Virus record (IMG/VR): IMGVR_UViG_3300044819_000092
Location: 1 to 62,482 of that record
DNA from: a virus
Lineage: Duplodnaviria > Caudoviricetes
DNA length: 62,482 bases
Strand: one strand, 5' to 3'
The position numbers were made by a program, and so were the translations under genes. The notes beneath the pieces are model-generated. The model was not told where the DNA came from and did not search any database. It was given only the letters and a program-made list of their open reading frames with translations. This document shows positions 1 to 62,482 of this stretch, piece after piece (within the stretch, counting starts at the first letter, position 1; each line of letters begins with the position of its first letter).

Positions 1-127
1 GTCCTCGTCCGGCGCCCAGTACCGAGGCGAGCCCGGCCCCTGCCGCCCGGTGTTGACGTTGCGGATCCACGGGCCCGGTGGATCGCCCTCGCCGTCCCAG
101 GAGAGAAACCCGATCATCGCCTCGACG
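1..127. repeat. Terminal direct repeat (identical to 62356-62482); circular-assembly overlap
   Basis: First 127 nt equal the last 127 nt. A minus-strand gene (...YTDGWCYAKQDTVEAMIGFLSWDGEGDPPGPW...) reads across the junction. Confidence 0.9.
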
Positions 128-449
128 GTGTCCTGCTTGGCGTAGCACCACCCGTCGGTGTACCCGGTACGGTTGTCGAGCGGGGTCGCGATGACGAGCC
201 GGAGGTTGTAGCCCATCGGAAGGAGGTGCACCCGCAGGCCGGAGGGCAGGAGCCGGCAGGGCCAGTCTCCCTCCTTGCACCCCCTCGCGTCGCAGGTGGC
301 CGCGTGCTCGTCGCGGAGCGCGTCCCTCGGCCGCCGGACACCTATCACGTCGTTGAACCGCTCCAGGCTCGATTGGATTTCGCCCACGTCACCCTCCCGT
401 GGAACGGTTGTCGCACGGCCGGCTAGCCGCTGTCAACAATAGACGAACG

Positions 450-671
450 TCAGTTGAGGAGCGGGGCCCGTCCGTCCTTCAGCACCGGCCGTCCGAAGCA
501 GGCGGCGCAGATCCAGCGGCGGCACGAGAAGCACGTCCCTCCCATCTCGAGCTTCTCGGCCATGTCCTCGAGGCTCGTGGCGATCTCCTCGGTCACGCAG
601 TGGCTGCAGGCCATGCGCCGAGGGAAGAGGAGGAGGAGGATCGGCGGTGGCGCCCGCGGCTTGCGCGCCAT
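450..671 (-). CDS. Small Cys-rich hypothetical protein
   Basis: CxxC motifs (CSHC, CFSC, CAAC); abuts the upstream gene; start uncertain. Confidence 0.5.
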   Translation of the reverse strand: MARKPRAPPPILLLLFPRRMACSHCVTEEIATSLEDMAEKLEMGGTCFSCRRWICAACFGRPVLKDGRAPLLN

Positions 672-672
672 C

Positions 673-867
673 TCACTCCTCGCCCTTCTTCCTCGGCCGG
701 CTGGCGGCGGCGGCAGCGGCCAGGTGAGCGACGAGGGCCTCGGCCACGATCTCCCGCTCGGGCTTGCCGTCGTCCGCGCTGCGCTTCTCGAGCTCGACCT
801 TGACGTCCTTCGGGACCCAGACCGCGAGCTGGCGAAAGTTGTGGGCGTCGACGACCGGCTTGCTCAT
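673..867 (-). CDS. Ribbon-helix-helix-like DNA-binding protein
   Basis: RQLAVWVPKDVKVELEKRSADDGKPEREIVAEAL fits a strand-helix-helix pattern. Confidence 0.65.
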   Translation of the reverse strand: MSKPVVDAHNFRQLAVWVPKDVKVELEKRSADDGKPEREIVAEALVAHLAAAAAASRPRKKGEE

Positions 868-3072
868 CTACTGGCCCTTCACGACTCCGAGCCGTCCGCT
901 GAGGTTCGCCATGAGCCGGGTCCGATGGACGATGCGCGCGAGCTTGGCCGGATCCATCTTGTCCCGGTAGTAGGTGACGAGGCGTTTTTCCAGCTCCGCG
1001 AAGCTGGTGGCGCTCTTGATCTCCGCCTTGAGGCCGGAGATATCGGTGGCCAAGGCCCGAGCCCCGAGCGCGAGCGCGTTCTCTGTGAGCTTGTCAGGAT
1101 AGCGCTTCGATTTCTTGCCCCGGATGGCCCGGGTCCGAAGCTCCGCCACGCCGCGATCCGACAGCGCCATGATCGCATTGAAGGTGTCGTCGGCGTGAGC
1201 CCGGATCTTCCCGGTCCCGCCGCGCCGCTTGAGCTTGGCCTTGAATCGGTCGACCGGGACGACGGACATCCCGCCGAAGACCTTGGCGCCGGCGTCCGGG
1301 CGCTGGCCGAGGTAAGCCGACTTCGCCGCCTCGCCAGTCTTGAACCCGAGCATGACCTTGTCCTCGTCATGCTTCACGAACTCCGGCGCCTTCAGCTGGT
1401 GAACGACGTGGACGTTGGCGGCGTCCTCGCTCGGCCCTACGTAGCAGTCGAGCTCCTCGCCATCGCTGCCCACGTGGCCCTCCACGAACCCGTAGTCGTG
1501 GAGCATGAGCTGCTCTCCGGTCTTGGCTCCGGCGGCGTCGTGGAAGGTGCGGGTCGAGCCGCGCGGGTGTTCCACCGCGATGGGGAGCCCCTGGAACTTG
1601 TACTTCTTGACCACCGGCCTCGGGGTCTTGACCTCGATCTGCACGTCGGCGGCGCTCAAGGCCGCGGCGTCGTCCGCGGCTGCTGGCTCCCCGGTCCCCG
1701 GCGCCTTGCCCGCTGGCGCTCCCGCTGCACCACGGGCCGCCCCGCTCGCCTTCATCACCTCGAGCGCCGCCGCTTGCTTGGCCTCGGCCTCCTCGGCGGC
1801 CACGGCCTCGGCCGCTGCCTGCTCCTCTTCGGTGAGGAGGACGAGCCCGAACTCCTCGGCGGTTTCGCGGATGTTGACCGGGACCTTGGCCAGGGTGAGC
1901 GCGGCGATCCCATCGCCCACCCCCTTCAAGATCTCCGTCCTCTTGCTCTCGTCCTCGGGCGGCTCGACCCGGTAGATGGGCCGAGGGGCGAGGCTGGCAT
2001 CTCCGAAGTTGAAGCGCGCCCAGGGCTTCAAGACTTGCTCGTAGATGGCCGAGGCGAGGGCTGCATCCTCCTTGGCCTTGTCGAGCCGGACGAGGTTCTG
2101 GACCTTGGCGCCACCGTCCCCGAGCCCGCCGGGCTTCGCCTCGGTGGTCAGGTTCTGGCCGAGCAGGAGGACCGCGATGTCGACGTTCACGTCCGCCTTG
2201 CTGTCCTTGAAGGTCTCGTAGGTCTTCGCGGTCGCCTCGAGCAATTCGACGTCGTACTTGTTCCCGTCCTCGCCCTGCTGCAAGAGGATCGTCGGCTCGG
2301 AGCCCCGGTTGGCCACGCTCTGGAAGAAGTCATCGTTCGCGGTCCCCTGGCCTCCTTCACCCGGGACGATGGCCTTGGTGATGGGCAGGCCATGCACCTC
2401 GTTGTACCGGGGCCAGTCCCGGTTGATCCACATCCTTCGCATGTACATGGGGCCGAGCGAGCGGATGAGGCCCCCGAGCCACGCATACTGGTACCCGAAC
2501 GGGCACCAGACGAACCACTGCCCTTCGGGCTCGGGGTTGTCGTCGAGCCGGGGAAGGTCGACCTCGCCCTGGTCCGCGGTGGCGATCTTGTAGCCGGCCT
2601 TGCTCACGTCCCAGCGGACGAACTGGCTGTGCCAGAACTTCAGCCTCGGCCACCACATCTCGTCCTCGTACCACCAGACGATCTCGGCGACGCCCATGTT
2701 GAGGTGAAGCCCGGCGCGGAGGATGGCCGCCATGGTCCCCGGCTGGAACATCCTGTCCCACTTGCCCGGGGCGTCCTCGGTGCCGCCGAGCATGTCGGCG
2801 TACTTGCCCGACTTGGCTCTGTCGTCGGCCGGCTTCACGTCGAGGTTCGCGGCGAGCAGGGCGCCTACTCGGGTGGCGGTGACGGCGGAGATCCGATCGT
2901 CCCTCCCGGTGGCGTCCGACAGGAGGGCCGCCCGGTTGAACACCCCCTGCTCGAGCTGCAGCAACGTGGCGTTGACGGAGTAGACCGTGTCGAACCCGCT
3001 GAAGCTCTGGATCGGCAGGGTCTTGAACGGATTTCCGGGCGGTCGCTCCACGTCCAGATACTGACGGGACAC
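868..3072 (-). CDS. Mu gp29/DUF935-like portal protein with an inserted inorganic pyrophosphatase-like domain
   Basis: Follows the terminase. Portal motifs DWPRYNEVHGLP and LLGQNLTTE; insert DYGFVEGHVGSDGEELDCYVG...DEDKVMLGF. GTG start at 3072 chosen. Confidence 0.85.
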   Translation of the reverse strand: MSRQYLDVERPPGNPFKTLPIQSFSGFDTVYSVNATLLQLEQGVFNRAALLSDATGRDDRISAVTATRVGALLAANLDVKPADDRAKSGKYADMLGGTEDAPGKWDRMFQPGTMAAILRAGLHLNMGVAEIVWWYEDEMWWPRLKFWHSQFVRWDVSKAGYKIATADQGEVDLPRLDDNPEPEGQWFVWCPFGYQYAWLGGLIRSLGPMYMRRMWINRDWPRYNEVHGLPITKAIVPGEGGQGTANDDFFQSVANRGSEPTILLQQGEDGNKYDVELLEATAKTYETFKDSKADVNVDIAVLLLGQNLTTEAKPGGLGDGGAKVQNLVRLDKAKEDAALASAIYEQVLKPWARFNFGDASLAPRPIYRVEPPEDESKRTEILKGVGDGIAALTLAKVPVNIRETAEEFGLVLLTEEEQAAAEAVAAEEAEAKQAAALEVMKASGAARGAAGAPAGKAPGTGEPAAADDAAALSAADVQIEVKTPRPVVKKYKFQGLPIAVEHPRGSTRTFHDAAGAKTGEQLMLHDYGFVEGHVGSDGEELDCYVGPSEDAANVHVVHQLKAPEFVKHDEDKVMLGFKTGEAAKSAYLGQRPDAGAKVFGGMSVVPVDRFKAKLKRRGGTGKIRAHADDTFNAIMALSDRGVAELRTRAIRGKKSKRYPDKLTENALALGARALATDISGLKAEIKSATSFAELEKRLVTYYRDKMDPAKLARIVHRTRLMANLSGRLGVVKGQ

Positions 3073-3238
3073 CCGCCTTGGCTCAAATCCTCGGCCCGGG
3101 CGGAGCCGGGGCGCAGGTGTGGCGCGCGCGAGCAGGCGGGACCGCATGGGAGGCCCGTGGCGCTGCAGGCACCGGGCCCGAAGGTGTCCGGCCCCGGGAC
3201 GGGTGGCGCGGGCCCCGGAGGCCCGGGGGGGGGGCAAT

Positions 3239-4792
3239 TCAGATGCGCCGCGGCGGCACGGGGATCTTGGGTTTCGAGTACGAGACCCGGGCCGGCTCGA
3301 GCATCAGCTCGGAGGCGGCGTAGACGAGCCCGTCGAGCCGGTTCGGGCTGGCGGCGGTGGAGTCGAGGGGATCCCACGAGGTCAGCTCGTCCTCGAGCTT
3401 GGCGAAGGTCCCGACGTGGTGGCACTTGCTCTGCTCGTACAGGCCCGCGATGGGCTCGGCCCGGATGAGCTTGCCGCCCTTGGCGTGGACCCCGACGTAA
3501 GGCAGGCTGGCCCCTCCATCGGTGGCGCGGAGGTTCGACTCGACGAGCGCCCCGCCATTGTTGATCTCGGCAATGATCTTGTTGGCCCTCCACTCGTGGA
3601 AGAGCCGGACGAGGATCGAGCCCCACTCGGATGGAGCGTAGACCCCGGACAGATCCTCGAGCAGGAACCCATGGGTCTGGGGCAGGCCCCGGCAGGTGCA
3701 GGAGCCGACGCCGAAGACGACGATCCCGGTCTCGTCGCTCTTCTCGTTGTTCGAGACGGCCGGATCGACGCCAATCATGATCCGGGTGAGGTCGATGCCG
3801 TTGGCCAGGAGGATGGCCTTGGTCTTCATCATGCGGCCCGGGATGGCCGCCATGAGCCGGCGGAAGTCCGGCAGCTCGGCCTCGGACCACCCTGGGTCGG
3901 GGGGCAGGATCTGGCCGGGCTTGGGGCGGAGGCGGAGCCGGTCGAGCTCGCTCATCTTCCACAAGGCGTTCGGGTTGTCGTCGAGCACCTCGCCGCCGAG
4001 CTCCTGGCGCCCGAGCCGGGTCCCGCCGTACCGGGCATACAGCTTGGACAGGGCCTTGCTCGACAGGTTCTTCGCGTTGTCGCTGGTGTGCCCCTTCGTG
4101 GTGATGGTCCCCGGGGCCGCGAGGATGTCCTTCACGATCTGGGTCGGGCGAGGTGTCGCGGTGATCATCGCTCGGGGGTTCGGCCCGAGCCGGAGCCCGA
4201 ACTGCAGGTTGTCCCAGGCGTCCTCGGCGTACTTCCACGCCGGCAGCTCGTCCAGCCACCCGAAGATCCCCTGGGGACCGCGGAGCCGGTCGGGCTCCTC
4301 GGCCGAGAACAGCATGGCGTGAACCCCGTTCGGCCAGGTGATGCGCCGGTGAGACGGCTCGTATCTCGCAGGGAACCAGGGCGGCGAGCAGCGGAGGAGC
4401 CCGGCGGGGCCGGTCACCATCACGTCTCTGACGTCGGCCGCGGTCGCCCCGACGACGTAGATCATGGCCTCCTCCTTGGCGAGCTTGCCCGCCCGGACGA
4501 GCCCCGCGGCCTCCTCGGCCACCATCTGCGTGTTCTGGGCCCCGCACCTCGTCTTTCCCCACCCGCGGCCCGCCCGGATGAACCAGGTGTCCCAGTCCCC
4601 CTGGGGGAGCCGCTGCTCGGGCCTGGCGTTCAACTCCTCCCAGATGAAGTCGGCGAGCTCGAGCGCAGTCGCCTCCTCGAACTTCCGAGGTAGGCTCTCC
4701 ACGTACTCCGAGAGCCGGGTCTCCTCGAGCAGCCGCTTCACCTTCTTCGGCCCGAGGAGCCGGATCGAGCGATCGAGCATGGACTCGGACAT
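3239..4792 (-). CDS. terL: Terminase large subunit
   Basis: Walker A AGRGWGKT, Walker B WLDE, nuclease motifs IGVDPA and SPNRLDGL. Confidence 0.95.
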   Translation of the reverse strand: MSESMLDRSIRLLGPKKVKRLLEETRLSEYVESLPRKFEEATALELADFIWEELNARPEQRLPQGDWDTWFIRAGRGWGKTRCGAQNTQMVAEEAAGLVRAGKLAKEEAMIYVVGATAADVRDVMVTGPAGLLRCSPPWFPARYEPSHRRITWPNGVHAMLFSAEEPDRLRGPQGIFGWLDELPAWKYAEDAWDNLQFGLRLGPNPRAMITATPRPTQIVKDILAAPGTITTKGHTSDNAKNLSSKALSKLYARYGGTRLGRQELGGEVLDDNPNALWKMSELDRLRLRPKPGQILPPDPGWSEAELPDFRRLMAAIPGRMMKTKAILLANGIDLTRIMIGVDPAVSNNEKSDETGIVVFGVGSCTCRGLPQTHGFLLEDLSGVYAPSEWGSILVRLFHEWRANKIIAEINNGGALVESNLRATDGGASLPYVGVHAKGGKLIRAEPIAGLYEQSKCHHVGTFAKLEDELTSWDPLDSTAASPNRLDGLVYAASELMLEPARVSYSKPKIPVPPRRI

Positions 4793-4798
4793 CGGAGA

Positions 4799-5269
4799 TC
4801 AGGCGGTCCCGGATTCCTCGATGGCTGCTGGCTCCTCGCCCTTGCCCTTGGCCTCCTCCACCTCGATGGCCGTCTCGAGCTTGTTCCGGATGGCCCCCCT
4901 GAAGCTCCCCGGAAGGCCCTCCAGGCCTCCAAGCTCGAGGTGGTCCCGCCGGCCCCACCGCTCTGGGCTCTTGCGCTCGAGGCGCCAGGCGGCGGCCTGC
5001 CACTGGCCAGCGAGGGCCGCCTTGGTGATGGAGCCGAGCGCGGTGATCTCCGCCTTCTGCTCGGCCACCCAGTACCCCTCGGCGAAGGCCTGGAGCTCGG
5101 GGGTCTGCTTCCTCGCCCCGCGCCGGAGCCAGTCGAGCAAGGTCACCTTCGAGATGCCGGCCGCCGCCGCCGCAACCTCGAGGTAAGAGCCGACCGAGAT
5201 GTTGTAGAGGATGCGATCGGCAACGACCTTGTCGAACTTGTACAGCTTCCTATTTGGGTTCCTTGGCAT
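4799..5269 (-). CDS. Putative terminase small subunit (HTH)
   Basis: AAAAAGISKVTLLDWLRRG HTH, WQAAAWRLERK motif, directly upstream of terL. Confidence 0.75.
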   Translation of the reverse strand: MPRNPNRKLYKFDKVVADRILYNISVGSYLEVAAAAAGISKVTLLDWLRRGARKQTPELQAFAEGYWVAEQKAEITALGSITKAALAGQWQAAAWRLERKSPERWGRRDHLELGGLEGLPGSFRGAIRNKLETAIEVEEAKGKGEEPAAIEESGTA

Positions 5270-5921
5270 CGGGTATATGGCCTGCGTTCAGTTTCAGTTT
5301 TTGCTGCGCCGCTTCCTCGGCCCGTCTCTGCTCGCGGAGAGGCGCGTTCGCATCCAAAGCCTCCTTCGTGACGAGGTGGTCGAAGAGCCCCGGCCGGAGC
5401 GGTTTGAGGGCCGCCTGCTCGTCCGCCATGAAGCTTTCACGGGTTTTCCCTGCCTTCTTGCCCCGTGCCGAATGGTAATCGTACGCTTCCCACGGAACCT
5501 CGAGCCGGGGGGCGTCCGCTGCCTCGGCCGCGGCGATGTCGGCCGCGATCTCCTCGTCGGTGATCCCCATCCCGTCCATGAGGACCGCGTTGATGAGGTT
5601 GTCGACGTCCCTGCTCTTCTCGGCGAGCGCCAGGAGATACGCCGCCTTGCAGACGAAGAGCTGGCCTCCACCCGCGCCCCGCTGGTACCCGTTGATGACG
5701 AGGTAGGCATCGTTGAGCGCCATCACCTCCTTGGTGATGATCCCGAAGCAGTCCTCGGCCGAGATGATGAGGAGCCGGCGCCAGACGTAGCGGTCGAACC
5801 CGCCGCGCCAGATCTCGCAGGCCCAGTACCCTGCCATCTTGGCGTCGCCCCGGCGGATGGCCTTCTGCATGGCCGAGATGCACTCGTAGAGCATGTACTT
5901 CTTCGGCGTCATGAGTTGCAT
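5250..5921 (-). CDS. RarA/MgsA C-terminal-like protein lacking the ATPase domain
   Basis: ISAMQKAIRRGD...VWRRLLIISAEDC motif; GAGGAG RBS before the ATG at 5921. Confidence 0.75.
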   Translation of the reverse strand: MQLMTPKKYMLYECISAMQKAIRRGDAKMAGYWACEIWRGGFDRYVWRRLLIISAEDCFGIITKEVMALNDAYLVINGYQRGAGGGQLFVCKAAYLLALAEKSRDVDNLINAVLMDGMGITDEEIAADIAAAEAADAPRLEVPWEAYDYHSARGKKAGKTRESFMADEQAALKPLRPGLFDHLVTKEALDANAPLREQRRAEEAAQQKLKLNAGHIPDAKEPK

Positions 5922-6036
5922 CGGGATCTCCTCGGGACACGGGACAAGGTGGTGGTCATCCTCTGAACATGAAGCCCTCGAAACTTGAGTACAAACCATT
6001 AGTTAGGCTATTTTGCGGGCCTTCTTTCGCGCTCCA

Positions 6037-6792
6037 TCAGCCCTTGGCCCAGTCGTGCTTGCGGGGGATGACGACGGAGCAGGCGACCCCGGGCCTGTCC
6101 TCCTTGAACCGGACGAAGTCGCCCCACTTCTGCCGGAGGAGCGCCTTGTCCTTGTCGCACCGCTCTTTGGACCGGACCGACTGGAGCCCGCCCGTGCCGC
6201 CCGCGATCTTGCCGAAGTTCCAGTAGAACCGTTTGTCCTGGAAGACGATGCGCCGCTCGAGCAGCTCCCGCATCACGACATCGCAGTCCTCCGCGATGAC
6301 GAGCCGGTCGTCCCACCTCGCGAGCTTGCCGATGGTCCCGACTGCTCCCCCGAACGGGCCCCGGACCCCGAGCGGATCATGGTCCTTGTACGTGAGCGAC
6401 CACGCTTGCACGCCCCACCCGAAGAGCGAGACGCCCATGTCGCTCGCCACGAGGGCGGTGGAGTAGATGAGATCGCCGAGGAGCTCGGGCCGGCGGATGG
6501 TCCGCATCCGGAGGCCAGGCCGAGCGAGCACGCTTTCGAAGTCGTCATCGACCTGGAGGCAAACCAGGGTCTTGCAGTCGTCATGCAGGAAGTTTCGGAT
6601 CCTCCCCATCCCCTCGAGGTTCGGGTGGGTCCGCAGGGCGTCGGGGGGGATCCCGGCGTCGAGGTAGGCCTGCTTCTCCCGCTCGGCCACGTAGACGATG
6701 GCGTCCGGCAGGAACTTGGTCTTCGTCCGGAGCGCCTTGTCGGGACGCCCAGAGGACGGGACGTGGACCGAGATGTCACTTCGCTTGAGCAC
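6037..6792 (-). CDS. GT-A glycosyltransferase (TET-associated/GREB1-like), putative DNA modification enzyme
   Basis: VPSSGRP, GRIRN, QVDDD, EDCD and GGTGGLQ...KWG motifs. Confidence 0.7.
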   Translation of the reverse strand: MLKRSDISVHVPSSGRPDKALRTKTKFLPDAIVYVAEREKQAYLDAGIPPDALRTHPNLEGMGRIRNFLHDDCKTLVCLQVDDDFESVLARPGLRMRTIRRPELLGDLIYSTALVASDMGVSLFGWGVQAWSLTYKDHDPLGVRGPFGGAVGTIGKLARWDDRLVIAEDCDVVMRELLERRIVFQDKRFYWNFGKIAGGTGGLQSVRSKERCDKDKALLRQKWGDFVRFKEDRPGVACSVVIPRKHDWAKG

Positions 6793-7483
6793 GCAGCATC
6801 CCGAGGAGCTTGCCGGCGTCGATGCACCGGCCGACTCCAATCTTGCGGACCGCGGGGACCGGCGAGGAGTCGACCATCTCGAGATCGAGCAAGCTGCAGA
6901 GCGCCTGCCAATCCATCGTGTTCCTCGCGAGGACCATCACATAGTCGTAGTGCTCGTAAGGGCGGAGCAGCATGTCCACGGGGCCGATGTCGCCATCCTT
7001 GTCCCCCTTCGGCCCCAGTTCGTCCCCGAGTTTCTCGCGCCCGTGCCCGGTCAGCTCGAGGAGCATGACCTTCAGCTCGGCCTCCTGGACCTCGATCTCG
7101 TTGACCACCTGCTGCACGTGTTGGCTGTCGATGGCGGCGAGATCCCCGAGCGGATCGTAGAGCGCCACGAGCTTCCTCGCCTCAGACTCGGTGACGTCGA
7201 GGACGAGCGTCGGGATCATCTGGCCCTTGCCCTCCTCGGTCCGCAGGTGCCCATCGATGAGCTCGAGCGAGCCGTCGGGCAGCTCCCTCGCGAGCGCGGC
7301 CCCGGCGTACCCCACCTCTTTCAAGATGGCCCGGAGGGCCCCGCGCTGCCCGTCGGGGTGGAGCCGGAAGTTATCCGGCGAGGGCTTCAGCTGTTCGGCC
7401 GGCACCCTCCGGAACTCCTTGATGCGGTCCCGGATTTCCCCGAGCGGCATCCCCACCGTCGGCTTCTTGCTCGCCTTCTTCAT
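6776..7483 (-). CDS. ParB/Srx N-terminal domain protein
   Basis: LKPSPDNFRLHP...ELIDGHLR. Confidence 0.8.
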   Translation of the reverse strand: MKKASKKPTVGMPLGEIRDRIKEFRRVPAEQLKPSPDNFRLHPDGQRGALRAILKEVGYAGAALARELPDGSLELIDGHLRTEEGKGQMIPTLVLDVTESEARKLVALYDPLGDLAAIDSQHVQQVVNEIEVQEAELKVMLLELTGHGREKLGDELGPKGDKDGDIGPVDMLLRPYEHYDYVMVLARNTMDWQALCSLLDLEMVDSSPVPAVRKIGVGRCIDAGKLLGMLRAQAK

Positions 7484-7528
7484 CGGACTTCAGGCTAGCC
7501 GCTCGGGAAGGGGCCCTCAAAATCCCGG

Positions 7529-7957
7529 CTAGCCGGCGACGACCGAGGCGTCCGGGACCCCAAGCTCGGCGAGCCGCTGCTGGTCCTCGATGTTCTTCAT
7601 CCACATGTTGCAGAACTCGACGAGGTCGGCCTGGCCCCGCTCGGCGCCGGTCCATCTCCAGGTGCCGCCACCCTCGACGACCTCAACGTACCGCTTGTAC
7701 GGTGCCGCGAACTGGTCGATGGCGGTCGGGAAGACGTCGCCCGAGGGGCTCACGTAGAACTCGACGTCCGGATCGGGGCACAGATCTCCATTCTGCTCGA
7801 ACCGATGCGCGACGGCGAAGAGCCCCTGGGCCAGGCAATCAATCGCCACCCGCATGAAGGTGCCCTTGGCGTTGTCGACGTACCGGGCCGCGCCCGGCTC
7901 GAGGCCCCGGACGAGGGTCTTGAAGATTTTCGTAGCTCGGCCATTCAGACTCTTCAC
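7529..7957 (-). CDS. Conserved hypothetical protein (DUF6908-like)
   Basis: AVAHRFEQNGDLCPDPDVEF motif. Confidence 0.65.
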   Translation of the reverse strand: MKSLNGRATKIFKTLVRGLEPGAARYVDNAKGTFMRVAIDCLAQGLFAVAHRFEQNGDLCPDPDVEFYVSPSGDVFPTAIDQFAAPYKRYVEVVEGGGTWRWTGAERGQADLVEFCNMWMKNIEDQQRLAELGVPDASVVAG

Positions 7958-8268
7958 GCTGCACGCTCCTTGACACCAATCTCTTTTTGAACGGCCGCCG
8001 AGCGGAATGCCCGGCGCGCCTCGGCCACAGTCCTGTAGAGCTTCACTTCCTTGTAGCGGCGCCCCGGACCCTCGGCGATCTCGTTGGTCCCGAGGATGCG
8101 CCCGTCGGGCATCACGTAGATGCGCAGGCAAGCGCCCTTCTCGGTCGGGGTCTTGTAAAGGGCCCCGACGAAGTAGTCCCCCTGCCAGGGCTGGCGCAGA
8201 TCGGCCGGGAGCCGGAAGACGCCGAACCGCAGGCGGTCCCACCACGTCGAGTCGCTCGCTGTTTTCAT
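7954..8268 (-). CDS. Hypothetical cassette protein (MKTAS...)
   Basis: ATG lies within a degenerate copy of the cassette promoter repeat. Confidence 0.65.
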   Translation of the reverse strand: MKTASDSTWWDRLRFGVFRLPADLRQPWQGDYFVGALYKTPTEKGACLRIYVMPDGRILGTNEIAEGPGRRYKEVKLYRTVAEARRAFRSAAVQKEIGVKERAA

Positions 8269-8344
8269 GCTCACACACTCAGCTGCAAGGCTGCTTGCCT
8301 CCAGCCAAATCCCCATGGAGCTGGTCCATGGGGACGCGGTCGGT

Positions 8345-9079
8345 CTAGGCCCGGCGGAGCTGCTTGGCGCCGGCCCCGAGGGCGGGCCCGGTCCCGAGGT
8401 GGATATCGCGGGCCGCGGTGGCGCCGGCCTGGTAGGCGTCCCGACGGGTGACCTTGACGTTCGCCTTGCTCGACGTGACGCGGCTCCACTGGCTCTTCAC
8501 GTAGGCTGCGAGGTCCGCGTCCCCGCTCTTGATGATCGCGAGCGCAGTCCCGGTGACGGTCCCCGCCTCCTGCTTCATCCGCTGCTCCTTCATCCGGCGC
8601 TGAAGCTCGGCGACGGCCCCGAACCGGAAGCTGTTCCGGAAGAGCCCGCCCATGTTCTTGCCGTCGATGTCGCACAGACGGTCGATCTCGTTCTTCAGGT
8701 ACGAGAACATGTAGGCCACGGTCTGCGTGTCGGACGGCTTGCCGATGACGCACATCCGGCTCACGAGCTTGCCGTCCACGACCACCTTGGTCGTCACGAG
8801 GCGGCAGTAGAACCCGTAGGCGATGGCGTTCATGAGCTGACTCTGCCAGGCAACGAGGCCCTTGCCCTTGCCGTCGACGTTGAGCTGTCCGACCCGCTCC
8901 GGGGCGGTGCCGGTCGAGGCCTCGAGGTCGATCATCGAGATCTTGTGCTCGAAGAGGAGCGCCTGGGCGCGGGCCGCCGCGGTGGCTGCTTCGTTGACGT
9001 TGGTGGAGGCGTGGTTCGCGAGCGCCATGAGCTTCTGAATCTTGGCGATGATGGGGTTCGTCTCGGTGGTCATTTTCAT
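8345..9079 (-). CDS. DUF2786-domain protein
   Basis: IIAKIQKLMALA...NEAATAAARAQALLFEHKI. Confidence 0.8.
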   Translation of the reverse strand: MKMTTETNPIIAKIQKLMALANHASTNVNEAATAAARAQALLFEHKISMIDLEASTGTAPERVGQLNVDGKGKGLVAWQSQLMNAIAYGFYCRLVTTKVVVDGKLVSRMCVIGKPSDTQTVAYMFSYLKNEIDRLCDIDGKNMGGLFRNSFRFGAVAELQRRMKEQRMKQEAGTVTGTALAIIKSGDADLAAYVKSQWSRVTSSKANVKVTRRDAYQAGATAARDIHLGTGPALGAGAKQLRRA

Positions 9080-9357
9080 GGGCCTTTCGGGAAGGAGGAG
9101 GAGGAGGGGAGGAGCCGGGAAGCTCGATTCGTAATTCACACTCTTCAGTCCAAGATTTCTGCACGCCAGGCTGGATTCCGGTGAGCTGTTCTTCCCTGAC
9201 GCCCAGGGAAAAGAGGGCCGAGGACGAGCCCCAGGGCGGCGCTCGCGTTCGGGCGCTCCTCGTGTTCCTGCAGGCCCGGCGGCAAGAGCCGCGCGTGGCG
9301 CTGCAGGCACGGGCTCGGGGGATGCGGGCCCCCGGAGGGGGAGCCCGGCCCGGGGGT

Positions 9358-9567
9358 TTAGACGTCCTCGATCCGCCCGACGAGCGCGAGCGCGCATTTT
9401 TTGCAAACGTGCCATTTTGTCGTGCGGCGGTTTTCGTCGAAGTCGACGACCGTCGTTGACGCGAGGGCCCAAGGGTGCGACCCGCCGTCGGATGCGTCGC
9501 AAATTTTGGCCCCGGCGGGGATGGCGGAGAAGGTCGGGAAGGTGGAGGAGGTCGACTCGGTTTTCAT
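9358..9567 (-). CDS. Small hypothetical cassette protein (MKTES...)
   Basis: Starts at the repeat B ATG. Confidence 0.7.
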   Translation of the reverse strand: MKTESTSSTFPTFSAIPAGAKICDASDGGSHPWALASTTVVDFDENRRTTKWHVCKKCALALVGRIEDV

Positions 9568-9688
9568 ACTTCACACTCTTCAGCCCACGGAAACTGCACG
9601 CCACCCTCGATTCGGGTGAGCTGTTCTTCCCTGACGCCCAGACCCGCCCGAGCCCCCGAAGGGGGAGCCCGAGCCGGGGCCCGGGGCC

Positions 9689-10000
9689 TCAGCCCTGGTG
9701 CCCGTGCCCGCCGTCGCAGATCCCTTCCCAGATCTGGCCCAGCTCGCGGCGCACGGTCTTCAGCATCTTGACCCGCCCGTGGTGCTGCTCGAGGGCCGCC
9801 TGGAAGTCCATCACGTGCCGAGGGTAGTAGTCGCGCGCGTGCGGGGCGGCGGCGTTGAGCGCGTCGAGCGCCAGGCTCAGGGCCCGGTCGGCCGCTTCAA
9901 TCTGGGACTCGAGCTCCTGCTTGCTCGTCCCGTTCATGTGGATCGTCGGGAGCTGGAGGGCGGGGGCGGCTTCGGGCTTTCGGTCGAGGTCGGTTTTCAT
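9689..10000 (-). CDS. Hypothetical cassette protein
   Basis: Starts at the repeat B ATG; LPTIHMNGTS...APHARDYYP. Confidence 0.75.
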   Translation of the reverse strand: MKTDLDRKPEAAPALQLPTIHMNGTSKQELESQIEAADRALSLALDALNAAAPHARDYYPRHVMDFQAALEQHHGRVKMLKTVRRELGQIWEGICDGGHGHQG

Positions 10001-10076
10001 ACTTCTCACTCTTCAGGCCACCGGATCTGCACGCCAGGCTGGATCCCGGTGGCCCTGTTCTTCCCTGACGCGGGGA

Positions 10077-10589
10077 TCACGCGACCTTGGAGAAGAACCG
10101 CCGATCCCACCTCACCTTCGACTTGCTCGTGTTCGGCGCAGGGAGGACAGCAAGGGCCGCGCGTGGCGCTGCAGCCACGGGCTCGGGGGATGCCGGGGCC
10201 GGGGCGGGGACCGGGGCCGGGGCGGGGGCCGGAGCGGGCCGCGCGGGCTTGGCCTTCGGGACAGGCTTGGCCGCGGGAGCTGCCTTCTTCGCCTTGGCCT
10301 TCACCGGGGCCGGGGCCGGAGCGGGGACCGGGGCCGGGGCCGTTCGCCCCATGTGGCGCTTGGCGACGACGCCGAGGTCGAAGAGCGCCGCCAGATCGGC
10401 ATATGCCACATAGCTGCCGCTCCCGTTCAAATCCACCGCCTTGAACGTCGCCCCGTCGAAGAGGTGCGTACCCCACTTGAGGACGACGTGCCTCGCCGCT
10501 CCTTCGTTGGCGGTCCGTTTGACGTGGCCCTCGTAGGAGCCGAGGTAGCACTCGATGCGGCTGATGGTCGTCTTCTCCAGGGTGGTCAC
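10077..10589 (-). CDS. Hypothetical protein with Ala/Pro/Lys-rich tail
   Basis: Overlapping start/stop coupling with the upstream gene. Confidence 0.6.
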   Translation of the reverse strand: MTTLEKTTISRIECYLGSYEGHVKRTANEGAARHVVLKWGTHLFDGATFKAVDLNGSGSYVAYADLAALFDLGVVAKRHMGRTAPAPVPAPAPAPVKAKAKKAAPAAKPVPKAKPARPAPAPAPAPVPAPAPASPEPVAAAPRAALAVLPAPNTSKSKVRWDRRFFSKVA

Positions 10590-10858
10590 TTGAGCTCCTT
10601 GATGGTCCCCGCGTCGACGATGGTGTCGATGCGGTTGGACTTCGAATAGAACACCTGCTCGCCGGGCTCCGTGCGTTCCGTGAACAGCACGAGCTCGCCC
10701 GAATGGCAGGCCACGCCGAGCTTGGTCTTCACCTCCCGCGCGGCCCGGCCGACCCGCCACGAATCCCAGTGCCCGCGGTACTGAGGCCACTTGGCGCTGT
10801 GCCCGTCGGCAATCTCGACGAGCAGCCGGCGGATCTTCTCCTTGACCAAGCCACTCAC
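10586..10858 (-). CDS. Hypothetical protein
   Basis: Coupled overlaps on both sides. Confidence 0.6.
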   Translation of the reverse strand: MSGLVKEKIRRLLVEIADGHSAKWPQYRGHWDSWRVGRAAREVKTKLGVACHSGELVLFTERTEPGEQVFYSKSNRIDTIVDAGTIKELK

Positions 10859-11457
10859 GACTTGATCTTCCCTTCGTGCGTCCCCTCGAACACTTCGACG
10901 ATCTGCGAGGTGTCCCGGCCATCGTCTCGGTGGACCTGCTTGACGAGGTCGACCGCGTGCGCCGGGCTCGCCGCCTCGATGTGCTCGACGAACGGCTGTG
11001 GCAACTCGAGCCCGACCGCAACGTTCCACGAGTTGAGGTAGCCGACCACCGTGTACGGCCGGTAGTCCATGCCGCTCACGGTTGGCTCGACGTCCGACTC
11101 TCGCCCCTGAATCTCGGCCTGCCGCTCCGCGCGCATGATCTTGTCGATGGCCGATTCCACGTCTTCCCGCGGGCGCAGGTACTCCACCCGCCGCGCGACG
11201 TCTTCGATCGTCTCGGAGCTCCACTCGTGGTCCGGGTCCCCGCCCGGCCACAGGATCTCCTTCAGGTCATCCTCGAGCGTCGAGATCATGGCCGAGGTGA
11301 CCTTGGCCTTGCCGAGCCCCTCGTCGCGGTCCTCGATGAGGTCCTGAAGATCGCCCCAGTCGAGGATCTGCGCGACGTAGAGCTCCGGGTGCTGGTCCTT
11401 CTCGGTGGTCTCGATCTCGAGCTCTATCAAAACGCGGGTCTTCATGACGCGGGTCAC
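10855..11457 (-). CDS. Acidic hypothetical protein
   Basis: ORF track; coupled overlaps. Confidence 0.65.
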   Translation of the reverse strand: MTRVMKTRVLIELEIETTEKDQHPELYVAQILDWGDLQDLIEDRDEGLGKAKVTSAMISTLEDDLKEILWPGGDPDHEWSSETIEDVARRVEYLRPREDVESAIDKIMRAERQAEIQGRESDVEPTVSGMDYRPYTVVGYLNSWNVAVGLELPQPFVEHIEAASPAHAVDLVKQVHRDDGRDTSQIVEVFEGTHEGKIKS

Positions 11458-11888
11458 AGGGCACCGCCCTTCTGCCCGACGTCGCGCGGGTCCGGCTGGT
11501 CGATGAGGACCGGCTCGCGCGCGTCCATGCGGATGCTGGTGAGCGTGCCGTTGGGGCGGCAGTAGTAGATGGTCGCGATCTCCTTGTAGAGCGACACTCC
11601 GGTGACGGTCACGCGCAACCAGCGCCCGCCGGCGTCGGTGAGCCAGCCGTTGCCGGCGCCGGTGAGGACGTCGCCCTTCTGCAGGCGCCCCGCCGGGACC
11701 GCTCCCCCGTGCGCGATGTTGAGGAGCGCGGAGGCCCAGCTCGACTCGCCGCCGAGCAGCTCCCAGACCTCCTTGACGTAGGCGTCCTCGCCGGGGGTCA
11801 CGTCGAAGGCCCCGGCTGGGCCCTTGCTCTCCCAGATCTCGAGCGCTCGAATGTTCCCGACCGGCGTCGGCTCAACATTCGTCTTCAC
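11454..11888 (-). CDS. Hypothetical protein
   Basis: Protein-like composition from the GTG at 11888. Confidence 0.55.
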   Translation of the reverse strand: MKTNVEPTPVGNIRALEIWESKGPAGAFDVTPGEDAYVKEVWELLGGESSWASALLNIAHGGAVPAGRLQKGDVLTGAGNGWLTDAGGRWLRVTVTGVSLYKEIATIYYCRPNGTLTSIRMDAREPVLIDQPDPRDVGQKGGAL

Positions 11889-12096
11889 GACGTCGGCTCC
11901 GCCGCGGCCGGCGCCTGCAGCTCCGCGCACGGGAGGCACACCACGCTGAAGGAGCAGCCACGCCAGACGATCTGGCAGCTCTGGTCCAGGTCGACTGCCT
12001 TGCCGCAGGTCCGGCACTTCTGACAATGCTTCGGGTCGTTCGTCTCCATGGTCATCTCCATTTTTCAAGTTGGTTCGGTGGTCGAGCCCGGGCGGG

Positions 12097-12264
12097 TCAG
12101 GCCGCGGGCTTGTTCATCATCGAGCGCAGCTCCGCGGCGAGCTCCTGGGCGGTCCAACCCGGGATGCGCGAGAGGCGAGCCGCGAGGGCTCGGAACTTGG
12201 GGTCCGGGTGGGCCGCGAGCTGGCGAAGGATTTCTGCTTCCGGGCGGGTCGACTTGGTTTTCAT
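12097..12264 (-). CDS. Small cassette protein (MKTKSTRPEAEILRQL...)
   Basis: 55-aa ORF below the ORF-track cutoff, starting in a degenerate repeat B. Confidence 0.6.
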   Translation of the reverse strand: MKTKSTRPEAEILRQLAAHPDPKFRALAARLSRIPGWTAQELAAELRSMMNKPAA

Positions 12265-12425
12265 ACTTCACACACTTCTCTGCAACCGCCGGCCCAGCAA
12301 CCATTTGCCGGGACCGGCTGTTCTGTGGGGACGCGCCCGGTCTAGAACTCGCCCTTGACCCTTTGCCCCAGCTCCCCTGTCGGGTGGAGACGCGCCGGGC
12401 CTACGTGCTCCCGGCGCCGGTCCCG

Positions 12426-12632
12426 CTAGTGCTGGTGAGTGTGGCCCTTGCCGGTCCCGTGATGGTGATGGTGGGCCCCGGGGACGTGTTTCTCGACCGT
12501 CAGCTCCCCGCCAAGCTCGAGGGCGAGCGCCTCCAGCTCGGCCATGATCTCGGCCTCTTCTCCGATCATGTCTCGGGCGTTGGTCTTGATGGAGCCGTCC
12601 GCGAGGATTTCAACAATCAGCTTCGATGCCAT
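12426..12632 (-). CDS. DUF2997-like protein
   Basis: LIVEILADGSIK...LEALALELG; adjacent to the DUF1257-like gene. Confidence 0.6.
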   Translation of the reverse strand: MASKLIVEILADGSIKTNARDMIGEEAEIMAELEALALELGGELTVEKHVPGAHHHHHGTGKGHTHQH

Positions 12633-12636
12633 GGGA

Positions 12637-12978
12637 TCACCCGTTCCTTCGGTTCGTGAGAATCAGCTTGCCCTTGTTCAACCCGTCGACCGAGACCGTG
12701 AACCCGCGCTTCTTGGCGAAGGCCCGGACGCCGATCTCGGTGTACTTCCGCTGCACGGCCTTCAAGGCCTCGAGGTTCGACGATTCGGTCGAGAACCCCT
12801 CGCCCTTCTGCCGGCGGTAGAAGTTGAGGTCGAGCCGGTCGTTCGTCTCGTGGGATCCGCGGGCGGCTGCGAGCGTGTCGCCCCGATTGTAAACTTCGTA
12901 CCCGAGCGCCTTCAGGGCTTCCTCCAGGCGCTCGAGCTCGGTCATGGTCGTTTTGGTCACGGTCGAAAAACAGGGCAT
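12637..12978 (-). CDS. DUF1257/Ycf35-like protein
   Basis: MPCFSTVTKTTMTELERLEEALKALGYEV...RKY...AKKRGFTV. Confidence 0.65.
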   Translation of the reverse strand: MPCFSTVTKTTMTELERLEEALKALGYEVYNRGDTLAAARGSHETNDRLDLNFYRRQKGEGFSTESSNLEALKAVQRKYTEIGVRAFAKKRGFTVSVDGLNKGKLILTNRRNG

Positions 12979-13016
12979 TTCGGTCTCCTTTTTCGGGGTC
13001 GGGGACGGGGCCGGAG

Positions 13017-13190
13017 TTACCGCGCGGAGCGGACTTCGACGTCGCCGTCGAGCTTGGCGAAGAACTTCTCGAGAGCAGCTTGGGTCTTGAAGGTCCGGAG
13101 CTTCCAAGCCGTGCCGGGGATCCGGTAGGCGATCTCGATGGCCGGGGTGGAGGGGGAAGAGGAGGAGGAGAAGAGCGACTCGGTTTTCAT
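13017..13190 (-). CDS. Small cassette protein, paralog of 15094-15276
   Basis: IEIAYRIPGTAWKLRTFKTQAALEKF. Confidence 0.75.
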   Translation of the reverse strand: MKTESLFSSSSSPSTPAIEIAYRIPGTAWKLRTFKTQAALEKFFAKLDGDVEVRSAR

Positions 13191-13408
13191 ACTTCTCACT
13201 CTTCTGCCCTTGATTTCTGCACGCCAGGCTGGATTCCGTCGTTCTGTTCTTCCCTGACGCCGAGTGCCGCCGCGCTACTTGGCCCGGGCGGAGCCGGCGC
13301 CGGTGTGGCGTGTTCCTGCAGGCCCGCCCGCATGGCGCGCCCGTGGCGCTGCAGGCATCCCCTCCGAAGGTGTCCGGCCCCGGGCCCGGGTGAGCGGGCC
13401 CCCGGGGC

Positions 13409-13771
13409 CTAGTCGTCGACCGAGGGCGGGAGCCCGAGGAACCCCACGAACCTATCGATCACCCACGGGATGAGCGCGCTCGGGACCGAGGTCGAGTCGC
13501 CTCCTCGGCTCGTCTGCCCTGTGATGAAGAACGTCCCGTGGATCCACTGCCGCAGCTCGAGCACGGGACGGTTCGGCGGGAGGCCCTTCAGCAAGCCCTC
13601 CTCGTCGCACCAGAGGTTGAGGAGCCGCCCGCCGCAGTGGAGCGGGACGCACTGGACGAGCCCGCCCCCCACGGTCTGCTGGAACGTCTCGAGATCATTC
13701 TCGATGAGCTCGAGCTTGGGGACCGGATCGTCCGCCTTCACCACCACCACCTCGATCTTGGCCACGGTCAC
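13409..13771 (-). CDS. DUF3846-domain protein
   Basis: NDLETFQQTVGG...CDEEGLLKGLPPNR. Confidence 0.8.
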   Translation of the reverse strand: MTVAKIEVVVVKADDPVPKLELIENDLETFQQTVGGGLVQCVPLHCGGRLLNLWCDEEGLLKGLPPNRPVLELRQWIHGTFFITGQTSRGGDSTSVPSALIPWVIDRFVGFLGLPPSVDD

Positions 13772-14703
13772 GCCGCCAAGCGCCGGCGGCCCGGCTGAGT
13801 GAGGTTACGCTCCGCCGTGGCGATGGCTTCGTCCATCCCCACCTCGAGCGACTTCTTGATTTCCGAGAGGCCCGAGATGGCCGAGTCGGGCACCCGCTTG
13901 TTTGTCTCGATGCCGCGGAGCAGGGCGCGGAGCTGCTTCACCTGGGCGCTGAGGTTCGCGTCCCCGAGGACGTTGACCTGCTCGACCCGGTCGAGGACCT
14001 CGAACGCGGTCCGCAGGGACGCATCTCGCAAGATGCCGCCCTTCTGAATGAGCGCGAGGACGTCCGCGAGCTTGGTGGTCACGTCTTCTCGGAGCTGGGT
14101 CACCATGAAGGAGATCACGCCCTTCACGGTCTCGCCCTCGGACAGGAGGGCCGCTTCCGTCCCCGCCTGCTTCGGGCCCTGGATCGCGTAGACGCTCCAG
14201 TGCAGTCCGAACTTCGACCGCACGCTCTCGGCGCTCGGGTACTCGGCCCGGACCCGCGCGAGCGCATTGGCCGCCGCCTCCTCGGTCTTGGCCGCATCCT
14301 TGAGCGCCTGCTCGATGACCGGGAACATGGCCTCCTTCGTCTGCTCGTAGTTCGAGACGAAGTCGTCGACCGCCAGCTCGAACTCGGCCCGCAATTCCTT
14401 CAGCCGCGACGACAGCGCCTCGAGGTTGGCCGAGGGCACGTAGCGGGTCCCGAAGATGAACCCGAAGGTCAAGCCGTAGTGGTCGACGGCCTTCTTCGCC
14501 TTGCTCACGATCTCGTGGATCTTGGTGAACGAGTCCGGAGGAGCGAGCCGGGTGGAGCCGAGCGACAGCGCCTGCTCGACCGACTCGGACTCGTCGATCC
14601 CGAAGTCCTTCGCGCGGAGCTTGAGCCGAGCGCCCCAGACCGACGTTGAGAGGCCCACCACGGATCCGGACAGAAACAGGTCATTCCACGACAGCTTTGA
14701 CAT
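13768..14703 (-). CDS. DUF3150-like protein
   Basis: VWGARLKL...LSLGSTRL...FGTRYVP...DFVSNYE. Confidence 0.7.
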   Translation of the reverse strand: MSKLSWNDLFLSGSVVGLSTSVWGARLKLRAKDFGIDESESVEQALSLGSTRLAPPDSFTKIHEIVSKAKKAVDHYGLTFGFIFGTRYVPSANLEALSSRLKELRAEFELAVDDFVSNYEQTKEAMFPVIEQALKDAAKTEEAAANALARVRAEYPSAESVRSKFGLHWSVYAIQGPKQAGTEAALLSEGETVKGVISFMVTQLREDVTTKLADVLALIQKGGILRDASLRTAFEVLDRVEQVNVLGDANLSAQVKQLRALLRGIETNKRVPDSAISGLSEIKKSLEVGMDEAIATAERNLTQPGRRRLAA

Positions 14704-14789
14704 TGGTATTCTCCTTCTGCATTTTTCGAAACTTGAGACTGTGGGCCTCCTCCGCCGAGTCAATCAGCGCGGAGGAGGACGGGGCCGGG

Positions 14790-14984
14790 TTAGAGCGATC
14801 CGAGGGCCTGACGCAGCTGCGAGCAGCGCGCCTTCTGGGAAGGCCAAATGGCCTGGACCTCGTCGAGGGTCTCGAGGCAGATCGTCTTCTGGTCCGGCGT
14901 CGCGAACCCTCGCTCGATGACTTGCTCGACGGGCGCGAGGTGGGATTCCGAGGGGCTGTAGGTCGTCTTGATTGCTGAGTTCAT
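14790..14984 (-). CDS. Small cassette protein
   Basis: Starts at the repeat B ATG. Confidence 0.65.
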   Translation of the reverse strand: MNSAIKTTYSPSESHLAPVEQVIERGFATPDQKTICLETLDEVQAIWPSQKARCSQLRQALGSL

Positions 14985-15093
14985 GCTCACACTCTTCTCT
15001 CCTGGATTTCTGCACGCCAGGCTCGCGTGGCTTGAGCTGTTCTTCCCTGACGCGGGCCGGGTGGGGCCCCCGGGAGGGGAGCCCGGCCCGGGG

Positions 15094-15276
15094 TTACCGT
15101 GCGAACTGAACCTCCGCGCCCTCGAGCTTCTCGAGGAATTTGTCGAGCGCCTTCTCGGTCTTGAAGGTCCGGCGCTTCCATTCGGTCCCGCGGTGGCGGT
15201 AGGCGATCTCGATGGGCTCGGGGGAGCGGTTCGAGGTGGAGGAGGAGGGGGAGGAGGTCAGCGACTCGTTGTTCAT
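15094..15276 (-). CDS. Small cassette protein, paralog of 13017-13190
   Basis: IEIAYRHRGTEWKRRTFKTEKALDKF. Confidence 0.75.
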   Translation of the reverse strand: MNNESLTSSPSSSTSNRSPEPIEIAYRHRGTEWKRRTFKTEKALDKFLEKLEGAEVQFAR

Positions 15277-15486
15277 GCTCACACTCTTCAGTCCAAGATT
15301 TCTGCACGCCAGCCTGGATTCCGTCGTTCTGTTCTTCCCTGACGCCCAGGGGTAAGAGGCCGAGGTCGAGCCCGGCGGCGCTCCCCCGTGTTCCTGCAGG
15401 CCCGCCCGCAAGGGCCGCGCGTGGCGCTGCTCGCCGGCGCCCGGAAGGCGCGGGCCCCCGGGAGGGGAGCCCGAGCCCGGGCCGCT

Positions 15487-16974
15487 TCACCCGAGCTTGC
15501 GGCTGGTGCTCGCGGGGGCCTCGGGAGCGGAGGCGGCGCGGGCCCGGGTCTTGGCCCATTCCCTGATGGCAGAGATCTCCTCCTTCATGGTGGTCGCGAG
15601 CGGGATGGTCGACTGGGCCGAGGTGAGCAGGTGCCGGGTTTCGAGCGGGATGGAGGCGTCGAACGACTCGAACATGGCGTCTGTGACGACCGACTCGATC
15701 TCGCTCCCCGTGAACCCCTCGGTGACCTTGGCCAGCGCCTGCACGTCGAACGAGCCCGGAGCCCGTCCCCGATTGCGCAGGTGGATCCCGAAGATGATCT
15801 TCCGCTCCTCGAAGGTCGGCAGGTCGACCGCGAAGATCTCGTCAAACCGGCCCTTGCGGAGCAGCTCGGGCGGGAGCGCGGAAACCTGGTTCGCGGTGGC
15901 GACGATGAAGACCGGCCGGGCCTTCTCCTGCATCCAGCTGATGATCGTCCCGAACATGCGCCGGGTGACGCCGCTGTCCCCGCTGCCGCTGCCGCTGCTG
16001 CCCGCGAGCCCCTTGTCGATTTCGTCGATCCAAAGGACGCAGGGGGAGATGGCCTCCGCGAGCTTGAGCGCATCGCGGGTCCGCCGCTCGCTCTCGCCCA
16101 CGAGGCTGTTGAACAAGCTCCCCACGTCGAGCTTGAGGGTCGGGACGCCGAGCGCAGTCCCGATGGCCTTCGCCGAGAGCGACTTGCCGGTCCCCGGGAC
16201 GCCCACGAGCAGCACGCCCTTCGGCTGGGGCAAGCCATACTCCACGGCCTCGGGCGACCAAGCCCGACGACGGCGGAGGATCCACGCCTTCAGCACCTCG
16301 AGCCCGCCGATCCCCTCGACGCCGCGGGGATCTGGCTCGACGATTTCGAGGAGCCCCGTCCGCTTCACGGCCTTGATCTTCTCGCGGTAGATGACCGCCG
16401 GGTCGAACCCCTTCATCTCCACGAACGACAGCGACAAGGCATTCTCGGCCTCGCTGGCGGTGAGCCCGCCGAGGGCCCGGAGGAGCTCGGGGCTCGCGGC
16501 CGGAGGAAGCCCGGCGCTCTCGGCGATCCCGGCGACGATGGCGGCAAGCTCCTCCGCGCTCGGCATCTCGTAGTCAAGCACCACCACGAGCTTCTCGAGC
16601 GTCGGGTGGGGCTGGAAGCTGTTCGCCAGGATGACGACGGACGAGCCGCCCGCCGGCGCCGCAGCCAAGAAGTCGCGGAAGGTCCGGAGCAGGATCGGAT
16701 CCCGGTCAAAGGGCCAGGTGTGCGGATCGCGCAGGATGAAGACGGTGTTCTCGCGGCGCTGGCTGCACGCCGCCATCAAGTCCTGCGTGTCGTCGATGGC
16801 CCGTCCGCCGGCGGAGACGTCCCGCATCCCCTCGGTCGCGCTCCACGTCACGATGCTTCGGCCCACCTCCTTGGCGGCGGCGATGACGTCGGCGCAGGCG
16901 CGGCCCTCGTCGCTGGTCTGAATGGCAATGGCCGGAAAAGCAGCCTTGAAATAGTTGCGCAGCACGGTCTTCAT
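15487..16974 (-). CDS. Ycf46-like AAA+ ATPase
   Basis: Walker A GVPGTGKS, Walker B LWIDEIDK, LPPELLRKGRFDEIF. Confidence 0.9.
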   Translation of the reverse strand: MKTVLRNYFKAAFPAIAIQTSDEGRACADVIAAAKEVGRSIVTWSATEGMRDVSAGGRAIDDTQDLMAACSQRRENTVFILRDPHTWPFDRDPILLRTFRDFLAAAPAGGSSVVILANSFQPHPTLEKLVVVLDYEMPSAEELAAIVAGIAESAGLPPAASPELLRALGGLTASEAENALSLSFVEMKGFDPAVIYREKIKAVKRTGLLEIVEPDPRGVEGIGGLEVLKAWILRRRRAWSPEAVEYGLPQPKGVLLVGVPGTGKSLSAKAIGTALGVPTLKLDVGSLFNSLVGESERRTRDALKLAEAISPCVLWIDEIDKGLAGSSGSGSGDSGVTRRMFGTIISWMQEKARPVFIVATANQVSALPPELLRKGRFDEIFAVDLPTFEERKIIFGIHLRNRGRAPGSFDVQALAKVTEGFTGSEIESVVTDAMFESFDASIPLETRHLLTSAQSTIPLATTMKEEISAIREWAKTRARAASAPEAPASTSRKLG

Positions 16975-17149
16975 CGGGCGACTCCTTGGGGACCGCGCCG
17001 GGGCGCGGGGTGGGTTTCGTGTTCGGTGGAGGTGTTGAATTCACTCTTCAGGCCAGCGGATCTGCACGCCAGGCTGGGTTCGGGTGAGCTGTTCTTCCCT
17101 GACGCGGGGGCCGGGGGGGCCCCCGGAGGGGAGCCCGAGCCCGAGCCGG

Positions 17150-17401
17150 CTACGAGCAGACGTAGACGTAAGAGACGCCGAGGGCGGAGAAGTGAGCGCG
17201 GGCGGCCTTCTTGGCCTCGCCGTAGGTCCCGTTGGCCCAAAAGACATCGGTCGTCGAGTCGTAGTTCCGCTTGGCGGAGAAGCCCCAGCTCCCGCCGCCG
17301 CGCGGCTCCTTGCCGGTCGCGAAGCGGTATCCCGAGGTGTTGAACTCGATGGAGGTGGAGGGGGAGCGGGAGGAGGGGGAGGAGAGCGACTCGGTTTTCA
17401 T
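17150..17401 (-). CDS. Small cassette protein (MKTES...)
   Basis: Starts at the repeat B ATG; GKEPRGGGSWGF motif. Confidence 0.7.
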   Translation of the reverse strand: MKTESLSSPSSRSPSTSIEFNTSGYRFATGKEPRGGGSWGFSAKRNYDSTTDVFWANGTYGEAKKAARAHFSALGVSYVYVCS

Positions 17402-17487
17402 ACTTCTCACTCTTCTGCCCTCCGGATCTGCACGCCAGGCTGGGTTCGGGTGAGCTGTTCTTTCCTGACGCGGGGGGCGCGCCCGGG

Positions 17488-17973
17488 CTACTTGACGGGC
17501 GGAGCGCCGGCGCCGGTGTGGCGTGTTCCTGCAGGCCCGCCCGCATGGCGGCCCCGTGGCGCTGCAGGCATTCCCTCCGAAGGTGTCCGCCCCCGGGAGG
17601 GGCACGTCGGGGGAGCCGTCGCGGGGATTCTCTGGAGGAGATCCATGCCGGCTCGCATGTTGGCGAGCGCCTGCTTCTCGAGCTGGCGGGCCCGCTCCAT
17701 GGTGAGGTTCGCGTAAGCCCCCACCTGCTGCAGCGGCATGGCCTGCCCTTCCCGGACGAGGGCCGCGACCCGGAGCGAGCAGGTCTCCGGCATCTCGTCG
17801 ACGTCGATGCCAGGGAAGTTGTCCTTGACCGAGTGACTGACCGGATCGATCTCGAGCTTCAGGTGGTGCCGGCACGAGACCCACGGGCACGGCCCCGGCT
17901 TGCAGTCCCCGAACGTCTTCGGCCGTCGGCGGTAGATCCCCGCCCGGGTGAGTGCCGCGACGTCGAGCTTCAT
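17488..17973 (-). CDS. Cys-rich sigma-70 region-4-like HTH transcription regulator
   Basis: RPKTFGDC..PCPWVSCRHHL...ETCSL...LQQVGAYANLTMERARQLEKQAL; start uncertain. Confidence 0.7.
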   Translation of the reverse strand: MKLDVAALTRAGIYRRRPKTFGDCKPGPCPWVSCRHHLKLEIDPVSHSVKDNFPGIDVDEMPETCSLRVAALVREGQAMPLQQVGAYANLTMERARQLEKQALANMRAGMDLLQRIPATAPPTCPSRGRTPSEGMPAAPRGRHAGGPAGTRHTGAGAPPVK

Positions 17974-18278
17974 CTCGGCCCGCTCGGCCCGGCCGACCCG
18001 GTGGGTCCCGAGCGACTTCGGCCGAGGTCCGTGGATCGGCATCGGCGCGAACTGCCGGAGCCCGGCCGCGCGCCGGATCGGGGCCCGTGCCGCCGCCGCC
18101 CGCGGCGCGAGCTCGAGCGGCATCTGCACCTCCGCCTGCCGTCTGCCAGGGCGCTGGCCATGCACCCGCCGGCCGGGGAAGTGGACGACCACCACGATCC
18201 CGAGGAACCCGAAGCACACCTGGCGCGGCGCCTCGAGCGGGATCTCCGGGGGCCGGACGATGCGCAGCGCGTGCGCGC

Positions 18279-18791
18279 TCACGTCGCTCCCGTTTGCGCG
18301 TGGCGCCCCGCCGCCGGTCCGGATGGTGTCCGGGGGCCGAGCCCGCTCCGCTGCGCCCAGGCCGCGATGGCGCAAGCATCGGCCTGGTCCTCGGGCAGCG
18401 CGATCCCGAACCGCTCGAGCGCCCACGCGATGCACGCGAGCTTCCGCTCCGGGCCCGGCGTCCGGGTGGTCATGCGGCCGGCCAGGATCACCGGCTGCCA
18501 GGTGGACGCGAGGACCGTCACCGTCGCGAGCCCGCGCCGCTCGAACGCCTGCAGCCACCGGCCGAGCAGCCGAGAGAGGACGAGGCCGGTTGAGTTGTTC
18601 AGCCTGACGAAGACGTCCTCGATCGCGACCACCTCGGGCTTGAACGTCGCGATGGTGTCGGCCGCGCGCTCCACCGCCTGCCAGTCATTCACCTCGCAGA
18701 GCCCGCGCCGGAGGATGCGCGCGCCGCAGATGACCGCGATGCCGGTCCGCTCGGCGCTGTCGACCCCGACGATGACGGCCGTGTCGTTCAC
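18279..18791 (-). CDS. RuvC-like (RNase H fold) resolvase/nuclease
   Basis: IVGVDSA, VVAIED and DQADACAIA catalytic motifs. Confidence 0.85.
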   Translation of the reverse strand: MNDTAVIVGVDSAERTGIAVICGARILRRGLCEVNDWQAVERAADTIATFKPEVVAIEDVFVRLNNSTGLVLSRLLGRWLQAFERRGLATVTVLASTWQPVILAGRMTTRTPGPERKLACIAWALERFGIALPEDQADACAIAAWAQRSGLGPRTPSGPAAGRHAQTGAT

Positions 18792-19522
18792 GTAGAAAAT
18801 TCCTCGCCTCGCCTCGCCAGGCCCCGCCGTACCCCGCCTCGCCTTGCAACACCCGGCCACACCAAGCCCAGCCTCGCATCGCCACGCGGCGCCACTCCAG
18901 ACCCCGAACCTCGAAAACCGTTTGAGAAGAAGACCCTGCCTTGCCAGGCCACGCCTCGCCTCGCCTCGCCCCGACCAGCCTCGCCGTGCCTCGAACCTCG
19001 AAAAGCCGTTGAGAAGAAACCTCGCCGCTCCAAGCCCGGCCTAGCCGGGCCACGCAACGCCCGGCCGTGCCCTGCCTCGCCATGCCCTGCCGGGAGCCTC
19101 GAGAACCGTTGAGAGAGAACCCTCGCCCCGCCCCGCCGAGCCGTGCCGAGCCATGCCTTGCCACGCCGCGCCAGGCCCCGCCGTTCCTTGCACCGCCATG
19201 CCCCGAGCCTCGAAAAGTCGTTGAGAAGAAAACCCGTGCCTCGCACCGCCAAGCCTCGCACCGCCGCGCCACACCTTGCCTCGCAAGGCCAAGCCATGCC
19301 GCGCCGGGCCTCGCACCGCCGCGTTCCTCGAGAACCGTTGAGAAGAAAAGCCTCGCCTGGCCTGGCCCTGCCGCGCACCGCCCCGCCCTGCCAAGCCGGG
19401 CCGGGCCAAGAGCCTCGAAAAGCCGTTGAAGAAAAGCCGCGCCTCGCGCTGCCTTGCCTTGCAGTGCCATGCAGTGCCCGGCCGTGCCCTGCCTCGCCTT
19501 GCCGGGCCGCGCCCCGCCCTCG
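18791..19522 (-). ncRNA. Array of seven GGY-NN pentamer tracts separated by six conserved 26-28 bp linkers; putative guide-RNA array
   Basis: Plus-strand GCCNN tracts (pentamer count): 18801-18905 (21), 18933-18992 (12), 19019-19093 (15), 19120-19204 (17), 19233-19322 (18), 19350-19409 (12), 19436-19520 (17). Linker about GAGCCTCGAAAAGCCGTTGAGAAGAAAA. The repeat is seen directly; the RNA function is inferred. Confidence 0.8.
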
Positions 19523-19539
19523 CCATGTGCCCGCCGCGA

Positions 19540-20178
19540 TCATACCTGCGCCGAGGTCGCCTTTCCGTTCGTCCGGGTCGCCCGCGGTGGGATCACGACT
19601 CGGTCGCTGACGATGACCCACCCCACGACGTCGGCGGTCCCGAACGGGCCGCCCTTCTCGGGCCGGAAGTCCCCGAGGCCCTGTTGCTGGACCCCCTCGC
19701 CGAGCAACATCCGGATGGTCGCCTCGTCGAGGATGTTGTCGTTGATGCGCAGGTACACCTTCGTGCTCCAGGCGTTCAGGCGAGCGCGGTAGCGCATGAT
19801 GCGGCCCTTGGTCGCCGGGATGGTGACCGGCCGAGCGTCGATCTCGAACTCCGACGCCCGGGTCAACCTGTCGGTGAGGAAGAGCGGCGCCAGCTCGTCG
19901 GTGACGATCATCGCGGCCGGCACGATGTACTTCAACGTTTTTCTCGAGCCGCGCTGCTTGTGCGCTCCACCCGCCTCGCGGATGAGCCGCGCGAACGCCG
20001 AGCCGGGCAGGCACAGACCGCCCTCGTCGTCCCGGTAGACGGACGCCTCGCACAACGTCCGAGGATCCTCCGTCGCGATGTGCACCCGCCTCGTCTTCTT
20101 TTCGATCTCCCCGCTGCCGGAAAACCGGTGCAACAGGATCGGACTCGTCCCCTCTACCCATGCTTCGACTGTGATCAT
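19540..20178 (-). CDS. Stand-alone Cas7/RAMP-like protein (212 aa)
   Basis: N-terminal strand VEGTSPILLH, LCLPGSAFARLIREA helix, C-terminal Gly-rich loop GLGDFRPEKGGPFG; GGAG RBS; flanked on both sides by pentamer tracts. Confidence 0.75.
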   Translation of the reverse strand: MITVEAWVEGTSPILLHRFSGSGEIEKKTRRVHIATEDPRTLCEASVYRDDEGGLCLPGSAFARLIREAGGAHKQRGSRKTLKYIVPAAMIVTDELAPLFLTDRLTRASEFEIDARPVTIPATKGRIMRYRARLNAWSTKVYLRINDNILDEATIRMLLGEGVQQQGLGDFRPEKGGPFGTADVVGWVIVSDRVVIPPRATRTNGKATSAQV

Positions 20179-20235
20179 CTCGTTTCTCCGTTCTTTTTCA
20201 GGTTGTCTCGCGGCCCGCGCCAATGCCGCTCTCGT

Positions 20236-20390
20236 CTTCGATGGCGCGATGGGAAGTCCCAAGCCTCGCCTCGCCCGGACAAGCCCTGCCATGCCCGGCC
20301 CCTCCTCGCCGTGCCCTGCCCCGCCACGCCTTGCCGTGCCGTTCCCTGCCGTGCCTAGCCTGGCCGCGCCCGGCCGTGCCACGTTCCTCG
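20236..20390 (-). ncRNA. Single GGY-NN tract (24 pentamers) upstream of the RAMP-like gene
   Basis: 20263-20382 GCCNN x24, bounded by GTTCCTCG (as in the linker at 19323) and a degenerate linker CTTCGATGGCGCGATGGGAAG. Confidence 0.75.
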
Positions 20391-20391
20391 T

Positions 20392-20877
20392 TCACCTGCT
20401 GTCCCCTGCCACCAGACGCAACGGCTGCTCATCGTCATCGTCCGCGCCCGCCTCGCGGACGTAGAGCCCGGTCGCGCCGTCCCAGCACTTGGGGAACTGG
20501 CCCTTGCCCACCTGGTGCCGGCACGGCGTCGAGATGTCGACGTTCGCGAGCTCGGGGTGCGCGTCGATGTAGCTGCGCCACCGCCTCCGGGCGGCCTCGG
20601 TGTGCCGCTGCTCCGCCGCGAACTTCAGCCTCCACCCGTCGGCGTGCGCCCAGGCGCGCGAGCCCTCGGGCAATTCGTCCCGCATGGTGCGGGCCTGGAT
20701 CGCCTTCAGCTCGGTCGCCCGGGCGATTTCGCCGAGCCCGTGCAGGAGTTCGAACGGCGTTGGCTGGCCCGAGGGCGGGCCCTTCATGGGCGCGCTCCAG
20801 GGCGGATCGAAGAGCCGGCACGGGCCGCAGTTCTCGCGCGTGTGGACTGGCTCTCTCTCGGCGTCGGCTTTTTCCAT
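20392..20877 (-). CDS. Hypothetical protein
   Basis: ORF track; RBS-like GGAGG upstream. Confidence 0.6.
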   Translation of the reverse strand: MEKADAEREPVHTRENCGPCRLFDPPWSAPMKGPPSGQPTPFELLHGLGEIARATELKAIQARTMRDELPEGSRAWAHADGWRLKFAAEQRHTEAARRRWRSYIDAHPELANVDISTPCRHQVGKGQFPKCWDGATGLYVREAGADDDDEQPLRLVAGDSR

Positions 20878-20890
20878 GTCCCAACCCCTC

Positions 20891-21997
20891 CTACCGCTGG
20901 TTCAGGTGCTCGAAACTGATGCGCTCGGGCTCGCTCTCGCGACCGCGGCTCCTGGCCACGTTGTGCTTGCATTGCGGGCAGCCGGCGACTGGCCCCGCCC
21001 TCGGGAGCTTCTTGTGGCTCTCGCCGTTCTTGTGCAACTCGCAGTACGCCGAGCCCATGGGCTTGCGCCGCTCGGCCGAGAGCGCCTGGAAGTCCCTGAC
21101 GAAGAACGCGAACGGGTGCTTGGCCTTGAGCCTGCCGGGTGAGGTGTCGTCGAGGTACTCGGCGATGATCGGGCCGGCCCGGCTCTGCACCTCGAGGCGA
21201 GCGATCTCGGGCAGCCCGAGCAGGTACTGGGCCAGATCTGCCTCGTGCCGAGCGGTCCCGCCGGTGTACGTCGCCTGCCCGTACTTCGCGCACCACCCCT
21301 CCGCGAACCTCGCCAACCACCGCGAGGACGGCCACAGGAACTCCGGCTTCGTCGAGCCGAAGGCGCCAAGCGGCGGCGCTGCTGCCACCACGTCCGGCTC
21401 CGGCTCCGGAGCCCTAGGCGTAGCCTGAGATCGCGCGCGCTCCGGATCCGGATCTTCACGCTCTTGATCAAGTTCTCTCTTCGGATCCGGATCTTGCCTG
21501 GACTGGCCTTGACTTGACTTGACTGGTCTTGGGGGGCGGACGATGGGCGGACAAGGGGCGGACATCTCGGCGGACCTGGGGGCGGACAATGGGGCGGACG
21601 TCTCGAGGAGCGACGCCCCGTCCGTCACCTGTCCTCGCTGGCGGATCTTCTGGTCGCGCCACCGCTGGCGCAGGTGGTCCGCGCGCTCGGTCATCCGGAC
21701 GATGGCCCCGCCGGTGTGCTCGGCCCAGTTGTGGATCTCGGCCGGCCGCCCGTCGGCTTCGTCGATGAACCCCGCCGCGACCAGCGCCGCGTAAAGGGCC
21801 CCGTCGAGCGGGCGGTACTGGCAGGCGATCTCGATGTCGTAAGGCTCCATCCCGCCGAGGTTGCCGTCGGGGCACGAGCGGCAGGCCCAGCTCCAAAGCC
21901 GCACCACGTACCACGCTGCCTCGGGGTTCTTCAGCGCCGCGCAGAACCGCAGCGTCTTGCGGTGGCTCGGGAAGCCCTCGTCGATTTCGAGGTACAT
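20891..21997 (-). CDS. Phage replication initiator (replisome organizer)
   Basis: N-terminal SHRK...LWSWA...DG...LVAAGFI...IHNWAEH domain; central low-complexity linker with iterons. Confidence 0.75.
   Translation of the reverse strand: MYLEIDEGFPSHRKTLRFCAALKNPEAAWYVVRLWSWACRSCPDGNLGGMEPYDIEIACQYRPLDGALYAALVAAGFIDEADGRPAEIHNWAEHTGGAIVRMTERADHLRQRWRDQKIRQRGQVTDGASLLETSAPLSAPRSAEMSAPCPPIVRPPRPVKSSQGQSRQDPDPKRELDQEREDPDPERARSQATPRAPEPEPDVVAAAPPLGAFGSTKPEFLWPSSRWLARFAEGWCAKYGQATYTGGTARHEADLAQYLLGLPEIARLEVQSRAGPIIAEYLDDTSPGRLKAKHPFAFFVRDFQALSAERRKPMGSAYCELHKNGESHKKLPRAGPVAGCPQCKHNVARSRGRESEPERISFEHLNQR
21499..21600. repeat. Putative origin iterons inside the initiator gene
   Basis: GGCGGAC at 21535, 21546, 21557, 21569, 21581 and 21593 (11-12 bp period), next to GACTT/GACTG pentamers. 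Confidence 0.7.
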
Positions 21998-22001
21998 CAG
22001 G

Positions 22002-22472
22002 TCACGCCAGGTTCTTCGCGGCCGACGCCGCCGAGGTCGAGATCATGTCCTCGATCTCGAGCTGGGTCGGGGTGAAGGTCAGCCTCGCCATGAGCCCGCA
22101 GTTGCGGCCGAGGAAGACCCAGATCTCGTCGTGATACCAGGTCTCGAACTCGAGCCGCACCGTCGGCGCGCAGTCCTCGTCCGCCGCCTCGAGCGTGGCC
22201 TTGGTGCCGCGGAGCCGGTCGACCTTGCAGGTGTCCGCGCCCGCCACCAGCACCGCCTGGGCGACGACGCGGTCGATCCCGATGATCACCCGCTGCATGT
22301 CGCCCGCCTTCAACGCCGGCAGCGCCCGCTTGGCCCCGAGGCCGAGCGAGCCCGCGATCGAGGCGTCGAGCTCGGCGTCGAACGCCATGATGCACCGGCG
22401 CTGGTAGACGCCGTTCTCCGACGTCGCCTTCAACGTCACGCGCGCGATGCTGGCCAAAAGTTCAAGCTCCAT
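22002..22472 (-). CDS. Hypothetical protein
   Basis: ORF track; GGAG RBS. Confidence 0.7.
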   Translation of the reverse strand: MELELLASIARVTLKATSENGVYQRRCIMAFDAELDASIAGSLGLGAKRALPALKAGDMQRVIIGIDRVVAQAVLVAGADTCKVDRLRGTKATLEAADEDCAPTVRLEFETWYHDEIWVFLGRNCGLMARLTFTPTQLEIEDMISTSAASAAKNLA

Positions 22473-22486
22473 TTTTCAACTCCCTG

Positions 22487-22558
22487 CCGTTAGAGAAAAT
22501 CCACGCCACGCCTTGCATCGCCATGCCTCGCCTGGCCGCGCCTTGCCAAGGCACCTCG
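22487..22558 (-). ncRNA. Satellite GGY-NN unit (10 pentamers) with both half-linkers
   Basis: CCGTTAGAGAAAA, then GCCNN x10 (22500-22549), then GGCACCTCG; intergenic. Confidence 0.7.
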
Positions 22559-22562
22559 TCCT

Positions 22563-22757
22563 TCATTTCGGGACCCTGACCCGCCAGCCCCACGCGCCCA
22601 CGAGCTCGCCGTCGGGCCGGATCTTCCAGCACGTGAGGAGCGGCGTCCCGTCGGGCTCCCTCGCCGTGAAGACCATCGAGATCTCGCGGCCACCAGTGCC
22701 ATCGAGGACCACGCGGTCGCCCGGCCGGAGCTCGGCCAGGTAGTCCTTCATGGTCAT
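22563..22757 (-). CDS. Small hypothetical protein
   Basis: MTMKDYLAELRPGDRVVL...; coupled to the upstream gene. Confidence 0.55.
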   Translation of the reverse strand: MTMKDYLAELRPGDRVVLDGTGGREISMVFTAREPDGTPLLTCWKIRPDGELVGAWGWRVRVPK

Positions 22758-23449
22758 GGGGTGAGCCTCACGAACGAGATGGCCCAGACCATCGGGTTCG
22801 CCGCCCAGGACTTCTGGCCGTCCTCGCCATGGATGAAGGCCCACAGGCCCGCGAAGGCCTCGATGGCAGGCTGCCCGCGCGCGGGCGCTATCCCCTCGGC
22901 GAGCGCGTCCTCTTCGGTGATGTCCTGGAGGCGCTCGAGGCGGGTCTCGGTGATCCCGAGGACGATCCGCGCGTGCGCCCGGGGCATGTGGAGCTGCGAT
23001 CGAATTCGACCGGCCCACGCCGGCCTCGGGCCTTCGGCGAGGTAGTGAATCTTCACCCCGGCCGGGATGTCGCGCGCGGCGAGAGTCGGCAGCCCGGCTG
23101 CCGGATCGGCGTCGTAGCCGCGGCCTGCGCACCAACCCTCCTTGACCCAGAGCTTGAAGCCGGGGACGCCGTACGGGCACACCACCTCGGTGCCGACCAT
23201 TCGGCCGTGCGTGGCGATTCTCCTCGTCTGCGTCTTCCGCCCGTCGAGGATGGCCCGCACCATCTCGGCCATGAAGAGGATCGGCCGCTCGAGACCACGG
23301 CCGTTCGCCTCGGAGTCCGAGAGACGGTCGACACGTCTCCCCGAGGCTGGGGCGCCTGCCCCCTCTCCCTTACGCGGATCCTCGGCGCGGGGGATAACTT
23401 CGTCCCCCGGCACCTCGCCGCTCGGATTTGGAAGACCTGGCGCGCTCAC
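22754..23449 (-). CDS. ASCH/PUA-like conserved phage protein
   Basis: RPILF..EMVRAILDGRKTQTRR...HMPR...ERLQDITEEDALAEG...NPMVW; start uncertain. Confidence 0.8.
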   Translation of the reverse strand: MSAPGLPNPSGEVPGDEVIPRAEDPRKGEGAGAPASGRRVDRLSDSEANGRGLERPILFMAEMVRAILDGRKTQTRRIATHGRMVGTEVVCPYGVPGFKLWVKEGWCAGRGYDADPAAGLPTLAARDIPAGVKIHYLAEGPRPAWAGRIRSQLHMPRAHARIVLGITETRLERLQDITEEDALAEGIAPARGQPAIEAFAGLWAFIHGEDGQKSWAANPMVWAISFVRLTP

Positions 23450-23655
23450 GGAGCCACCTGGCAATACACGGTCACCTCGTAGTCGACGGCCGAGACCCGG
23501 ATGGTCGCCGAGCAGGTACCGCACTCGTACCGGAACCCCTCGACGAGCAGGCCCTCGACGTCCGGCTCCGCGAGCGAGTTGTGAGCGCCGCACCGCGGGC
23601 ACTCGACCCGCTCGACGTCGTCCGACTCGGTCTCGGCCAGATCCACGGTGCTCAC
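23446..23655 (-). CDS. Zinc-ribbon protein
   Basis: CPRC...CGTC. Confidence 0.7.
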   Translation of the reverse strand: MSTVDLAETESDDVERVECPRCGAHNSLAEPDVEGLLVEGFRYECGTCSATIRVSAVDYEVTVYCQVAP

Positions 23656-23746
23656 AGCTGCACGCTCAAGAGCACGAGCAGGAACGCGCCCCCCACCACC
23701 ATCACGGCGAGGCAGACCATGTCCCGAGTCGTCGGCCGCGGCGCCA

Positions 23747-24046
23747 TCATGGCGTCGGCTCCTTGGCGAGATCGTTCGTCGGCTCGTCGAGCTCCTCGAT
23801 GGCCTCCTCGAGGACGAGCCGCGCCGCGAGCAGCTTGCGCCCGTGATCCGTGAGGGTCCAGGCCTCGAGGGGATCGGCGTCCTCGGACTTCCGCAGGGGG
23901 GGCAGGCTCGCCACGAATCCCGGCGCGGTGGACGTGGTAACCGGGATGAGGAACGGCCGGAACTCGGCGATGGTCGGGGCGATCCTGAAGAAGTCGGCCG
24001 CGGTCTCGCACTCGAGCGTCACCTCGCCCACGCTGAACTTGATCAT
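23747..24046 (-). CDS. Hypothetical protein
   Basis: Coupled ORF. Confidence 0.55.
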   Translation of the reverse strand: MIKFSVGEVTLECETAADFFRIAPTIAEFRPFLIPVTTSTAPGFVASLPPLRKSEDADPLEAWTLTDHGRKLLAARLVLEEAIEELDEPTNDLAKEPTP

Positions 24047-24345
24047 GCCTGGGCCCTCACCAGCTCGGCCGAGGGTGGAGTGAGCGCGGCGGTCGCGGCT
24101 TGGCGGAGGATCCGCGCCTCGCGTTCCAGCCCGCGGGCGGTCGCCCGGATGGCCTCAATCCGCTCGTGCGACGCCTTCAGGGCGAGGCCCGCCCGGAAGA
24201 ACTTGCCCACGGCGAGGCCCGTCTCGTAGTCCCGGATGGCCTGACTCCACAGCTCGGCCGCCCGGACCCAGCCGGCCGCCGCCTGGCGCTCGAGCTCTGT
24301 GGCGACGTCGAGGATGTCGGCGGGGGAGAGCCGCGGCACGGTCAT
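24043..24345 (-). CDS. Hypothetical protein
   Basis: Coupled ORF. Confidence 0.55.
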   Translation of the reverse strand: MTVPRLSPADILDVATELERQAAAGWVRAAELWSQAIRDYETGLAVGKFFRAGLALKASHERIEAIRATARGLEREARILRQAATAALTPPSAELVRAQA

Positions 24346-24619
24346 CGGCGCCGCTCCGCGGGCCCGGGGGAGGCCTTGCGGCGCGTCCCGCTCACCTGGT
24401 CGGGATACCGCGCCTGGAACTCGAGCCAGGCCTTGTGGCCGGCGGCACCCACCCGGTCGAGTGCCCGGGCGGCGGCCAGTTGCTCGGTGCGTGGGATGAC
24501 CCGGAACGGGGGCTCACGCAGCGGGGCAGGGGGGGGAGACTTGTTCCCAGACCTGCCCGGGGAGGGGCGGCGGGCGGGGGTCACGAGAGGCCCCCAGGGA
24601 GAGCGTATCCGACCCTGTC

Positions 24620-24910
24620 AACCCGTGCCAACTCGTGCCAGTTTTGGACCCATAACCGGTCCCATAACTCGCGCTCCCGGCGTAAACCCGTGCCAGCTCG
24701 CGCCATGAGCGCGATTTCCCTACACCTGTGTAAAATCGCCGGGAAATCAGCTACTTCGGGAGCGAACTCCGCGTCACAACTTGGAGCCGGTAGGGTGAAT
24801 TGAACACCCGTCCTACGGTTTACGAAGCCGAAGGGGCGCAGAAAGGAGCCGAGGAATTCTAGGCACTTGCGAAGGGCGGATTGCAAAAATACCCATAACC
24901 CGCCATAACT
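24620..24910. other. attP with the 3' half of tRNA-Thr(CGT) as core (24782-24830, minus strand) and arm-type repeats
   Basis: Minus strand CGGC-TTCGTAA-ACCGTAGGAC-GGGTG-TTCAATT-CACCC-TACCGGCT-CCA. Paired CCATAAC repeats at 24650/24662 and 24893/24903; ACYCGTGCCA repeats at 24621-24640 and near 24686. Confidence 0.8.
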
Positions 24911-24916
24911 CGGGTC

Positions 24917-26071
24917 ATGAAAACGACCCCCACGATCGCGACCCAAAAACCGACCAAGCCGATACGGGCCCGCCGAGGTGCCGGTGCGGTTCGAAAGAAG
25001 GGCAGGAGCTGGCAGCTGCGGTTCACGGACGGAGACGGCGTCCGGAAGGAGATCGGAGCGTTCGCAACCAAGGCAGAGGCGGACACCCGTCTGAAGGAGT
25101 ACACCGCCGAGGCCAAGACGAAACGGGTCGCCCTGCCGGACCACGTCGGCCGGTCGTCGCCGTTCATCCGGGATCTGCTCCCGGAGTTTCTGGCCCAGCG
25201 CAAGCAGGCCGGCGAGGACCGGAGCCGAGCCAAGCACTTCGGGGATCTGGTCGACAAGCGGGTAGGGCGGGTGAATGCCGGGGACCTCAGAGCGCTCGTC
25301 AAGCAGTTGCGCGAGCCGCCCAAGTCGCTGTCGGGAGGGTCCGTCGAGCGGGTCCTCTACCTGGCGTCGTCCTTCTACCGCTGGCACCTGCAGACAAACC
25401 CGAGCGTCACGAATCCCGTGACCGCCTATCTGCGCTCCCTCGAGCGCACCCAAAGAAACGTACTCCGCTCCCAGCACGACCACCGGGACACCCCGTTCAT
25501 CGAGCGGCGGGAAGATCTGGCCCGGGTGTTCCGGGCCCTTCCCGAGCCCATGAACATCGCCTATGGCCTGTCGGCGTTCGCGGGCCTGCGCCCGGGTGAG
25601 GCGTTGGCGCTGGAGTGGGAGGACGTCGATCTCGCCAAGGGCATCCTGACCGTGCGCCAGGCCTTGCGACACGGCAAGGTCGGGGGACCCAAGTCGACCG
25701 CCGCGGATCCCTCGAAGAGGAACAGAAAGGTGCCCATCACGCCCTCCTTCCTGGCGGTGTTGCAGGAGTGGCGCCCGAAGGCCCCCGGCGTGCTCGTGGT
25801 GCCGGCCAGGCGGGGAGACAGGCACCTCGACGACTCGGCCGTGCAGGATGCGCTCGACGGGATCTGGGCGACCCTGGAGCTGCCCCGGATGACCTTCTAC
25901 AGCGCGGGCCGTCACTCGTTCGCGTCGCAGTGGGTCCTTGCGGGCCAGGACGTGTTCCGGCTCTCCAAGGTCCTCGGCCACAGCTCGGTGGAGACGACCA
26001 AGCGCTACGCCCACCTCACCGACCATGTTCCTGCCTCGGTGCTCGCGGCGGTCGATGTGCCCTTAGGATGA
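24917..26071 (+). CDS. int: Tyrosine integrase
   Basis: GLRPGEALAL, K, YSAGRHSFAS and LGHSSVETTKRYAH catalytic set; N-terminal arm-binding domain. Confidence 0.95.
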   Translation: MKTTPTIATQKPTKPIRARRGAGAVRKKGRSWQLRFTDGDGVRKEIGAFATKAEADTRLKEYTAEAKTKRVALPDHVGRSSPFIRDLLPEFLAQRKQAGEDRSRAKHFGDLVDKRVGRVNAGDLRALVKQLREPPKSLSGGSVERVLYLASSFYRWHLQTNPSVTNPVTAYLRSLERTQRNVLRSQHDHRDTPFIERREDLARVFRALPEPMNIAYGLSAFAGLRPGEALALEWEDVDLAKGILTVRQALRHGKVGGPKSTAADPSKRNRKVPITPSFLAVLQEWRPKAPGVLVVPARRGDRHLDDSAVQDALDGIWATLELPRMTFYSAGRHSFASQWVLAGQDVFRLSKVLGHSSVETTKRYAHLTDHVPASVLAAVDVPLG

Positions 26072-26258
26072 CGTCGAGGTCGAACCGGACGAGCCGGCCG
26101 ATCTGGATGTGCGGCCACTCCCCGGACTTCTTCTTGCGCATGACCGTCCACTCCGAGATCTGGAACATCTCGGCGATCTGCTTGGTGTCGACGTACCGGG
26201 GCAACTCGGCTGCGCGGTGCTTGATCGGAGTGTCACCGCCCGCCATGACCGACGACAT
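26016..26258 (-). CDS. Excisionase-like HTH protein
   Basis: YVDTKQIAEMFQISEWTV...GEWPHIQIGRLVRF. Confidence 0.8.
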   Translation of the reverse strand: MSSVMAGGDTPIKHRAAELPRYVDTKQIAEMFQISEWTVMRKKKSGEWPHIQIGRLVRFDLDVILRAHRPPRAPRQEHGR

Positions 26259-26266
26259 GGCCACGG

Positions 26267-26506
26267 CTACGCCTCCCCGCCTTCGGGTATGGGCGCCCCG
26301 TCCCGCGCGATGCGGTCGATTTCGGCCCGTGGGACGAGTATCCGCCGGCCGATCCGCACGAGCTTGATCTGCCCCCTGTCCTCGAGGACGATGAGAAACC
26401 GCGGCCTCAGCCCGAGCTCGCGCGCGGCCCTGGCCAGCGGCTCCAGGACCGGCGCCGGATCGGGGGGACGGCGGTGGACCCGAGTAGCTGCTGCCATGAC
26501 CGTCAT
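26267..26506 (-). CDS. Second excisionase-like HTH protein
   Basis: AARELGL...GQIKLVRIGRRILVPRAEIDR. Confidence 0.7.
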   Translation of the reverse strand: MTVMAAATRVHRRPPDPAPVLEPLARAARELGLRPRFLIVLEDRGQIKLVRIGRRILVPRAEIDRIARDGAPIPEGGEA

Positions 26507-26943
26507 GGCCGGGGCCCTTGCCCGAGGGGGCCGAGCGTGGACTGAGGACGGATCGCGCGAGCGGGGCAAGGTCGTAGCATGGGCATTCCCTTTCCCATTG
26601 GGGATGGAGACCGCACATCCGGTGAGAGGTCTGAGCGCGGCACCCCCTGCACCACGCCCACCGTCTCTAAGGGGAAGGGTCAAAAGCGGACCGGGTGTCC
26701 CGTCCGCGCGGTGAAAGTAAAACGCGCGTCCGAGCCTCGTCAACACCGAAACGTCACTTGCAGCTGGCGCGGGTAGCTGCCCGATCGACCGCACCACCTG
26801 CAAGCCTTCGATCCGCAATTGAAAATCCGCCGAGAGCGAGCCAGAAAAATTTTGCGGTTACTTTTTCCAGACTTTCAAGCGGTTTTACGAAGAGTACCAC
26901 GCAGCACCTCAGAGCACTTCGGCGCCCGCGGCATAAGCAATTT

Positions 26944-27405
26944 TCATGACACCCCTCCGAGCAGTCTCGGCCCACCATTCTGCTCGGCGAGGCGTATCCG
27001 CTCGATGATGGTCTGCCCGGTGTCGGTCACGATGTGGGCCAAGAACTCCTCCTCGAACGTCGCGATGCCGCTGCCCACGATCTCGAGCTTGGCCTTCATC
27101 GCGAGCAGCAGGCACCTCCACAGCCGCCGCTCCTCCTCCTCGATGGCCCTGGCGAGCCCCGGGGCCGCCGGCGCTCCGTAGCTTCTTCGTGACAGCGTCA
27201 TCGCCCGCTTCACGATCTTCGGGTCGTCCTTCGACGGCCTGGCGACCGAGAAGGAGACCCGGCGGCCTTTCAGGACAAACGAGAACCCCGCCTCGCCCGC
27301 GGTGTATCCCGAGGTGAACTCGGTCGCCCCGGCCTTGCGGAGGAGCGCCTCGATCTCGGCCCGGGTCTTCTCGACCGCGACCGTTGTGCCCTCAGCGAAC
27401 GGCAT
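26944..27405 (-). CDS. Conserved phage hypothetical protein
   Basis: TTVAVEKTRAEIEALL...WRCLLLAMKAKLE...FEEEFLAH. Confidence 0.75.
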   Translation of the reverse strand: MPFAEGTTVAVEKTRAEIEALLRKAGATEFTSGYTAGEAGFSFVLKGRRVSFSVARPSKDDPKIVKRAMTLSRRSYGAPAAPGLARAIEEEERRLWRCLLLAMKAKLEIVGSGIATFEEEFLAHIVTDTGQTIIERIRLAEQNGGPRLLGGVS

Positions 27406-27679
27406 CGGGGGGCTCCTCGCCGTCCTTGGGCTCCTTCTTCGGCCCGGTCCACCGCCACGTCCACGCTCCCCGCATCTCCTCGGCAGGGCCGGCGTAGACG
27501 AGGCGGCCGTCGTCTTCGGTCAGGGTAGCCGTGACGTCGGCGAGCCGGCCCTGCCAAATCTCGGAGCCGATGTACTCGAGCGCATCCCACATGTCGTAGA
27601 GGGTGGTCACCTCCTGCACGGTCCGGCCCTTCCCGGTGAAGGGCTCGTCATATTCAAGGCTCTCGAGCACGAGCTTCAT
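27392..27679 (-). CDS. Hypothetical protein
   Basis: Protein-like portion of the ORF from the ATG at 27679. Confidence 0.55.
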   Translation of the reverse strand: MKLVLESLEYDEPFTGKGRTVQEVTTLYDMWDALEYIGSEIWQGRLADVTATLTEDDGRLVYAGPAEEMRGAWTWRWTGPKKEPKDGEEPPDAVR

Positions 27680-27689
27680 GGCCGCCCCC

Positions 27690-29006
27690 CTAGCCGTCCG
27701 AGCCCGGCTCCTGCTGGGCGACCTTGGCCTTGAGCCGGGCGACGGCGCCCTCGAGCTCCGCTCGGGTGAGCTCGGAGAGCTCGTCCTTCTCGTACCAGAG
27801 GCAGACTTCCTCGTTGGACATCTCGGCGGTGGAGGCGAGCCGGGCGGCCTCGCTGCGCAGGTTGTCGAGTTCGATGGAGGGGGGAGGGGCCTGGCCCTCG
27901 GCAGACGCTTTGGCGGGCGGGGGAGACGCCTTGGCGGCGGTCTGGGCGGTGGCGGCCGGAGCCTTGCCGGCTTCCCGCTCGGCCTTGGCCTTGGCGGTGG
28001 CGTCGGCGATGGCGGAGCCCGGCGGCTTGGCCTTGGCCTTCTCGGCCTCCCGCTTGAGCCTGATCTCGGCCGCGGCTTCCTCGGCCGCCTTCTTCTCGAT
28101 GTGCTCGACCTTGCCTTCGAGGACGTCGCCCCAGGTGACCTCACCGTCGCGGATGGCGACGAAGAGCCGCCGGAGCTTGATCAACTCGGCCGGGCTCAAC
28201 GTCTTCAGGTCATGGCCCACGTACTCGCGGAGCGACTGCGGGTCGACGCCGATGGCGAGGTACGAATCGAGCAGCTTCTTCCGCTCGCCGTCCGGGTCCA
28301 CGGCCATCCGGTTCTCGAGGGTGGAGTAGCACTTGGCCATCGCCTCCTCCTTGATGTCGGCCGGCAAGTTCTTCAAGATCCCGTCCCTCCAGGCCTTGGA
28401 CGCCTCGGCCCCTTCTTGCTTGGCGACGTCGTCCGGGGTGGCCTCGACGATGTAGACGAGATCGCCATAGCTGTTCATCCGCGAGCCGAGCGGGGTCTGG
28501 TTCTTCTTGAGCTTCTTCCGCTCGGTGGTCTTCTGCACGGTCACGGTCTTGCACCACGTGACGTTGCTCTCGAGATCCTTGACCACGAACTTGACGATCT
28601 TCTTCCGCGAGTCGTCGTACAGGCTGAAACTGTCGATGTCGAGGTTTCTCATGTTGCGCGCGGCCTCCTCCGCGAACCGGATGGACAGCCCCTCGATGAC
28701 CTTGTCCTCCCACTCGCCCGTCTTCTCGTTCTGCTGCTTGCCCACGGGTTTGGCGAAGATGGCGGCGTCGGCGAAGAGCGGCCGGTCGCAGGCGCCGAGG
28801 AGCTTGGCCCGCACCTGATCCCAGGAGCGCGGGTAGCGCATGGCCATCACGAACGACGCCTCGATGCTGGCCCGAGCCTGGGCCGCGACCGCGACGGAGG
28901 ACGTCTCGACGACGTCCCTCGACTCGATGCCGTTGAACTCCTGGCGCTCGATGCGGGTTGGATCCTGGATACCGTTCGGGATGGTGACGAGATCTGGCGT
29001 GGTCAT
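27690..29006 (-). CDS. Putative recombination/strand-annealing partner of YqaJ
   Basis: AMRYPRS...IEGLSIRFAEEAARNMRNL motif; coupled to the YqaJ gene. Confidence 0.6.
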   Translation of the reverse strand: MTTPDLVTIPNGIQDPTRIERQEFNGIESRDVVETSSVAVAAQARASIEASFVMAMRYPRSWDQVRAKLLGACDRPLFADAAIFAKPVGKQQNEKTGEWEDKVIEGLSIRFAEEAARNMRNLDIDSFSLYDDSRKKIVKFVVKDLESNVTWCKTVTVQKTTERKKLKKNQTPLGSRMNSYGDLVYIVEATPDDVAKQEGAEASKAWRDGILKNLPADIKEEAMAKCYSTLENRMAVDPDGERKKLLDSYLAIGVDPQSLREYVGHDLKTLSPAELIKLRRLFVAIRDGEVTWGDVLEGKVEHIEKKAAEEAAAEIRLKREAEKAKAKPPGSAIADATAKAKAEREAGKAPAATAQTAAKASPPPAKASAEGQAPPPSIELDNLRSEAARLASTAEMSNEEVCLWYEKDELSELTRAELEGAVARLKAKVAQQEPGSDG

Positions 29007-29971
29007 TTTCTGCCTTTCTTTTGGGACTCGAGCTTGAGGGTCCGGAAGGAGTATCCGCCCGCGAGTTTCTCGGGCACGGTGGTCGTCTTCAGGGTGAGCC
29101 GTCTGCCATCGGGGAGGAGCCCGAAGGTCGCGTCGCCGATGGCCGCACGAAGCAGGTTCTCAGCGGTATCTATGCGATCCTTGTTCTCCTTTGTCGTGGC
29201 TGAAATCGCGTCCTTGCCCGATCGCCACGCGGAGACCCAAGCGAGCGCATCGTCGGGGAGCGCAATCTCGCTGCCGTCATCGTTCGGGTGGAGGCGCTTC
29301 AGCACCTTCTCGGTCGCCTCGGAGCCGTCGACGGGCGGCGCGACGTTGCGCTTGACCAGATCCCAGAACCACGCCACCTGCGCCTCGATCTCGTCGATGA
29401 GCGCGTCGTCCCTCATCACGTCGAAGAACTTGAACTTGTTGCCGCCAACCAGCACCGCGGCCGAGCCCCACCGGACGCCGAGGCAGGCGATCTCGGTCTG
29501 GACCTGCACCACGACGTGATCGGGGATCCCGTCTGCCCAGTCGTGCGCCATGTACCAGCCGGCGTTCTTGATCTGCAGATTCCCGGGGCCAGGCATCCCG
29601 TCGGCCTCGATGACGATCCGGTCCGGCGTCGCCCGCAGCTCGGGGATCCGCGGGTGCCGCGCCACGCAGAACGGCCCGCCGTCCCAGATCTTGCGGCCGG
29701 TGCGCTTCTCGTAGAGCCCGGCGACGACCGGCTCGATGAGCCCGCCGATCTCCAGGTACTCCCCCTCGAGATCACGCCTCGGGGCCCGGCCCGTCTTCTC
29801 CATCCAGAGCGAGAAGGCCGAGCCCCACGAGGACGGCGCCAGCCCGAAGAGGATCGCGACCTCGGAGGCCCCGACTCCTTCCTGCCGAGCGGCGAGCCAC
29901 GTCGGGCGGTCGCGGTAGTTGATGAGGTTCTTCTCGTACGTCGTCGGCTCTTGAACGAGGGCGAGGGTCAT
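29003..29971 (-). CDS. YqaJ/lambda-exonuclease family protein
   Basis: WLAARQEGVGASEV...LRATPDR...LQIKN...QVQ. Confidence 0.9.
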   Translation of the reverse strand: MTLALVQEPTTYEKNLINYRDRPTWLAARQEGVGASEVAILFGLAPSSWGSAFSLWMEKTGRAPRRDLEGEYLEIGGLIEPVVAGLYEKRTGRKIWDGGPFCVARHPRIPELRATPDRIVIEADGMPGPGNLQIKNAGWYMAHDWADGIPDHVVVQVQTEIACLGVRWGSAAVLVGGNKFKFFDVMRDDALIDEIEAQVAWFWDLVKRNVAPPVDGSEATEKVLKRLHPNDDGSEIALPDDALAWVSAWRSGKDAISATTKENKDRIDTAENLLRAAIGDATFGLLPDGRRLTLKTTTVPEKLAGGYSFRTLKLESQKKGRK

Positions 29972-30921
29972 CGGTTCACCTCCGGTGCGTTCCAGGTTTC
30001 GGGTGGGGCTTCGAGGAAGGCGGCGATGGCGTTGAGACGAACCCGGGCGGTGGCCACCCGAGCCCGAGCCGCGCGCGTGCCGAGCCCGAGGACGGACGAC
30101 GCATCGGCCACGGCGCGAACCGTGGCGGCGTACGCCAGCACCTTCTCGGCGTCGGGGAGGAGCGCCGCGAGCCGGGTGGCCTCGTCGGCCGCGCGCTTGG
30201 CCTCGGCCTCCTCGGCCTCGAGCGCCGCGACCCGGAGCCGCTCGGCCTCGGCGGTGGCGGCCTGCTTCGCCTCGAGCTCCCGGGCAGCGCCCTCGATCTC
30301 CTCGGCGAGCTGGCGGGCCTGCTCCTCGATCCGGCGTCGCTCGACGGCGAGGGCCTGCTCGGCCCGACGGTTCTTCTCGTCCACCTCCCGCTGGGCCGCC
30401 CGTGCCGCCGCCTGCTCGTCCTCGAACACCTTGCGCTCGGCCGCGATGCGAGCCCGCTCGACCGCGAGCCGTGCGTCCTCGGCCTCCCGCTCGGCCTTGA
30501 GCCTGGCCTCCTCCGCTTCGCGCTCGGCCTTGACCTTCGCCTGCAGGGCCAGGAACTCCGCCTGCTCGGCTTCGCGCTTGAGCCGGGCCTTCTCATCGTC
30601 GACGATCTGCTTCTTCACCTGCAGCGGCAGCTCGATGCCCTGGATGAGCGCGGTGAGATCCTTGGCCACGCCGTCGACCTTGCGGCCCCATTCGAGCGCG
30701 TCCGCTTTCAACTCCTTGCGTCGTTTCTCGACCGCGGTGCGGGTGGTCCGGCAGTGCGCGATGGCGAGCCGGACTTCCTCGTACCCCTCGGGGGTGGTGG
30801 CCTCGAGCGAGGCGTAGATCTGCCGGGTGGCCTCGATGTCGGCCTCGGTGACGTCGTATTCGACGGGCCTGTCAGAGACCGGGGCGCGGAGGGCGGTGAC
30901 CGTGGTGCGTGCCTGGTTCAT
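29968..30921 (-). CDS. Coiled-coil protein
   Basis: Long Ala/Glu/Arg heptad-rich ORF upstream of the recombination genes. Confidence 0.75.
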   Translation of the reverse strand: MNQARTTVTALRAPVSDRPVEYDVTEADIEATRQIYASLEATTPEGYEEVRLAIAHCRTTRTAVEKRRKELKADALEWGRKVDGVAKDLTALIQGIELPLQVKKQIVDDEKARLKREAEQAEFLALQAKVKAEREAEEARLKAEREAEDARLAVERARIAAERKVFEDEQAAARAAQREVDEKNRRAEQALAVERRRIEEQARQLAEEIEGAARELEAKQAATAEAERLRVAALEAEEAEAKRAADEATRLAALLPDAEKVLAYAATVRAVADASSVLGLGTRAARARVATARVRLNAIAAFLEAPPETWNAPEVNR

Positions 30922-30977
30922 TCATAGACGTTAACCAATGGACGAACGGCAAGCAATGGTGTTTTTCGTCTATTGAC

Positions 30978-31478
30978 TTAGCGATCCCAGGTCGACTCGG
31001 GGACGAGGAACGGGGCCCGCGCGAGCAGGGCACGCTTGTCGGCCGGCGGCTTGGACTTCACGCCCCACGACTTCGCGGTGGAGTACGGTACGTGAAAATG
31101 AGCAGCAATCGCGAAGATCGAGAGGCCAGAGTTTTTCGCGGCCACGGCCATCGGGCGCTTCAGCTTCTTGATCGTTCGTCCTCGGCGGAGCGTCGGCTCG
31201 GTGCTCGGGGCTTCCATCTTTCGTCCTATGCTGCCACCATGGACGACGGATGACAAGGACGACGTCGACGGCTTCGGGATCGGGTACTCGGGCTCGAGCT
31301 TGGGCCAGGTGGAGACGGGGACGCCGAGCTCTACTCTCACGGCCTCGGCGAAGGCCCGAGAGACGGGCGCCTTGCCGGCAAGCATCGAGCGCACCCACTT
31401 CGGATCGACGTCGCGCTCATCCCACCATGCGTCGAAGATTGCATCGAACAGAACGTGGGGCGCCACTTGCGCCACCAT
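30978..31478 (-). CDS. Putative repressor-like protein with two small helical domains
   Basis: Both halves end in VPxSTW; the second has an HTH-like LSIFAIAAHFHVPYSTAKSW. Confidence 0.5.
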   Translation of the reverse strand: MVAQVAPHVLFDAIFDAWWDERDVDPKWVRSMLAGKAPVSRAFAEAVRVELGVPVSTWPKLEPEYPIPKPSTSSLSSVVHGGSIGRKMEAPSTEPTLRRGRTIKKLKRPMAVAAKNSGLSIFAIAAHFHVPYSTAKSWGVKSKPPADKRALLARAPFLVPESTWDR

Positions 31479-31503
31479 GCACGGGGCCGAGCCCCGCCGT
31501 CAA

Positions 31504-31986
31504 GTGATCGTCCTCGGTGTCGACCCGGGATCCATCCGCCTCGGCTACGGAGTGGTCCGTACCGTCGGGCAGCGCTTGCACTACCTCGACTGCGGGGTCA
31601 TCTCGGCCCCGGCGGGATGGTCGCTCGAAAGGCGGCTCGCGGAGATCGGCCAGGGCCTGGAGGACGCGGTCTCCGAAGCGGTGGAGGCGGCTGATCCTGG
31701 GGAGCTGTGCCTGGCCGCGATCGAGGCTGGATACGCCGAGGGCCCAGGGGTCCTGGCGCTGTCGGCCGCGCGCGGGGTGGCGATGTTCATCCTTTACCGG
31801 CAGCTCGGGGTGGAGATCCGGGCGTACGCTCCCTCGACGGTGAAGCTCGCCGCCACCGGCCACGGCAACGCCGACAAGTCGCTCGTGTCCCGGATGGTGA
31901 AGCTGCGGCTCGGGATGAAGACGGAGCCCGGGCCCGACGAGGGGGACGCGCTCGCCATCGCCATCTGTCGGGCCTGCGAGCCGTAG
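31504..31986 (+). CDS. ruvC: Holliday junction resolvase RuvC (cellular type)
   Basis: VLGVDPG..RLGYGVV, AIE, YAPSTVKLAATGHGNADK, DEGDALAIAIC. Confidence 0.9.
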   Translation: MIVLGVDPGSIRLGYGVVRTVGQRLHYLDCGVISAPAGWSLERRLAEIGQGLEDAVSEAVEAADPGELCLAAIEAGYAEGPGVLALSAARGVAMFILYRQLGVEIRAYAPSTVKLAATGHGNADKSLVSRMVKLRLGMKTEPGPDEGDALAIAICRACEP

Positions 31987-32002
31987 GTGGTACGCTCGTC
32001 CC

Positions 32003-32161
32003 ATGCCCATCCCCTTCGTCCCCCTCGCGGTCCTCATCGTCGGGCTCCTCATGTGGGCCTTGAGCGCGAACGTTCGAGTCCAGGAGATGGGCCGGATCGC
32101 CTACGCGGTCGGGCTCTTCTTCGCCGTCGCGGTGGTCGCGCGGGCGCTGCTGCACGTCTAG
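32003..32161 (+). CDS. Small two-TM membrane protein
   Basis: MPIPFVPLAVLIVGLLMWALS...AYAVGLFFAVAVV. Confidence 0.6.
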   Translation: MPIPFVPLAVLIVGLLMWALSANVRVQEMGRIAYAVGLFFAVAVVARALLHV

Positions 32162-32163
32162 GC

Positions 32164-32757
32164 CTACGCCGTCGCGCCGCCCTCGATCTGATCTCTGCAC
32201 CAGTCGTTCCGCTCGGCCCGGACGCCCGCCCTGTGGCTCTCGCGTGCGGCGGTCTTGAAGTCGCGCCGGTCGATGGCCGCGCGGAAGTCCACGAACGTGT
32301 GCAGGGTCCCGAGCCCCATGTTCCAATCCATATCCACGCAGCCGTACTGCACGCCGTCGGGCAGCATGTCGAACCCCTGGAAGAGCCGCCGGAGCCCGGG
32401 CAAGCAGTCCTCCTCGAGCCGGACGAGCGCGAGCTCGTCGATGGCATCGTCATCGAGGTAGAGCTGGGCCGCGTGGCCCTGGTAGTGAGCGGCCAGGAAC
32501 CCTGGCTTCATGGCGCGGACCCGGTTCCAGTCGGCCTGGATCTCGTCGAGGGTCGCGGGGCGCACGGCCTCGCCCGGGTTGCCGGACGAGAGCATGAACG
32601 GCAGCGCCTGGGCGGCGGCCAGGCTCGGCAGGAGGCAGCCGATCCCGATGGTGACGTTGGGGGTGGGGACGCCGCCCTTCTTGGCGGTGTCGAGGTAGAG
32701 GTGCCGGATGCGGTCCTCCCACTTCTCGAGCGCGGAGAGGAATTGCTCGGGCCTCAT
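32164..32757 (-). CDS. Endolysin, GH24 lysozyme-like
   Basis: WE...LYLDT...VTIGIGCL and DMDWNMG motifs. Confidence 0.85.
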   Translation of the reverse strand: MRPEQFLSALEKWEDRIRHLYLDTAKKGGVPTPNVTIGIGCLLPSLAAAQALPFMLSSGNPGEAVRPATLDEIQADWNRVRAMKPGFLAAHYQGHAAQLYLDDDAIDELALVRLEEDCLPGLRRLFQGFDMLPDGVQYGCVDMDWNMGLGTLHTFVDFRAAIDRRDFKTAARESHRAGVRAERNDWCRDQIEGGATA

Positions 32758-33176
32758 GACTTCGGCCTTTCGTTGAGGGTGGTGACGGAGTCCGTCCCGG
32801 CCTTCGGTGGATCGGGCACGGGGGCTCTCGGCTCGTCAGGTGGGAAGAGCGGTGGCGCGAGCGGCTGCCCGCCGTTGTACGGCAAGGGGGACGCCTTGAG
32901 GAGCTGGTGGCCCACGATGGAGGCGCCCCCTGAGAAGACCGCCCCGAACACGATGTTGCCGACCACGTTCCAGGTGTCCTTGCCGATGGCCGGCGCCGCC
33001 GACATGAGGCCCGAGAGGATCATGGCCGGCAGGGCCTGCAGGATCTCGTTCTTGCGGGTGACCGCGTCCCAGCTGGCGATCGAGATCTTGCGCCAGCCAT
33101 AGATGAGCCCGCCGGCGATGGCGCTGATCATCGCGTAGACGAGCTTCGGATCGAGCGACTGCAGAAAATGGATCAT
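32754..33176 (-). CDS. Putative holin
   Basis: Three hydrophobic segments; immediately upstream of the endolysin. Confidence 0.65.
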   Translation of the reverse strand: MIHFLQSLDPKLVYAMISAIAGGLIYGWRKISIASWDAVTRKNEILQALPAMILSGLMSAAPAIGKDTWNVVGNIVFGAVFSGGASIVGHQLLKASPLPYNGGQPLAPPLFPPDEPRAPVPDPPKAGTDSVTTLNERPKS

Positions 33177-33631
33177 GGGGGATCTCCTTCGGGCTCGGCC
33201 GGTGGCGCGTCCGCGGTCGGCTTCGGTTTCGGCTTCTTGGCCTTCGGCTGGGGGCGCGCCGCGAGCGCGATCTCGAGCGCCCGAGCGACGTCGGCCTGGG
33301 CCTGCTTGCTGAGGCCATCTTTCCGGATCCCCTGCCGCAACTCGGTGAGGCGGGTCTCGAGCGCGACGACCCGAGCGGTGAGCCGGGTCTCTCGCTCGGT
33401 CGCGGCCTTGGTGGTCTCGACCCCCACGAACTTGACCACCCCGCCGAGGCTGAGGCCCGAGGCCATGATGATGGTGAGGATGGAGCGCTGCCACTGGGGC
33501 AATCCCGCGAGCAGCTCGGCCACGGGGCCGCGCTTGAGGTTCGGGACCGAGTGATCCTCGGGCGGAGGTGGCGCCTGCTCCTCGCGGCGGACGACCCGGT
33601 AGGGACGGCTCCTGTCCCTGTAGTCGACCAT
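33173..33631 (-). CDS. Single-TM coiled-coil protein of the lysis region
   Basis: ILTIIMASGLSLGGVV followed by a coiled coil. Confidence 0.55.
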   Translation of the reverse strand: MVDYRDRSRPYRVVRREEQAPPPPEDHSVPNLKRGPVAELLAGLPQWQRSILTIIMASGLSLGGVVKFVGVETTKAATERETRLTARVVALETRLTELRQGIRKDGLSKQAQADVARALEIALAARPQPKAKKPKPKPTADAPPAEPEGDPP

Positions 33632-34008
33632 CACGGCCTGTCGCTTTGGCCGACCGCTCGCAGGGGTGGCGGTGCCGCGTGCGGGCCTGGGCCCCGGGGG
33701 GCGGGCCTCGCCCATATCTCGAGCTTGCGGGTGGAGGGTGACCACGCGAAGGTGAGCTCGACGTCCCGGTGGTCCACCTCCATCGCATCGAGGATCCGGT
33801 CGACCTGCTTGCGCATCCCCTGGGCGTCGCGGATCCAGTCCCCCGGCGCGCCCGTGACCTCGGCATTCACGCGGCGCTGGAACTCCGGGCTCGAGCACGC
33901 CACGAGCACTGCGTTGGCGCGGGAGACGAGGTCGGGCCGCGCGCCCCGCTCGGCGCCGTCAGAGGCGCGGCGGGCTTGCCGCCTGCGCTTCTTGCCCGGC
34001 TTTCCCAT
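33631..34008 (-). CDS. Hypothetical protein
   Basis: Preceded by a TTGAGG-N17-CATGAT promoter-like motif. Confidence 0.6.
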   Translation of the reverse strand: MGKPGKKRRRQARRASDGAERGARPDLVSRANAVLVACSSPEFQRRVNAEVTGAPGDWIRDAQGMRKQVDRILDAMEVDHRDVELTFAWSPSTRKLEIWARPAPRGPGPHAAPPPLRAVGQSDRP

Positions 34009-34060
34009 GGCCCGATCATGGGGCCCGGGGGGACCGCCCTCAAAAACCCGGGCTAGCCGG

Positions 34061-35041
34061 TCAGAGCAGGACGTCGCCCGGCCAGGTGTTCGCGCGGACG
34101 TCCACGGGGCCGATGCGGACCCGCGAGTCGCCGGTGTTCGACCATTGCTGAAAGAACGGCGTCGGCTGGCGGATCATGATGGCGACGTTGGCGACGATGG
34201 CCCCGTTGGCGTAGACGATGGCGCGCGCGGTCCCGTCGTCCGAGGCGTTGGCGCCGATGCGCTCGATCCGGAAGCGGGTGAGGTTGCCCGAGGTGGCAGA
34301 GATGCCGGTGTCGACGTAGGCCACAGCGCCGGCCGCGACCTTGGTGTAGACCTGCCAGTTGGCCAGGGAGCCCGGCTTGACGATGGCGACGGCCTCGGGC
34401 ACCTGGGCGGTGAAGGGCCCTGACCCAGAGCCCGAGCCGTTGAGCGCGAGCCCGAACGCCTGCTCGGACTGGCCGGAGTTCGGGAGGTTCGAGTACACGT
34501 CGAACTGCATCGAGATGGCGATGTCGGCGTCGGTCGCTCCGCCTGCGATATTGACCGCCGTCACCGGGCCCGCGGCCTCGACGTTGGTGAGCCCTCCGCC
34601 CGAGCCGTTCCCGGCGTCGAGCTCCAGGCACCCGATGGCGCCCACCCATGCCGGCACCACGATCCCGGCGGTGGTGATCCGGTAGATCCACCGGCCGAAG
34701 AGGGCACCTGCACCGGGCGCCGTCGGATAGGTGAAGTAGTGGCTCCAGTCCTCCTGCCAGGCGACGAGCTTGCCGGCCGGGAACCCGAGGTGGTCCACCG
34801 CAAAGCGCCCCTGGCCGTTCGCATCTTTGAACTGCTTGATGGCCTGGATCCACGCGGACGCCTTCGCCTTCGGGACTTTCTCCCAGGCGATGTAGTCGGC
34901 GAGGACCTGGAACGCTTGCATCACGGAGGCCGCGGTGGCCGGATCCCCCGACGCCGGCAAGGTGAGGATCGGCAAGGCTGCTGGATCGGGCGCGGTGGCC
35001 GGCGTGTGAGCCGAGACGGGGTTGCCGGTGTACGTGGACAT
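34061..35041 (-). CDS. Putative tail fibre/receptor-binding protein
   Basis: Last gene of the baseplate cluster; beta-rich composition. Confidence 0.6.
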   Translation of the reverse strand: MSTYTGNPVSAHTPATAPDPAALPILTLPASGDPATAASVMQAFQVLADYIAWEKVPKAKASAWIQAIKQFKDANGQGRFAVDHLGFPAGKLVAWQEDWSHYFTYPTAPGAGALFGRWIYRITTAGIVVPAWVGAIGCLELDAGNGSGGGLTNVEAAGPVTAVNIAGGATDADIAISMQFDVYSNLPNSGQSEQAFGLALNGSGSGSGPFTAQVPEAVAIVKPGSLANWQVYTKVAAGAVAYVDTGISATSGNLTRFRIERIGANASDDGTARAIVYANGAIVANVAIMIRQPTPFFQQWSNTGDSRVRIGPVDVRANTWPGDVLL

Positions 35042-35087
35042 GGCGCGATCCTCGCCCGGGTCCGGGCCCGCACCAACTTCGGGCTCC

Positions 35088-35780
35088 TCAGAGCGGCGGG
35101 ATGTCGCGCACGATGCCGGTGGTGATCCCGTCGGCCCAGAGCCTGCCGGAGGCGTCCCAGGCCGCGCCGAACGGCCAGTCCCAAAACGGCCCCGTCACGA
35201 AGATCTTCGCCCCCATGTACCTGGCCTTGGCCGGCGCCCAGCTCCTCACCAGCTGATCGAGCTCGAGCGCGAGCGGCGAGCCGACGGTGAGCCCGGCGAC
35301 GTCCGCGCCGAAGACGATCCCGAACTGGTTCCAGATCTCCGGCCCCTGGGTGTTGAAGGTCCACCCGTTGTGCTCGCGGATGGTCACGACGCCCGAGTCC
35401 AGGTAGCTGTAGAGCTTGGTCCGCTGGATGATGACGGCCCCGGCGGCGAGGCCCACCGGCAGGCCCGCGCGCGCGAGCGCGAAGAGGAGCCCGCCGTGGC
35501 TGCCCTTGAAGGCGTGGCCCTGCGGCCCGTCCCAGCTCGTGCGCAGGCGCTCGGCGTACTCGTCCTCGCTCTCGCCACCCGCGAGGGGCAGCCCGCGATC
35601 GGCCCCGATGAGCCCGAGCGCATCACCCGGGGCCGCGCTCGGGATGTCCGCGAGGACGGCCTGCCGGTTCATGTCGAGCTCGAGATCCTTCTCGGCGCCG
35701 AGGGTGGACGTGAGGGCAGACCCGTTCTTGCCTTGCAGGAACCCCGGCGCGAGCTTCTTCTCGTAGTCCGCGTAGCTCAT
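35088..35780 (-). CDS. Baseplate wedge protein (P2 gpI-like)
   Basis: ALGLIGADRGL...GESEDEYAERL; follows the J-like genes. Confidence 0.7.
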   Translation of the reverse strand: MSYADYEKKLAPGFLQGKNGSALTSTLGAEKDLELDMNRQAVLADIPSAAPGDALGLIGADRGLPLAGGESEDEYAERLRTSWDGPQGHAFKGSHGGLLFALARAGLPVGLAAGAVIIQRTKLYSYLDSGVVTIREHNGWTFNTQGPEIWNQFGIVFGADVAGLTVGSPLALELDQLVRSWAPAKARYMGAKIFVTGPFWDWPFGAAWDASGRLWADGITTGIVRDIPPL

Positions 35781-36886
35781 ACCGAAACCCAGGTGAGGAG
35801 CGCCCCGAGCCCGGCAGGATTCGGCGTCGCGACATCGCCGGAGGCCAAGGTCACGTCGTCGGGCCCGCCATCGAGGGTGACGCCGGTGAAGTCGACGGCG
35901 CCCGCGTCCATCACGGCCTTGAGGAGCTGCGACAGGTACACGATGCCTCCGATCTGGGTCAGGCCGAGGTACGCAACCCAGGCGGCATCGGCAGCCGCCG
36001 AGACCGTCGCCTGAAGCCCGGCCCGGACCGTCACGGTGCCGCCCGGCAAGACCACGTGAGCGCTCGCGGTCGAGGTGAGGATGTAATCGGTGATCGGCGC
36101 CCGCTCGGCGATGTAGGCCCTGACGGCGACGACGGCGTCGCCAGAGACAACGCCCCCGGCCCCGCCGATGGTCACGAGGACGCCGCCCGGGAACCCGATC
36201 GGATCGAGCCGGACCCGGGTCACCTCCGAGCTCCCCGCCCGCGCCCACTTCTCGAGCCGGTCGGGGGTGGAGTCGTCGACCGCGGCGCTCGGCCAGCGGG
36301 CCTTGCACCTGGCGATGAGCGCGGCGTCCCCCTCCCCGTCGGCCCCGTACTGGGGGACGCCCGAGTCGACCTTGATGATCGCCCCTGTGACCGTCACGCC
36401 GGGGAGGGGAGGATCCAAGCGGGCGATGAGCCCGCGCGCGGCCCCGGGGGACTCGGCGGTGGCATCGATGGTGAGGGTCCCGCCGGCCGCCAGCGTCCCG
36501 AAGGTGGAGGCGAGGTACCGTGTTCCATCGCTTGCGACAAAGGCGTTGAGGGCGGAGATCGCATACGCGGTCCCTGGCCCCGCCTCGCGCGAGAGGGTCA
36601 CCCCCTGCTTTGCGATCTGGGCCTCGGCCCGGTCGAGCCCGTACCACCCGTGCGACAGGACGTCGAGCCACTCGCCATCAGAGCTCTCGAGCAAGGTGCC
36701 CGCGACCTGGGCGGTGATGGCGTCGAGCAGATCGGAGATGACCGCGGCCTCGAGCTCGACCAAGGTCCGCAGGCCTCCGCCAGACTCGTAGTCGGTGACG
36801 GGGAAGCCCGGCCGCTGGAGGAGCGCAATCAGCGCAGCCTTCACGCCTGCCGTGTCGGGGAAGGCGAGCAGATCCGCGGCGGTCAC
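35777..36886 (-). CDS. Baseplate J-like protein 2
   Basis: WLDVL..GWYGLDR, AESPG, GADGEGDAALIARC. Confidence 0.8.
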   Translation of the reverse strand: MTAADLLAFPDTAGVKAALIALLQRPGFPVTDYESGGGLRTLVELEAAVISDLLDAITAQVAGTLLESSDGEWLDVLSHGWYGLDRAEAQIAKQGVTLSREAGPGTAYAISALNAFVASDGTRYLASTFGTLAAGGTLTIDATAESPGAARGLIARLDPPLPGVTVTGAIIKVDSGVPQYGADGEGDAALIARCKARWPSAAVDDSTPDRLEKWARAGSSEVTRVRLDPIGFPGGVLVTIGGAGGVVSGDAVVAVRAYIAERAPITDYILTSTASAHVVLPGGTVTVRAGLQATVSAAADAAWVAYLGLTQIGGIVYLSQLLKAVMDAGAVDFTGVTLDGGPDDVTLASGDVATPNPAGLGALLTWVSV

Positions 36887-38379
36887 AGGGGCTGCCAGCT
36901 CATGGAGCTCGTGAGGGTGGAGCCGGCCGCGGGGACGGCGATCTCGTCCGGGGCGAGCGGGATGTTGGCGGCGGCGAGCGGCGGCCCGAGCAGCACGCCC
37001 TTGACGTCGGTCGCGCCAGCGTCGAGGATGGCCTGCTCGAGCTCGGCCAGGCGGACCACGCCGCCGATCCCGACCGTGCCGAGGTAGAGCTGCCACAGGC
37101 GATCCGCCTCCTGCTGGACGGCCGCGAGCTTGGTCCGGGGGACGGAAGCGACGCCCGCCTCGGCGATGTAGCGGGGCCTGGCGCTCGAGCAGAGGACCGC
37201 CTCGGCCGGGCTGCCCGAGCCGAGCGTGGCCGGTCGAGGAACTCCGCGGTACCCTTTCAGCCTGGCACTCACGTAATCTTGGACGGCGATCTGGGCCCGA
37301 GGGGAAGCGGGCCCAGTCGCGCTCGCGATGCGCACGAGGATCGCGCCCGGCGTGTTCGGATCGGCGTCGACCTTGACCTGCACCACCTCCGGCGAGGCCT
37401 GGTGACACCAGAGCCGCACGAGGCCCTCGGTCGGGACGTCGCTGAGGCTCGACCACTGGTCCTTGCAGCGGGCCCGGAGGGCCGAGTCGGTCTCCTCGTC
37501 CGCCCCACGCTGCAGGATCGGATCGCCCACGAGCATGGTGAAGATGTCGCCGGCGATGAACGACGGGGGGGCCGCGTTCTTGAAGAAGATGATCGAGGTG
37601 TAACCCGACCACGAGGCCGGGATGGGCGCTGCAATCGGCGAGCGGTAACCCGGGGCCCAGGTGAGCCCGCCGTCGAGCGAATACTCGTAGTCGATGGCGC
37701 CAGCCTCGCCCGTGGTGAGGATCCGGATCCGGATGGAGCCGTAGGGTGGGGGCCCTTTGCCTGGGCGCCAGTAGCCGGGGAGTGGCGGGGCATTGATGGT
37801 GCCCGAGGACGTCCCGAGCAGGCTCGTGGGGGTGAAGTCCGAGGGCCGGGCGTTGAGGCCACTCAGGCCCGCCGGCGCCGTCACCATCCTCGAGATCTGC
37901 CCCTCGGTGTCGGCGTAGGCGCTCCCGGGCTCCTCAGCCTGGAAGGTGACGTCCGCGGGGACGCCGGGCACGAGGATCACGTCCTCGATGGAGACGTAAC
38001 GGTTGCCGCCCGCGCCAGCAATCCAGAGATCCCCGGCGTTGAACGAGGCGCTCACGGTGGACGTCAAGCGGATGTTCTGGAGGGTGTACGTCGCCGGCGA
38101 CCGGCTGATCTGGTAGCGGCTCTGTGCGTACGCCGAGAGGGCATCACCGCGGCCAAGGTCGAGGAACCTGGCCTCCGCCATGGCCACGAGCCTGGGGCCG
38201 ACGAGGTTGGCGAGACCCCCGGCCACCATCTCGACCACCGACAGTTCGACGCCGCCGGACGCCGCCGGAGCCCAGTCGGCCACCGGGAGCCCCGCGGCGA
38301 GCAGGGCCGCGGACAGGCGCGCGGAGATGTCGGAGCTGAGTTGCTGGGTGCGCAGCTCGGCCAGCGTGTAGGACGGCAC
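36883..38379 (-). CDS. Baseplate J-like protein 1 (with internal insertion)
   Basis: AEEPGSAY, GADEETDSALRARC. Confidence 0.8.
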   Translation of the reverse strand: MPSYTLAELRTQQLSSDISARLSAALLAAGLPVADWAPAASGGVELSVVEMVAGGLANLVGPRLVAMAEARFLDLGRGDALSAYAQSRYQISRSPATYTLQNIRLTSTVSASFNAGDLWIAGAGGNRYVSIEDVILVPGVPADVTFQAEEPGSAYADTEGQISRMVTAPAGLSGLNARPSDFTPTSLLGTSSGTINAPPLPGYWRPGKGPPPYGSIRIRILTTGEAGAIDYEYSLDGGLTWAPGYRSPIAAPIPASWSGYTSIIFFKNAAPPSFIAGDIFTMLVGDPILQRGADEETDSALRARCKDQWSSLSDVPTEGLVRLWCHQASPEVVQVKVDADPNTPGAILVRIASATGPASPRAQIAVQDYVSARLKGYRGVPRPATLGSGSPAEAVLCSSARPRYIAEAGVASVPRTKLAAVQQEADRLWQLYLGTVGIGGVVRLAELEQAILDAGATDVKGVLLGPPLAAANIPLAPDEIAVPAAGSTLTSSMSWQPL

Positions 38380-38426
38380 ACGCCAATGGTGCGCTCACCT
38401 CGCCCTCGGGCCAACTTCGGGCTCGG

Positions 38427-39584
38427 TCAGCCGAACCGCATGAAGAAGGCCGGCATGGTGTGGCTCCCCGCTATGAGCTTGGTCGGGCTCGAGGTCGGGA
38501 AGCTGGACGGTAGCGTCCCATCGTAGGTGCGGGCAGCCTGCCAGCCGATGATGGGATCGGTCAAGAGATCCGAGCCGATGCCCATGATCTGCATGGTGTC
38601 TGGCGGTGGCAGGCCTCCAAGGTTGATGTTGAAGCCGGTGTTATCGCAGGTGTGGACGATCCACAGCATGGTGCCGGCGGTGATGGCGAGGTTGCAGGCC
38701 CAGCCGGTGATCCCGCTCGGAAGGGGATTCTGCTCGGCCATCTCGGCCAGCTTGGCCCCGGGGAAGACGAGCCCGTCGCCGAGGTTCGAGCAGATGCCGA
38801 GCTTGTACCTCGTCGCTGCCACCCCGACCTGGTTCTTGATGAGGATCGCCTTGAGCGTACAGTCCTTCGGGAAGACGTGCGGGAAGGCGTTCAAGACGTT
38901 GATGGGATCGGTCGCTCCACCGTTGACGCCCCACCCGTACCAGTTGCCGACCATGCCCCACGGGTAGACGAGATCGAAGGTGCCGAACGACGTCGAGCCC
39001 GGCACGCCTGCGCGCATGACCTTGGTGTCGAAGACCTGATCGGCCGGAGGGGTGGGCGGGGGAGCGGCGGGCGCGGACGCACCCGCGGTGCTGGCATAGA
39101 TCACGGTGACGGCGTTGCCCGCGCGCGCGCCCGTGGCGCCCGTGGCGCTGGCGGTGGGGAGCGCCTGGCCGTCGAGGGTGAGGATCTCGACCGTCACCTC
39201 GCTGGCGCGCAGCACGAGATCGAACGGGCCCGCAGCCGACTCGAGCTCGAGGTCGATGGTCAGCTGGTTCGCGGTGCTGTCGAAGGCGAGGTTCGCGGTG
39301 ACCGCCTGGACCCTCTCGTCCTTCTCGCACTCGGCGATGATGGACCCGCGCGCCTCCGACAGCTCGGCCGCCGACAGCTCGGCGTTGAGCAAGTCCATCA
39401 GGCTGTAGCCGTAGCTCGCGTCGTAAAAGAGGCCTCCTCGGGTGGTGGTGAGCCGGCGGTAGATCGCCATCGCGAGGTTGCTCTTGCCCGAGGCGACGCC
39501 CCACGCGGGCGCCAGATCGTCCGTTAGGGCGACGTCTGTCCCGAGATCGTCGGGCGCAAGCGGCGGGAGGGTCGCGGACATCAT
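38427..39584 (-). CDS. gp25/Mu gp46-like baseplate protein with a long C-terminal extension
   Basis: NLAMAIYRRLTTTRGGLFYDASYG...ECEKDERV, then a linker and an extra beta-rich domain. Confidence 0.7.
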   Translation of the reverse strand: MMSATLPPLAPDDLGTDVALTDDLAPAWGVASGKSNLAMAIYRRLTTTRGGLFYDASYGYSLMDLLNAELSAAELSEARGSIIAECEKDERVQAVTANLAFDSTANQLTIDLELESAAGPFDLVLRASEVTVEILTLDGQALPTASATGATGARAGNAVTVIYASTAGASAPAAPPPTPPADQVFDTKVMRAGVPGSTSFGTFDLVYPWGMVGNWYGWGVNGGATDPINVLNAFPHVFPKDCTLKAILIKNQVGVAATRYKLGICSNLGDGLVFPGAKLAEMAEQNPLPSGITGWACNLAITAGTMLWIVHTCDNTGFNINLGGLPPPDTMQIMGIGSDLLTDPIIGWQAARTYDGTLPSSFPTSSPTKLIAGSHTMPAFFMRFG

Positions 39585-40795
39585 GAGCTCCTGACGGTTG
39601 AGGACAGGTACTTCGGCGCCGCGCCCTCGAAGGTCCCGACCCCGGTGGCGACGTCGGCCACTGCCGTGGCGGCGCTCGAGTTGCCGAGGGCGGCCACGGC
39701 GATCCCGAGCTTGGCGATGGCGGTGGCCATCAGGGTGAGGAACGCATCCTCGGCCGCCCGGTAGGTGGCGCCGAGGATGACAGGCTCCGCGCCTGCGTCC
39801 GAGCCGAGGACGACGGCGTCCCCCAGGAGCTCGACCCGGCTCGCGGCCACCTCGCCCGAGAACCCGAAGGCGTAAGGGGAGGTCGGATCCCCGCCCGACC
39901 ACCCCACGAGGACCTGGCCGCCGGGCTTGACCTGCACCTTCCACCCGGGCAGGCCCCCGAGCAGCGGCACCTTGGCCATGCTCGGCAGCCGCAGATCGAG
40001 GGGACGGACGTCGATGGTGCTCCCGCTCTGGGCCACCACGGTCCCGAGGTAGCAGGCCAGGTAGTCGATGGGCGCCTGCGCCGCCTTCACCGCGCCCCGC
40101 AGGGCCGCCTTGAGCCGGTCGCCCCTGCCGCCCTCGTCGAACCAGACCGAGGTCCGCACCTCCGGATCGGCGATCTTGTGCTCGACGTACGAGACCGGCC
40201 GCGAGCCGAGCTTGGTGCCGGGCATGAGGAGCGGCAGCTCGACCCCGAGCAGGGCCTCGGCCCGGGCGGGGTTCTCGGTCAGCACCTGGTAGTCGTCGAC
40301 CGCGAGGCCCGAGTCGGGCCAGCGCTCCATCCCGATCCAGACCGTCCCGTCCGGCAGCACGCGCCAGGTGGCGTCGGGAGCGACCGATTCGAGCAGCTGC
40401 GTGATGAGCCGGCCCGTGGGGAGCGCGGCGGAGGTCCAGGCGTCGACCTGGCGCTTGAGGATTCCGGCGACGTCGGCCGTGGCGGACAGCCGCTCGCCCG
40501 CGCCGGTGAGGAGATCCGACAAGACAATCTTGAGCGAGATGCCGGTGTAGTGCTTGGGCTTGGCGATCCTCCGCAGGCCGCCCTTGCCCCCGACGATGCG
40601 CAAGCGGGCGGAGTCCTGCCAGTTGCCGCCGGTCTGCACCGTTCCATGCAGGACGAGCCGGTCATCGCCCACGGTCAGGATCACGGCGCCGGTGATGTCG
40701 TCGGGGGAATCGACGTGGACATCCGCGTGCCAGATGCCGGTTCGCGGGAAGCTCAGCACCGCGTCGATGACGTGCCGACCGTTGAGGGTCAGCAT
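39581..40795 (-). CDS. Baseplate hub-spike fusion-like protein
   Basis: Position; WRVLPDGTVWIG; C-terminal OB-fold-like VKPGGQVLVGWSGGDPTSP. Confidence 0.65.
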   Translation of the reverse strand: MLTLNGRHVIDAVLSFPRTGIWHADVHVDSPDDITGAVILTVGDDRLVLHGTVQTGGNWQDSARLRIVGGKGGLRRIAKPKHYTGISLKIVLSDLLTGAGERLSATADVAGILKRQVDAWTSAALPTGRLITQLLESVAPDATWRVLPDGTVWIGMERWPDSGLAVDDYQVLTENPARAEALLGVELPLLMPGTKLGSRPVSYVEHKIADPEVRTSVWFDEGGRGDRLKAALRGAVKAAQAPIDYLACYLGTVVAQSGSTIDVRPLDLRLPSMAKVPLLGGLPGWKVQVKPGGQVLVGWSGGDPTSPYAFGFSGEVAASRVELLGDAVVLGSDAGAEPVILGATYRAAEDAFLTLMATAIAKLGIAVAALGNSSAATAVADVATGVGTFEGAAPKYLSSTVRSS

Positions 40796-41479
40796 CTAGG
40801 CTTTGCCCTCGGCCGGGCGAGCCTTCGGCCCGTGCGGCCCGGTCTCGCCCTTCTCGCCCGAGGGCTTGGCCGGGGTTCCGTTGACGGGGGTGAAGAGCGC
40901 CTCGGCCTCACCCTTCTTCACGAGCACCGGATCCACGACCACCTTCGAGACCGTCTGGGTCTTCGAGTGCTTGCCCGCGGGGACGTTCTCGATGCACTTG
41001 AACTGCACGATCTTCGACCCCTCGAACTTGCCCGCCTGGGGATAGGTCACCGCCTGGACCACGCAGGAGTGGACCCCGAGGAGCTGGAGCGCAGGGTGGG
41101 AAACGTCGAAGGCCAGGCTCTTCAACTTCGACCCTTTCTGCGCCCGTCGCCAGACGAGCGCGATGATCTTCTGCAGCACCGTCCACTGCTGCTCGGTCCA
41201 GACGGTGCAGGAGATCTCGAACTTGCCCGGCTTGTACCCCTTGACGGTGATGGTGGAGCCGTCGGCCCCGTCCGGCTTCTTCATGTCGACGCCGATCTCG
41301 GTGAGACCGTTCGCCACCTCGCAGAGCCCCGGCAGGCGCTTCCCTGCCATCCACGCCGTGTCCCACGGGTGATCCGAGTAGAGCGCATTGAGGAGCCGCG
41401 GGGCCTCGTCCTTCCGGCCGCTCGCGGGGAGCATCTCCCCGTCTTGGACGCCGGAGTCCCAGAACGCGACGCCACCCAT
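40796..41479 (-). CDS. Tail tube initiator/baseplate protein
   Basis: Directly after the tape measure gene. Confidence 0.55.
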   Translation of the reverse strand: MGGVAFWDSGVQDGEMLPASGRKDEAPRLLNALYSDHPWDTAWMAGKRLPGLCEVANGLTEIGVDMKKPDGADGSTITVKGYKPGKFEISCTVWTEQQWTVLQKIIALVWRRAQKGSKLKSLAFDVSHPALQLLGVHSCVVQAVTYPQAGKFEGSKIVQFKCIENVPAGKHSKTQTVSKVVVDPVLVKKGEAEALFTPVNGTPAKPSGEKGETGPHGPKARPAEGKA

Positions 41480-43314
41480 CAGGCCCCTGCCTCGGCGCCC
41501 GCCTGCTCGAGCGCGTTGATGAGCATGGGCAGCACGATCTCGCGGATCTGCTCGCCGATCTCCCGCCCCGTCTCCTCCGCGCTTTGCCCCGGGTGGGCGG
41601 TGACGGTGACCGGGATGCTGATGCTGACCTGGCCGCCGCCGAGCCCGCCGCCCGCCCCGGCCCCGCCTGGCGTGGGGACCGCGAAGGCCCCCTTCATCAC
41701 GTCATCGATCGCCCCCTGGCTCTTCTCGATCCCGGAGACGAACCCCTCGCCTGTGTTCCTGCCGAGCTCCTCGAACACCCGCGATGGAGAGTGGGCGTCG
41801 ATCTTCGAGGACATGGCGTCGATGGACACGTCTCCGAGCGCGCTCGAGGAGTCCGCCACGCTCGACATGTTCGACTCGATGCCGGTCGACATCCCGTCCG
41901 CCACCGCCTTGCCCGCTTCCTCGGAGCCCTTGCCAAAGCGGGCCTTGTACCAGGCGGGGTTGAAGAGGGTGTCGTTCATGAACCCCACCGGGGTGTGCAC
42001 GTTCATGAAGTCCACGGTGCTGCCGAGGGCCCCCTCGTGCTTCTGCTGCGACGGCAGCTCTCCCCTCGCCTGCATCCCGCCCATGACAGAGCTGCTCTTC
42101 TTCATCTGGTCCACCGCGAAGCCGGCCGGGGTGAAGTCGTGGATGAGCTTCGCTGCGAACTTCAACCCTTCGATCATCTGGAGGATGGCATCGACGGTGG
42201 GCTTGATCATGCTCGTCATGGCCTGGAAGGCGGGGACGATGTCGTCCTTGATGGTGTCGGCCACCGCCACGAAGTCGATGCGGGCGATGGCATTCACGAT
42301 GTCGATGACGGCTCCCTCGAGCGACTTGAAGATCATCTCCCCCCGCGGGCTGCTCGGATCGAGGGCGTCGAAGATCTCGGACAGCTTGGTCTTGAAGATC
42401 TCGAAGGCCGGCGACCCCGCGAACTTCTCGAAGTAGAGCTCAGGCAGGCTGGCCAGGTTCTTGAGCTTGGCGTTCATGGTGCCGCCCGCCTGGACCGCCA
42501 TGTCCCCGAGGACCCCATCCGCCCCGGCGATCATCGACAGGAGCTGATCCTTGGTGACCTCGGTCTTCTCGAGTTGCTTGTGCGCCTTCTCGTCGCTGAG
42601 GCCCGCGAACCCCGGCAGCTGCTTGATCTGGTCGATGCCGAGGTTGAGGCCCATGAGCTGCCGACCGCTCACGTGTCCCGAGAGCTGGGCCCGCCGCAGG
42701 GCCTCCATGGCCGCGCCGGCGTCCCCGCCCTTCGCCGCGACGTCCATGCCGGCGGCCATGAACTTGTCCAGATCCTTCATCTGGACGCCGGCGTTGAGCA
42801 GGCTCGAGGCCCACCCCTTCAACTGGTCCTGCGTGAACTCGGTCTTGGAGCCGATCTTCTCGATCCATTCGAGGACCTCCTTGCTCCCTTCCTCCCCGAC
42901 CGTGAGCTTGAGCGCCAGGCCCATCCGCTCGGCCGCGGCGGCGGTGTGCAGGATCTCGCTGCCGAGCTCCTGGATCTTCTCGATCCCCTCCTTCACGAGC
43001 TCGAACGCGAGGACCGCCCCGATGGCCTCGCCGAATTCGTGGAGCTGATGCTTCACATCGTGGACGGCCTCGCCCACCCCCTCTATCTCGTGCTTGTGCT
43101 TGTGAGCGGACTCGGAGGCGTGAGCCGACGCGGCTGCGTGCCCGTGCGTGGCCTTGGTCAATTCGTGCGTCGATCCCGAGAGCCCCTCGGTCGCATGGTG
43201 GAGCTTGCTCGTGCTGTCGATCGCGGCGTCTAGCTTCTTGACCCCGTCGTCGACCCCGGCGAGCTTCGCATCGACCGACCACTCGTATGAGATGCCGTCG
43301 CCGCCGCTAGCCAT
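41479..43314 (-). CDS. Tail tape measure protein
   Basis: Helical Ala/Gly-rich; HSPSRVF motif; follows the chaperone genes. Confidence 0.85.
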   Translation of the reverse strand: MASGGDGISYEWSVDAKLAGVDDGVKKLDAAIDSTSKLHHATEGLSGSTHELTKATHGHAAASAHASESAHKHKHEIEGVGEAVHDVKHQLHEFGEAIGAVLAFELVKEGIEKIQELGSEILHTAAAAERMGLALKLTVGEEGSKEVLEWIEKIGSKTEFTQDQLKGWASSLLNAGVQMKDLDKFMAAGMDVAAKGGDAGAAMEALRRAQLSGHVSGRQLMGLNLGIDQIKQLPGFAGLSDEKAHKQLEKTEVTKDQLLSMIAGADGVLGDMAVQAGGTMNAKLKNLASLPELYFEKFAGSPAFEIFKTKLSEIFDALDPSSPRGEMIFKSLEGAVIDIVNAIARIDFVAVADTIKDDIVPAFQAMTSMIKPTVDAILQMIEGLKFAAKLIHDFTPAGFAVDQMKKSSSVMGGMQARGELPSQQKHEGALGSTVDFMNVHTPVGFMNDTLFNPAWYKARFGKGSEEAGKAVADGMSTGIESNMSSVADSSSALGDVSIDAMSSKIDAHSPSRVFEELGRNTGEGFVSGIEKSQGAIDDVMKGAFAVPTPGGAGAGGGLGGGQVSISIPVTVTAHPGQSAEETGREIGEQIREIVLPMLINALEQAGAEAGA

Positions 43315-43317
43315 GGC

Positions 43318-43823
43318 CTACTTCTTGACGAGGAAGTCCCGGACGGTCCGCAGGCACGCCAGGCCCTCGCCGATGAGGAGCCAGCCGACGTCCGACTCGA
43401 CCGACACCTCGCCTGTCTGCACCTCGTGGACCACCGCCCGGAGCGCCTCCGATGAGCTGACGAGATTTCGCTGGGCCTCGCGAAACCCCGTCAGAGTTTT
43501 CGGTGGGTGGCCTGGCGGCTGGCGCCGCCGATTTCGATGATCTCGCCGGCGACGACGTTGACGAGCCCGGGATACTGGTCGAGGAGCGCCTCTCGCTCCT
43601 CGCCCCGCTCGGGCCACAGGACGCAGGCCTGGAAGAGGACGTCATCGGCGGTGACCTTCTCGCCCTCGCTCGAGATCTTGGCCCGGTAGATGTTCCAGAC
43701 ACCGCGGGACGGGCCCCGGACGATGAAGTCGTGAGGCAGGCTCGGGTGTTCGACGAGCTCGATCTCGATCCCGGGGTTCGCCGCCTTGACCTTGGCGATG
43801 TCGGCGGCAGTGGCTTTGGGCAT
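43318..43823 (-). CDS. Tail assembly chaperone (43491-43823) with putative -1 frameshift extension to 43318
   Basis: Between tube and tape measure; C CGA AAA just before the stop; -1 frame open to 43318. Confidence 0.65.
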
Positions 43824-43855
43824 GGCACCGAAGTTAGGCTCCGGCTAGCCGGTCC

Positions 43856-44371
43856 TCAAATACTCGGGCCGATTGCGATGCGCTCGAACGTCGAGGAGAC
43901 GTCGTCCTCGAGGATGTCCATGACGGACAGGGTGAGGCTCCGGGCGAGCTGATCGTCATTGTCGGAGATGGCCTGCTTGGCCGAGAGGATCTGGGCCCCG
44001 ACGAGGCTGACGAGCTGGAACCCTGGCCCCATCGACGGCTCGAAATAGGTGATGGTGATGAGCGACGAAACCTCGCTCCAGGACTGCAGGAACGGGCCGC
44101 CCGAGGCGAGCAGGAAGGTCCGGAGGAAGGACCAGTCCCGCTCGTAGATCGTGATGTCGCAGGGGAAGGTCACCTTGCCTCGGGTCCGCGCCTGGGGCTT
44201 CGAGCGCGAGCCGGTCGAGATGCCGGGGGCCCGCACCGACTCGAAGTTGATGGAGCTCCACCCGACGATGGGGATCGAGGCCCCGAAGCTCGACCACTTG
44301 ACGTCGACCGAGGTCCGGGACAGCTCGTGGCCATTGATCTTCGGGAACGGGACTGGCGGCGACATGGGCAT
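43856..44371 (-). CDS. Tail tube protein
   Basis: Follows the sheath; INGHELS...PQARTRG. Confidence 0.75.
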   Translation of the reverse strand: MPMSPPVPFPKINGHELSRTSVDVKWSSFGASIPIVGWSSINFESVRAPGISTGSRSKPQARTRGKVTFPCDITIYERDWSFLRTFLLASGGPFLQSWSEVSSLITITYFEPSMGPGFQLVSLVGAQILSAKQAISDNDDQLARSLTLSVMDILEDDVSSTFERIAIGPSI

Positions 44372-44383
44372 GGCGGGATCTCC

Positions 44384-45793
44384 TTACAGGGCCGGGTTTA
44401 TGAACCCGATGGTCGTCACGATCTGCTCGGCGTAGCCGAAGGGCAAGATCCCGATATCGACCGGGAACCGCTTGGTCGAGAGGATCGGCTCGGTCTTGCT
44501 GACCTGGACGGTCGCGTCCCGGGCGTTGCCGTCGAGGCCCCGCAGGATGTCCCCGCGGACCGCGCGTTCGACCGACGCCGCCTCGGGCGGGTAGATGAAG
44601 CCGGTCCCCTTGTCGACCGCCACGTCGCTGTTGAGGACGTTGAGGAGCGAGCCGTAGGCGTAGGAGCAGGCGATGTCCATGACCCGGCGGTTCATGACGT
44701 TCGAGTAGTCCGAGCCGTTCACGGCCATCATCTCGCCCCGGGTGATGTAAAAGCCCTGCTTCTTGACGAAGCTGCGCAGCGTGGTGAAGCGCTGGGCATC
44801 GAGGTAGGGCGTCGCGGTCTCGTTCCGGTAGAGCGACCTCACCCCCTTGAGCGGGCCCCTGACGACCTTGCCCGGGTGCTCCCTGGCGGGGATCTGCGAG
44901 AGCCGGGAGGCGACGGCCGTGCTGCAGTTGCGGCGGAGGGTCCAGCCGTTGAAGGAGGAGACGTGGCCGATGTCCCCGACGCAGACCATGGTTCGCTCGG
45001 AGACGAAGCTCGTGAACGCGCCCGAGATGGTCGGATCGTCGATCAGGGCCCCGGCCGAGTCGAGGGTCGGGCACTCGACGATCCCGAAGACGTACCGGAA
45101 GGCGGCTGCCGCCGCGACCATCTGGGCATCGACGATGCCTGCGAGGGCGGCAGCGCCGGCGGCGGTGGAGGCCTGGCCGATCACGTGGACGAATCCCCAG
45201 TCCGTCGGATCGGCCAGCAGCACGGCCAGGGCAGCGGTGACGGCGCCGGTCGAGAAGGCGGCCGGCGTGGTCGAGAAGGCGTAGGTGTCGCCGACGTTGA
45301 AGGTCCCGGCGAAGGTGAGCGTCACGAGGGTCCCCGGAATCACGTAGGCGCCTCCGGCGGGCACGAGCACCTGTCCCGAGGTGGTGTTCCCCCCATCGAC
45401 CGACCACGTGAAGAGCGCAGCCCCGAGGGCCCCCCCGGTGACGATGGTGACGACCACCTGATAGGCGTCGTAGGCCGAGGCCGAGCTCGAGCCGGCTACG
45501 GTCCCGGTGCCGGTTCCGGTGTGGGTCGTGGCCCCTACCGTCCCCGCCGTGCTGTGGGCAAGCGGCACGGCGAGGACGGTCCCACCCGCCACCGCCAGGG
45601 TGTCGAGTATTGCCTCAACCAGGGGCCCGGCGCCAAGGGTAGAAACCACGGTCGCCGGATCGGCGAACGAATAGAGCGTGTTGACGGTGCCGAGCGACGA
45701 GATCCCGAGCTTGCAGCAGACGTTGGCGCCAGACGCGGCCAGCTGGCGGAGCCCGTTCGGATTGATGGTGATGCTGATGCCTGGCAGTGCCAT
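44384..45793 (-). CDS. Tail sheath protein (DUF2586-like)
   Basis: HPGKVVRGPL...LDAQRFTTLR...SDY...NRRVMD. Confidence 0.85.
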   Translation of the reverse strand: MALPGISITINPNGLRQLAASGANVCCKLGISSLGTVNTLYSFADPATVVSTLGAGPLVEAILDTLAVAGGTVLAVPLAHSTAGTVGATTHTGTGTGTVAGSSSASAYDAYQVVVTIVTGGALGAALFTWSVDGGNTTSGQVLVPAGGAYVIPGTLVTLTFAGTFNVGDTYAFSTTPAAFSTGAVTAALAVLLADPTDWGFVHVIGQASTAAGAAALAGIVDAQMVAAAAAFRYVFGIVECPTLDSAGALIDDPTISGAFTSFVSERTMVCVGDIGHVSSFNGWTLRRNCSTAVASRLSQIPAREHPGKVVRGPLKGVRSLYRNETATPYLDAQRFTTLRSFVKKQGFYITRGEMMAVNGSDYSNVMNRRVMDIACSYAYGSLLNVLNSDVAVDKGTGFIYPPEAASVERAVRGDILRGLDGNARDATVQVSKTEPILSTKRFPVDIGILPFGYAEQIVTTIGFINPAL

Positions 45794-45802
45794 GGGTGTC
45801 CC

Positions 45803-46030
45803 CTATCGAAAGGATTGATTCTTGGCGGCCGCGACCGCCGCGTCGAACTCCGCCTCGGTGACGACTTGCCCGTCCGGCCAGGCCGCGAGCGCCTTGGCCG
45901 CGGCGAAGTCGGTGAAGGCCGGGTTCGGCTCGATGAAGATCCCCGTCTGCCGCAGGAACCGGTCGGCCATGCCCTTCTGCTTGGCCCACTCCTCGATGGT
46001 GGTCTGCGGGGTCTCGTCGCCGTTGGACAT
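45803..46030 (-). CDS. Small virion-associated hypothetical protein
   Basis: Position before the sheath; VTEAEFDAAV. Confidence 0.6.
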   Translation of the reverse strand: MSNGDETPQTTIEEWAKQKGMADRFLRQTGIFIEPNPAFTDFAAAKALAAWPDGQVVTEAEFDAAVAAAKNQSFR

Positions 46031-46033
46031 GGG

Positions 46034-46510
46034 CTACTGCGCCTCGTAGTGGGGGGTCATTGGGGCCGAGGTCGGCTGGACGGTGGTCGGCATCTCGCGC
46101 GTGAACGGCATCCGCAGCTGGCACTCGAGGATGCACAGCACCCCCTCGGCGGTCGAGCCCCGGGTGTCCCAGGTCTCGCCGGTCACGGCGTAGCTGCCGC
46201 AGGCGACGTAGTGCAGGGCCGCGACCAGGTGCCCGGCCAGCACCTCGGCCGAGGCGACGTCGTCGTGCCAGATGTGGGCGTTGACCTGGACGCTCCGGTG
46301 CCACAAGGCCCCTGGGTGCCGGATGAAGTCTCCGCCGTTCTTCTTGGCGACGGCGATGGGCCCGCCCCGCGGGATCCAGGCGATCCTGGGGGTGGTGTCG
46401 AGATCCGCCAGCTCCCGCTCGCCCAGGCTGAAGGTCGGCACGGGGAGCCCCAGATCCGTGAGCACGGCGAGGAGCTGCGCGTTGACCGCGTCGAGGACCT
46501 CCTGGATCAT
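46034..46510 (-). CDS. Tail terminator-like protein
   Basis: Position between neck and sheath genes. Confidence 0.55.
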   Translation of the reverse strand: MIQEVLDAVNAQLLAVLTDLGLPVPTFSLGERELADLDTTPRIAWIPRGGPIAVAKKNGGDFIRHPGALWHRSVQVNAHIWHDDVASAEVLAGHLVAALHYVACGSYAVTGETWDTRGSTAEGVLCILECQLRMPFTREMPTTVQPTSAPMTPHYEAQ

Positions 46511-46950
46511 GCGGCCGCCCCGCCCCTGCCGTAGCGCGCGAGCACGAGCTCGGCGGTCTCGTTGAAGGCGGCGGCCCAGATGGGGCCGAGCCCGCCGGTC
46601 GAGGCCATCGGGATCATCTGGCGCTGGGGCATCCGCTTGCTGCCGTACTGGTGGACGCGCGCGTAGACGACGGGCATGTCGATGCGGAACCCGGCGGCGG
46701 TGGCCCGGGTGGCGACCGAGGCCCGGAGGCGCCCGGTGTCCTGGAGGATCATCCCCTGCCGGTAGCGGATCGGCTTCCAGGGGCGCCCGTACGGATCGCG
46801 CTCGGCCCGGAAGCCGTTCGCCACCTGGGTCCTCGCCTCCTCGGCCAGGTTGCGCGCGAGCAGGCGCCGGAAGGGCGGCGAGCCGAGCCCGGCCAGGCGC
46901 CCTCGGAGCTCGGGCAGGCCCATGGCGGACGTCTTTGACACGCCTGCCAT
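46507..46950 (-). CDS. Virion morphogenesis protein (Mu gpG/P2 S-like)
   Basis: DPYGRPWKP...ILQDTGRLRAS...YARVHQYG. Confidence 0.85.
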   Translation of the reverse strand: MAGVSKTSAMGLPELRGRLAGLGSPPFRRLLARNLAEEARTQVANGFRAERDPYGRPWKPIRYRQGMILQDTGRLRASVATRATAAGFRIDMPVVYARVHQYGSKRMPQRQMIPMASTGGLGPIWAAAFNETAELVLARYGRGGAAA

Positions 46951-46952
46951 GG

Positions 46953-47429
46953 TCAGCCGGTCTGGAACGGGCCCCGGTAGAACGCGAACTCGGTCCCCCG
47001 CACGGAGTACCCGCGCGACTCGGCGCTGATGACCCGCGACTGCCCGGCCGACGGCTCCCCGACCTCGGCGCCTGCGCCCGAGTCGATGATCCCGGTCGGC
47101 ACGACGGTCCCCTGGGCCACGAGCTTGAGCCAGGCCAGGGTGTCCCTGTACCTGTCGAGGACGTTCTTGTCGCTGGCGCTCTGGTCGGGGTTGAGGCCCT
47201 TGGCGCTGAGGAGATCGTAGGCGGCGATGATGGCGGTCGCCCGGACCAGATCCCCCCCGATGGCCATGAGCGGTAGCTGGTAGCGGGCCAGGTAGCCGTT
47301 CACCAAGTCGGTCGCGGTCTGCAGGGCGATGGTCTTCGCCGGCTCCAGGATCTTCGCCAACGCCTCGGCGCGCATCCCGAGAGCCTCGAGCTGCGCGACG
47401 TCGGCGTAGACGGTGATGGGCCCGGCCAT
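46953..47429 (-). CDS. Mu gp36/DUF1320-like head-tail adaptor
   Basis: VNGYLARYQLPL...IAAYDL...RYRDTLAWLKLVAQG. Confidence 0.85.
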   Translation of the reverse strand: MAGPITVYADVAQLEALGMRAEALAKILEPAKTIALQTATDLVNGYLARYQLPLMAIGGDLVRATAIIAAYDLLSAKGLNPDQSASDKNVLDRYRDTLAWLKLVAQGTVVPTGIIDSGAGAEVGEPSAGQSRVISAESRGYSVRGTEFAFYRGPFQTG

Positions 47430-47434
47430 GGGGG

Positions 47435-47899
47435 CTACCTCTTGCCCTTGCTGTGCTTGCCGGTGTGCTCGTCGTCGGAGACGGCGGGCGGTTGGGCGTG
47501 CTCGAGCTCGACGATGTGGGCGGCGAGCGCCTGGTTCGTGTCCTTGAGCTCGGCGATCTCCTTCTCGAGCGCGGCGACCTTGTCGGTGGCGTCGGTGGCC
47601 GTCTTCTTGGCGGCGTCGAGGACCGTCTTCGAGATGGTCTCGTCGGTCTCGCCATCGGCGAGGATGGTGATCCTCCCATCGGCCTTGAGCTCGTCGAAGG
47701 TGGCGCGGGAGATCTTGGTGCTGTCGGGGACCTTCCGCGTCCCGGTCTGCTTGCCCTCGTGGAAAATGGGCTCGTCGAGCATGGGCGGCTCGCTGTCGAC
47801 GACCTCGACCCGGAGGGTCTCGGCGGACGGCCAGAACCGCCCAGGGGTCCAGACGCCGGGGAAGTTCTCGCGGGTAACGGCTCGGATTTTCACGAACAT
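47435..47899 (-). CDS. Mu gp35-like protein
   Basis: Follows the capsid gene; GRFWP...ELKADGRI. Confidence 0.55.
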   Translation of the reverse strand: MFVKIRAVTRENFPGVWTPGRFWPSAETLRVEVVDSEPPMLDEPIFHEGKQTGTRKVPDSTKISRATFDELKADGRITILADGETDETISKTVLDAAKKTATDATDKVAALEKEIAELKDTNQALAAHIVELEHAQPPAVSDDEHTGKHSKGKR

Positions 47900-47913
47900 G
47901 AGGAGGCCTCCGG

Positions 47914-48882
47914 TCAGGTGGTGGAGACGCGCATCGACAGGAACGGCAGGGTGCCGGCAGCGACGCCCTTCGAGTCGGTCCCGTAGACGAAGCGCTTGTT
48001 GTGGAACACCTCGGGGTTCTGGGGATCGGTGATCTGCAGGAGCGCCGATGGATCCTTCGCGATCTGCATGACGAACGGCTTGAGTAGGTTCGTGCTGTGG
48101 ATGTAGTAGACCGTCGGCTGGCCCGACAGGCGCGGGTTGATGCTGAGCTTGAGCGCGCCGCCGATTGCCGCGAGCGCTGCCGGCAAGCGGTTGTCGACCC
48201 CGGCCGCGGCGACATTCGGCGGTGTTCCTGCGACTCCCTGGACGGTCGCCAGGTTGATGCCGGAGGCGAGCGCGGTCGCGCCATCGAGGCCGAGCTGGGG
48301 AGGCACCTCGAGGATCGACGGCATCACCTCCATGGGCAGGCCGTTCTCGTTCTTGTAGGACATCATCGTCGAGATGAGCGTCCACAGGTTTAGCGAGGTG
48401 AGCGGCATGGCGGTGAACGAGTTGCTGTAGGTGCCGCCACCGGCATCGTCGAAGTTGACCGGGTGAGCGGCGTTGTAGAACGTCTGGCCGTCCCAGCTCG
48501 GCGTGGTGTTCGCGGCCACCATGGCGTCGGTGACGAGCTTCTCGTACCACCTGCCGGAGACCTCGCCCGCGATGCGGCCCCGGTCCTCGTACGCGCCGAG
48601 GTTGTCGTAGAAGATGTCGTTTGCATCGACCACGAAGCTGTACTCCCAGTCCTCGTTCTTGAGCTCGAAACCTCGGGTCACGAGGTTGTTGAGGATCCGG
48701 GCGCCCACCCACTTGCGCATCTCCGGCTGGGCCGCGAGCCACATGTGCACGGTCCGGTACGCGGTGGAGGTGGCGCGGTACGCTTTCTCCTGCCAGCGGT
48801 CCTGGCCCTTGCCAAACGCAATGGAGAAGTCCTGCTGGAACTGCGCCTGGAGATCTTGGACGGACTGGGGTGAGACGATCAT
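47914..48882 (-). CDS. Mu gpT-like major capsid protein
   Basis: WL...PEMRKWVGAR, LKNEDWE, DNLGAY, WDGQTFYNAAHPV, LEVPPQL. Confidence 0.9.
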   Translation of the reverse strand: MIVSPQSVQDLQAQFQQDFSIAFGKGQDRWQEKAYRATSTAYRTVHMWLAAQPEMRKWVGARILNNLVTRGFELKNEDWEYSFVVDANDIFYDNLGAYEDRGRIAGEVSGRWYEKLVTDAMVAANTTPSWDGQTFYNAAHPVNFDDAGGGTYSNSFTAMPLTSLNLWTLISTMMSYKNENGLPMEVMPSILEVPPQLGLDGATALASGINLATVQGVAGTPPNVAAAGVDNRLPAALAAIGGALKLSINPRLSGQPTVYYIHSTNLLKPFVMQIAKDPSALLQITDPQNPEVFHNKRFVYGTDSKGVAAGTLPFLSMRVSTT

Positions 48883-48939
48883 GGTGAGGCTCCTGCCGAG
48901 GTGTACCGAAAAGGTGAAAGTGGTATCGGTGGCCGGGGC

Positions 48940-49374
48940 CTAGTTCCCGGGGCTCTGGTAGACCCAGACGCCGCTGGCGTCGACCGCCATGATCTTCCCG
49001 CACTTGCTGCGGGTGCCGCCGCCGTCGGTCTTGGCCACCGTCGCATCGTCGACGGCGAAGCAGTCGTTGCCCACGTCGACCTGAGCGATGGCGTCGCCGG
49101 CGGTGCTGTTCGACCACGAGAACTCGCCGAACTCGATCTTGAGGGTCTTTGCCCCCGAGGGCAGCGCGACCGTGCTGACCACCCGCTCGGGCGACAGGTT
49201 CACGCGCGCGAACCGCTTGAGGGTGGTCGAGGTGATGGCCGGGATCAGGTACCCGGAGGCGTCGACCGCGACCATGGCGCCGTTGTTGAAAATGAGCCCC
49301 GTCTTCGCGAGCTGCTCCTCCGAGCGGTAAAATTCGCCCCGCTCTCGGGTGTTCCTGGGTCCGGTGGTTGCCAT
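48940..49374 (-). CDS. Head decoration/cement protein
   Basis: DAIAQVDVGNDCFAVDDATVAKTDGGGTRS..G..GVWV. Confidence 0.75.
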   Translation of the reverse strand: MATTGPRNTRERGEFYRSEEQLAKTGLIFNNGAMVAVDASGYLIPAITSTTLKRFARVNLSPERVVSTVALPSGAKTLKIEFGEFSWSNSTAGDAIAQVDVGNDCFAVDDATVAKTDGGGTRSKCGKIMAVDASGVWVYQSPGN

Positions 49375-49420
49375 GTTGGTTGGTCCTTGCTGAGGTTCGA
49401 GGTGGAGATCGAGGGCCGGG

Positions 49421-50554
49421 TCAGGCGGTCTGGCCGAGCTTCTTGCGCTCGAATTCCTCGACGTCCTTGAGCGGCCGGCCGAACTGCCGGGCGATCTCGA
49501 TCCGCTCGGCCGAGAGGGCGACGCTGCCCGCGGGGGGCGTGGTGCCGGGCCCCATCTTCACGATGGCGGACAGCTTGGCGACGTAGGTCTTCGCCGCCGA
49601 GACCACGCCAGGGGTGACCTTGCCGCCGGTGAGCCCGAGGAGCGAGGCCTCGACCTCGGCCCTGTCGGCCGGGGGCAGCTTGCCTTCCTTGACGGCGCCC
49701 TCCCAGATGCCGTCGAGCGAGGCGCGCAAGGCCGCGGTGGCGTCCGCCTCCATCTTGGCCTCGAGCACCACGGCCTTGTCGGCGTTGACCTTCATGGCCG
49801 CGAGCGCGGCGATGGCCCCCTCGGGGCTCTCCTGGCCGGTGAGCCGAAAGACGGAGCCCCGCAGGGTGACGAGGCCCTGGACGAGCGACAGCCGCTCGGT
49901 GGAGGGGACGTCCGAGCGCAGTCCGACCGCGGCCGAGAGCGCGACGACTTCGCCGCCCTGGGCCTCGAGCACCTTGATGCGGGTGTTGGCGATGTCGAGC
50001 TGGGCCTTGGTCTCGTTGTAGAGCTTCTCGAATTCCACTTGATCCTCCTCAGACTTGGCCATGGCCGCGATGAGCGGAGCGATGCCGTTGAGCCCTGCCA
50101 GGTTGACGAGGGCGAAGTTGATGAGCTTGCGAGGCCGGCACAGGCCGTCGTCGCCGTAGTCGTAGGCAAAGGCGGGGGAGAAGAGGTTGTAAAGACCGCC
50201 CTCGACATCGGCCTTGCCCTCGGCGCTCCACTGGATCTCGCTCGCCCAGAGCTCGCCGTTCCGAACCTCCGGCACGAACGAGCACGAGGACATCCCCTGC
50301 TCGCGGGTGATGCGCTCCCCGTCGTACTTGGGCAGCATCTCGTGGTTCCAGTCGGCGTAGAGCCGAGGGATCCCTTTGTTCCCGAAGCTCGCCATCACGA
50401 GCGCGGCGGCCAGCTCGTCGAACACGAAGGGCCCGTAGTCCGAGTCGTTCTGCCCCTCTTTGAGCAGGCGGATCTCGCTCGGAGCCTTGCCCTCCTTCGA
50501 CAGCTCGATGCCTGCCGAGAGGATGGCCGTCCCGTGTTTGGCGTGCTTCCCCAC
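49421..50554 (-). CDS. Mu-like prohead protease/scaffold
   Basis: ADWNHE...IQWS...YNLFSPAF...ALVN. Confidence 0.85.
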   Translation of the reverse strand: MGKHAKHGTAILSAGIELSKEGKAPSEIRLLKEGQNDSDYGPFVFDELAAALVMASFGNKGIPRLYADWNHEMLPKYDGERITREQGMSSCSFVPEVRNGELWASEIQWSAEGKADVEGGLYNLFSPAFAYDYGDDGLCRPRKLINFALVNLAGLNGIAPLIAAMAKSEEDQVEFEKLYNETKAQLDIANTRIKVLEAQGGEVVALSAAVGLRSDVPSTERLSLVQGLVTLRGSVFRLTGQESPEGAIAALAAMKVNADKAVVLEAKMEADATAALRASLDGIWEGAVKEGKLPPADRAEVEASLLGLTGGKVTPGVVSAAKTYVAKLSAIVKMGPGTTPPAGSVALSAERIEIARQFGRPLKDVEEFERKKLGQTA

Positions 50555-50651
50555 GGCTCAAGGCTCCGCCCGGCCGAGCGGGGCCTCAAATACTGGGGAG
50601 CGGATTTCTTCGGCTAGCCGCTTGAAATTGTTCGGCTAGCCGGCGGGAGGG

Positions 50652-51353
50652 TCAGCCTCCGCCCTCGGCTTCTTTGTCCTCGAGCTCGGCCGCGAACTCG
50701 TCCGGGTAGTCCTTCGGATCGGGCGCCCAGTCCGCCCCGCCTCCGCCCGATGGAGCCCGCCCGAACCCGTCGACCGGCTCGACCTTCGGCCCGCTCCTGC
50801 TCACGCCCTCGCGCTCGGCCTGGGCCTCGGTGAGGGTGACCGCGATGCACCTGCAGTTCGGGTGGAGCGGCGGGTAGTGGGTCTGGAACCATTCGCTGTC
50901 GGCCGACAGGACCGTGCCATCGCATGGGCGGCAAATCTCGGCAGACGTGCGCGAGTCCAAAATCGCCTGGTACCGCCAGTACGGCCGCTCGGCCTTCACG
51001 GCCTGCGCCGCCTCGTGCCTCCCGGCGTTGTAGGCGCCCTGGACGTTGGTGCGGAAGATGGTCTCCACCCGGGACGCGCCATCCTCGCCCCACGCCTCCT
51101 CGAGCGAGTCCTGCACCTCGGCCTTGAAGTCGTCGAGGGTGGTCCCGTCCGCGACCGCGCTCTGGATCGCCTCGTACACGTCGACGACCAAGTCGAGCTG
51201 CGCGACGTCGGCCACGGTGAACGCGAACTCGAGCTCGTCCTGCTCGAGCTCGGTCCAGACGTCCTCGGTCATCGGGACGCGGCGGCGGATGGCCGCGATG
51301 GCCTCGTCGAACTGGATCGGGTTCGGCGAGATGCCGGCGGTGGGATCGGCCAT
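50652..51353 (-). CDS. MuF-like minor head protein
   Basis: RVETIFRTNVQGAYNAGR...YWRYQAILDSRT...YPPLHPNCRC. Confidence 0.9.
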   Translation of the reverse strand: MADPTAGISPNPIQFDEAIAAIRRRVPMTEDVWTELEQDELEFAFTVADVAQLDLVVDVYEAIQSAVADGTTLDDFKAEVQDSLEEAWGEDGASRVETIFRTNVQGAYNAGRHEAAQAVKAERPYWRYQAILDSRTSAEICRPCDGTVLSADSEWFQTHYPPLHPNCRCIAVTLTEAQAEREGVSRSGPKVEPVDGFGRAPSGGGGADWAPDPKDYPDEFAAELEDKEAEGGG

Positions 51354-51373
51354 GGATCAGGGCTCGAGGCGCC

Positions 51374-51583
51374 TCAACCCCAGTTGGGGTTGTAGTTCCG
51401 CTGCTCCCAGTCCCCGGGGCCGCCCTCCTGGATCGGCATGATGGCCACCCAGTCGACGGCGCTGCAGCCGGGCTCGGTGCAGGTGTCCGGGATGACCGTT
51501 CGCGAGCCGGGATCTCCGGTCCACGAGGCAGGCCAGGTGTGGCCGTTCGCGCAGGTTGCTACTCCATCGGGATCGGGCGGCAT
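51374..51583 (-). CDS. Small Cys/His protein
   Basis: CANGHTW...CTEPGC. Confidence 0.5.
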   Translation of the reverse strand: MPPDPDGVATCANGHTWPASWTGDPGSRTVIPDTCTEPGCSAVDWVAIMPIQEGGPGDWEQRNYNPNWG

Positions 51584-51593
51584 TGGGCGCTCC

Positions 51594-55037
<3,444 letters not shown>

Positions 55038-55040
55038 GGA

Positions 55041-55496
55041 TCACCAGGTGACCACGATCTTGAGCGAGCAGTCGTTCGGGAAGGACATTTGCTTTCCGTT
55101 CGCGAGGGTGGCCTTGACTCGAGCGTCGTACCGACCGGACGAGTAGCCGGTCCAATCGAATTCGATCTTCCCGTCGGTGGCAGGGGTGAGGATGGTGCAG
55201 GCGGCGGTGACCGGGGCGAGCGACACGTCCTCGCGCCGGATCGCGAAGGTGACGGTGGCGCCGGTCAGATCGACGGGCGCTCCGTCCGGCCCGAGCAAGG
55301 TCATCTTGAGGACGGGCGCGGTGTCTTGCTCGCCGAGGTAGATGGTCCGCGCGCGCCCGCTGCCCATGACCGTCGTGCCGTCGTTGGCGAAGAGCGCCTC
55401 GGTGCCCATGCGGTTGCCGGTCAGTCTGGTCGGGCCTGGCGACGAGACGAGCGCGCGGGTGCGCGTGCCCTCGATGCGAGATCTGAGACCGACCAT
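55041..55496 (-). CDS. Stand-alone BppU-like domain protein
   Basis: Near-identical to the N-terminus of the downstream fibre gene. Confidence 0.75.
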   Translation of the reverse strand: MVGLRSRIEGTRTRALVSSPGPTRLTGNRMGTEALFANDGTTVMGSGRARTIYLGEQDTAPVLKMTLLGPDGAPVDLTGATVTFAIRREDVSLAPVTAACTILTPATDGKIEFDWTGYSSGRYDARVKATLANGKQMSFPNDCSLKIVVTW

Positions 55497-55746
55497 CTGC
55501 GGGCAATTACGCGCCCCCCTTCCCCGAACCTCAAAATCCCGGGGCCTCGGGAAGTTGAGCCCGGCCGCACTTGCCCCTACCTTTGTCCGGGACTGCGGGG
55601 GGTGGCTCGGTCATTTCTACCTTCATCTACGTCCGTGCTCTCAGGGACAGCGCCGCGGGACTGGGGGCATAACTTCTGCATTCTTATTGGGCCTCCGGTC
55701 CCGCGGGGATTTTGAGGCCGAGCCCGGCCCGGGTGAGCATTCTCGG

Positions 55747-56145
55747 ATGAAGCTCCTGCCGCCCGTTGCCCTCGCCGCCCTCGCTCTTCTCGCCGGGACC
55801 TGCCAGATGCCGGCGGTGAAGGACGCCGGCCACATCGCGGAGAACTGCGCGGCCCCGGCGGTGAAGACCCTGGCCTCGCACATCCTCGACGACGTGCAGA
55901 GCGCGCTCGTGTCGATGGACGTGACCGGGGGGATCGTCGGCATCGTCGCCGGGATCGTCAAGGGCGTCGTCAAGCAGGAGAAGGCCCGGGCCGAGGACGA
56001 GGCCTGGCAGGCGGCCAAGTGTGCGGTGACCGAGGTCCGGGCCCAGTCGAGCGTCCACCTCGGCTATGGCCTGCACGACCAGCCGACGATCGCCCGGGAG
56101 GCCCTGGTCCTCACCAACGCGGACGCATGGCTCCGGGCCCACTGA
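55747..56145 (+). CDS. Putative secreted protein or lipoprotein
   Basis: MKLLPPVALAALALLAGTC signal-like N-terminus. Confidence 0.65.
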   Translation: MKLLPPVALAALALLAGTCQMPAVKDAGHIAENCAAPAVKTLASHILDDVQSALVSMDVTGGIVGIVAGIVKGVVKQEKARAEDEAWQAAKCAVTEVRAQSSVHLGYGLHDQPTIAREALVLTNADAWLRAH

Positions 56146-56885
56146 TGCCGCAAATCTGCGTCCTCAACCAATCGGGCGCCGACGATGCGGACGTGGCGTT
56201 CGCCTGCAAGGCTGTGGACGCCCAGCTGCGCCACGATTTCTGCCCGCTCTTCCCCGACGTCGCCTATCAGCCGGTCGCCTTCTTCGCCAGCAAGCAGAAC
56301 CTGCCGACGTTCGAGGGCGTCTCCCTCATCGCGATCATCTGCGAAGACATCGAAGTCCCCGGAGCCGCGGCCTACCACGGCGTCCTCGGCCAGCCCTACA
56401 TCCGCATCGATCGCCACGACGGCGAGCTCTCCGTGCTGCTCTCCCACGAGGTGCTCGAGGAGGCGGCCGATCCGAAGTGTGACGAGCGGCGCCTCTTGCC
56501 CGGCGGGGTGGTCGTCGCCTACGAAGTTTGCGATCCGGTGCAAGGCTGGTCCTACCCGATGAGCGTCTCGCTCTTCGGTGAGACCCGGGCCGTGCTCGTG
56601 TCGGCATTCGTGACGCCGGCCTGGTTCAGCGGGGGGCCCGGGCGCCGGTCCGTGAACGGGACGACGGCCGATCTGGGGCGCGGGGAGCTGGCCCCCGGCG
56701 GGTACCTGCCTACGCTGGTCTCGGTCGCGCCGGGGGCGGGGAGCCGGGTGGCGGCGCCTGCGGCCTGGGCCCATACGTTCGGGCCCCGGGCCAACCGGGA
56801 CGCCGTCCTCGAGCGGGCGGTCCGGGAGGGCTCGCGCTTCAGCCGGATCACGGAGCCGCGCGATCGACGCCGCTATGAGGGGTGA
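56145..56885 (+). CDS. Putative metal-binding hydrolase (HExxE)
   Basis: AAYH...SHEVLEEAADP...YEVCDPVQ. Confidence 0.6.
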   Translation: MPQICVLNQSGADDADVAFACKAVDAQLRHDFCPLFPDVAYQPVAFFASKQNLPTFEGVSLIAIICEDIEVPGAAAYHGVLGQPYIRIDRHDGELSVLLSHEVLEEAADPKCDERRLLPGGVVVAYEVCDPVQGWSYPMSVSLFGETRAVLVSAFVTPAWFSGGPGRRSVNGTTADLGRGELAPGGYLPTLVSVAPGAGSRVAAPAAWAHTFGPRANRDAVLERAVREGSRFSRITEPRDRRRYEG

Positions 56886-57154
56886 TGACGGGGCCCGATC
56901 TCGCCAAGCTCGAGGCCGACGTCGCGGCCCAGCTGCGGCGCCTCGGTGAGAGCGACGAGCTCCTCGCCACGCTGCGCGCCAGCCTGAAGGTCGCCCTCGC
57001 GGATGGCCGAGCCGTCGTCGCCAGGCTCGAAGAATTGGACAAGGCCGCGGCGGACGCAGCGCACCGGCAGACGTCCCTGCGCTCGGCGTTCCTCGTCACC
57101 CTGGACTACCTCGACAAGGTCGCGCCCATCGACGACGGTGGAGGTGCGGCCTGA
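56882..57154 (+). CDS. Hypothetical coiled-coil protein
   Basis: Coupled ORF. Confidence 0.55.
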   Translation: MMTGPDLAKLEADVAAQLRRLGESDELLATLRASLKVALADGRAVVARLEELDKAAADAAHRQTSLRSAFLVTLDYLDKVAPIDDGGGAA

Positions 57155-57360
57155 GATGCTAGGATGGTCCCCGGTGCCCATCTACAGCCTCCCAGCGAAC
57201 GATATCCGGGATGCCCGTCGGCAAGCCCTGTCGCGGGACGATCTGGCGAGCGAGATGGATCTGAAGCGGGCCGAGAATCGGATCGTGGCGGAGAAGGGGA
57301 AGGACGGCGCAGGGGCGAGGTGGATGCTGCGCCGGTTGCGGATGCGGCTCTTCGGGGGAC

Positions 57361-58077
57361 CTACTTCAGCATCTCGGTGATGTCGAGGGTCCCGATGACC
57401 GGCTTGGCAATATTGTACGCCGCCGCGATCCGCCCGAGTATCCAGTCCACCTCGGTCACGTCGAGCCCTTCGAGCGCACGGGCCATGTTGGCCAGCCCAG
57501 AGAGCCGACGCGACTCTCGCGTCACGTAGTCGGCGAGCGGCCCCGTGCCGGCTTGCACCTGGCCGGTCTCGATGCGCCGGGAGAGGTGGAGCTTCTCGTT
57601 CGCCCACGCGAGCGCTTGCGTCTCGTCCACCGCCGCCTGGGTCGCCATCCCACGCCTCGCGAATTCTTCTAGACCGATGGCGTGGCCGTTCGAGCCGTTG
57701 CTGCCTCCGTGGTTCGGCGTCTCGGCCGGCAGCTTGTGCGCCGGACCCCACGTCATGATCTCTGTCGAGTCCTTCGCCGCCAGAGGATTCAGCTCCCGGT
57801 ACCGCGCGCGCCGCCGCTCGTTGTCCGCATCCCTGCGCTCGTCGGCGGATGGAGCCCGTTTCGAGTACCGGCCGATCGGGGGAATCAGGCCCTTGCCGCG
57901 CGCGATGTGCTGCCAGGCTTGGACGGCCGACATCACTGCGGCCTTCTCCGAGGTCTTCTCCGTCTTCACCGTCTCCGACGTGCCGTCGGCAAAGCGCAGC
58001 TCGGCCGAAAACTTCGGTGAGCGCGGGCCCCGGAACACTCGGACCTTGCGCAGAGATTCGTCAACTACCTTCGCCAT
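57361..58077 (-). CDS. Hypothetical, possibly DNA-binding protein
   Basis: Basic N-terminal beta-strands; GGAG RBS. Confidence 0.6.
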   Translation of the reverse strand: MAKVVDESLRKVRVFRGPRSPKFSAELRFADGTSETVKTEKTSEKAAVMSAVQAWQHIARGKGLIPPIGRYSKRAPSADERRDADNERRRARYRELNPLAAKDSTEIMTWGPAHKLPAETPNHGGSNGSNGHAIGLEEFARRGMATQAAVDETQALAWANEKLHLSRRIETGQVQAGTGPLADYVTRESRRLSGLANMARALEGLDVTEVDWILGRIAAAYNIAKPVIGTLDITEMLK

Positions 58078-58099
58078 CGCTCACTCCTTTTTTCATCGG

Positions 58100-59591
58100 T
58101 CATTGCCCTCGTAGCTTCTCCAGCACCTCGACGAAGAGGCGGATCATGTCCTCCCGCTCCGCAGATGAGACGTACGCCATGTTCCCCTTCTCCCCGAAGT
58201 CGAACATGATGAGCGCGAAGCCACTCCCCGGCGGCATGATCTCGCGGAGTGTCCGGCCGATGCCGGCGCAGCTGGCTTCGAGCGCGAGCCGCGCCTTGCG
58301 CTGCTCCGGGGATTCGGGCTCGGCCTTCATGGCTCGACCTTCGACCCGGGGTTGGCCGGCGGCGTCGGATCGCCCTTCTCCGTGAACAGGTCGAGGTTGC
58401 GCAGGCACCCGTCCAAGACGATCCGCGCGAACGCGTTTACCTCCTCCTGCCGCAGCCGCAGTTGGCCCGTGAGCGCGCCGTTGACGAACACCGCGATGTC
58501 GCAGTGGCTCGGCGTCGGGTGGCGGTAGTCGAGGGTGATCTTCATGCCTTCACCTCGGGGCTCCCGTCTGGGCTAATGACGAACCGTTTGAGAGTGCCCG
58601 CCGCCGCCTGCGACAATTCGAGCAGTTCCGCGAACGCGTCATCCGGAGCGCCGGCCATGTTGAGCATCACCCGCGCGGACGTGAGCGCCACCAGCACCGC
58701 CTCGTTGACGTTCGGGCACTCTACGCGCAGGAGGGCGACGGTGCTCGTCACCTCGGCAGCGACCCGATCCATCGTTGCCGTCACGTCGTCCCGGCTCACG
58801 GCGGCGCCTCCGCTTCCGGCGTCGGCGGCTTGGCGGCCGCTTCTTCGACCACCGCCTTCAAGCGGACGGCCTCCGCTGCGATTCTCCTCAATTCTGCGTC
58901 CCTGGCCTCGCCGTCCGGCATCTCGCACCAGGCGAGCACATCTCTCTGCCATTTGCCGATCGGGCATTCAGGCGTGTGGCTCATATCCACGTCTCCACGA
59001 TGGTCGGATCGTCGTCCGGGTGGCGATCCAGGTGCGTGAGCCCGTACGGCAGCCGCGCCCGGATGCGGCGGTAGGAGTCCTCGACCGCGAACGGCTCCGG
59101 GTCAGACTTCACCTCGCCGGCCGAGGTCGCCACCTGCCGGCGGCAGACCCACTTGCCCGGGAAGTCGCGGGGGTTCCGGTAGATGACGAAGACGGGCAGC
59201 TCGTCCGGGATCATGAGGGCCGCCTTCCCGTTGCGTGGTCGTGCTCCGCCCGGGTCAGGCAGTCTTCACCGCAGTAGTTCGTGAACCCCGCTCCAATCGC
59301 GTGGCCGCATACCTTGCACTTGCCGGAGGCCTCCGCCGCCGAGTGAAGACCATCCTTCTTCCCCGGCGGCAAGCTGTCGATCTCCTCGCGGGCCGAGAGC
59401 CGGACGAGGTGCAAGGTCTTGTCCCCCTGGCGCGCGATCTCCTCGGCGAGCGAGCGCAGAGAGTCGAGCCTCGTCCTGTCCGCCATCACGAGCGGCAGCC
59501 AGCCGTCCGGTCCCTGGAACGCGACGATGCCTTCCTCGTTGTCGTCGCCGACGGCGAGCCAGGCCCAAATCTCGGTGACCCGGAAGCTCAT
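58100..59591 (-). other. Cluster of short, translationally coupled hypothetical genes (58100-58330, 58327-58545, 58542-~58799, 58796-58990, 58981-59214, 59211-59591)
   Basis: Chain of overlapping start/stop codons with protein-like translations. Confidence 0.6.
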
Positions 59592-59809
59592 TGGCCGATC
59601 GCCTTCAGCGCTTCGCTGTACGTGAAGGAAACCAACGAGGTGCGCCCCCTCTTGATCCGATGAACGCCAGGCACGAGCAACAGATGCCGCAGATACCGAT
59701 CTGCGCTGGCGACCGTGATGCCGAAGTCTCGCGCCAGCGATTTTCGATCGTGGACGCGCCCCTGCATCAAGGTCGTCATGATCGCGCACGTGGTCTCGAT
59801 GGTCCCCAT
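59588..59809 (-). CDS. Small winged-HTH protein
   Basis: RKSLARDFGITVASADRYLRHL. Confidence 0.7.
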   Translation of the reverse strand: MGTIETTCAIMTTLMQGRVHDRKSLARDFGITVASADRYLRHLLLVPGVHRIKRGRTSLVSFTYSEALKAIGQ

Positions 59810-60123
59810 CACGTCATCCTCGGCTTCGGAAGCTCGAGCAGGCGCGCCACGTACCACTCGAGCGGCGGCAGCTCGGGGTTGGTCTCAATGATCCCCTGCA
59901 CCAGGAACAAGCACGCGAAGGCCGCCTCGCCCGGCCCAACGGTCTCGTCCATGACCGTCTTGTGCAAGCGGTGGGCGGCTGCGGCGGCGTTCCGGAGGCG
60001 CTCCCGATACTCGCTATCCCGCATGAAGGTCGCCGGGTTCCGCCGGCGCCCGCCGCTGCAGGACGAGCAGAGCTGGCCGAGCGCCTCCTCGCCGCACTCG
60101 GTGCACTTGCCGACGAGGCTCAC
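59809..60123 (-). CDS. C4 zinc-finger protein, paralog A
   Basis: CTEC...CSSC; PELPPLEWYVARLLELPKP. Confidence 0.7.
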   Translation of the reverse strand: MSLVGKCTECGEEALGQLCSSCSGGRRRNPATFMRDSEYRERLRNAAAAAHRLHKTVMDETVGPGEAAFACLFLVQGIIETNPELPPLEWYVARLLELPKPRMT

Positions 60124-60461
60124 GTCATCTCCGGCGGCAGCGGGAAGGGGAACTCGGGCTTGGGCAATTCGAGGACCCGAGCGAGGTACCACTCGAGCGG
60201 CGGCAGCTGCGGCGTGCAGGTGATGAGCGCGTCGATCATGAACAGGCACGCCAGGACCGCGCGGCCCTCGTCCTCGCCGGCGGCGTGGAGGACGGGCGAG
60301 ATCATCTCCCTGCAGGTCTCGAGGCCGAGCTCGAATTGCTTCGCGTGCGCGTCGGCGTCGATGAGCGGGCGCTTCACCCGCTTGCGCTCGCCGCTGCAGT
60401 AGGAGCAGAGCTTGCGGATGGCCTCGCCTCCGCACTTCGCGCAGGTGCCGAGCGTGTTCAT
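60120..60461 (-). CDS. C4 zinc-finger protein, paralog B
   Basis: CAKC...CSYC; PQLPPLEWYLARVLELPKP. Confidence 0.7.
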   Translation of the reverse strand: MNTLGTCAKCGGEAIRKLCSYCSGERKRVKRPLIDADAHAKQFELGLETCREMISPVLHAAGEDEGRAVLACLFMIDALITCTPQLPPLEWYLARVLELPKPEFPFPLPPEMT

Positions 60462-60833
60462 GGCTTCGCCTCCGGGCTGTCCACCGCCCGCGGGACCGGC
60501 TGGGTCACGGGCGGGATGAGCTGGGCCAGGATCGGGATCAGGTGCCGCATCTCATCGGCGATCAAGTGCTGGGCACTCGCAATGCGATCGCCGGCGTCCT
60601 TGATCCGCGTCAGCGACCGGAAGATCTCCGCGAAGGGTTCGGGCAGGGCGCTCACGACGTCCCCACCTCGAGCCCGAGCTCGGAGAGCGAGACCACCTCG
60701 TACGGGATCTCGTGCATGTCGAGCGCGACCCGGAGCATCATCACCGTCGGCTCGTCCCAGCCTCGCCGCTTGCACGCGGACACCAGCGCCGCCAGCAGGG
60801 TCGCCTTCGAGTTGTCGGGGTTCGGGAGCTCGC

Positions 60834-61193
60834 TCACGTCCCCACCGCGCGCTTCACGAACTCCTCGATCGTCGTTCGGATGAACCCGAGAGTCTTCCCA
60901 TCCGCCAGACAGGAGTCGCACGTCACATCGGCCCAGTCCTTCGTGTACAGGTGGCCCTCGGGATACTCCTCCGGATCACCGAACATCCCGCACGTCGTGC
61001 TCGTGGTCGCGCCGCCCGGGTGATGGTGCACCGGGATGTGGACTCCGAACTGCTCGCGCCATTCCTCATCGGGGACGTCGACCAGATCCTCGAAGACCAG
61101 CGAGCCGTCGTGCGCGCGCGAGATGATCCGCACGTTGTAGTGCCCGGGCTTGCTCGCCGGCCGCACCGCCCGCCGCCACTCTTCATTGTTCAC
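60834..61193 (-). CDS. Hypothetical Zn-binding protein
   Basis: VHH...TCG...VTCDSCL. Confidence 0.55.
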   Translation of the reverse strand: MNNEEWRRAVRPASKPGHYNVRIISRAHDGSLVFEDLVDVPDEEWREQFGVHIPVHHHPGGATTSTTCGMFGDPEEYPEGHLYTKDWADVTCDSCLADGKTLGFIRTTIEEFVKRAVGT

Positions 61194-61846
61194 GGCGCCA
61201 CCGCCGGCATGAGCTTCCTCGCCACCTCGAGCAGCCGCCCGAGCTCGGCCACGGCCGCCGGCCCTTCCTCCTCGGCGCCGAGCAGGGGAAGGCCCGACTC
61301 GACGGAGGCGTCCACCTCGGCGCGCGTGGCCGCGCGGCCCTGGCAGTACCAGAGGACCTCGGTCGGCTCGCCCACCCGGATGAGCGTCCCGCCGCGCGAC
61401 ATGGTGATCCCTTGCCGCCTGTCGCGAAAGAACGTGAACTCCCTGCAGGTCCACAGGAGCGTGACGCCCGGGTTCCTCCGGAGGAAGACCCCTGGCGGCT
61501 CGACTGCTCCCTCGGGCAAGCCCTTGTCGCGCCGGTGCATCTGGGTCTTGGTCAGGAACGGGCAGGCCTCCGCCGAGTAGACGGCGCACTCTCGGTGGCA
61601 GGGCGGCTCCGCTGTGGTCCGGGTGATGCCGCACATGGGGCCGAGCGGGAAGGTGACGTTCCGCCCGAGCTGCTGCCCGCAGACCCAGCACCGCTTGAAC
61701 TTGATCGCCTCGTCGAACTTGCCCTTGTCGACCACCCGGAAGTCGGGCTTGCCGTCGATCCACGCCACGAACCACGGGACCGGGAGGCCCCGCTGCGGAT
61801 CGACAGGGAGGGTGGCGATGCGTGCGGGCAGGACCACGGCGCTCAC
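61190..61846 (-). CDS. Conserved Cys-rich hypothetical protein
   Basis: GLPVPWFV..GKPDFR...CWVCG...EPPCHRECAVYSAEACPFL. Confidence 0.7.
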   Translation of the reverse strand: MSAVVLPARIATLPVDPQRGLPVPWFVAWIDGKPDFRVVDKGKFDEAIKFKRCWVCGQQLGRNVTFPLGPMCGITRTTAEPPCHRECAVYSAEACPFLTKTQMHRRDKGLPEGAVEPPGVFLRRNPGVTLLWTCREFTFFRDRRQGITMSRGGTLIRVGEPTEVLWYCQGRAATRAEVDASVESGLPLLGAEEEGPAAVAELGRLLEVARKLMPAVAP

Positions 61847-62482
61847 GTCGAGCCTCGCTTCCCGTCCTCGTCCGGCGCCCAGTACCGAGGCGAGCCCGGC
61901 CCCTGCCGCCCGGTGTTGACGTTGCGGATCCACGGGCCCGGTGGATCGCCCTCGCCGTCCCAGGAGAGAAACCCGATCATCGCCTCGACGATGATCCTCA
62001 CTGCTCGAAGCCCTTCAGCAGGATGCGCCCCCGCTCCCACACGCCAACGAGCAGGCGCCGCATGGTCGACATCACCTGGTCACCCTCCGGGAACGAAGAG
62101 AAGAGAGCGACGTCACCGTTGCCGTCGGAGGCGGCGACGATGACGGTGACATCGTAGCCCCGAAGCTCCCCCGCGTGCGCCTGCACCGCCATCGCCGCCA
62201 CGGCGAGGGCCTTCTCGACCGTCAGCACCGGAAGTCGGGCTTTCCGTCGATCCACGCCACGAACCACCGGACCGGGAGGCCCCGCTGCGGATCGACAGGG
62301 AGGGTGGCGATGCGTGCGGGCAGGACCACGGCGCTCACGTCGAGCCTCGCTTCCCGTCCTCGTCCGGCGCCCAGTACCGAGGCGAGCCCGGCCCCTGCCG
62401 CCCGGTGTTGACGTTGCGGATCCACGGGCCCGGTGGATCGCCCTCGCCGTCCCAGGAGAGAAACCCGATCATCGCCTCGACG
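61736..62482. repeat. 255-bp direct repeat (61736-61990 vs 62228-62482)
   Basis: Offset 492 bp; two mismatches seen. Confidence 0.9.

Follow-up and report, generated by a model that had tools for sequence, protein, structure and literature searches.

A probable high-GC VIPR locus in a temperate phage genome and a guide that resembles the DnaB Walker A motif

The stretch 19120-19204 of the virus genome analysed here (the window, 62,482 nucleotides in full length) very probably forms the guide within T4, a vrRNA from a VIPR (Viral Interference Programmable Repeat) locus. The phenomenon itself is already known, and the locus is a new, divergent, high-GC member of it; to our knowledge, VIPR had previously been described in coliphage and Pseudomonas prophage systems only. 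The assignment follows from the presence of a RAMP protein that aligns to the Vipr of the Escherichia phage SUSP1, keeps its GGY-binding residues and is flanked by tracts of the same kind. By analogy with the published systems, we infer that the vrRNAs would be expressed, processed and bound by Vipr in this phage.

VIPR is presented in three bioRxiv preprints of 2026 (10.64898/2026.04.26.720920, 10.64898/2026.04.26.720927, 10.64898/2026.10.15.759431). According to the accessible text of the first of these, a system consists of a Vipr RAMP protein of ~20 kDa together with vrRNAs of 9-16 YNNGG repeats, which are followed by an invariable tail (10.64898/2026.04.26.720920). Through its NN dinucleotides, the vrRNA pairs with double-stranded DNA in such a way that every third base is skipped, mostly the codon wobble, and the natural targets are competing phages and satellites; a target is called at an NN match of 80%, and self-targeting is described there as absent from the published systems (10.64898/2026.04.26.720920). 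In the structural account, as far as its accessible text goes, one Vipr protomer is bound per guide repeat, with a thumb that flips out bases at fixed intervals (10.64898/2026.04.26.720927). The available part of the third preprint reports that some vrRNAs are directed at host decoy sites (10.64898/2026.10.15.759431).

Genomic setting of the locus

The viral record is complete, with 62,482 bp, direct terminal repeats and a G+C content of 68.6%, and the minus strand is home to nearly all genes of the phage. An integrase, a tail sheath, a terminase and a major head protein are encoded, and the virus is therefore regarded as a temperate tailed phage. The nearest relatives of its terminase, at 36-43% identity, belong to phages that infect many different hosts; no tRNA genes were found in the phage. 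The single public run containing the region is a DNA run labelled as a peat metagenome, which may be the sample of origin.

The tracts are set in the replication module, where a replication-initiator gene adjoins them. Downstream of the main array lies a RuvC-like gene with a GTG start at 18791, recognised in Pfam and PHROGs scans, which may be a nuclease-type vap or no more than the resolvase of the phage. No accessory (vap) gene is evident beside vipr here, and a comparison of 11 ORFs with 95 related loci for conserved neighbours of vipr (tblastn, E<=1e-5) returned a single match, involving one ORF. A scan for sigma-70 promoters and terminators gave nothing beyond shuffles, an Rfam scan gave no relevant match, and no cas families were found among the 52 ORFs of the phage scanned with Pfam and/or PHROGs.

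Guide tracts and predicted vrRNA units

On the minus strand, positions 19204 to 19123 read as GGC+NN pentamers in phase, the equivalent of which on the plus strand is NN-GCC. The NN series of T4, GG AT GG AA AC GG CT GC GT AA AT TC AC TC GG GG GA, is identical to that given in an earlier sequence-only reading of this DNA, and two of the scaffold units are degenerate (TGC and GGA). The same reading had spoken of nine tracts; nine are counted, all on one strand with GCC on the plus strand. A period-5 pattern of seven GCC gives 13 matches forward, none in reverse and none in the backwards control. The nine guides are held in three intergenic gaps and comprise 10-26 units each, amounting to 147 NN in total.

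Seven of the tracts form an array (18806-19518) with six conserved separators of ~25 nt (22-30 nt), all units being on the minus strand. The first unit of this downstream array is T1 (19423..19527; GCC tract 19436-19518), with 16 NN and a tail, followed by T2 (19335..19417; GCC tract 19350-19407), with 12 NN, a leader and a tail, and by T3 (19218..19330; GCC tract 19238-19320), with 18 NN, which had been the second example of the sequence-only reading. The whole T4 unit spans 19106..19212 and is made up of a 5' CGAGG+CTC leader, the guide and a 3' tail, GGG-TTCTCTCTCAACGG; its guide part (19123..19204; GCC tract 19125-19202) contains 17 NN between GGY scaffolds. T5 (19006..19101; GCC tract 19024-19091) carries 15 NN and T6 (18918..19000; GCC tract 18938-18990) carries 12, and the array ends with T7 (18794..18913; GCC tract 18806-18893), a unit of 21 NN that abuts the start of the RuvC-like gene.

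The remaining two units, also on the minus strand, lie on the other side of vipr. T8 (20250..20391; GCC tract 20263-20380) is upstream of the gene and, with 26 NN, may comprise two guides; the stop codon of a 161-aa ORF precedes its CGAGG leader, and its tail is unlike those of the other units. T9 (22489..22559; GCC tract 22505-22547) is a solo vrRNA of 10 NN, located two genes upstream of vipr, and its CGAGG leader and its tail, TTTTCTCTAACGG, are those found elsewhere in the locus. With 26 and 21 units, respectively, T8 and T7 exceed the published length of 9-16.

CGAGG and three further bases stand 5' of every tract (9/9), and a 3' tail resembling GGN-TTTTCTTCTCAACGG, ~15 nt long and U/C-rich, is conserved after 7/9 tracts. 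Because a leader precedes every tract, the separators are read as the tail of one vrRNA plus the leader of the next. RNAfold predicts only weak and inconsistent hairpins for the tails (-2.9 to -9.5 kcal/mol). Relatives such as the L199 locus have hairpin tails of ~40 nt, and the tails at two others (L148, L150) are U-rich as in this phage. No guide is common to other loci among the 647 tracts compared, the best ungapped match being 0.70.

The predicted Vipr protein

The vipr gene occupies 19543-20187 on the minus strand (19540..20187 with the stop codon), has a GC3 of 0.85 and encodes a single-RRM RAMP protein of 215 aa and about 23 kDa. The protein matches phrog_4652, whose function is not known, at 5.9e-17, and no Pfam family; its 574 homologues (E<=1e-3) are all unnamed or annotated as 'hypothetical', and none has a Pfam family. 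In an AlphaFold2 model built from 39 homologues (pLDDT 83.3, pTM 0.78), the 215-aa protein is predicted to have a Cas7/Csm3-like RAMP fold. Foldseek against the PDB places Csm3 chains on top (E 4.6e-7, probability 1.00), and 34/34 among the matches listed are CRISPR effector complexes or a Csm3 structure. VIA, which is independent of Foldseek, gives Z scores of up to 12.2 to Cmr/Csm3 chains, with an rmsd of 3.3-3.5 over 157-163 residues, and its first 27 rows are CRISPR RAMP proteins throughout.

Comparison of the 39-sequence profile with the Vipr of SUSP1 (agp039) by hhalign yields a probability of 96.1% and an E-value of 2.9e-9 over 170 columns. In SUSP1, H17, R138 and D177-W178-R179 are given as the GGY-binding residues in the accessible text of the structural preprint (10.64898/2026.04.26.720927). 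These align with H20, R134 and D173-F174-R175 of the present protein, where R134, D173 and R175 are invariant across the 39 homologues. Ten positions of the glycine-rich segment GLGDFRPEKGGPFG are likewise invariant in this set.

Evidence for a guide function of the tracts

The association between vipr and the tracts extends to other loci. A GGY-NN tract lies on the same strand within 150 nt of the vipr homologue at 75/80 viral loci, with a median gap of 26 nt, and a same-strand tract is present anywhere in the fetched flanks at 77/80; opposite-strand tracts of any kind occur at only 2/80 viral loci. At the loci in metagenome-assembled genomes (MAGs), a same-strand tract is found near the vipr homologue in 10/15.

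This association bears directly on whether the tracts might instead work as DNA or structure, in the form of iterons, centromere-like arrays, two-tetrad G-quadruplexes or sites for a TRAP-like ring protein. Such a role would suit their place in the replication module beside the replication-initiator gene and the recurrence of GG every 5 nt on one strand. It is nevertheless very improbable. The tight, strand-specific link to a RAMP gene recurs at those 75 of the 80 loci, in phages whose contexts are otherwise unrelated and in which no further gene is conserved; for a homologue of this RAMP protein, binding of such RNA has been demonstrated; and iteron-like repeats occur separately from the tracts, within the initiator gene (21493-21599). 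That the tract is protein-coding can be given almost no credence. Long minus-strand ORFs do pass through the array (e.g. 18788-20161) and a similar tract is annotated as a CDS in a mycobacteriophage record; however, the 5-nt period rotates the constant GGC through all three codon positions, these ORFs stay open for the sole reason that no stop codon can arise from the repeat unit, and the gene proper terminates at 19540 in a different frame. The guide portion of a vrRNA stands as the preferred reading of the tract.

Several narrower candidates for the tracts, namely sigma-54 promoter spacing, Rho-utilisation sites, a TRAP-like triplet+2 RNA ligand, G-quadruplex runs and centromere or iteron arrays, had been considered and were dropped given the RAMP gene and the VIPR preprints.

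The composition of the guides was compared with that of the phage. Against the phage's own codon-position-1-2 composition in the sense orientation, the 147 NN score -3.86 bits per NN, and the rival compositions score lower (uniform, -4.0; antisense positions 1-2, -4.14; wobble-containing phases, -4.4 to -5.0). Among 4,375 dinucleotides of other loci, the first N is purine-rich and the second is flat. The NN bias agrees with guides that follow coding sequence, although a scaffold preference could give the same bias. When 150 guides were run on 1.38 Mb to test the skip rule, skip 1 was not in excess, in a database too small to be informative.

Guides were scored by ungapped identity over the informative positions against a shuffled-guide null, the same scoring as that described in the available part of the third preprint (10.64898/2026.10.15.759431). 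Within the window, none of the nine guides has a self-target at 80% NN or above, the best matches being 50-71% and within the range of shuffled guides. When guides from 314 other tracts were run against the window, 18 reached at least 0.8, compared with 10 for shuffled guides, and all of these were short.

Resemblance of T4 to the DnaB Walker A motif

Taken as codon positions 1 and 2, the NN series of T4 decodes to G[IM]G[KN]TGLAV[KN][IM]STSGG[DE]. The sequence-only reading had seen in this a codon-phased code, which corresponds to the published VIPR rule of an NN pair followed by one skipped base, usually the wobble, and it had likened the peptide to the P-loop of DnaB-type helicases. It had further noted stop-free, peptide-like strings in the other tracts; the absence of stops carries no information, because the third base is free and no dinucleotide forces a stop. 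In a separate comparison, a resemblance of T3 to a Walker B motif was rejected on visual inspection beside the AAA gene of the phage, the spacing being different.

The bare motif is not rare by chance. GxGK[ST] in either orientation appears in 4.4% of 20,000 within-guide shuffles and in 2.3% of shuffles pooled over all nine guides, while GK[ST] appears in 27-32% of shuffles. Among 325 tracts of other loci, one Walker A was observed against 0.3 expected, which is no enrichment.

The wider fit to DnaB was assessed with a profile of codon positions 1-2 of the Walker A segment, built from 30 DnaB genes out of 41 genomes that were drawn independently of the tract. NN1-12 of T4 score 16.6 bits against this profile, whereas the null maximum is 6.7 bits over 5,660 windows in both orientations, taken from the 647 tracts of other loci and from the eight remaining guides; 16.6 bits is reached in 1e-5 of 100,000 shuffles of T4. 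As the DnaB family was picked after the motif had been seen, these profile figures overstate the significance. The match is carried by NN2-5, 7, 8, 10 and 11, which correspond to conserved DnaB residues of the RPxMGKTxxAxNI segment and contribute +2.7 to +3.9 bits each. By contrast, none of the 30 DnaB genes has NN12-15 or NN17 at the corresponding positions (-2.2 bits each), and NN16 hardly occurs at its own (-0.7 bits), so that T4 in its full length of 17 NN scores 6.9 bits. The proposed P-loop likeness therefore holds beyond chance for NN2-11 and does not extend to NN12-17, and the shuffle check likewise divides, the bare GxGK[ST] recurring in 2-4% of shuffles and the wider DnaB fit in 1e-5.

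Two further statements of the sequence-only reading were borne out. The phage is without a recognisable DnaB: no DnaB_C domain was found in six frames (E<=0.01), in a search for which the control was positive in 14/14 known genomes. The Walker A of the phage's own AAA gene fits poorly as well, agreeing with T4 at 7/17 dinucleotides and 18/34 bases.

A DnaB-type helicase Walker A in a competitor may be what T4 is aimed at; this is the best single guess, a tentative one that rests on resemblance in the sequence only. Somewhat less probable still is the stronger form of the proposal, in which T4 would be a motif-directed guide against the invariant DnaB Walker A helix, silencing a replication gene of a whole class of rivals, with its non-matching 3' third being either tolerated or specific to one unsampled rival.

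The chances are about even that T4 is a genuine vrRNA whose Walker A reading is a coincidence, the real target being another, unsampled sequence, and that dinucleotides rich in G, A and T simply met a reader familiar with the motif. Such a coincidence is about equally likely as DnaB targeting, or more so. The shuffle frequencies of GxGK[ST] (2.3-4.4%) and GK[ST], the dissimilarity of NN12-17 to DnaB and the lack of Walker A enrichment in the 325 other tracts all speak for it, as do the target searches, in which the best real P-loop genes match at 74% NN, having been found through exact seeds, and DnaB accounts for 1/22 viral and 2/27 metagenome seed matches, the rest being unrelated or in non-coding frames. 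On the other hand, coincidence leaves to chance that eight of dinucleotides 2-11 correspond to residues conserved in 30 independently chosen DnaB genes, and that 0/5,660 windows of other guides approach the score (6.7 against 16.6 bits). That T4 is directed against the dnaB of the host itself, whether to shut down replication there or with the gene serving as a decoy, is improbable. In its favour, the phage itself lacks a DnaB, cellular DnaB genes fit NN2-11 fairly well, and vrRNAs at host decoy sites are reported in the available part of one preprint (10.64898/2026.10.15.759431); but among the 30 cellular DnaB genes the highest agreement with T4 is 22/34 bases, and a helicase-less phage presumably needs the helicase of its host. 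The suggestion of host targeting in the sequence-only reading also found no support among the genomes of three candidate phyla, those of three Vipr-bearing MAGs, where NN1-15 of T4 occur at <=3 mismatches in 0/401, 0/401 and 0/251 genomes (0/1,053 together). The full T4 pattern was found in 0/5 Vipr-bearing MAGs.

Target searches

Collections of viral and metagenome contigs were scanned for targets of the guides T3, T4 and T5 by means of exact seeds. In viral contigs, the seed NN1-9 of T4 gave 2 matches (best 23/34), NN5-13 gave none, NN9-17 gave 4, all of them in a single structural gene of AT-rich phage (21/34), and NN3-10 gave 22, with a best match of 25/34. In metagenome contigs, the seed NN2-10 gave 27 matches with a best of 28/34 (82%), which is the best match of T4 overall; it was ascertained through its seed and lies in a stop-filled frame of a 1.07-kb contig with 46% GC, and by our own binomial estimate about 0.05 such matches would be expected by chance among the 27. 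One earlier seed match of T4 was IstB-like.

The best P-loop genes for T4 are true DnaB helicases (Pfam DnaB_C, E about 4e-81). Those that fit best (L328/L188 and L177) were found through seeds and match 25/34 bases, with NN2-11 exact, so that the search for a matching P-loop gene ended at 74% NN, with none at the published 80%. When a protein search was confined to the region of the DnaB Walker A, it produced 3 candidates only. In the phage record with the best DnaB (64,872 bp, 51% G+C), the other eight guides stay at the level of shuffles, and across the DnaB loci these eight guides again show nothing beyond shuffles.

The exact-seed scans of T3 (34 matches, best 25/36) and T5 (4 matches, best 20/30) did not disclose a target either. 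The gapped-pattern search that the sequence-only reading had called for, as run by exact seeds for T3, T4 and T5, thus found no natural target; since these seed scans covered three of the nine guides, in viral and metagenome contigs, the absence of targets is weak evidence.

Proposed mode of action and its implications

Following the published systems, the minus strand would be transcribed, probably along with the genes of the replication module, and the transcript would be cut into units consisting of a CGAGG leader, (GGC-NN)n and a U/C-rich tail. Each pentamer may then be bound by one Vipr protomer, with GGY buried and NN left exposed, and the resulting filament would pair its NN with double-stranded DNA, skipping every third base, so that transcription would be silenced at that site. 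T4 would then, tentatively, most likely be aimed at a rival element, in its gene for a helicase or another P-loop protein. Because the skipped base is usually the codon wobble, a guide of this kind would follow a protein motif whatever synonymous codons are used.

A guide that mirrors the ATP-binding motif of a helicase constitutes a concrete, testable prediction. If T4 is indeed aimed at DnaB, VIPR guides can target protein motifs rather than particular alleles, which would bear on the choice of guides and on how escape-proof such a system is. A helicase-less temperate phage could in that case silence a class of rival phages, satellites and plasmids, and not one rival.

Relation to known systems

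The locus adds a complete, high-GC environmental example of VIPR from a distant Vipr clade with >570 homologues, together with nine guides and a tail that is short and seems to be unstructured, while an accessory gene is not evident. Its nearest described counterpart is the type II VIPR of SUSP1, which likewise has a small single-RRM RAMP protein with aligned GGY-contact residues. In the GenBank record of SUSP1, GGT-NN tracts lie on both sides of agp039, and here too a vrRNA upstream and an array downstream are found on the strand of the gene; both systems are also alike in the absence of self-targeting. The proteins are nonetheless only about 26% identical over the aligned columns and are not connected by tblastn at E<=1e-5. 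The scaffold is GGT in SUSP1 and almost always GGC here, and the tail, reported as a pseudoknot of roughly 40 nt in SUSP1, is here about 15 nt long, U/C-rich and without a predicted fold. Whereas vap1 (agp038) adjoins the SUSP1 gene, no conserved accessory gene is seen here, and the nine guides of 10-26 units in three intergenic gaps are also unlike SUSP1. T9, standing alone and away from vipr, recalls the solo or orphan vrRNAs of SUSP1-family phages and satellites treated in the available part of the third preprint (10.64898/2026.10.15.759431). However, unlike solo vrRNAs in elements that lack vipr, it shares its genome with vipr and is two genes away from it.

The Cas7 family of class 1 CRISPR systems (Csm3, Cmr4) has the same fold as that modelled for Vipr and also places one protomer on each guide repeat, with a thumb that likewise flips out bases at fixed intervals (10.64898/2026.04.26.720927). 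In contrast to class 1 CRISPR-Cas, there are neither CRISPR repeats nor cas genes among the 52 ORFs of this phage, and the 'spacers' are pentamer-periodic. Unlike a crRNA, the guide is non-contiguous, with 2/5 of the RNA bases predicted to pair as against 2/3 of those of the DNA, and the guides are hard-wired in the phage, whereas CRISPR acquires its spacers.

A VIPR-like locus is also present in the Mycobacterium phages Florinda and Quico (Cheoctovirus), whose high-GC GGC-NN tracts have 69% DNA identity to 19350-19518. These tracts adjoin a 199-aa gene that the Vipr profile matches with a probability of 96.5% (E 9.2e-10) and that has a GVGDWRP loop. They are joined head to tail via short CAG-type junctions, in contrast to the tail-plus-leader separators found here. 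The tract is annotated as a CDS (gp59) in the record, and pentamer tracts called CDS in phage records, such as Florinda gp59, should be annotated as vrRNA arrays.

Relatives in cultured phages and related arrays

GGC-NN tracts also occur in cultured mycobacteriophages, namely Florinda (Mycobacterium phage, NC_028889; our locus L009) and phage Quico, where their DNA identity to window positions 19350-19518 is 69%. In Florinda (L009 1396-1741 and 688-1284) the tracts carry a CDS annotation as gp59 and adjoin gp60, a 199-aa protein that aligns to the profile of the RAMP protein Vipr with 96.5% probability (E 9.2e-10) and has a GVGDWRP loop. Florinda gp58 is unrelated. The mycobacteriophage tracts together with gp60 might serve as a laboratory system in which to study high-GC VIPR in M. 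smegmatis. In the isolate-phage collection, the sole match to the window's Vipr is positions 4918-5475 of Pseudomonas phage vB_Pae_LESphi2 (OQ594955), annotated as hypothetical (26% identity, E 1e-7).

The tails vary among related VIPR arrays outside the window (L199 5560-6260, L148 4560-4900 and L150 2455-3030). Those of L199 are about 40 nt long with a hairpin whose stem varies through compensatory changes, and those of L148 and L150 are short and U-rich, resembling the tails of the window.

Composition and possible origin of the guides

Two of the window's vrRNA guide tracts, T5 (at 19059-19091) and T1 (at 19476-19508), have in common at these positions a block of about 23 nt comprising four consecutive variable dinucleotides (NN) and their scaffold. 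Its presence in both guides suggests that guides form when segments of other guides are duplicated. Across 325 tracts from other loci (L010-L145), purines predominate at the first base of the NN (A 0.35, G 0.33, C 0.13, T 0.19), and the composition of the second base is flat. The purine-rich first base could be a signature of codon position 1, or else could reflect a constraint imposed by the scaffold.

Host hint and other repeats in the window

Within the phrog_874 ORF, 52 nt of the window (22893-22944) match the p14 gene of Myxococcus phage Mx8 at 86.5% identity, which hints weakly at the host. The replication-initiator gene contains tandem repeats at 21493-21599: a CTTGA-type repeat with a period of 5/10/20 and a 12-mer (GGGGGCGGACAA) in 5.8 copies; these look like origin iterons and are separate from the vrRNA tracts. 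A long run of 9-nt periodicity at 53575-54461, presumably within a tail-fibre-like gene, encodes collagen-like Gly-X-Y on the minus strand, and a 318-bp unit is present at 54729-55342 in 1.9 copies with 90% identity.

Follow-up and report, generated by a model that had tools for sequence, protein, structure and literature searches.

A guide in the leader of a phage gene: an orphan VIPR vrRNA probably directed against foreign alleles of its neighbour

Introduction

The locus described here raises the question of why a phage should carry, in the leader of one of its own genes, a short guide-like repeat tract that resembles that gene without matching it well. An earlier note on this DNA had described the tract as an isolated unit of a pentamer satellite found about 2 kb away, and had seen in the resemblance a hint of allele exclusion or homing-like behaviour, of local guide generation, or of weak autoregulation. 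VIPR systems provide the frame in which these possibilities can be weighed. The guide of such a system, the vrRNA, has an invariable 3' tail behind its 9-16 YNNGG repeats, and its protein, Vipr, is a RAMP of ~20 kD that takes up one repeat per protomer, sequestering GGY and presenting NN, which pairs with double-stranded DNA while every third base of the target, usually the codon wobble, is skipped (bioRxiv 10.64898/2026.04.26.720920; 10.64898/2026.04.26.720927). Natural targets, recognized by an NN match of at least 80%, include competing phages, satellites and other VIPR systems (bioRxiv 10.64898/2026.04.26.720920). The locus bears on two questions about these systems, namely how vrRNAs discriminate between self and non-self and how new guides are born. 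The analysis presented below suggests that the tract is a guide against rival phages' alleles of the adjacent gene, to which the linked and mismatched own allele would be immune.

A VIPR system on a temperate-phage genome

The whole stretch of DNA that was analysed, referred to as the window, is the entire IMG/VR record IMGVR_UViG_3300044819_000092, a virus contig of 62,482 bp with 68.6% G+C, nearly all genes of which lie on the minus strand. Its annotated products include a phage integrase, a RecE-like exonuclease, a replication initiator, a RuvC-like resolvase and an AAA ATPase, and the window represents the genome of a temperate phage, recovered from a peat metagenome and equipped with a VIPR system. 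The sequence was found in two DNA metagenome runs (X1 and X2), the latter being a second peat metagenome that also holds a related phage, whose contigs cover the gene at 22002-22472. Searches of Rfam and for tRNAs gave no match. The features that matter for the argument are collected in Table 1.

Table 1. Features of the VIPR system, of the orphan tract and of the neighbouring genes, in window positions.
Feature	Position	Strand	Remarks
RuvC-like resolvase gene	18279-18794	-	own cognate site at 18574-18623
Last array vrRNA, 17 units	18802-18886	-	stops 7 nt short of the RuvC-like start codon
Main array, seven YNNGG tracts (12-18 units)	18802-19516	-	downstream of vipr
vipr, 212-aa RAMP (Cas7/Csm3-like fold)	19540-20178	-	AF2 model and Foldseek; conserved glycine-rich loop
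Upstream tract, 25 YNNGG units	20259-20383	-	without canonical tail; between the 161-aa gene and vipr
161-aa gene	20392-20877		flanks the 25-unit tract; no Pfam or PHROG match
Replication initiator gene	20891-21997		abuts gene 22002-22472, directly downstream
Neighbouring gene, 156 aa, predicted target family of the orphan guide	22002-22472	-	phage protein family
Own-allele cognate site, codons 54-63, LKAGDMQRVI	22284-22313	-	14/20 NN bases, below the 80% criterion
Truncated 3' tail merging into the ribosome-binding region	22473-22500	-	seen when the orphan flank is aligned with six array tails
Orphan vrRNA repeat tract, 10 YNNGG units	22501-22550	-	2.1 kb from the main VIPR locus

Pentamer periodicity is confined to three places in the window, and the nine tracts found there comprise 10-25 units, each in one constant phase and 78-92% exact. 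Tracts of at least nine units occur only in the main array, the upstream tract and the orphan, all in minus sense, and when tract length was controlled by 20 block-shuffles of the window the longest tracts reached 5-7 units. Six of the array tracts are followed by a conserved, pyrimidine-rich tail of ~24 nt, for which no conserved fold was predicted, and the tail of the seventh is truncated to a few bases.

The protein encoded beside the array was modelled with AF2 (mean pLDDT 82.9), and a Foldseek search of the PDB placed Csm3/Cas7 of type III-A at the top (9ash_F, E 2e-6; 6ifn_F, E 3e-6; probability 1.00), with the top chains spanning E 2e-6 to 6e-5. Its family counts 1069 members at E <= 0.001, all of them unnamed, and 50 aligned relatives share an invariant loop (G167/G169/D170/R172/P173/G176/G177/G180, that is G-x-G-D-x-R-P…G-G) that resembles the D-W-R G-loop contacts described for the Vipr of SUSP1 (bioRxiv 10.64898/2026.04.26.720927). 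Among IMG/VR loci that encode Vipr relatives, 72 of 80 have one tract or more, and the strand of vipr carries 236 of the 238 tracts. No cas1, cas2 or other cas gene was found among the 20 neighbouring proteins scanned (13.7-31 kb). Because the repeats and the RAMP of the window fit the description of VIPR, what the earlier note had called a satellite is a vrRNA array and what it had called a linker is the vrRNA tail; likewise, its reading of the NN dinucleotides against codon positions 1 and 2 turns out to be the '1-nt skip' code that has been published for VIPR (bioRxiv 10.64898/2026.04.26.720920).

Such repeats are widespread, as indicated by blastn matches of the array in cluster F mycobacteriophages (20 records) and by a pattern scan that recovered at least 119 IMG/VR stretches, on contigs of 39-70% G+C. 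In the cluster F mycobacteriophages long YNNGG arrays lie within the early right operon. In Mycobacterium phage Florinda (L001, NC_028889.1) the array at 2417-2656 is annotated as the hypothetical protein FLORINDA_59, other records being unannotated there, and next to it FLORINDA_60 (199 aa) is homologous to Vipr, with 26% identity to the window protein (E 1e-7) and a G-D-W-R-P loop. Tracts are also sharply visible in viral contigs of low G+C content (39-56%; L002 650-1200, L017 430-1140 and L010 1310-2035), one of which (L002) has a 56-nt linker with a clear hairpin between tracts, and two of which (L017 and L010) have single tracts immediately upstream of the ribosome-binding sites of successive genes. 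A further contig that encodes Vipr (L140, 4177-14495) has 14 tracts, dispersed between other genes along 10 kb, and vrRNAs located away from vipr are therefore not unique to the window.

The orphan tract in a gene leader

The orphan consists of ten pentamers in one constant phase, nine of which conform exactly to Y-N-N-G-G. It lies in a 90-nt gap, bounded by the stop codon of the 64-aa gene 22563-22757 and by the start codon of gene 22002-22472, beginning 12 nt past the preceding stop codon and ending 29 nt upstream of the gene, that is, in its 5' leader. The isolated ten-pentamer unit that the earlier note had placed in the gap before this gene is thus present as described. As for the half-linkers, the 3' flank retains the first half of the array linker, and in place of the second half stands the ribosome-binding region of gene 22002-22472. 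By its anatomy the orphan is a genuine vrRNA of VIPR, a kind of system known since 2026. Since it keeps only half of the array tail, it may escape processing or loading. The region has also been exchanged in the relative found in run X2, where 287 other letters replace window positions 22418-22573 (154 bases, comprising the orphan and the 5' end of the neighbouring gene), which indicates that this part of the genome turns over.

Resemblance to the adjacent own gene

The NN series of the orphan agrees with its cognate site in the adjacent gene at 6 of 10 dinucleotides, exactly the number claimed previously, which corresponds to 14 of 20 bases; the match is in frame and on the same strand, and the skipped base is the wobble. 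The earlier note had cautioned that so short a match is only suggestive by itself, and this caution was well placed, because in the whole window the score is at chance level: a score of 14 is reached at three window sites (22285-22313, 15686-15714 and 52018-52046), 6 of 10 dinucleotides likewise agree at three sites, and all of 100 permuted orphan guides reach 14 somewhere in the window. The p value of the self match depends on the space searched, being 0.055 within +-1500 nt, 0.009 within 900 nt downstream on the same strand, and 0.003 within the neighbouring gene only, the last value coming from a set of 54 guide-by-gene tests. Across the nine window guides, the best self hits lie between 52% and 71%.

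The 156-aa product of the gene has no Pfam or PHROG match, and a protein atlas places it in unnamed viral clusters only. Its structural model is confident (pLDDT 90.7); it found no PDB match at E <= 0.001, and BFVD returned uncharacterised phage proteins only. The site matched by the orphan is overlapped by the best in-window match of an array guide of 12 units (19351-19410), which scores 16/24, in frame, at 22288-22322 (-); for this guide p = 0.01 within the gene, and it fits no foreign allele above permutation nulls.

Two foreign alleles fit the orphan guide better than the own allele

A more informative comparison is offered by homologues of the neighbouring gene from other phages. As NN fixes the first two bases of a codon, the fit of a guide can be bounded from a protein sequence, and the fits to foreign alleles given here and in the next section were computed in this way from the proteins P0003, P0190 and P0228, as ranges over synonymous codons. 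Two close homologues of the 156-aa protein (P0002 and P0003) were found in 5.8 billion clusters. The first, 87% identical, has the same ten residues at the site as self. The second, 81% identical, reads LKAADMEKVV at the aligned site and fits the guide at 17-18 of 20 bases, versus 14 of 20 for the own allele. When 20,000 permuted guides were run over P0003 under the most generous scoring, 17 was reached by three of them and 18 by none.

A full HMMER scan extended the family of the 156-aa protein to 104 members. In an alignment of 50 rows, a distant member (P0190, LKDHGMEKVV) also fits the guide at 17-18/20 and in the same columns, the next best rows scoring 13-16 and 14-16. When 3000 permuted guides were tried against 105 foreign family members, four of them reached 18 at some site. 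In sum of bases, the protein-derived fit of the orphan guide to the two foreign alleles amounts to 85-90%, in frame and at the homologous site. The homologue comparison that the earlier note had proposed for gene 22002-22472 thus came out in favour of its idea, and of the possibilities that it had raised, allele exclusion is the one favoured by the better fit of these two alleles.

The alignment also indicates the direction in which the own allele has changed. At guide positions 7, 8 and 10 the residue class specified by the guide is the commonest in the family (E in 22, K in 20 and V in 16 of 49 rows), whereas the residues of the own allele, Q, R and I, are rare (3, 2 and 4 of 49 rows), so that the own allele has moved away from the guide at just these positions. 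A more remote homologue, 51% identical, at a related locus (L121) has no vrRNA within 4 kb, and the best score of the guide there is 13/20. An alignment of the close homologues, searched against viral, genome and metagenome contigs, found no relative, nor did P0190 alone, and tblastn of four proteins against 202 sequences gave nothing further.

A second guide upstream of its own mismatched family

The earlier note had referred to another unit lying just upstream of a gene that it imperfectly matches, and this case was reproduced: the last vrRNA of the array, which directly precedes the RuvC-like gene, matches that gene in frame at 21 of 34 bases. The gene could be an ordinary phage resolvase. 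Among 13 foreign homologues of its product, P0228 is 76% identical and aligns without gaps at an offset of 10 residues, carrying VEDCFVRVNNETGLVLA at the homologous site where self carries IEDVFVRLNNSTGLVLS. The guide fits this allele at 26-28/34 (76-82%, a range that straddles the published 80% criterion) versus 21/34 for self; the first nine units are perfect, and the first 14 units agree at 24-26 of 28 bases (86-93%). None of 5000 permuted last array guides reached 28 against the RuvC homologues, the maximum being 25. A homologue at 42% identity (L202) is without tracts.

The nine window guides were compared with the Vipr, neighbour and RuvC families in 27 guide-by-family tests. Only two pairs exceed their nulls, both of them foreseen, and in both the guide lies directly upstream of the gene family that it matches. 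The other window guides show no excess over permutation nulls in the window or in the Vipr, neighbour or RuvC families. The best match of the first array guide (19437-19516) scores 21/32 and lies across the start codon and leader of vipr, at 20175-20221 (-), with a local p = 0.02; this guide may be aimed at other VIPR loci, the matched site being mostly non-coding.

Neighbour matching in other genomes

The earlier note had further asked whether orphan units systematically match neighbouring genes across genomes. An enrichment over control does exist, but it is weak, about 2-3 times. At mid-p <= 0.01, 301 guides from 121 sequences gave 15 matches in their own flanks, five in flanks of other loci and three expected; 342 gene-proximal tracts from 202 sequences gave eight own and two control matches, with 3.4 expected. 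Such a modest excess for own neighbours would be expected if own alleles are selected not to match; the more appropriate comparison is with foreign alleles, as carried out here for the phage of the window. In an all-against-all comparison of 426 guides over 2.1 Mb, hits of at least 80% numbered 134, versus 106 for permuted guides, and just five hits, with at least 12 units each, stand out.

Two arrangements from these genomes deserve separate mention. In one contig (L161), a 15-unit guide directly upstream of vipr (7894-7968) matches a gene 290 nt away (7564-7607) at 24/30 bases, and two of the mismatched units correspond to switches between the two codon families of Arg and between the two of Ser, which would be an escape from a wobble-skipping guide that leaves the protein unchanged. 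In two further contigs (L131 8969-9043 and L141 4806-4880), identical 15-unit guides match a site in a third VIPR-bearing contig (L025 2426-2469) in frame at 24/30 bases, with the first seven units perfect, and that site is likely a natural cross-phage target of this guide.

Proposed role of the orphan

These observations are best accounted for, in our view, if the orphan is a vrRNA guide against rival phages' alleles of gene 22002-22472, with the linked, mismatched own allele immune to it, and this reading is probably correct. By analogy with the characterized systems, we infer that the orphan would be expressed and processed, that it would be bound by Vipr, and that repression of the target would bring a competitive benefit. 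Since it begins only 12 nt after the upstream stop codon, it would be transcribed with the operon. Vipr produced from the locus 2 kb away would bind it, polymerising along vrRNAs so as to hide each GGY and present the NN pairs, and these would bind double-stranded DNA with every third base skipped, silencing the target. The filament would be directed to codons 54-63 of EKVV-type alleles in related phages, and the competitor's gene would be repressed. The own allele would be spared, as 4 of 10 codons differ and the mismatch at 6 of 20 guide bases keeps it under the 80% match of natural targets; the structural preprint nowhere uses the words 'mismatch' or 'seed' or the stem 'tolera' (bioRxiv 10.64898/2026.04.26.720927). 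A co-infecting or resident relative with a sensitive allele would in this manner be repressed while self is spared, and the last array vrRNA would act likewise on the RuvC-like gene family directly downstream of it. The distance from guide to own site is 188 nt for the orphan and 178 nt in the RuvC case; with guide and immune allele within 250 nt of each other, the two would travel together and recombination would rarely part them.

From this arrangement a broader and more tentative view can be derived, in which guides and resistant alleles form 'weapon plus immunity' cassettes, linked so tightly that recombination cannot part them, that spread among recombining phages as a selfish allele-exclusion module; we regard it as possible, although less likely than not. 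Moreover, as no acquisition machinery is known for VIPR, new guides may be born or become fixed next to a homologous gene, and the adjacency of guide and gene may show where guides originate.

Alternative readings of the tract

It could be argued that the orphan is a relic or by-product, namely a vrRNA in decay, formerly directed at this gene family or derived from it, and that it has ceased to be expressed, processed or loaded, so that the match records history and not function. Retention of only the first half of the tail, one degenerate unit in ten and the replacement of 22418-22573 in the X2 relative are what decay would leave behind; against it, nine of the ten units are exact and the phase is constant, two foreign alleles continue to fit the guide at 85-90%, the same arrangement recurs at the last array guide, and VIPR systems with one vrRNA and with variable architectures have been published (bioRxiv 10.64898/2026.04.26.720920). 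A relic is rather unlikely.

Less probable still is weak autoregulation, in which the 70% match would let Vipr bind its own gene loosely and damp its expression. Such a role would be in keeping with an own site 188 nt away from the guide that is read in frame and shares its strand, and with the finding that VIPR silences whichever strand is targeted (bioRxiv 10.64898/2026.04.26.720920). However, in the main text of the same work VIPR guides are reported to have no self hits of at least 80%, and perturbed NN pairing abolishes silencing (bioRxiv 10.64898/2026.04.26.720920). In addition, the foreign alleles fit the guide much better than self does, and at the mismatched positions the own allele has residues that are rare in the family, which points away from the guide and not toward it.

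That a short guide should resemble the adjacent gene by chance would be very surprising, despite the permutations over the whole window, which equal the score in 100 of 100 cases, and despite the hits of at least 80% that ten-unit guides produce over 2.1 Mb, 124 real versus 98 permuted. What speaks against coincidence is that foreign matches fall at the homologous site in two independent cases, with permutations at 4/3000 and 0/5000, and that none of the other 25 guide-by-family tests beats its null.

Translation of the tract, suggested by a 34-aa frame whose ATG overlaps the stop codon of the upstream 64-aa gene, by open frames that span all three arrays and by some cluster F mycobacteriophage records in which the equivalent array is annotated as a CDS, can practically be dismissed, given that the array is largely open in all six frames, as expected from its composition, that the strict 5-nt phase with fixed GG-Y and the co-orientation with the RAMP gene need no translation, and that the role of the vrRNA as an RNA has been shown experimentally (bioRxiv 10.64898/2026.04.26.720920; 10.64898/2026.04.26.720927).

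Relation to known systems

The window shares with the published VIPR systems its tandem YNNGG repeats with hypervariable NN, a small Cas7-like RAMP gene that adjoins them and shares their strand, the position of vipr downstream of one tract and upstream of an array, as well as NN matches to coding DNA in which the skipped base is the wobble, predicted targets in related phages and the lack of self matches of at least 80%. On the other hand, its tracts reach 17-25 units, compared with the 9-16 reported, and its tail is short and pyrimidine-rich with no predicted fold, whereas the SUSP1 clade has a pseudoknot. The window also differs in having an orphan vrRNA that lies 2.1 kb away from vipr and forms part of another gene's leader, and two guides directly upstream of the own, mismatched copy of the gene family that they match. 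The main text of the VIPR preprint does not describe a guide next to its own mismatched copy, and the word 'orphan' occurs 0 times in it (bioRxiv 10.64898/2026.04.26.720920); as far as could be checked, the proposed linkage of a guide to an immune own allele is a new arrangement.

Two further relationships deserve attention. With the backbone of Class 1 CRISPR systems, in which Cas7/Csm3 filaments form on crRNA, the system has in common the RAMP fold, its best structural matches being Csm3 (E 2e-6), and the periodic thumb that breaks guide-target pairing (bioRxiv 10.64898/2026.04.26.720920; 10.64898/2026.04.26.720927). It differs in that the VIPR guide is discontinuous, using 2 of every 5 bases to read 2 of every 3 target bases, in that VIPR is phage-borne, and in that the window has no CRISPR repeats and no cas1/cas2 among the genes annotated at 13.7-31 kb. 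CRISPR-Cas as such was rejected, the 'spacers' in the window being themselves pentamer repeats and the 20 neighbouring proteins giving no cas1/cas2 match.

The closest precedent for the proposed role comes from the freestanding homing endonucleases of T-even phages, which cause marker exclusion by attacking a nearby gene in the allele of the competitor, the phage's own linked allele being resistant. In both cases a phage-borne, sequence-specific agent would act against a competitor's allele and the linked own allele would resist it, as proposed here for the orphan; the difference is that recognition here is RNA-guided and that the VIPR types characterised so far repress rather than cleave. Ring proteins of the TRAP type bind triplet repeats spaced by 2-3 nt, and the tracts recall their binding sites in that an mRNA leader has some 10-11 repeats in which a fixed triplet is followed by a 2-nt spacer. 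A TRAP-type reading was set aside, as no TRAP-like gene was found, a RAMP gene lies beside the repeats and the spacers vary and specify the target. The RAMP gene and the fit to VIPR likewise led to a TRAP-like protein-binding leader, a Rho-loading site, a G-quadruplex, iterons and translated pentapeptide repeats all being dropped.

Significance and minor observations

The interest of the locus lies in the fact that two independent cases are found in one genome, in which the own copy deviates at precisely those positions at which guide and family mostly agree. They point to a concrete rule, immunity through a linked, mismatched allele, and suggest that close relatives are the main rivals of such phages, besides satellites or unrelated prophages. 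From a practical perspective, vrRNAs may sit kilobases away from vipr inside operon leaders, and annotation pipelines call some of them protein-coding, for example in cluster F mycobacteriophages.

Two other repeat regions were observed in the window. Within the replication-initiator gene, positions 21493-21599 hold approximately six copies of a 12-nt repeat, preceded by 5/10-nt repeats, and the 12-nt copies may be origin iterons inside the initiator gene, as in lambdoid phages. Finally, positions 53575-54461 and 54729-55342 hold long collagen-like 9-nt repeats (Gly-X-Y) and a 318-nt tandem duplication at 90% identity, which probably sit in tail-fibre genes.
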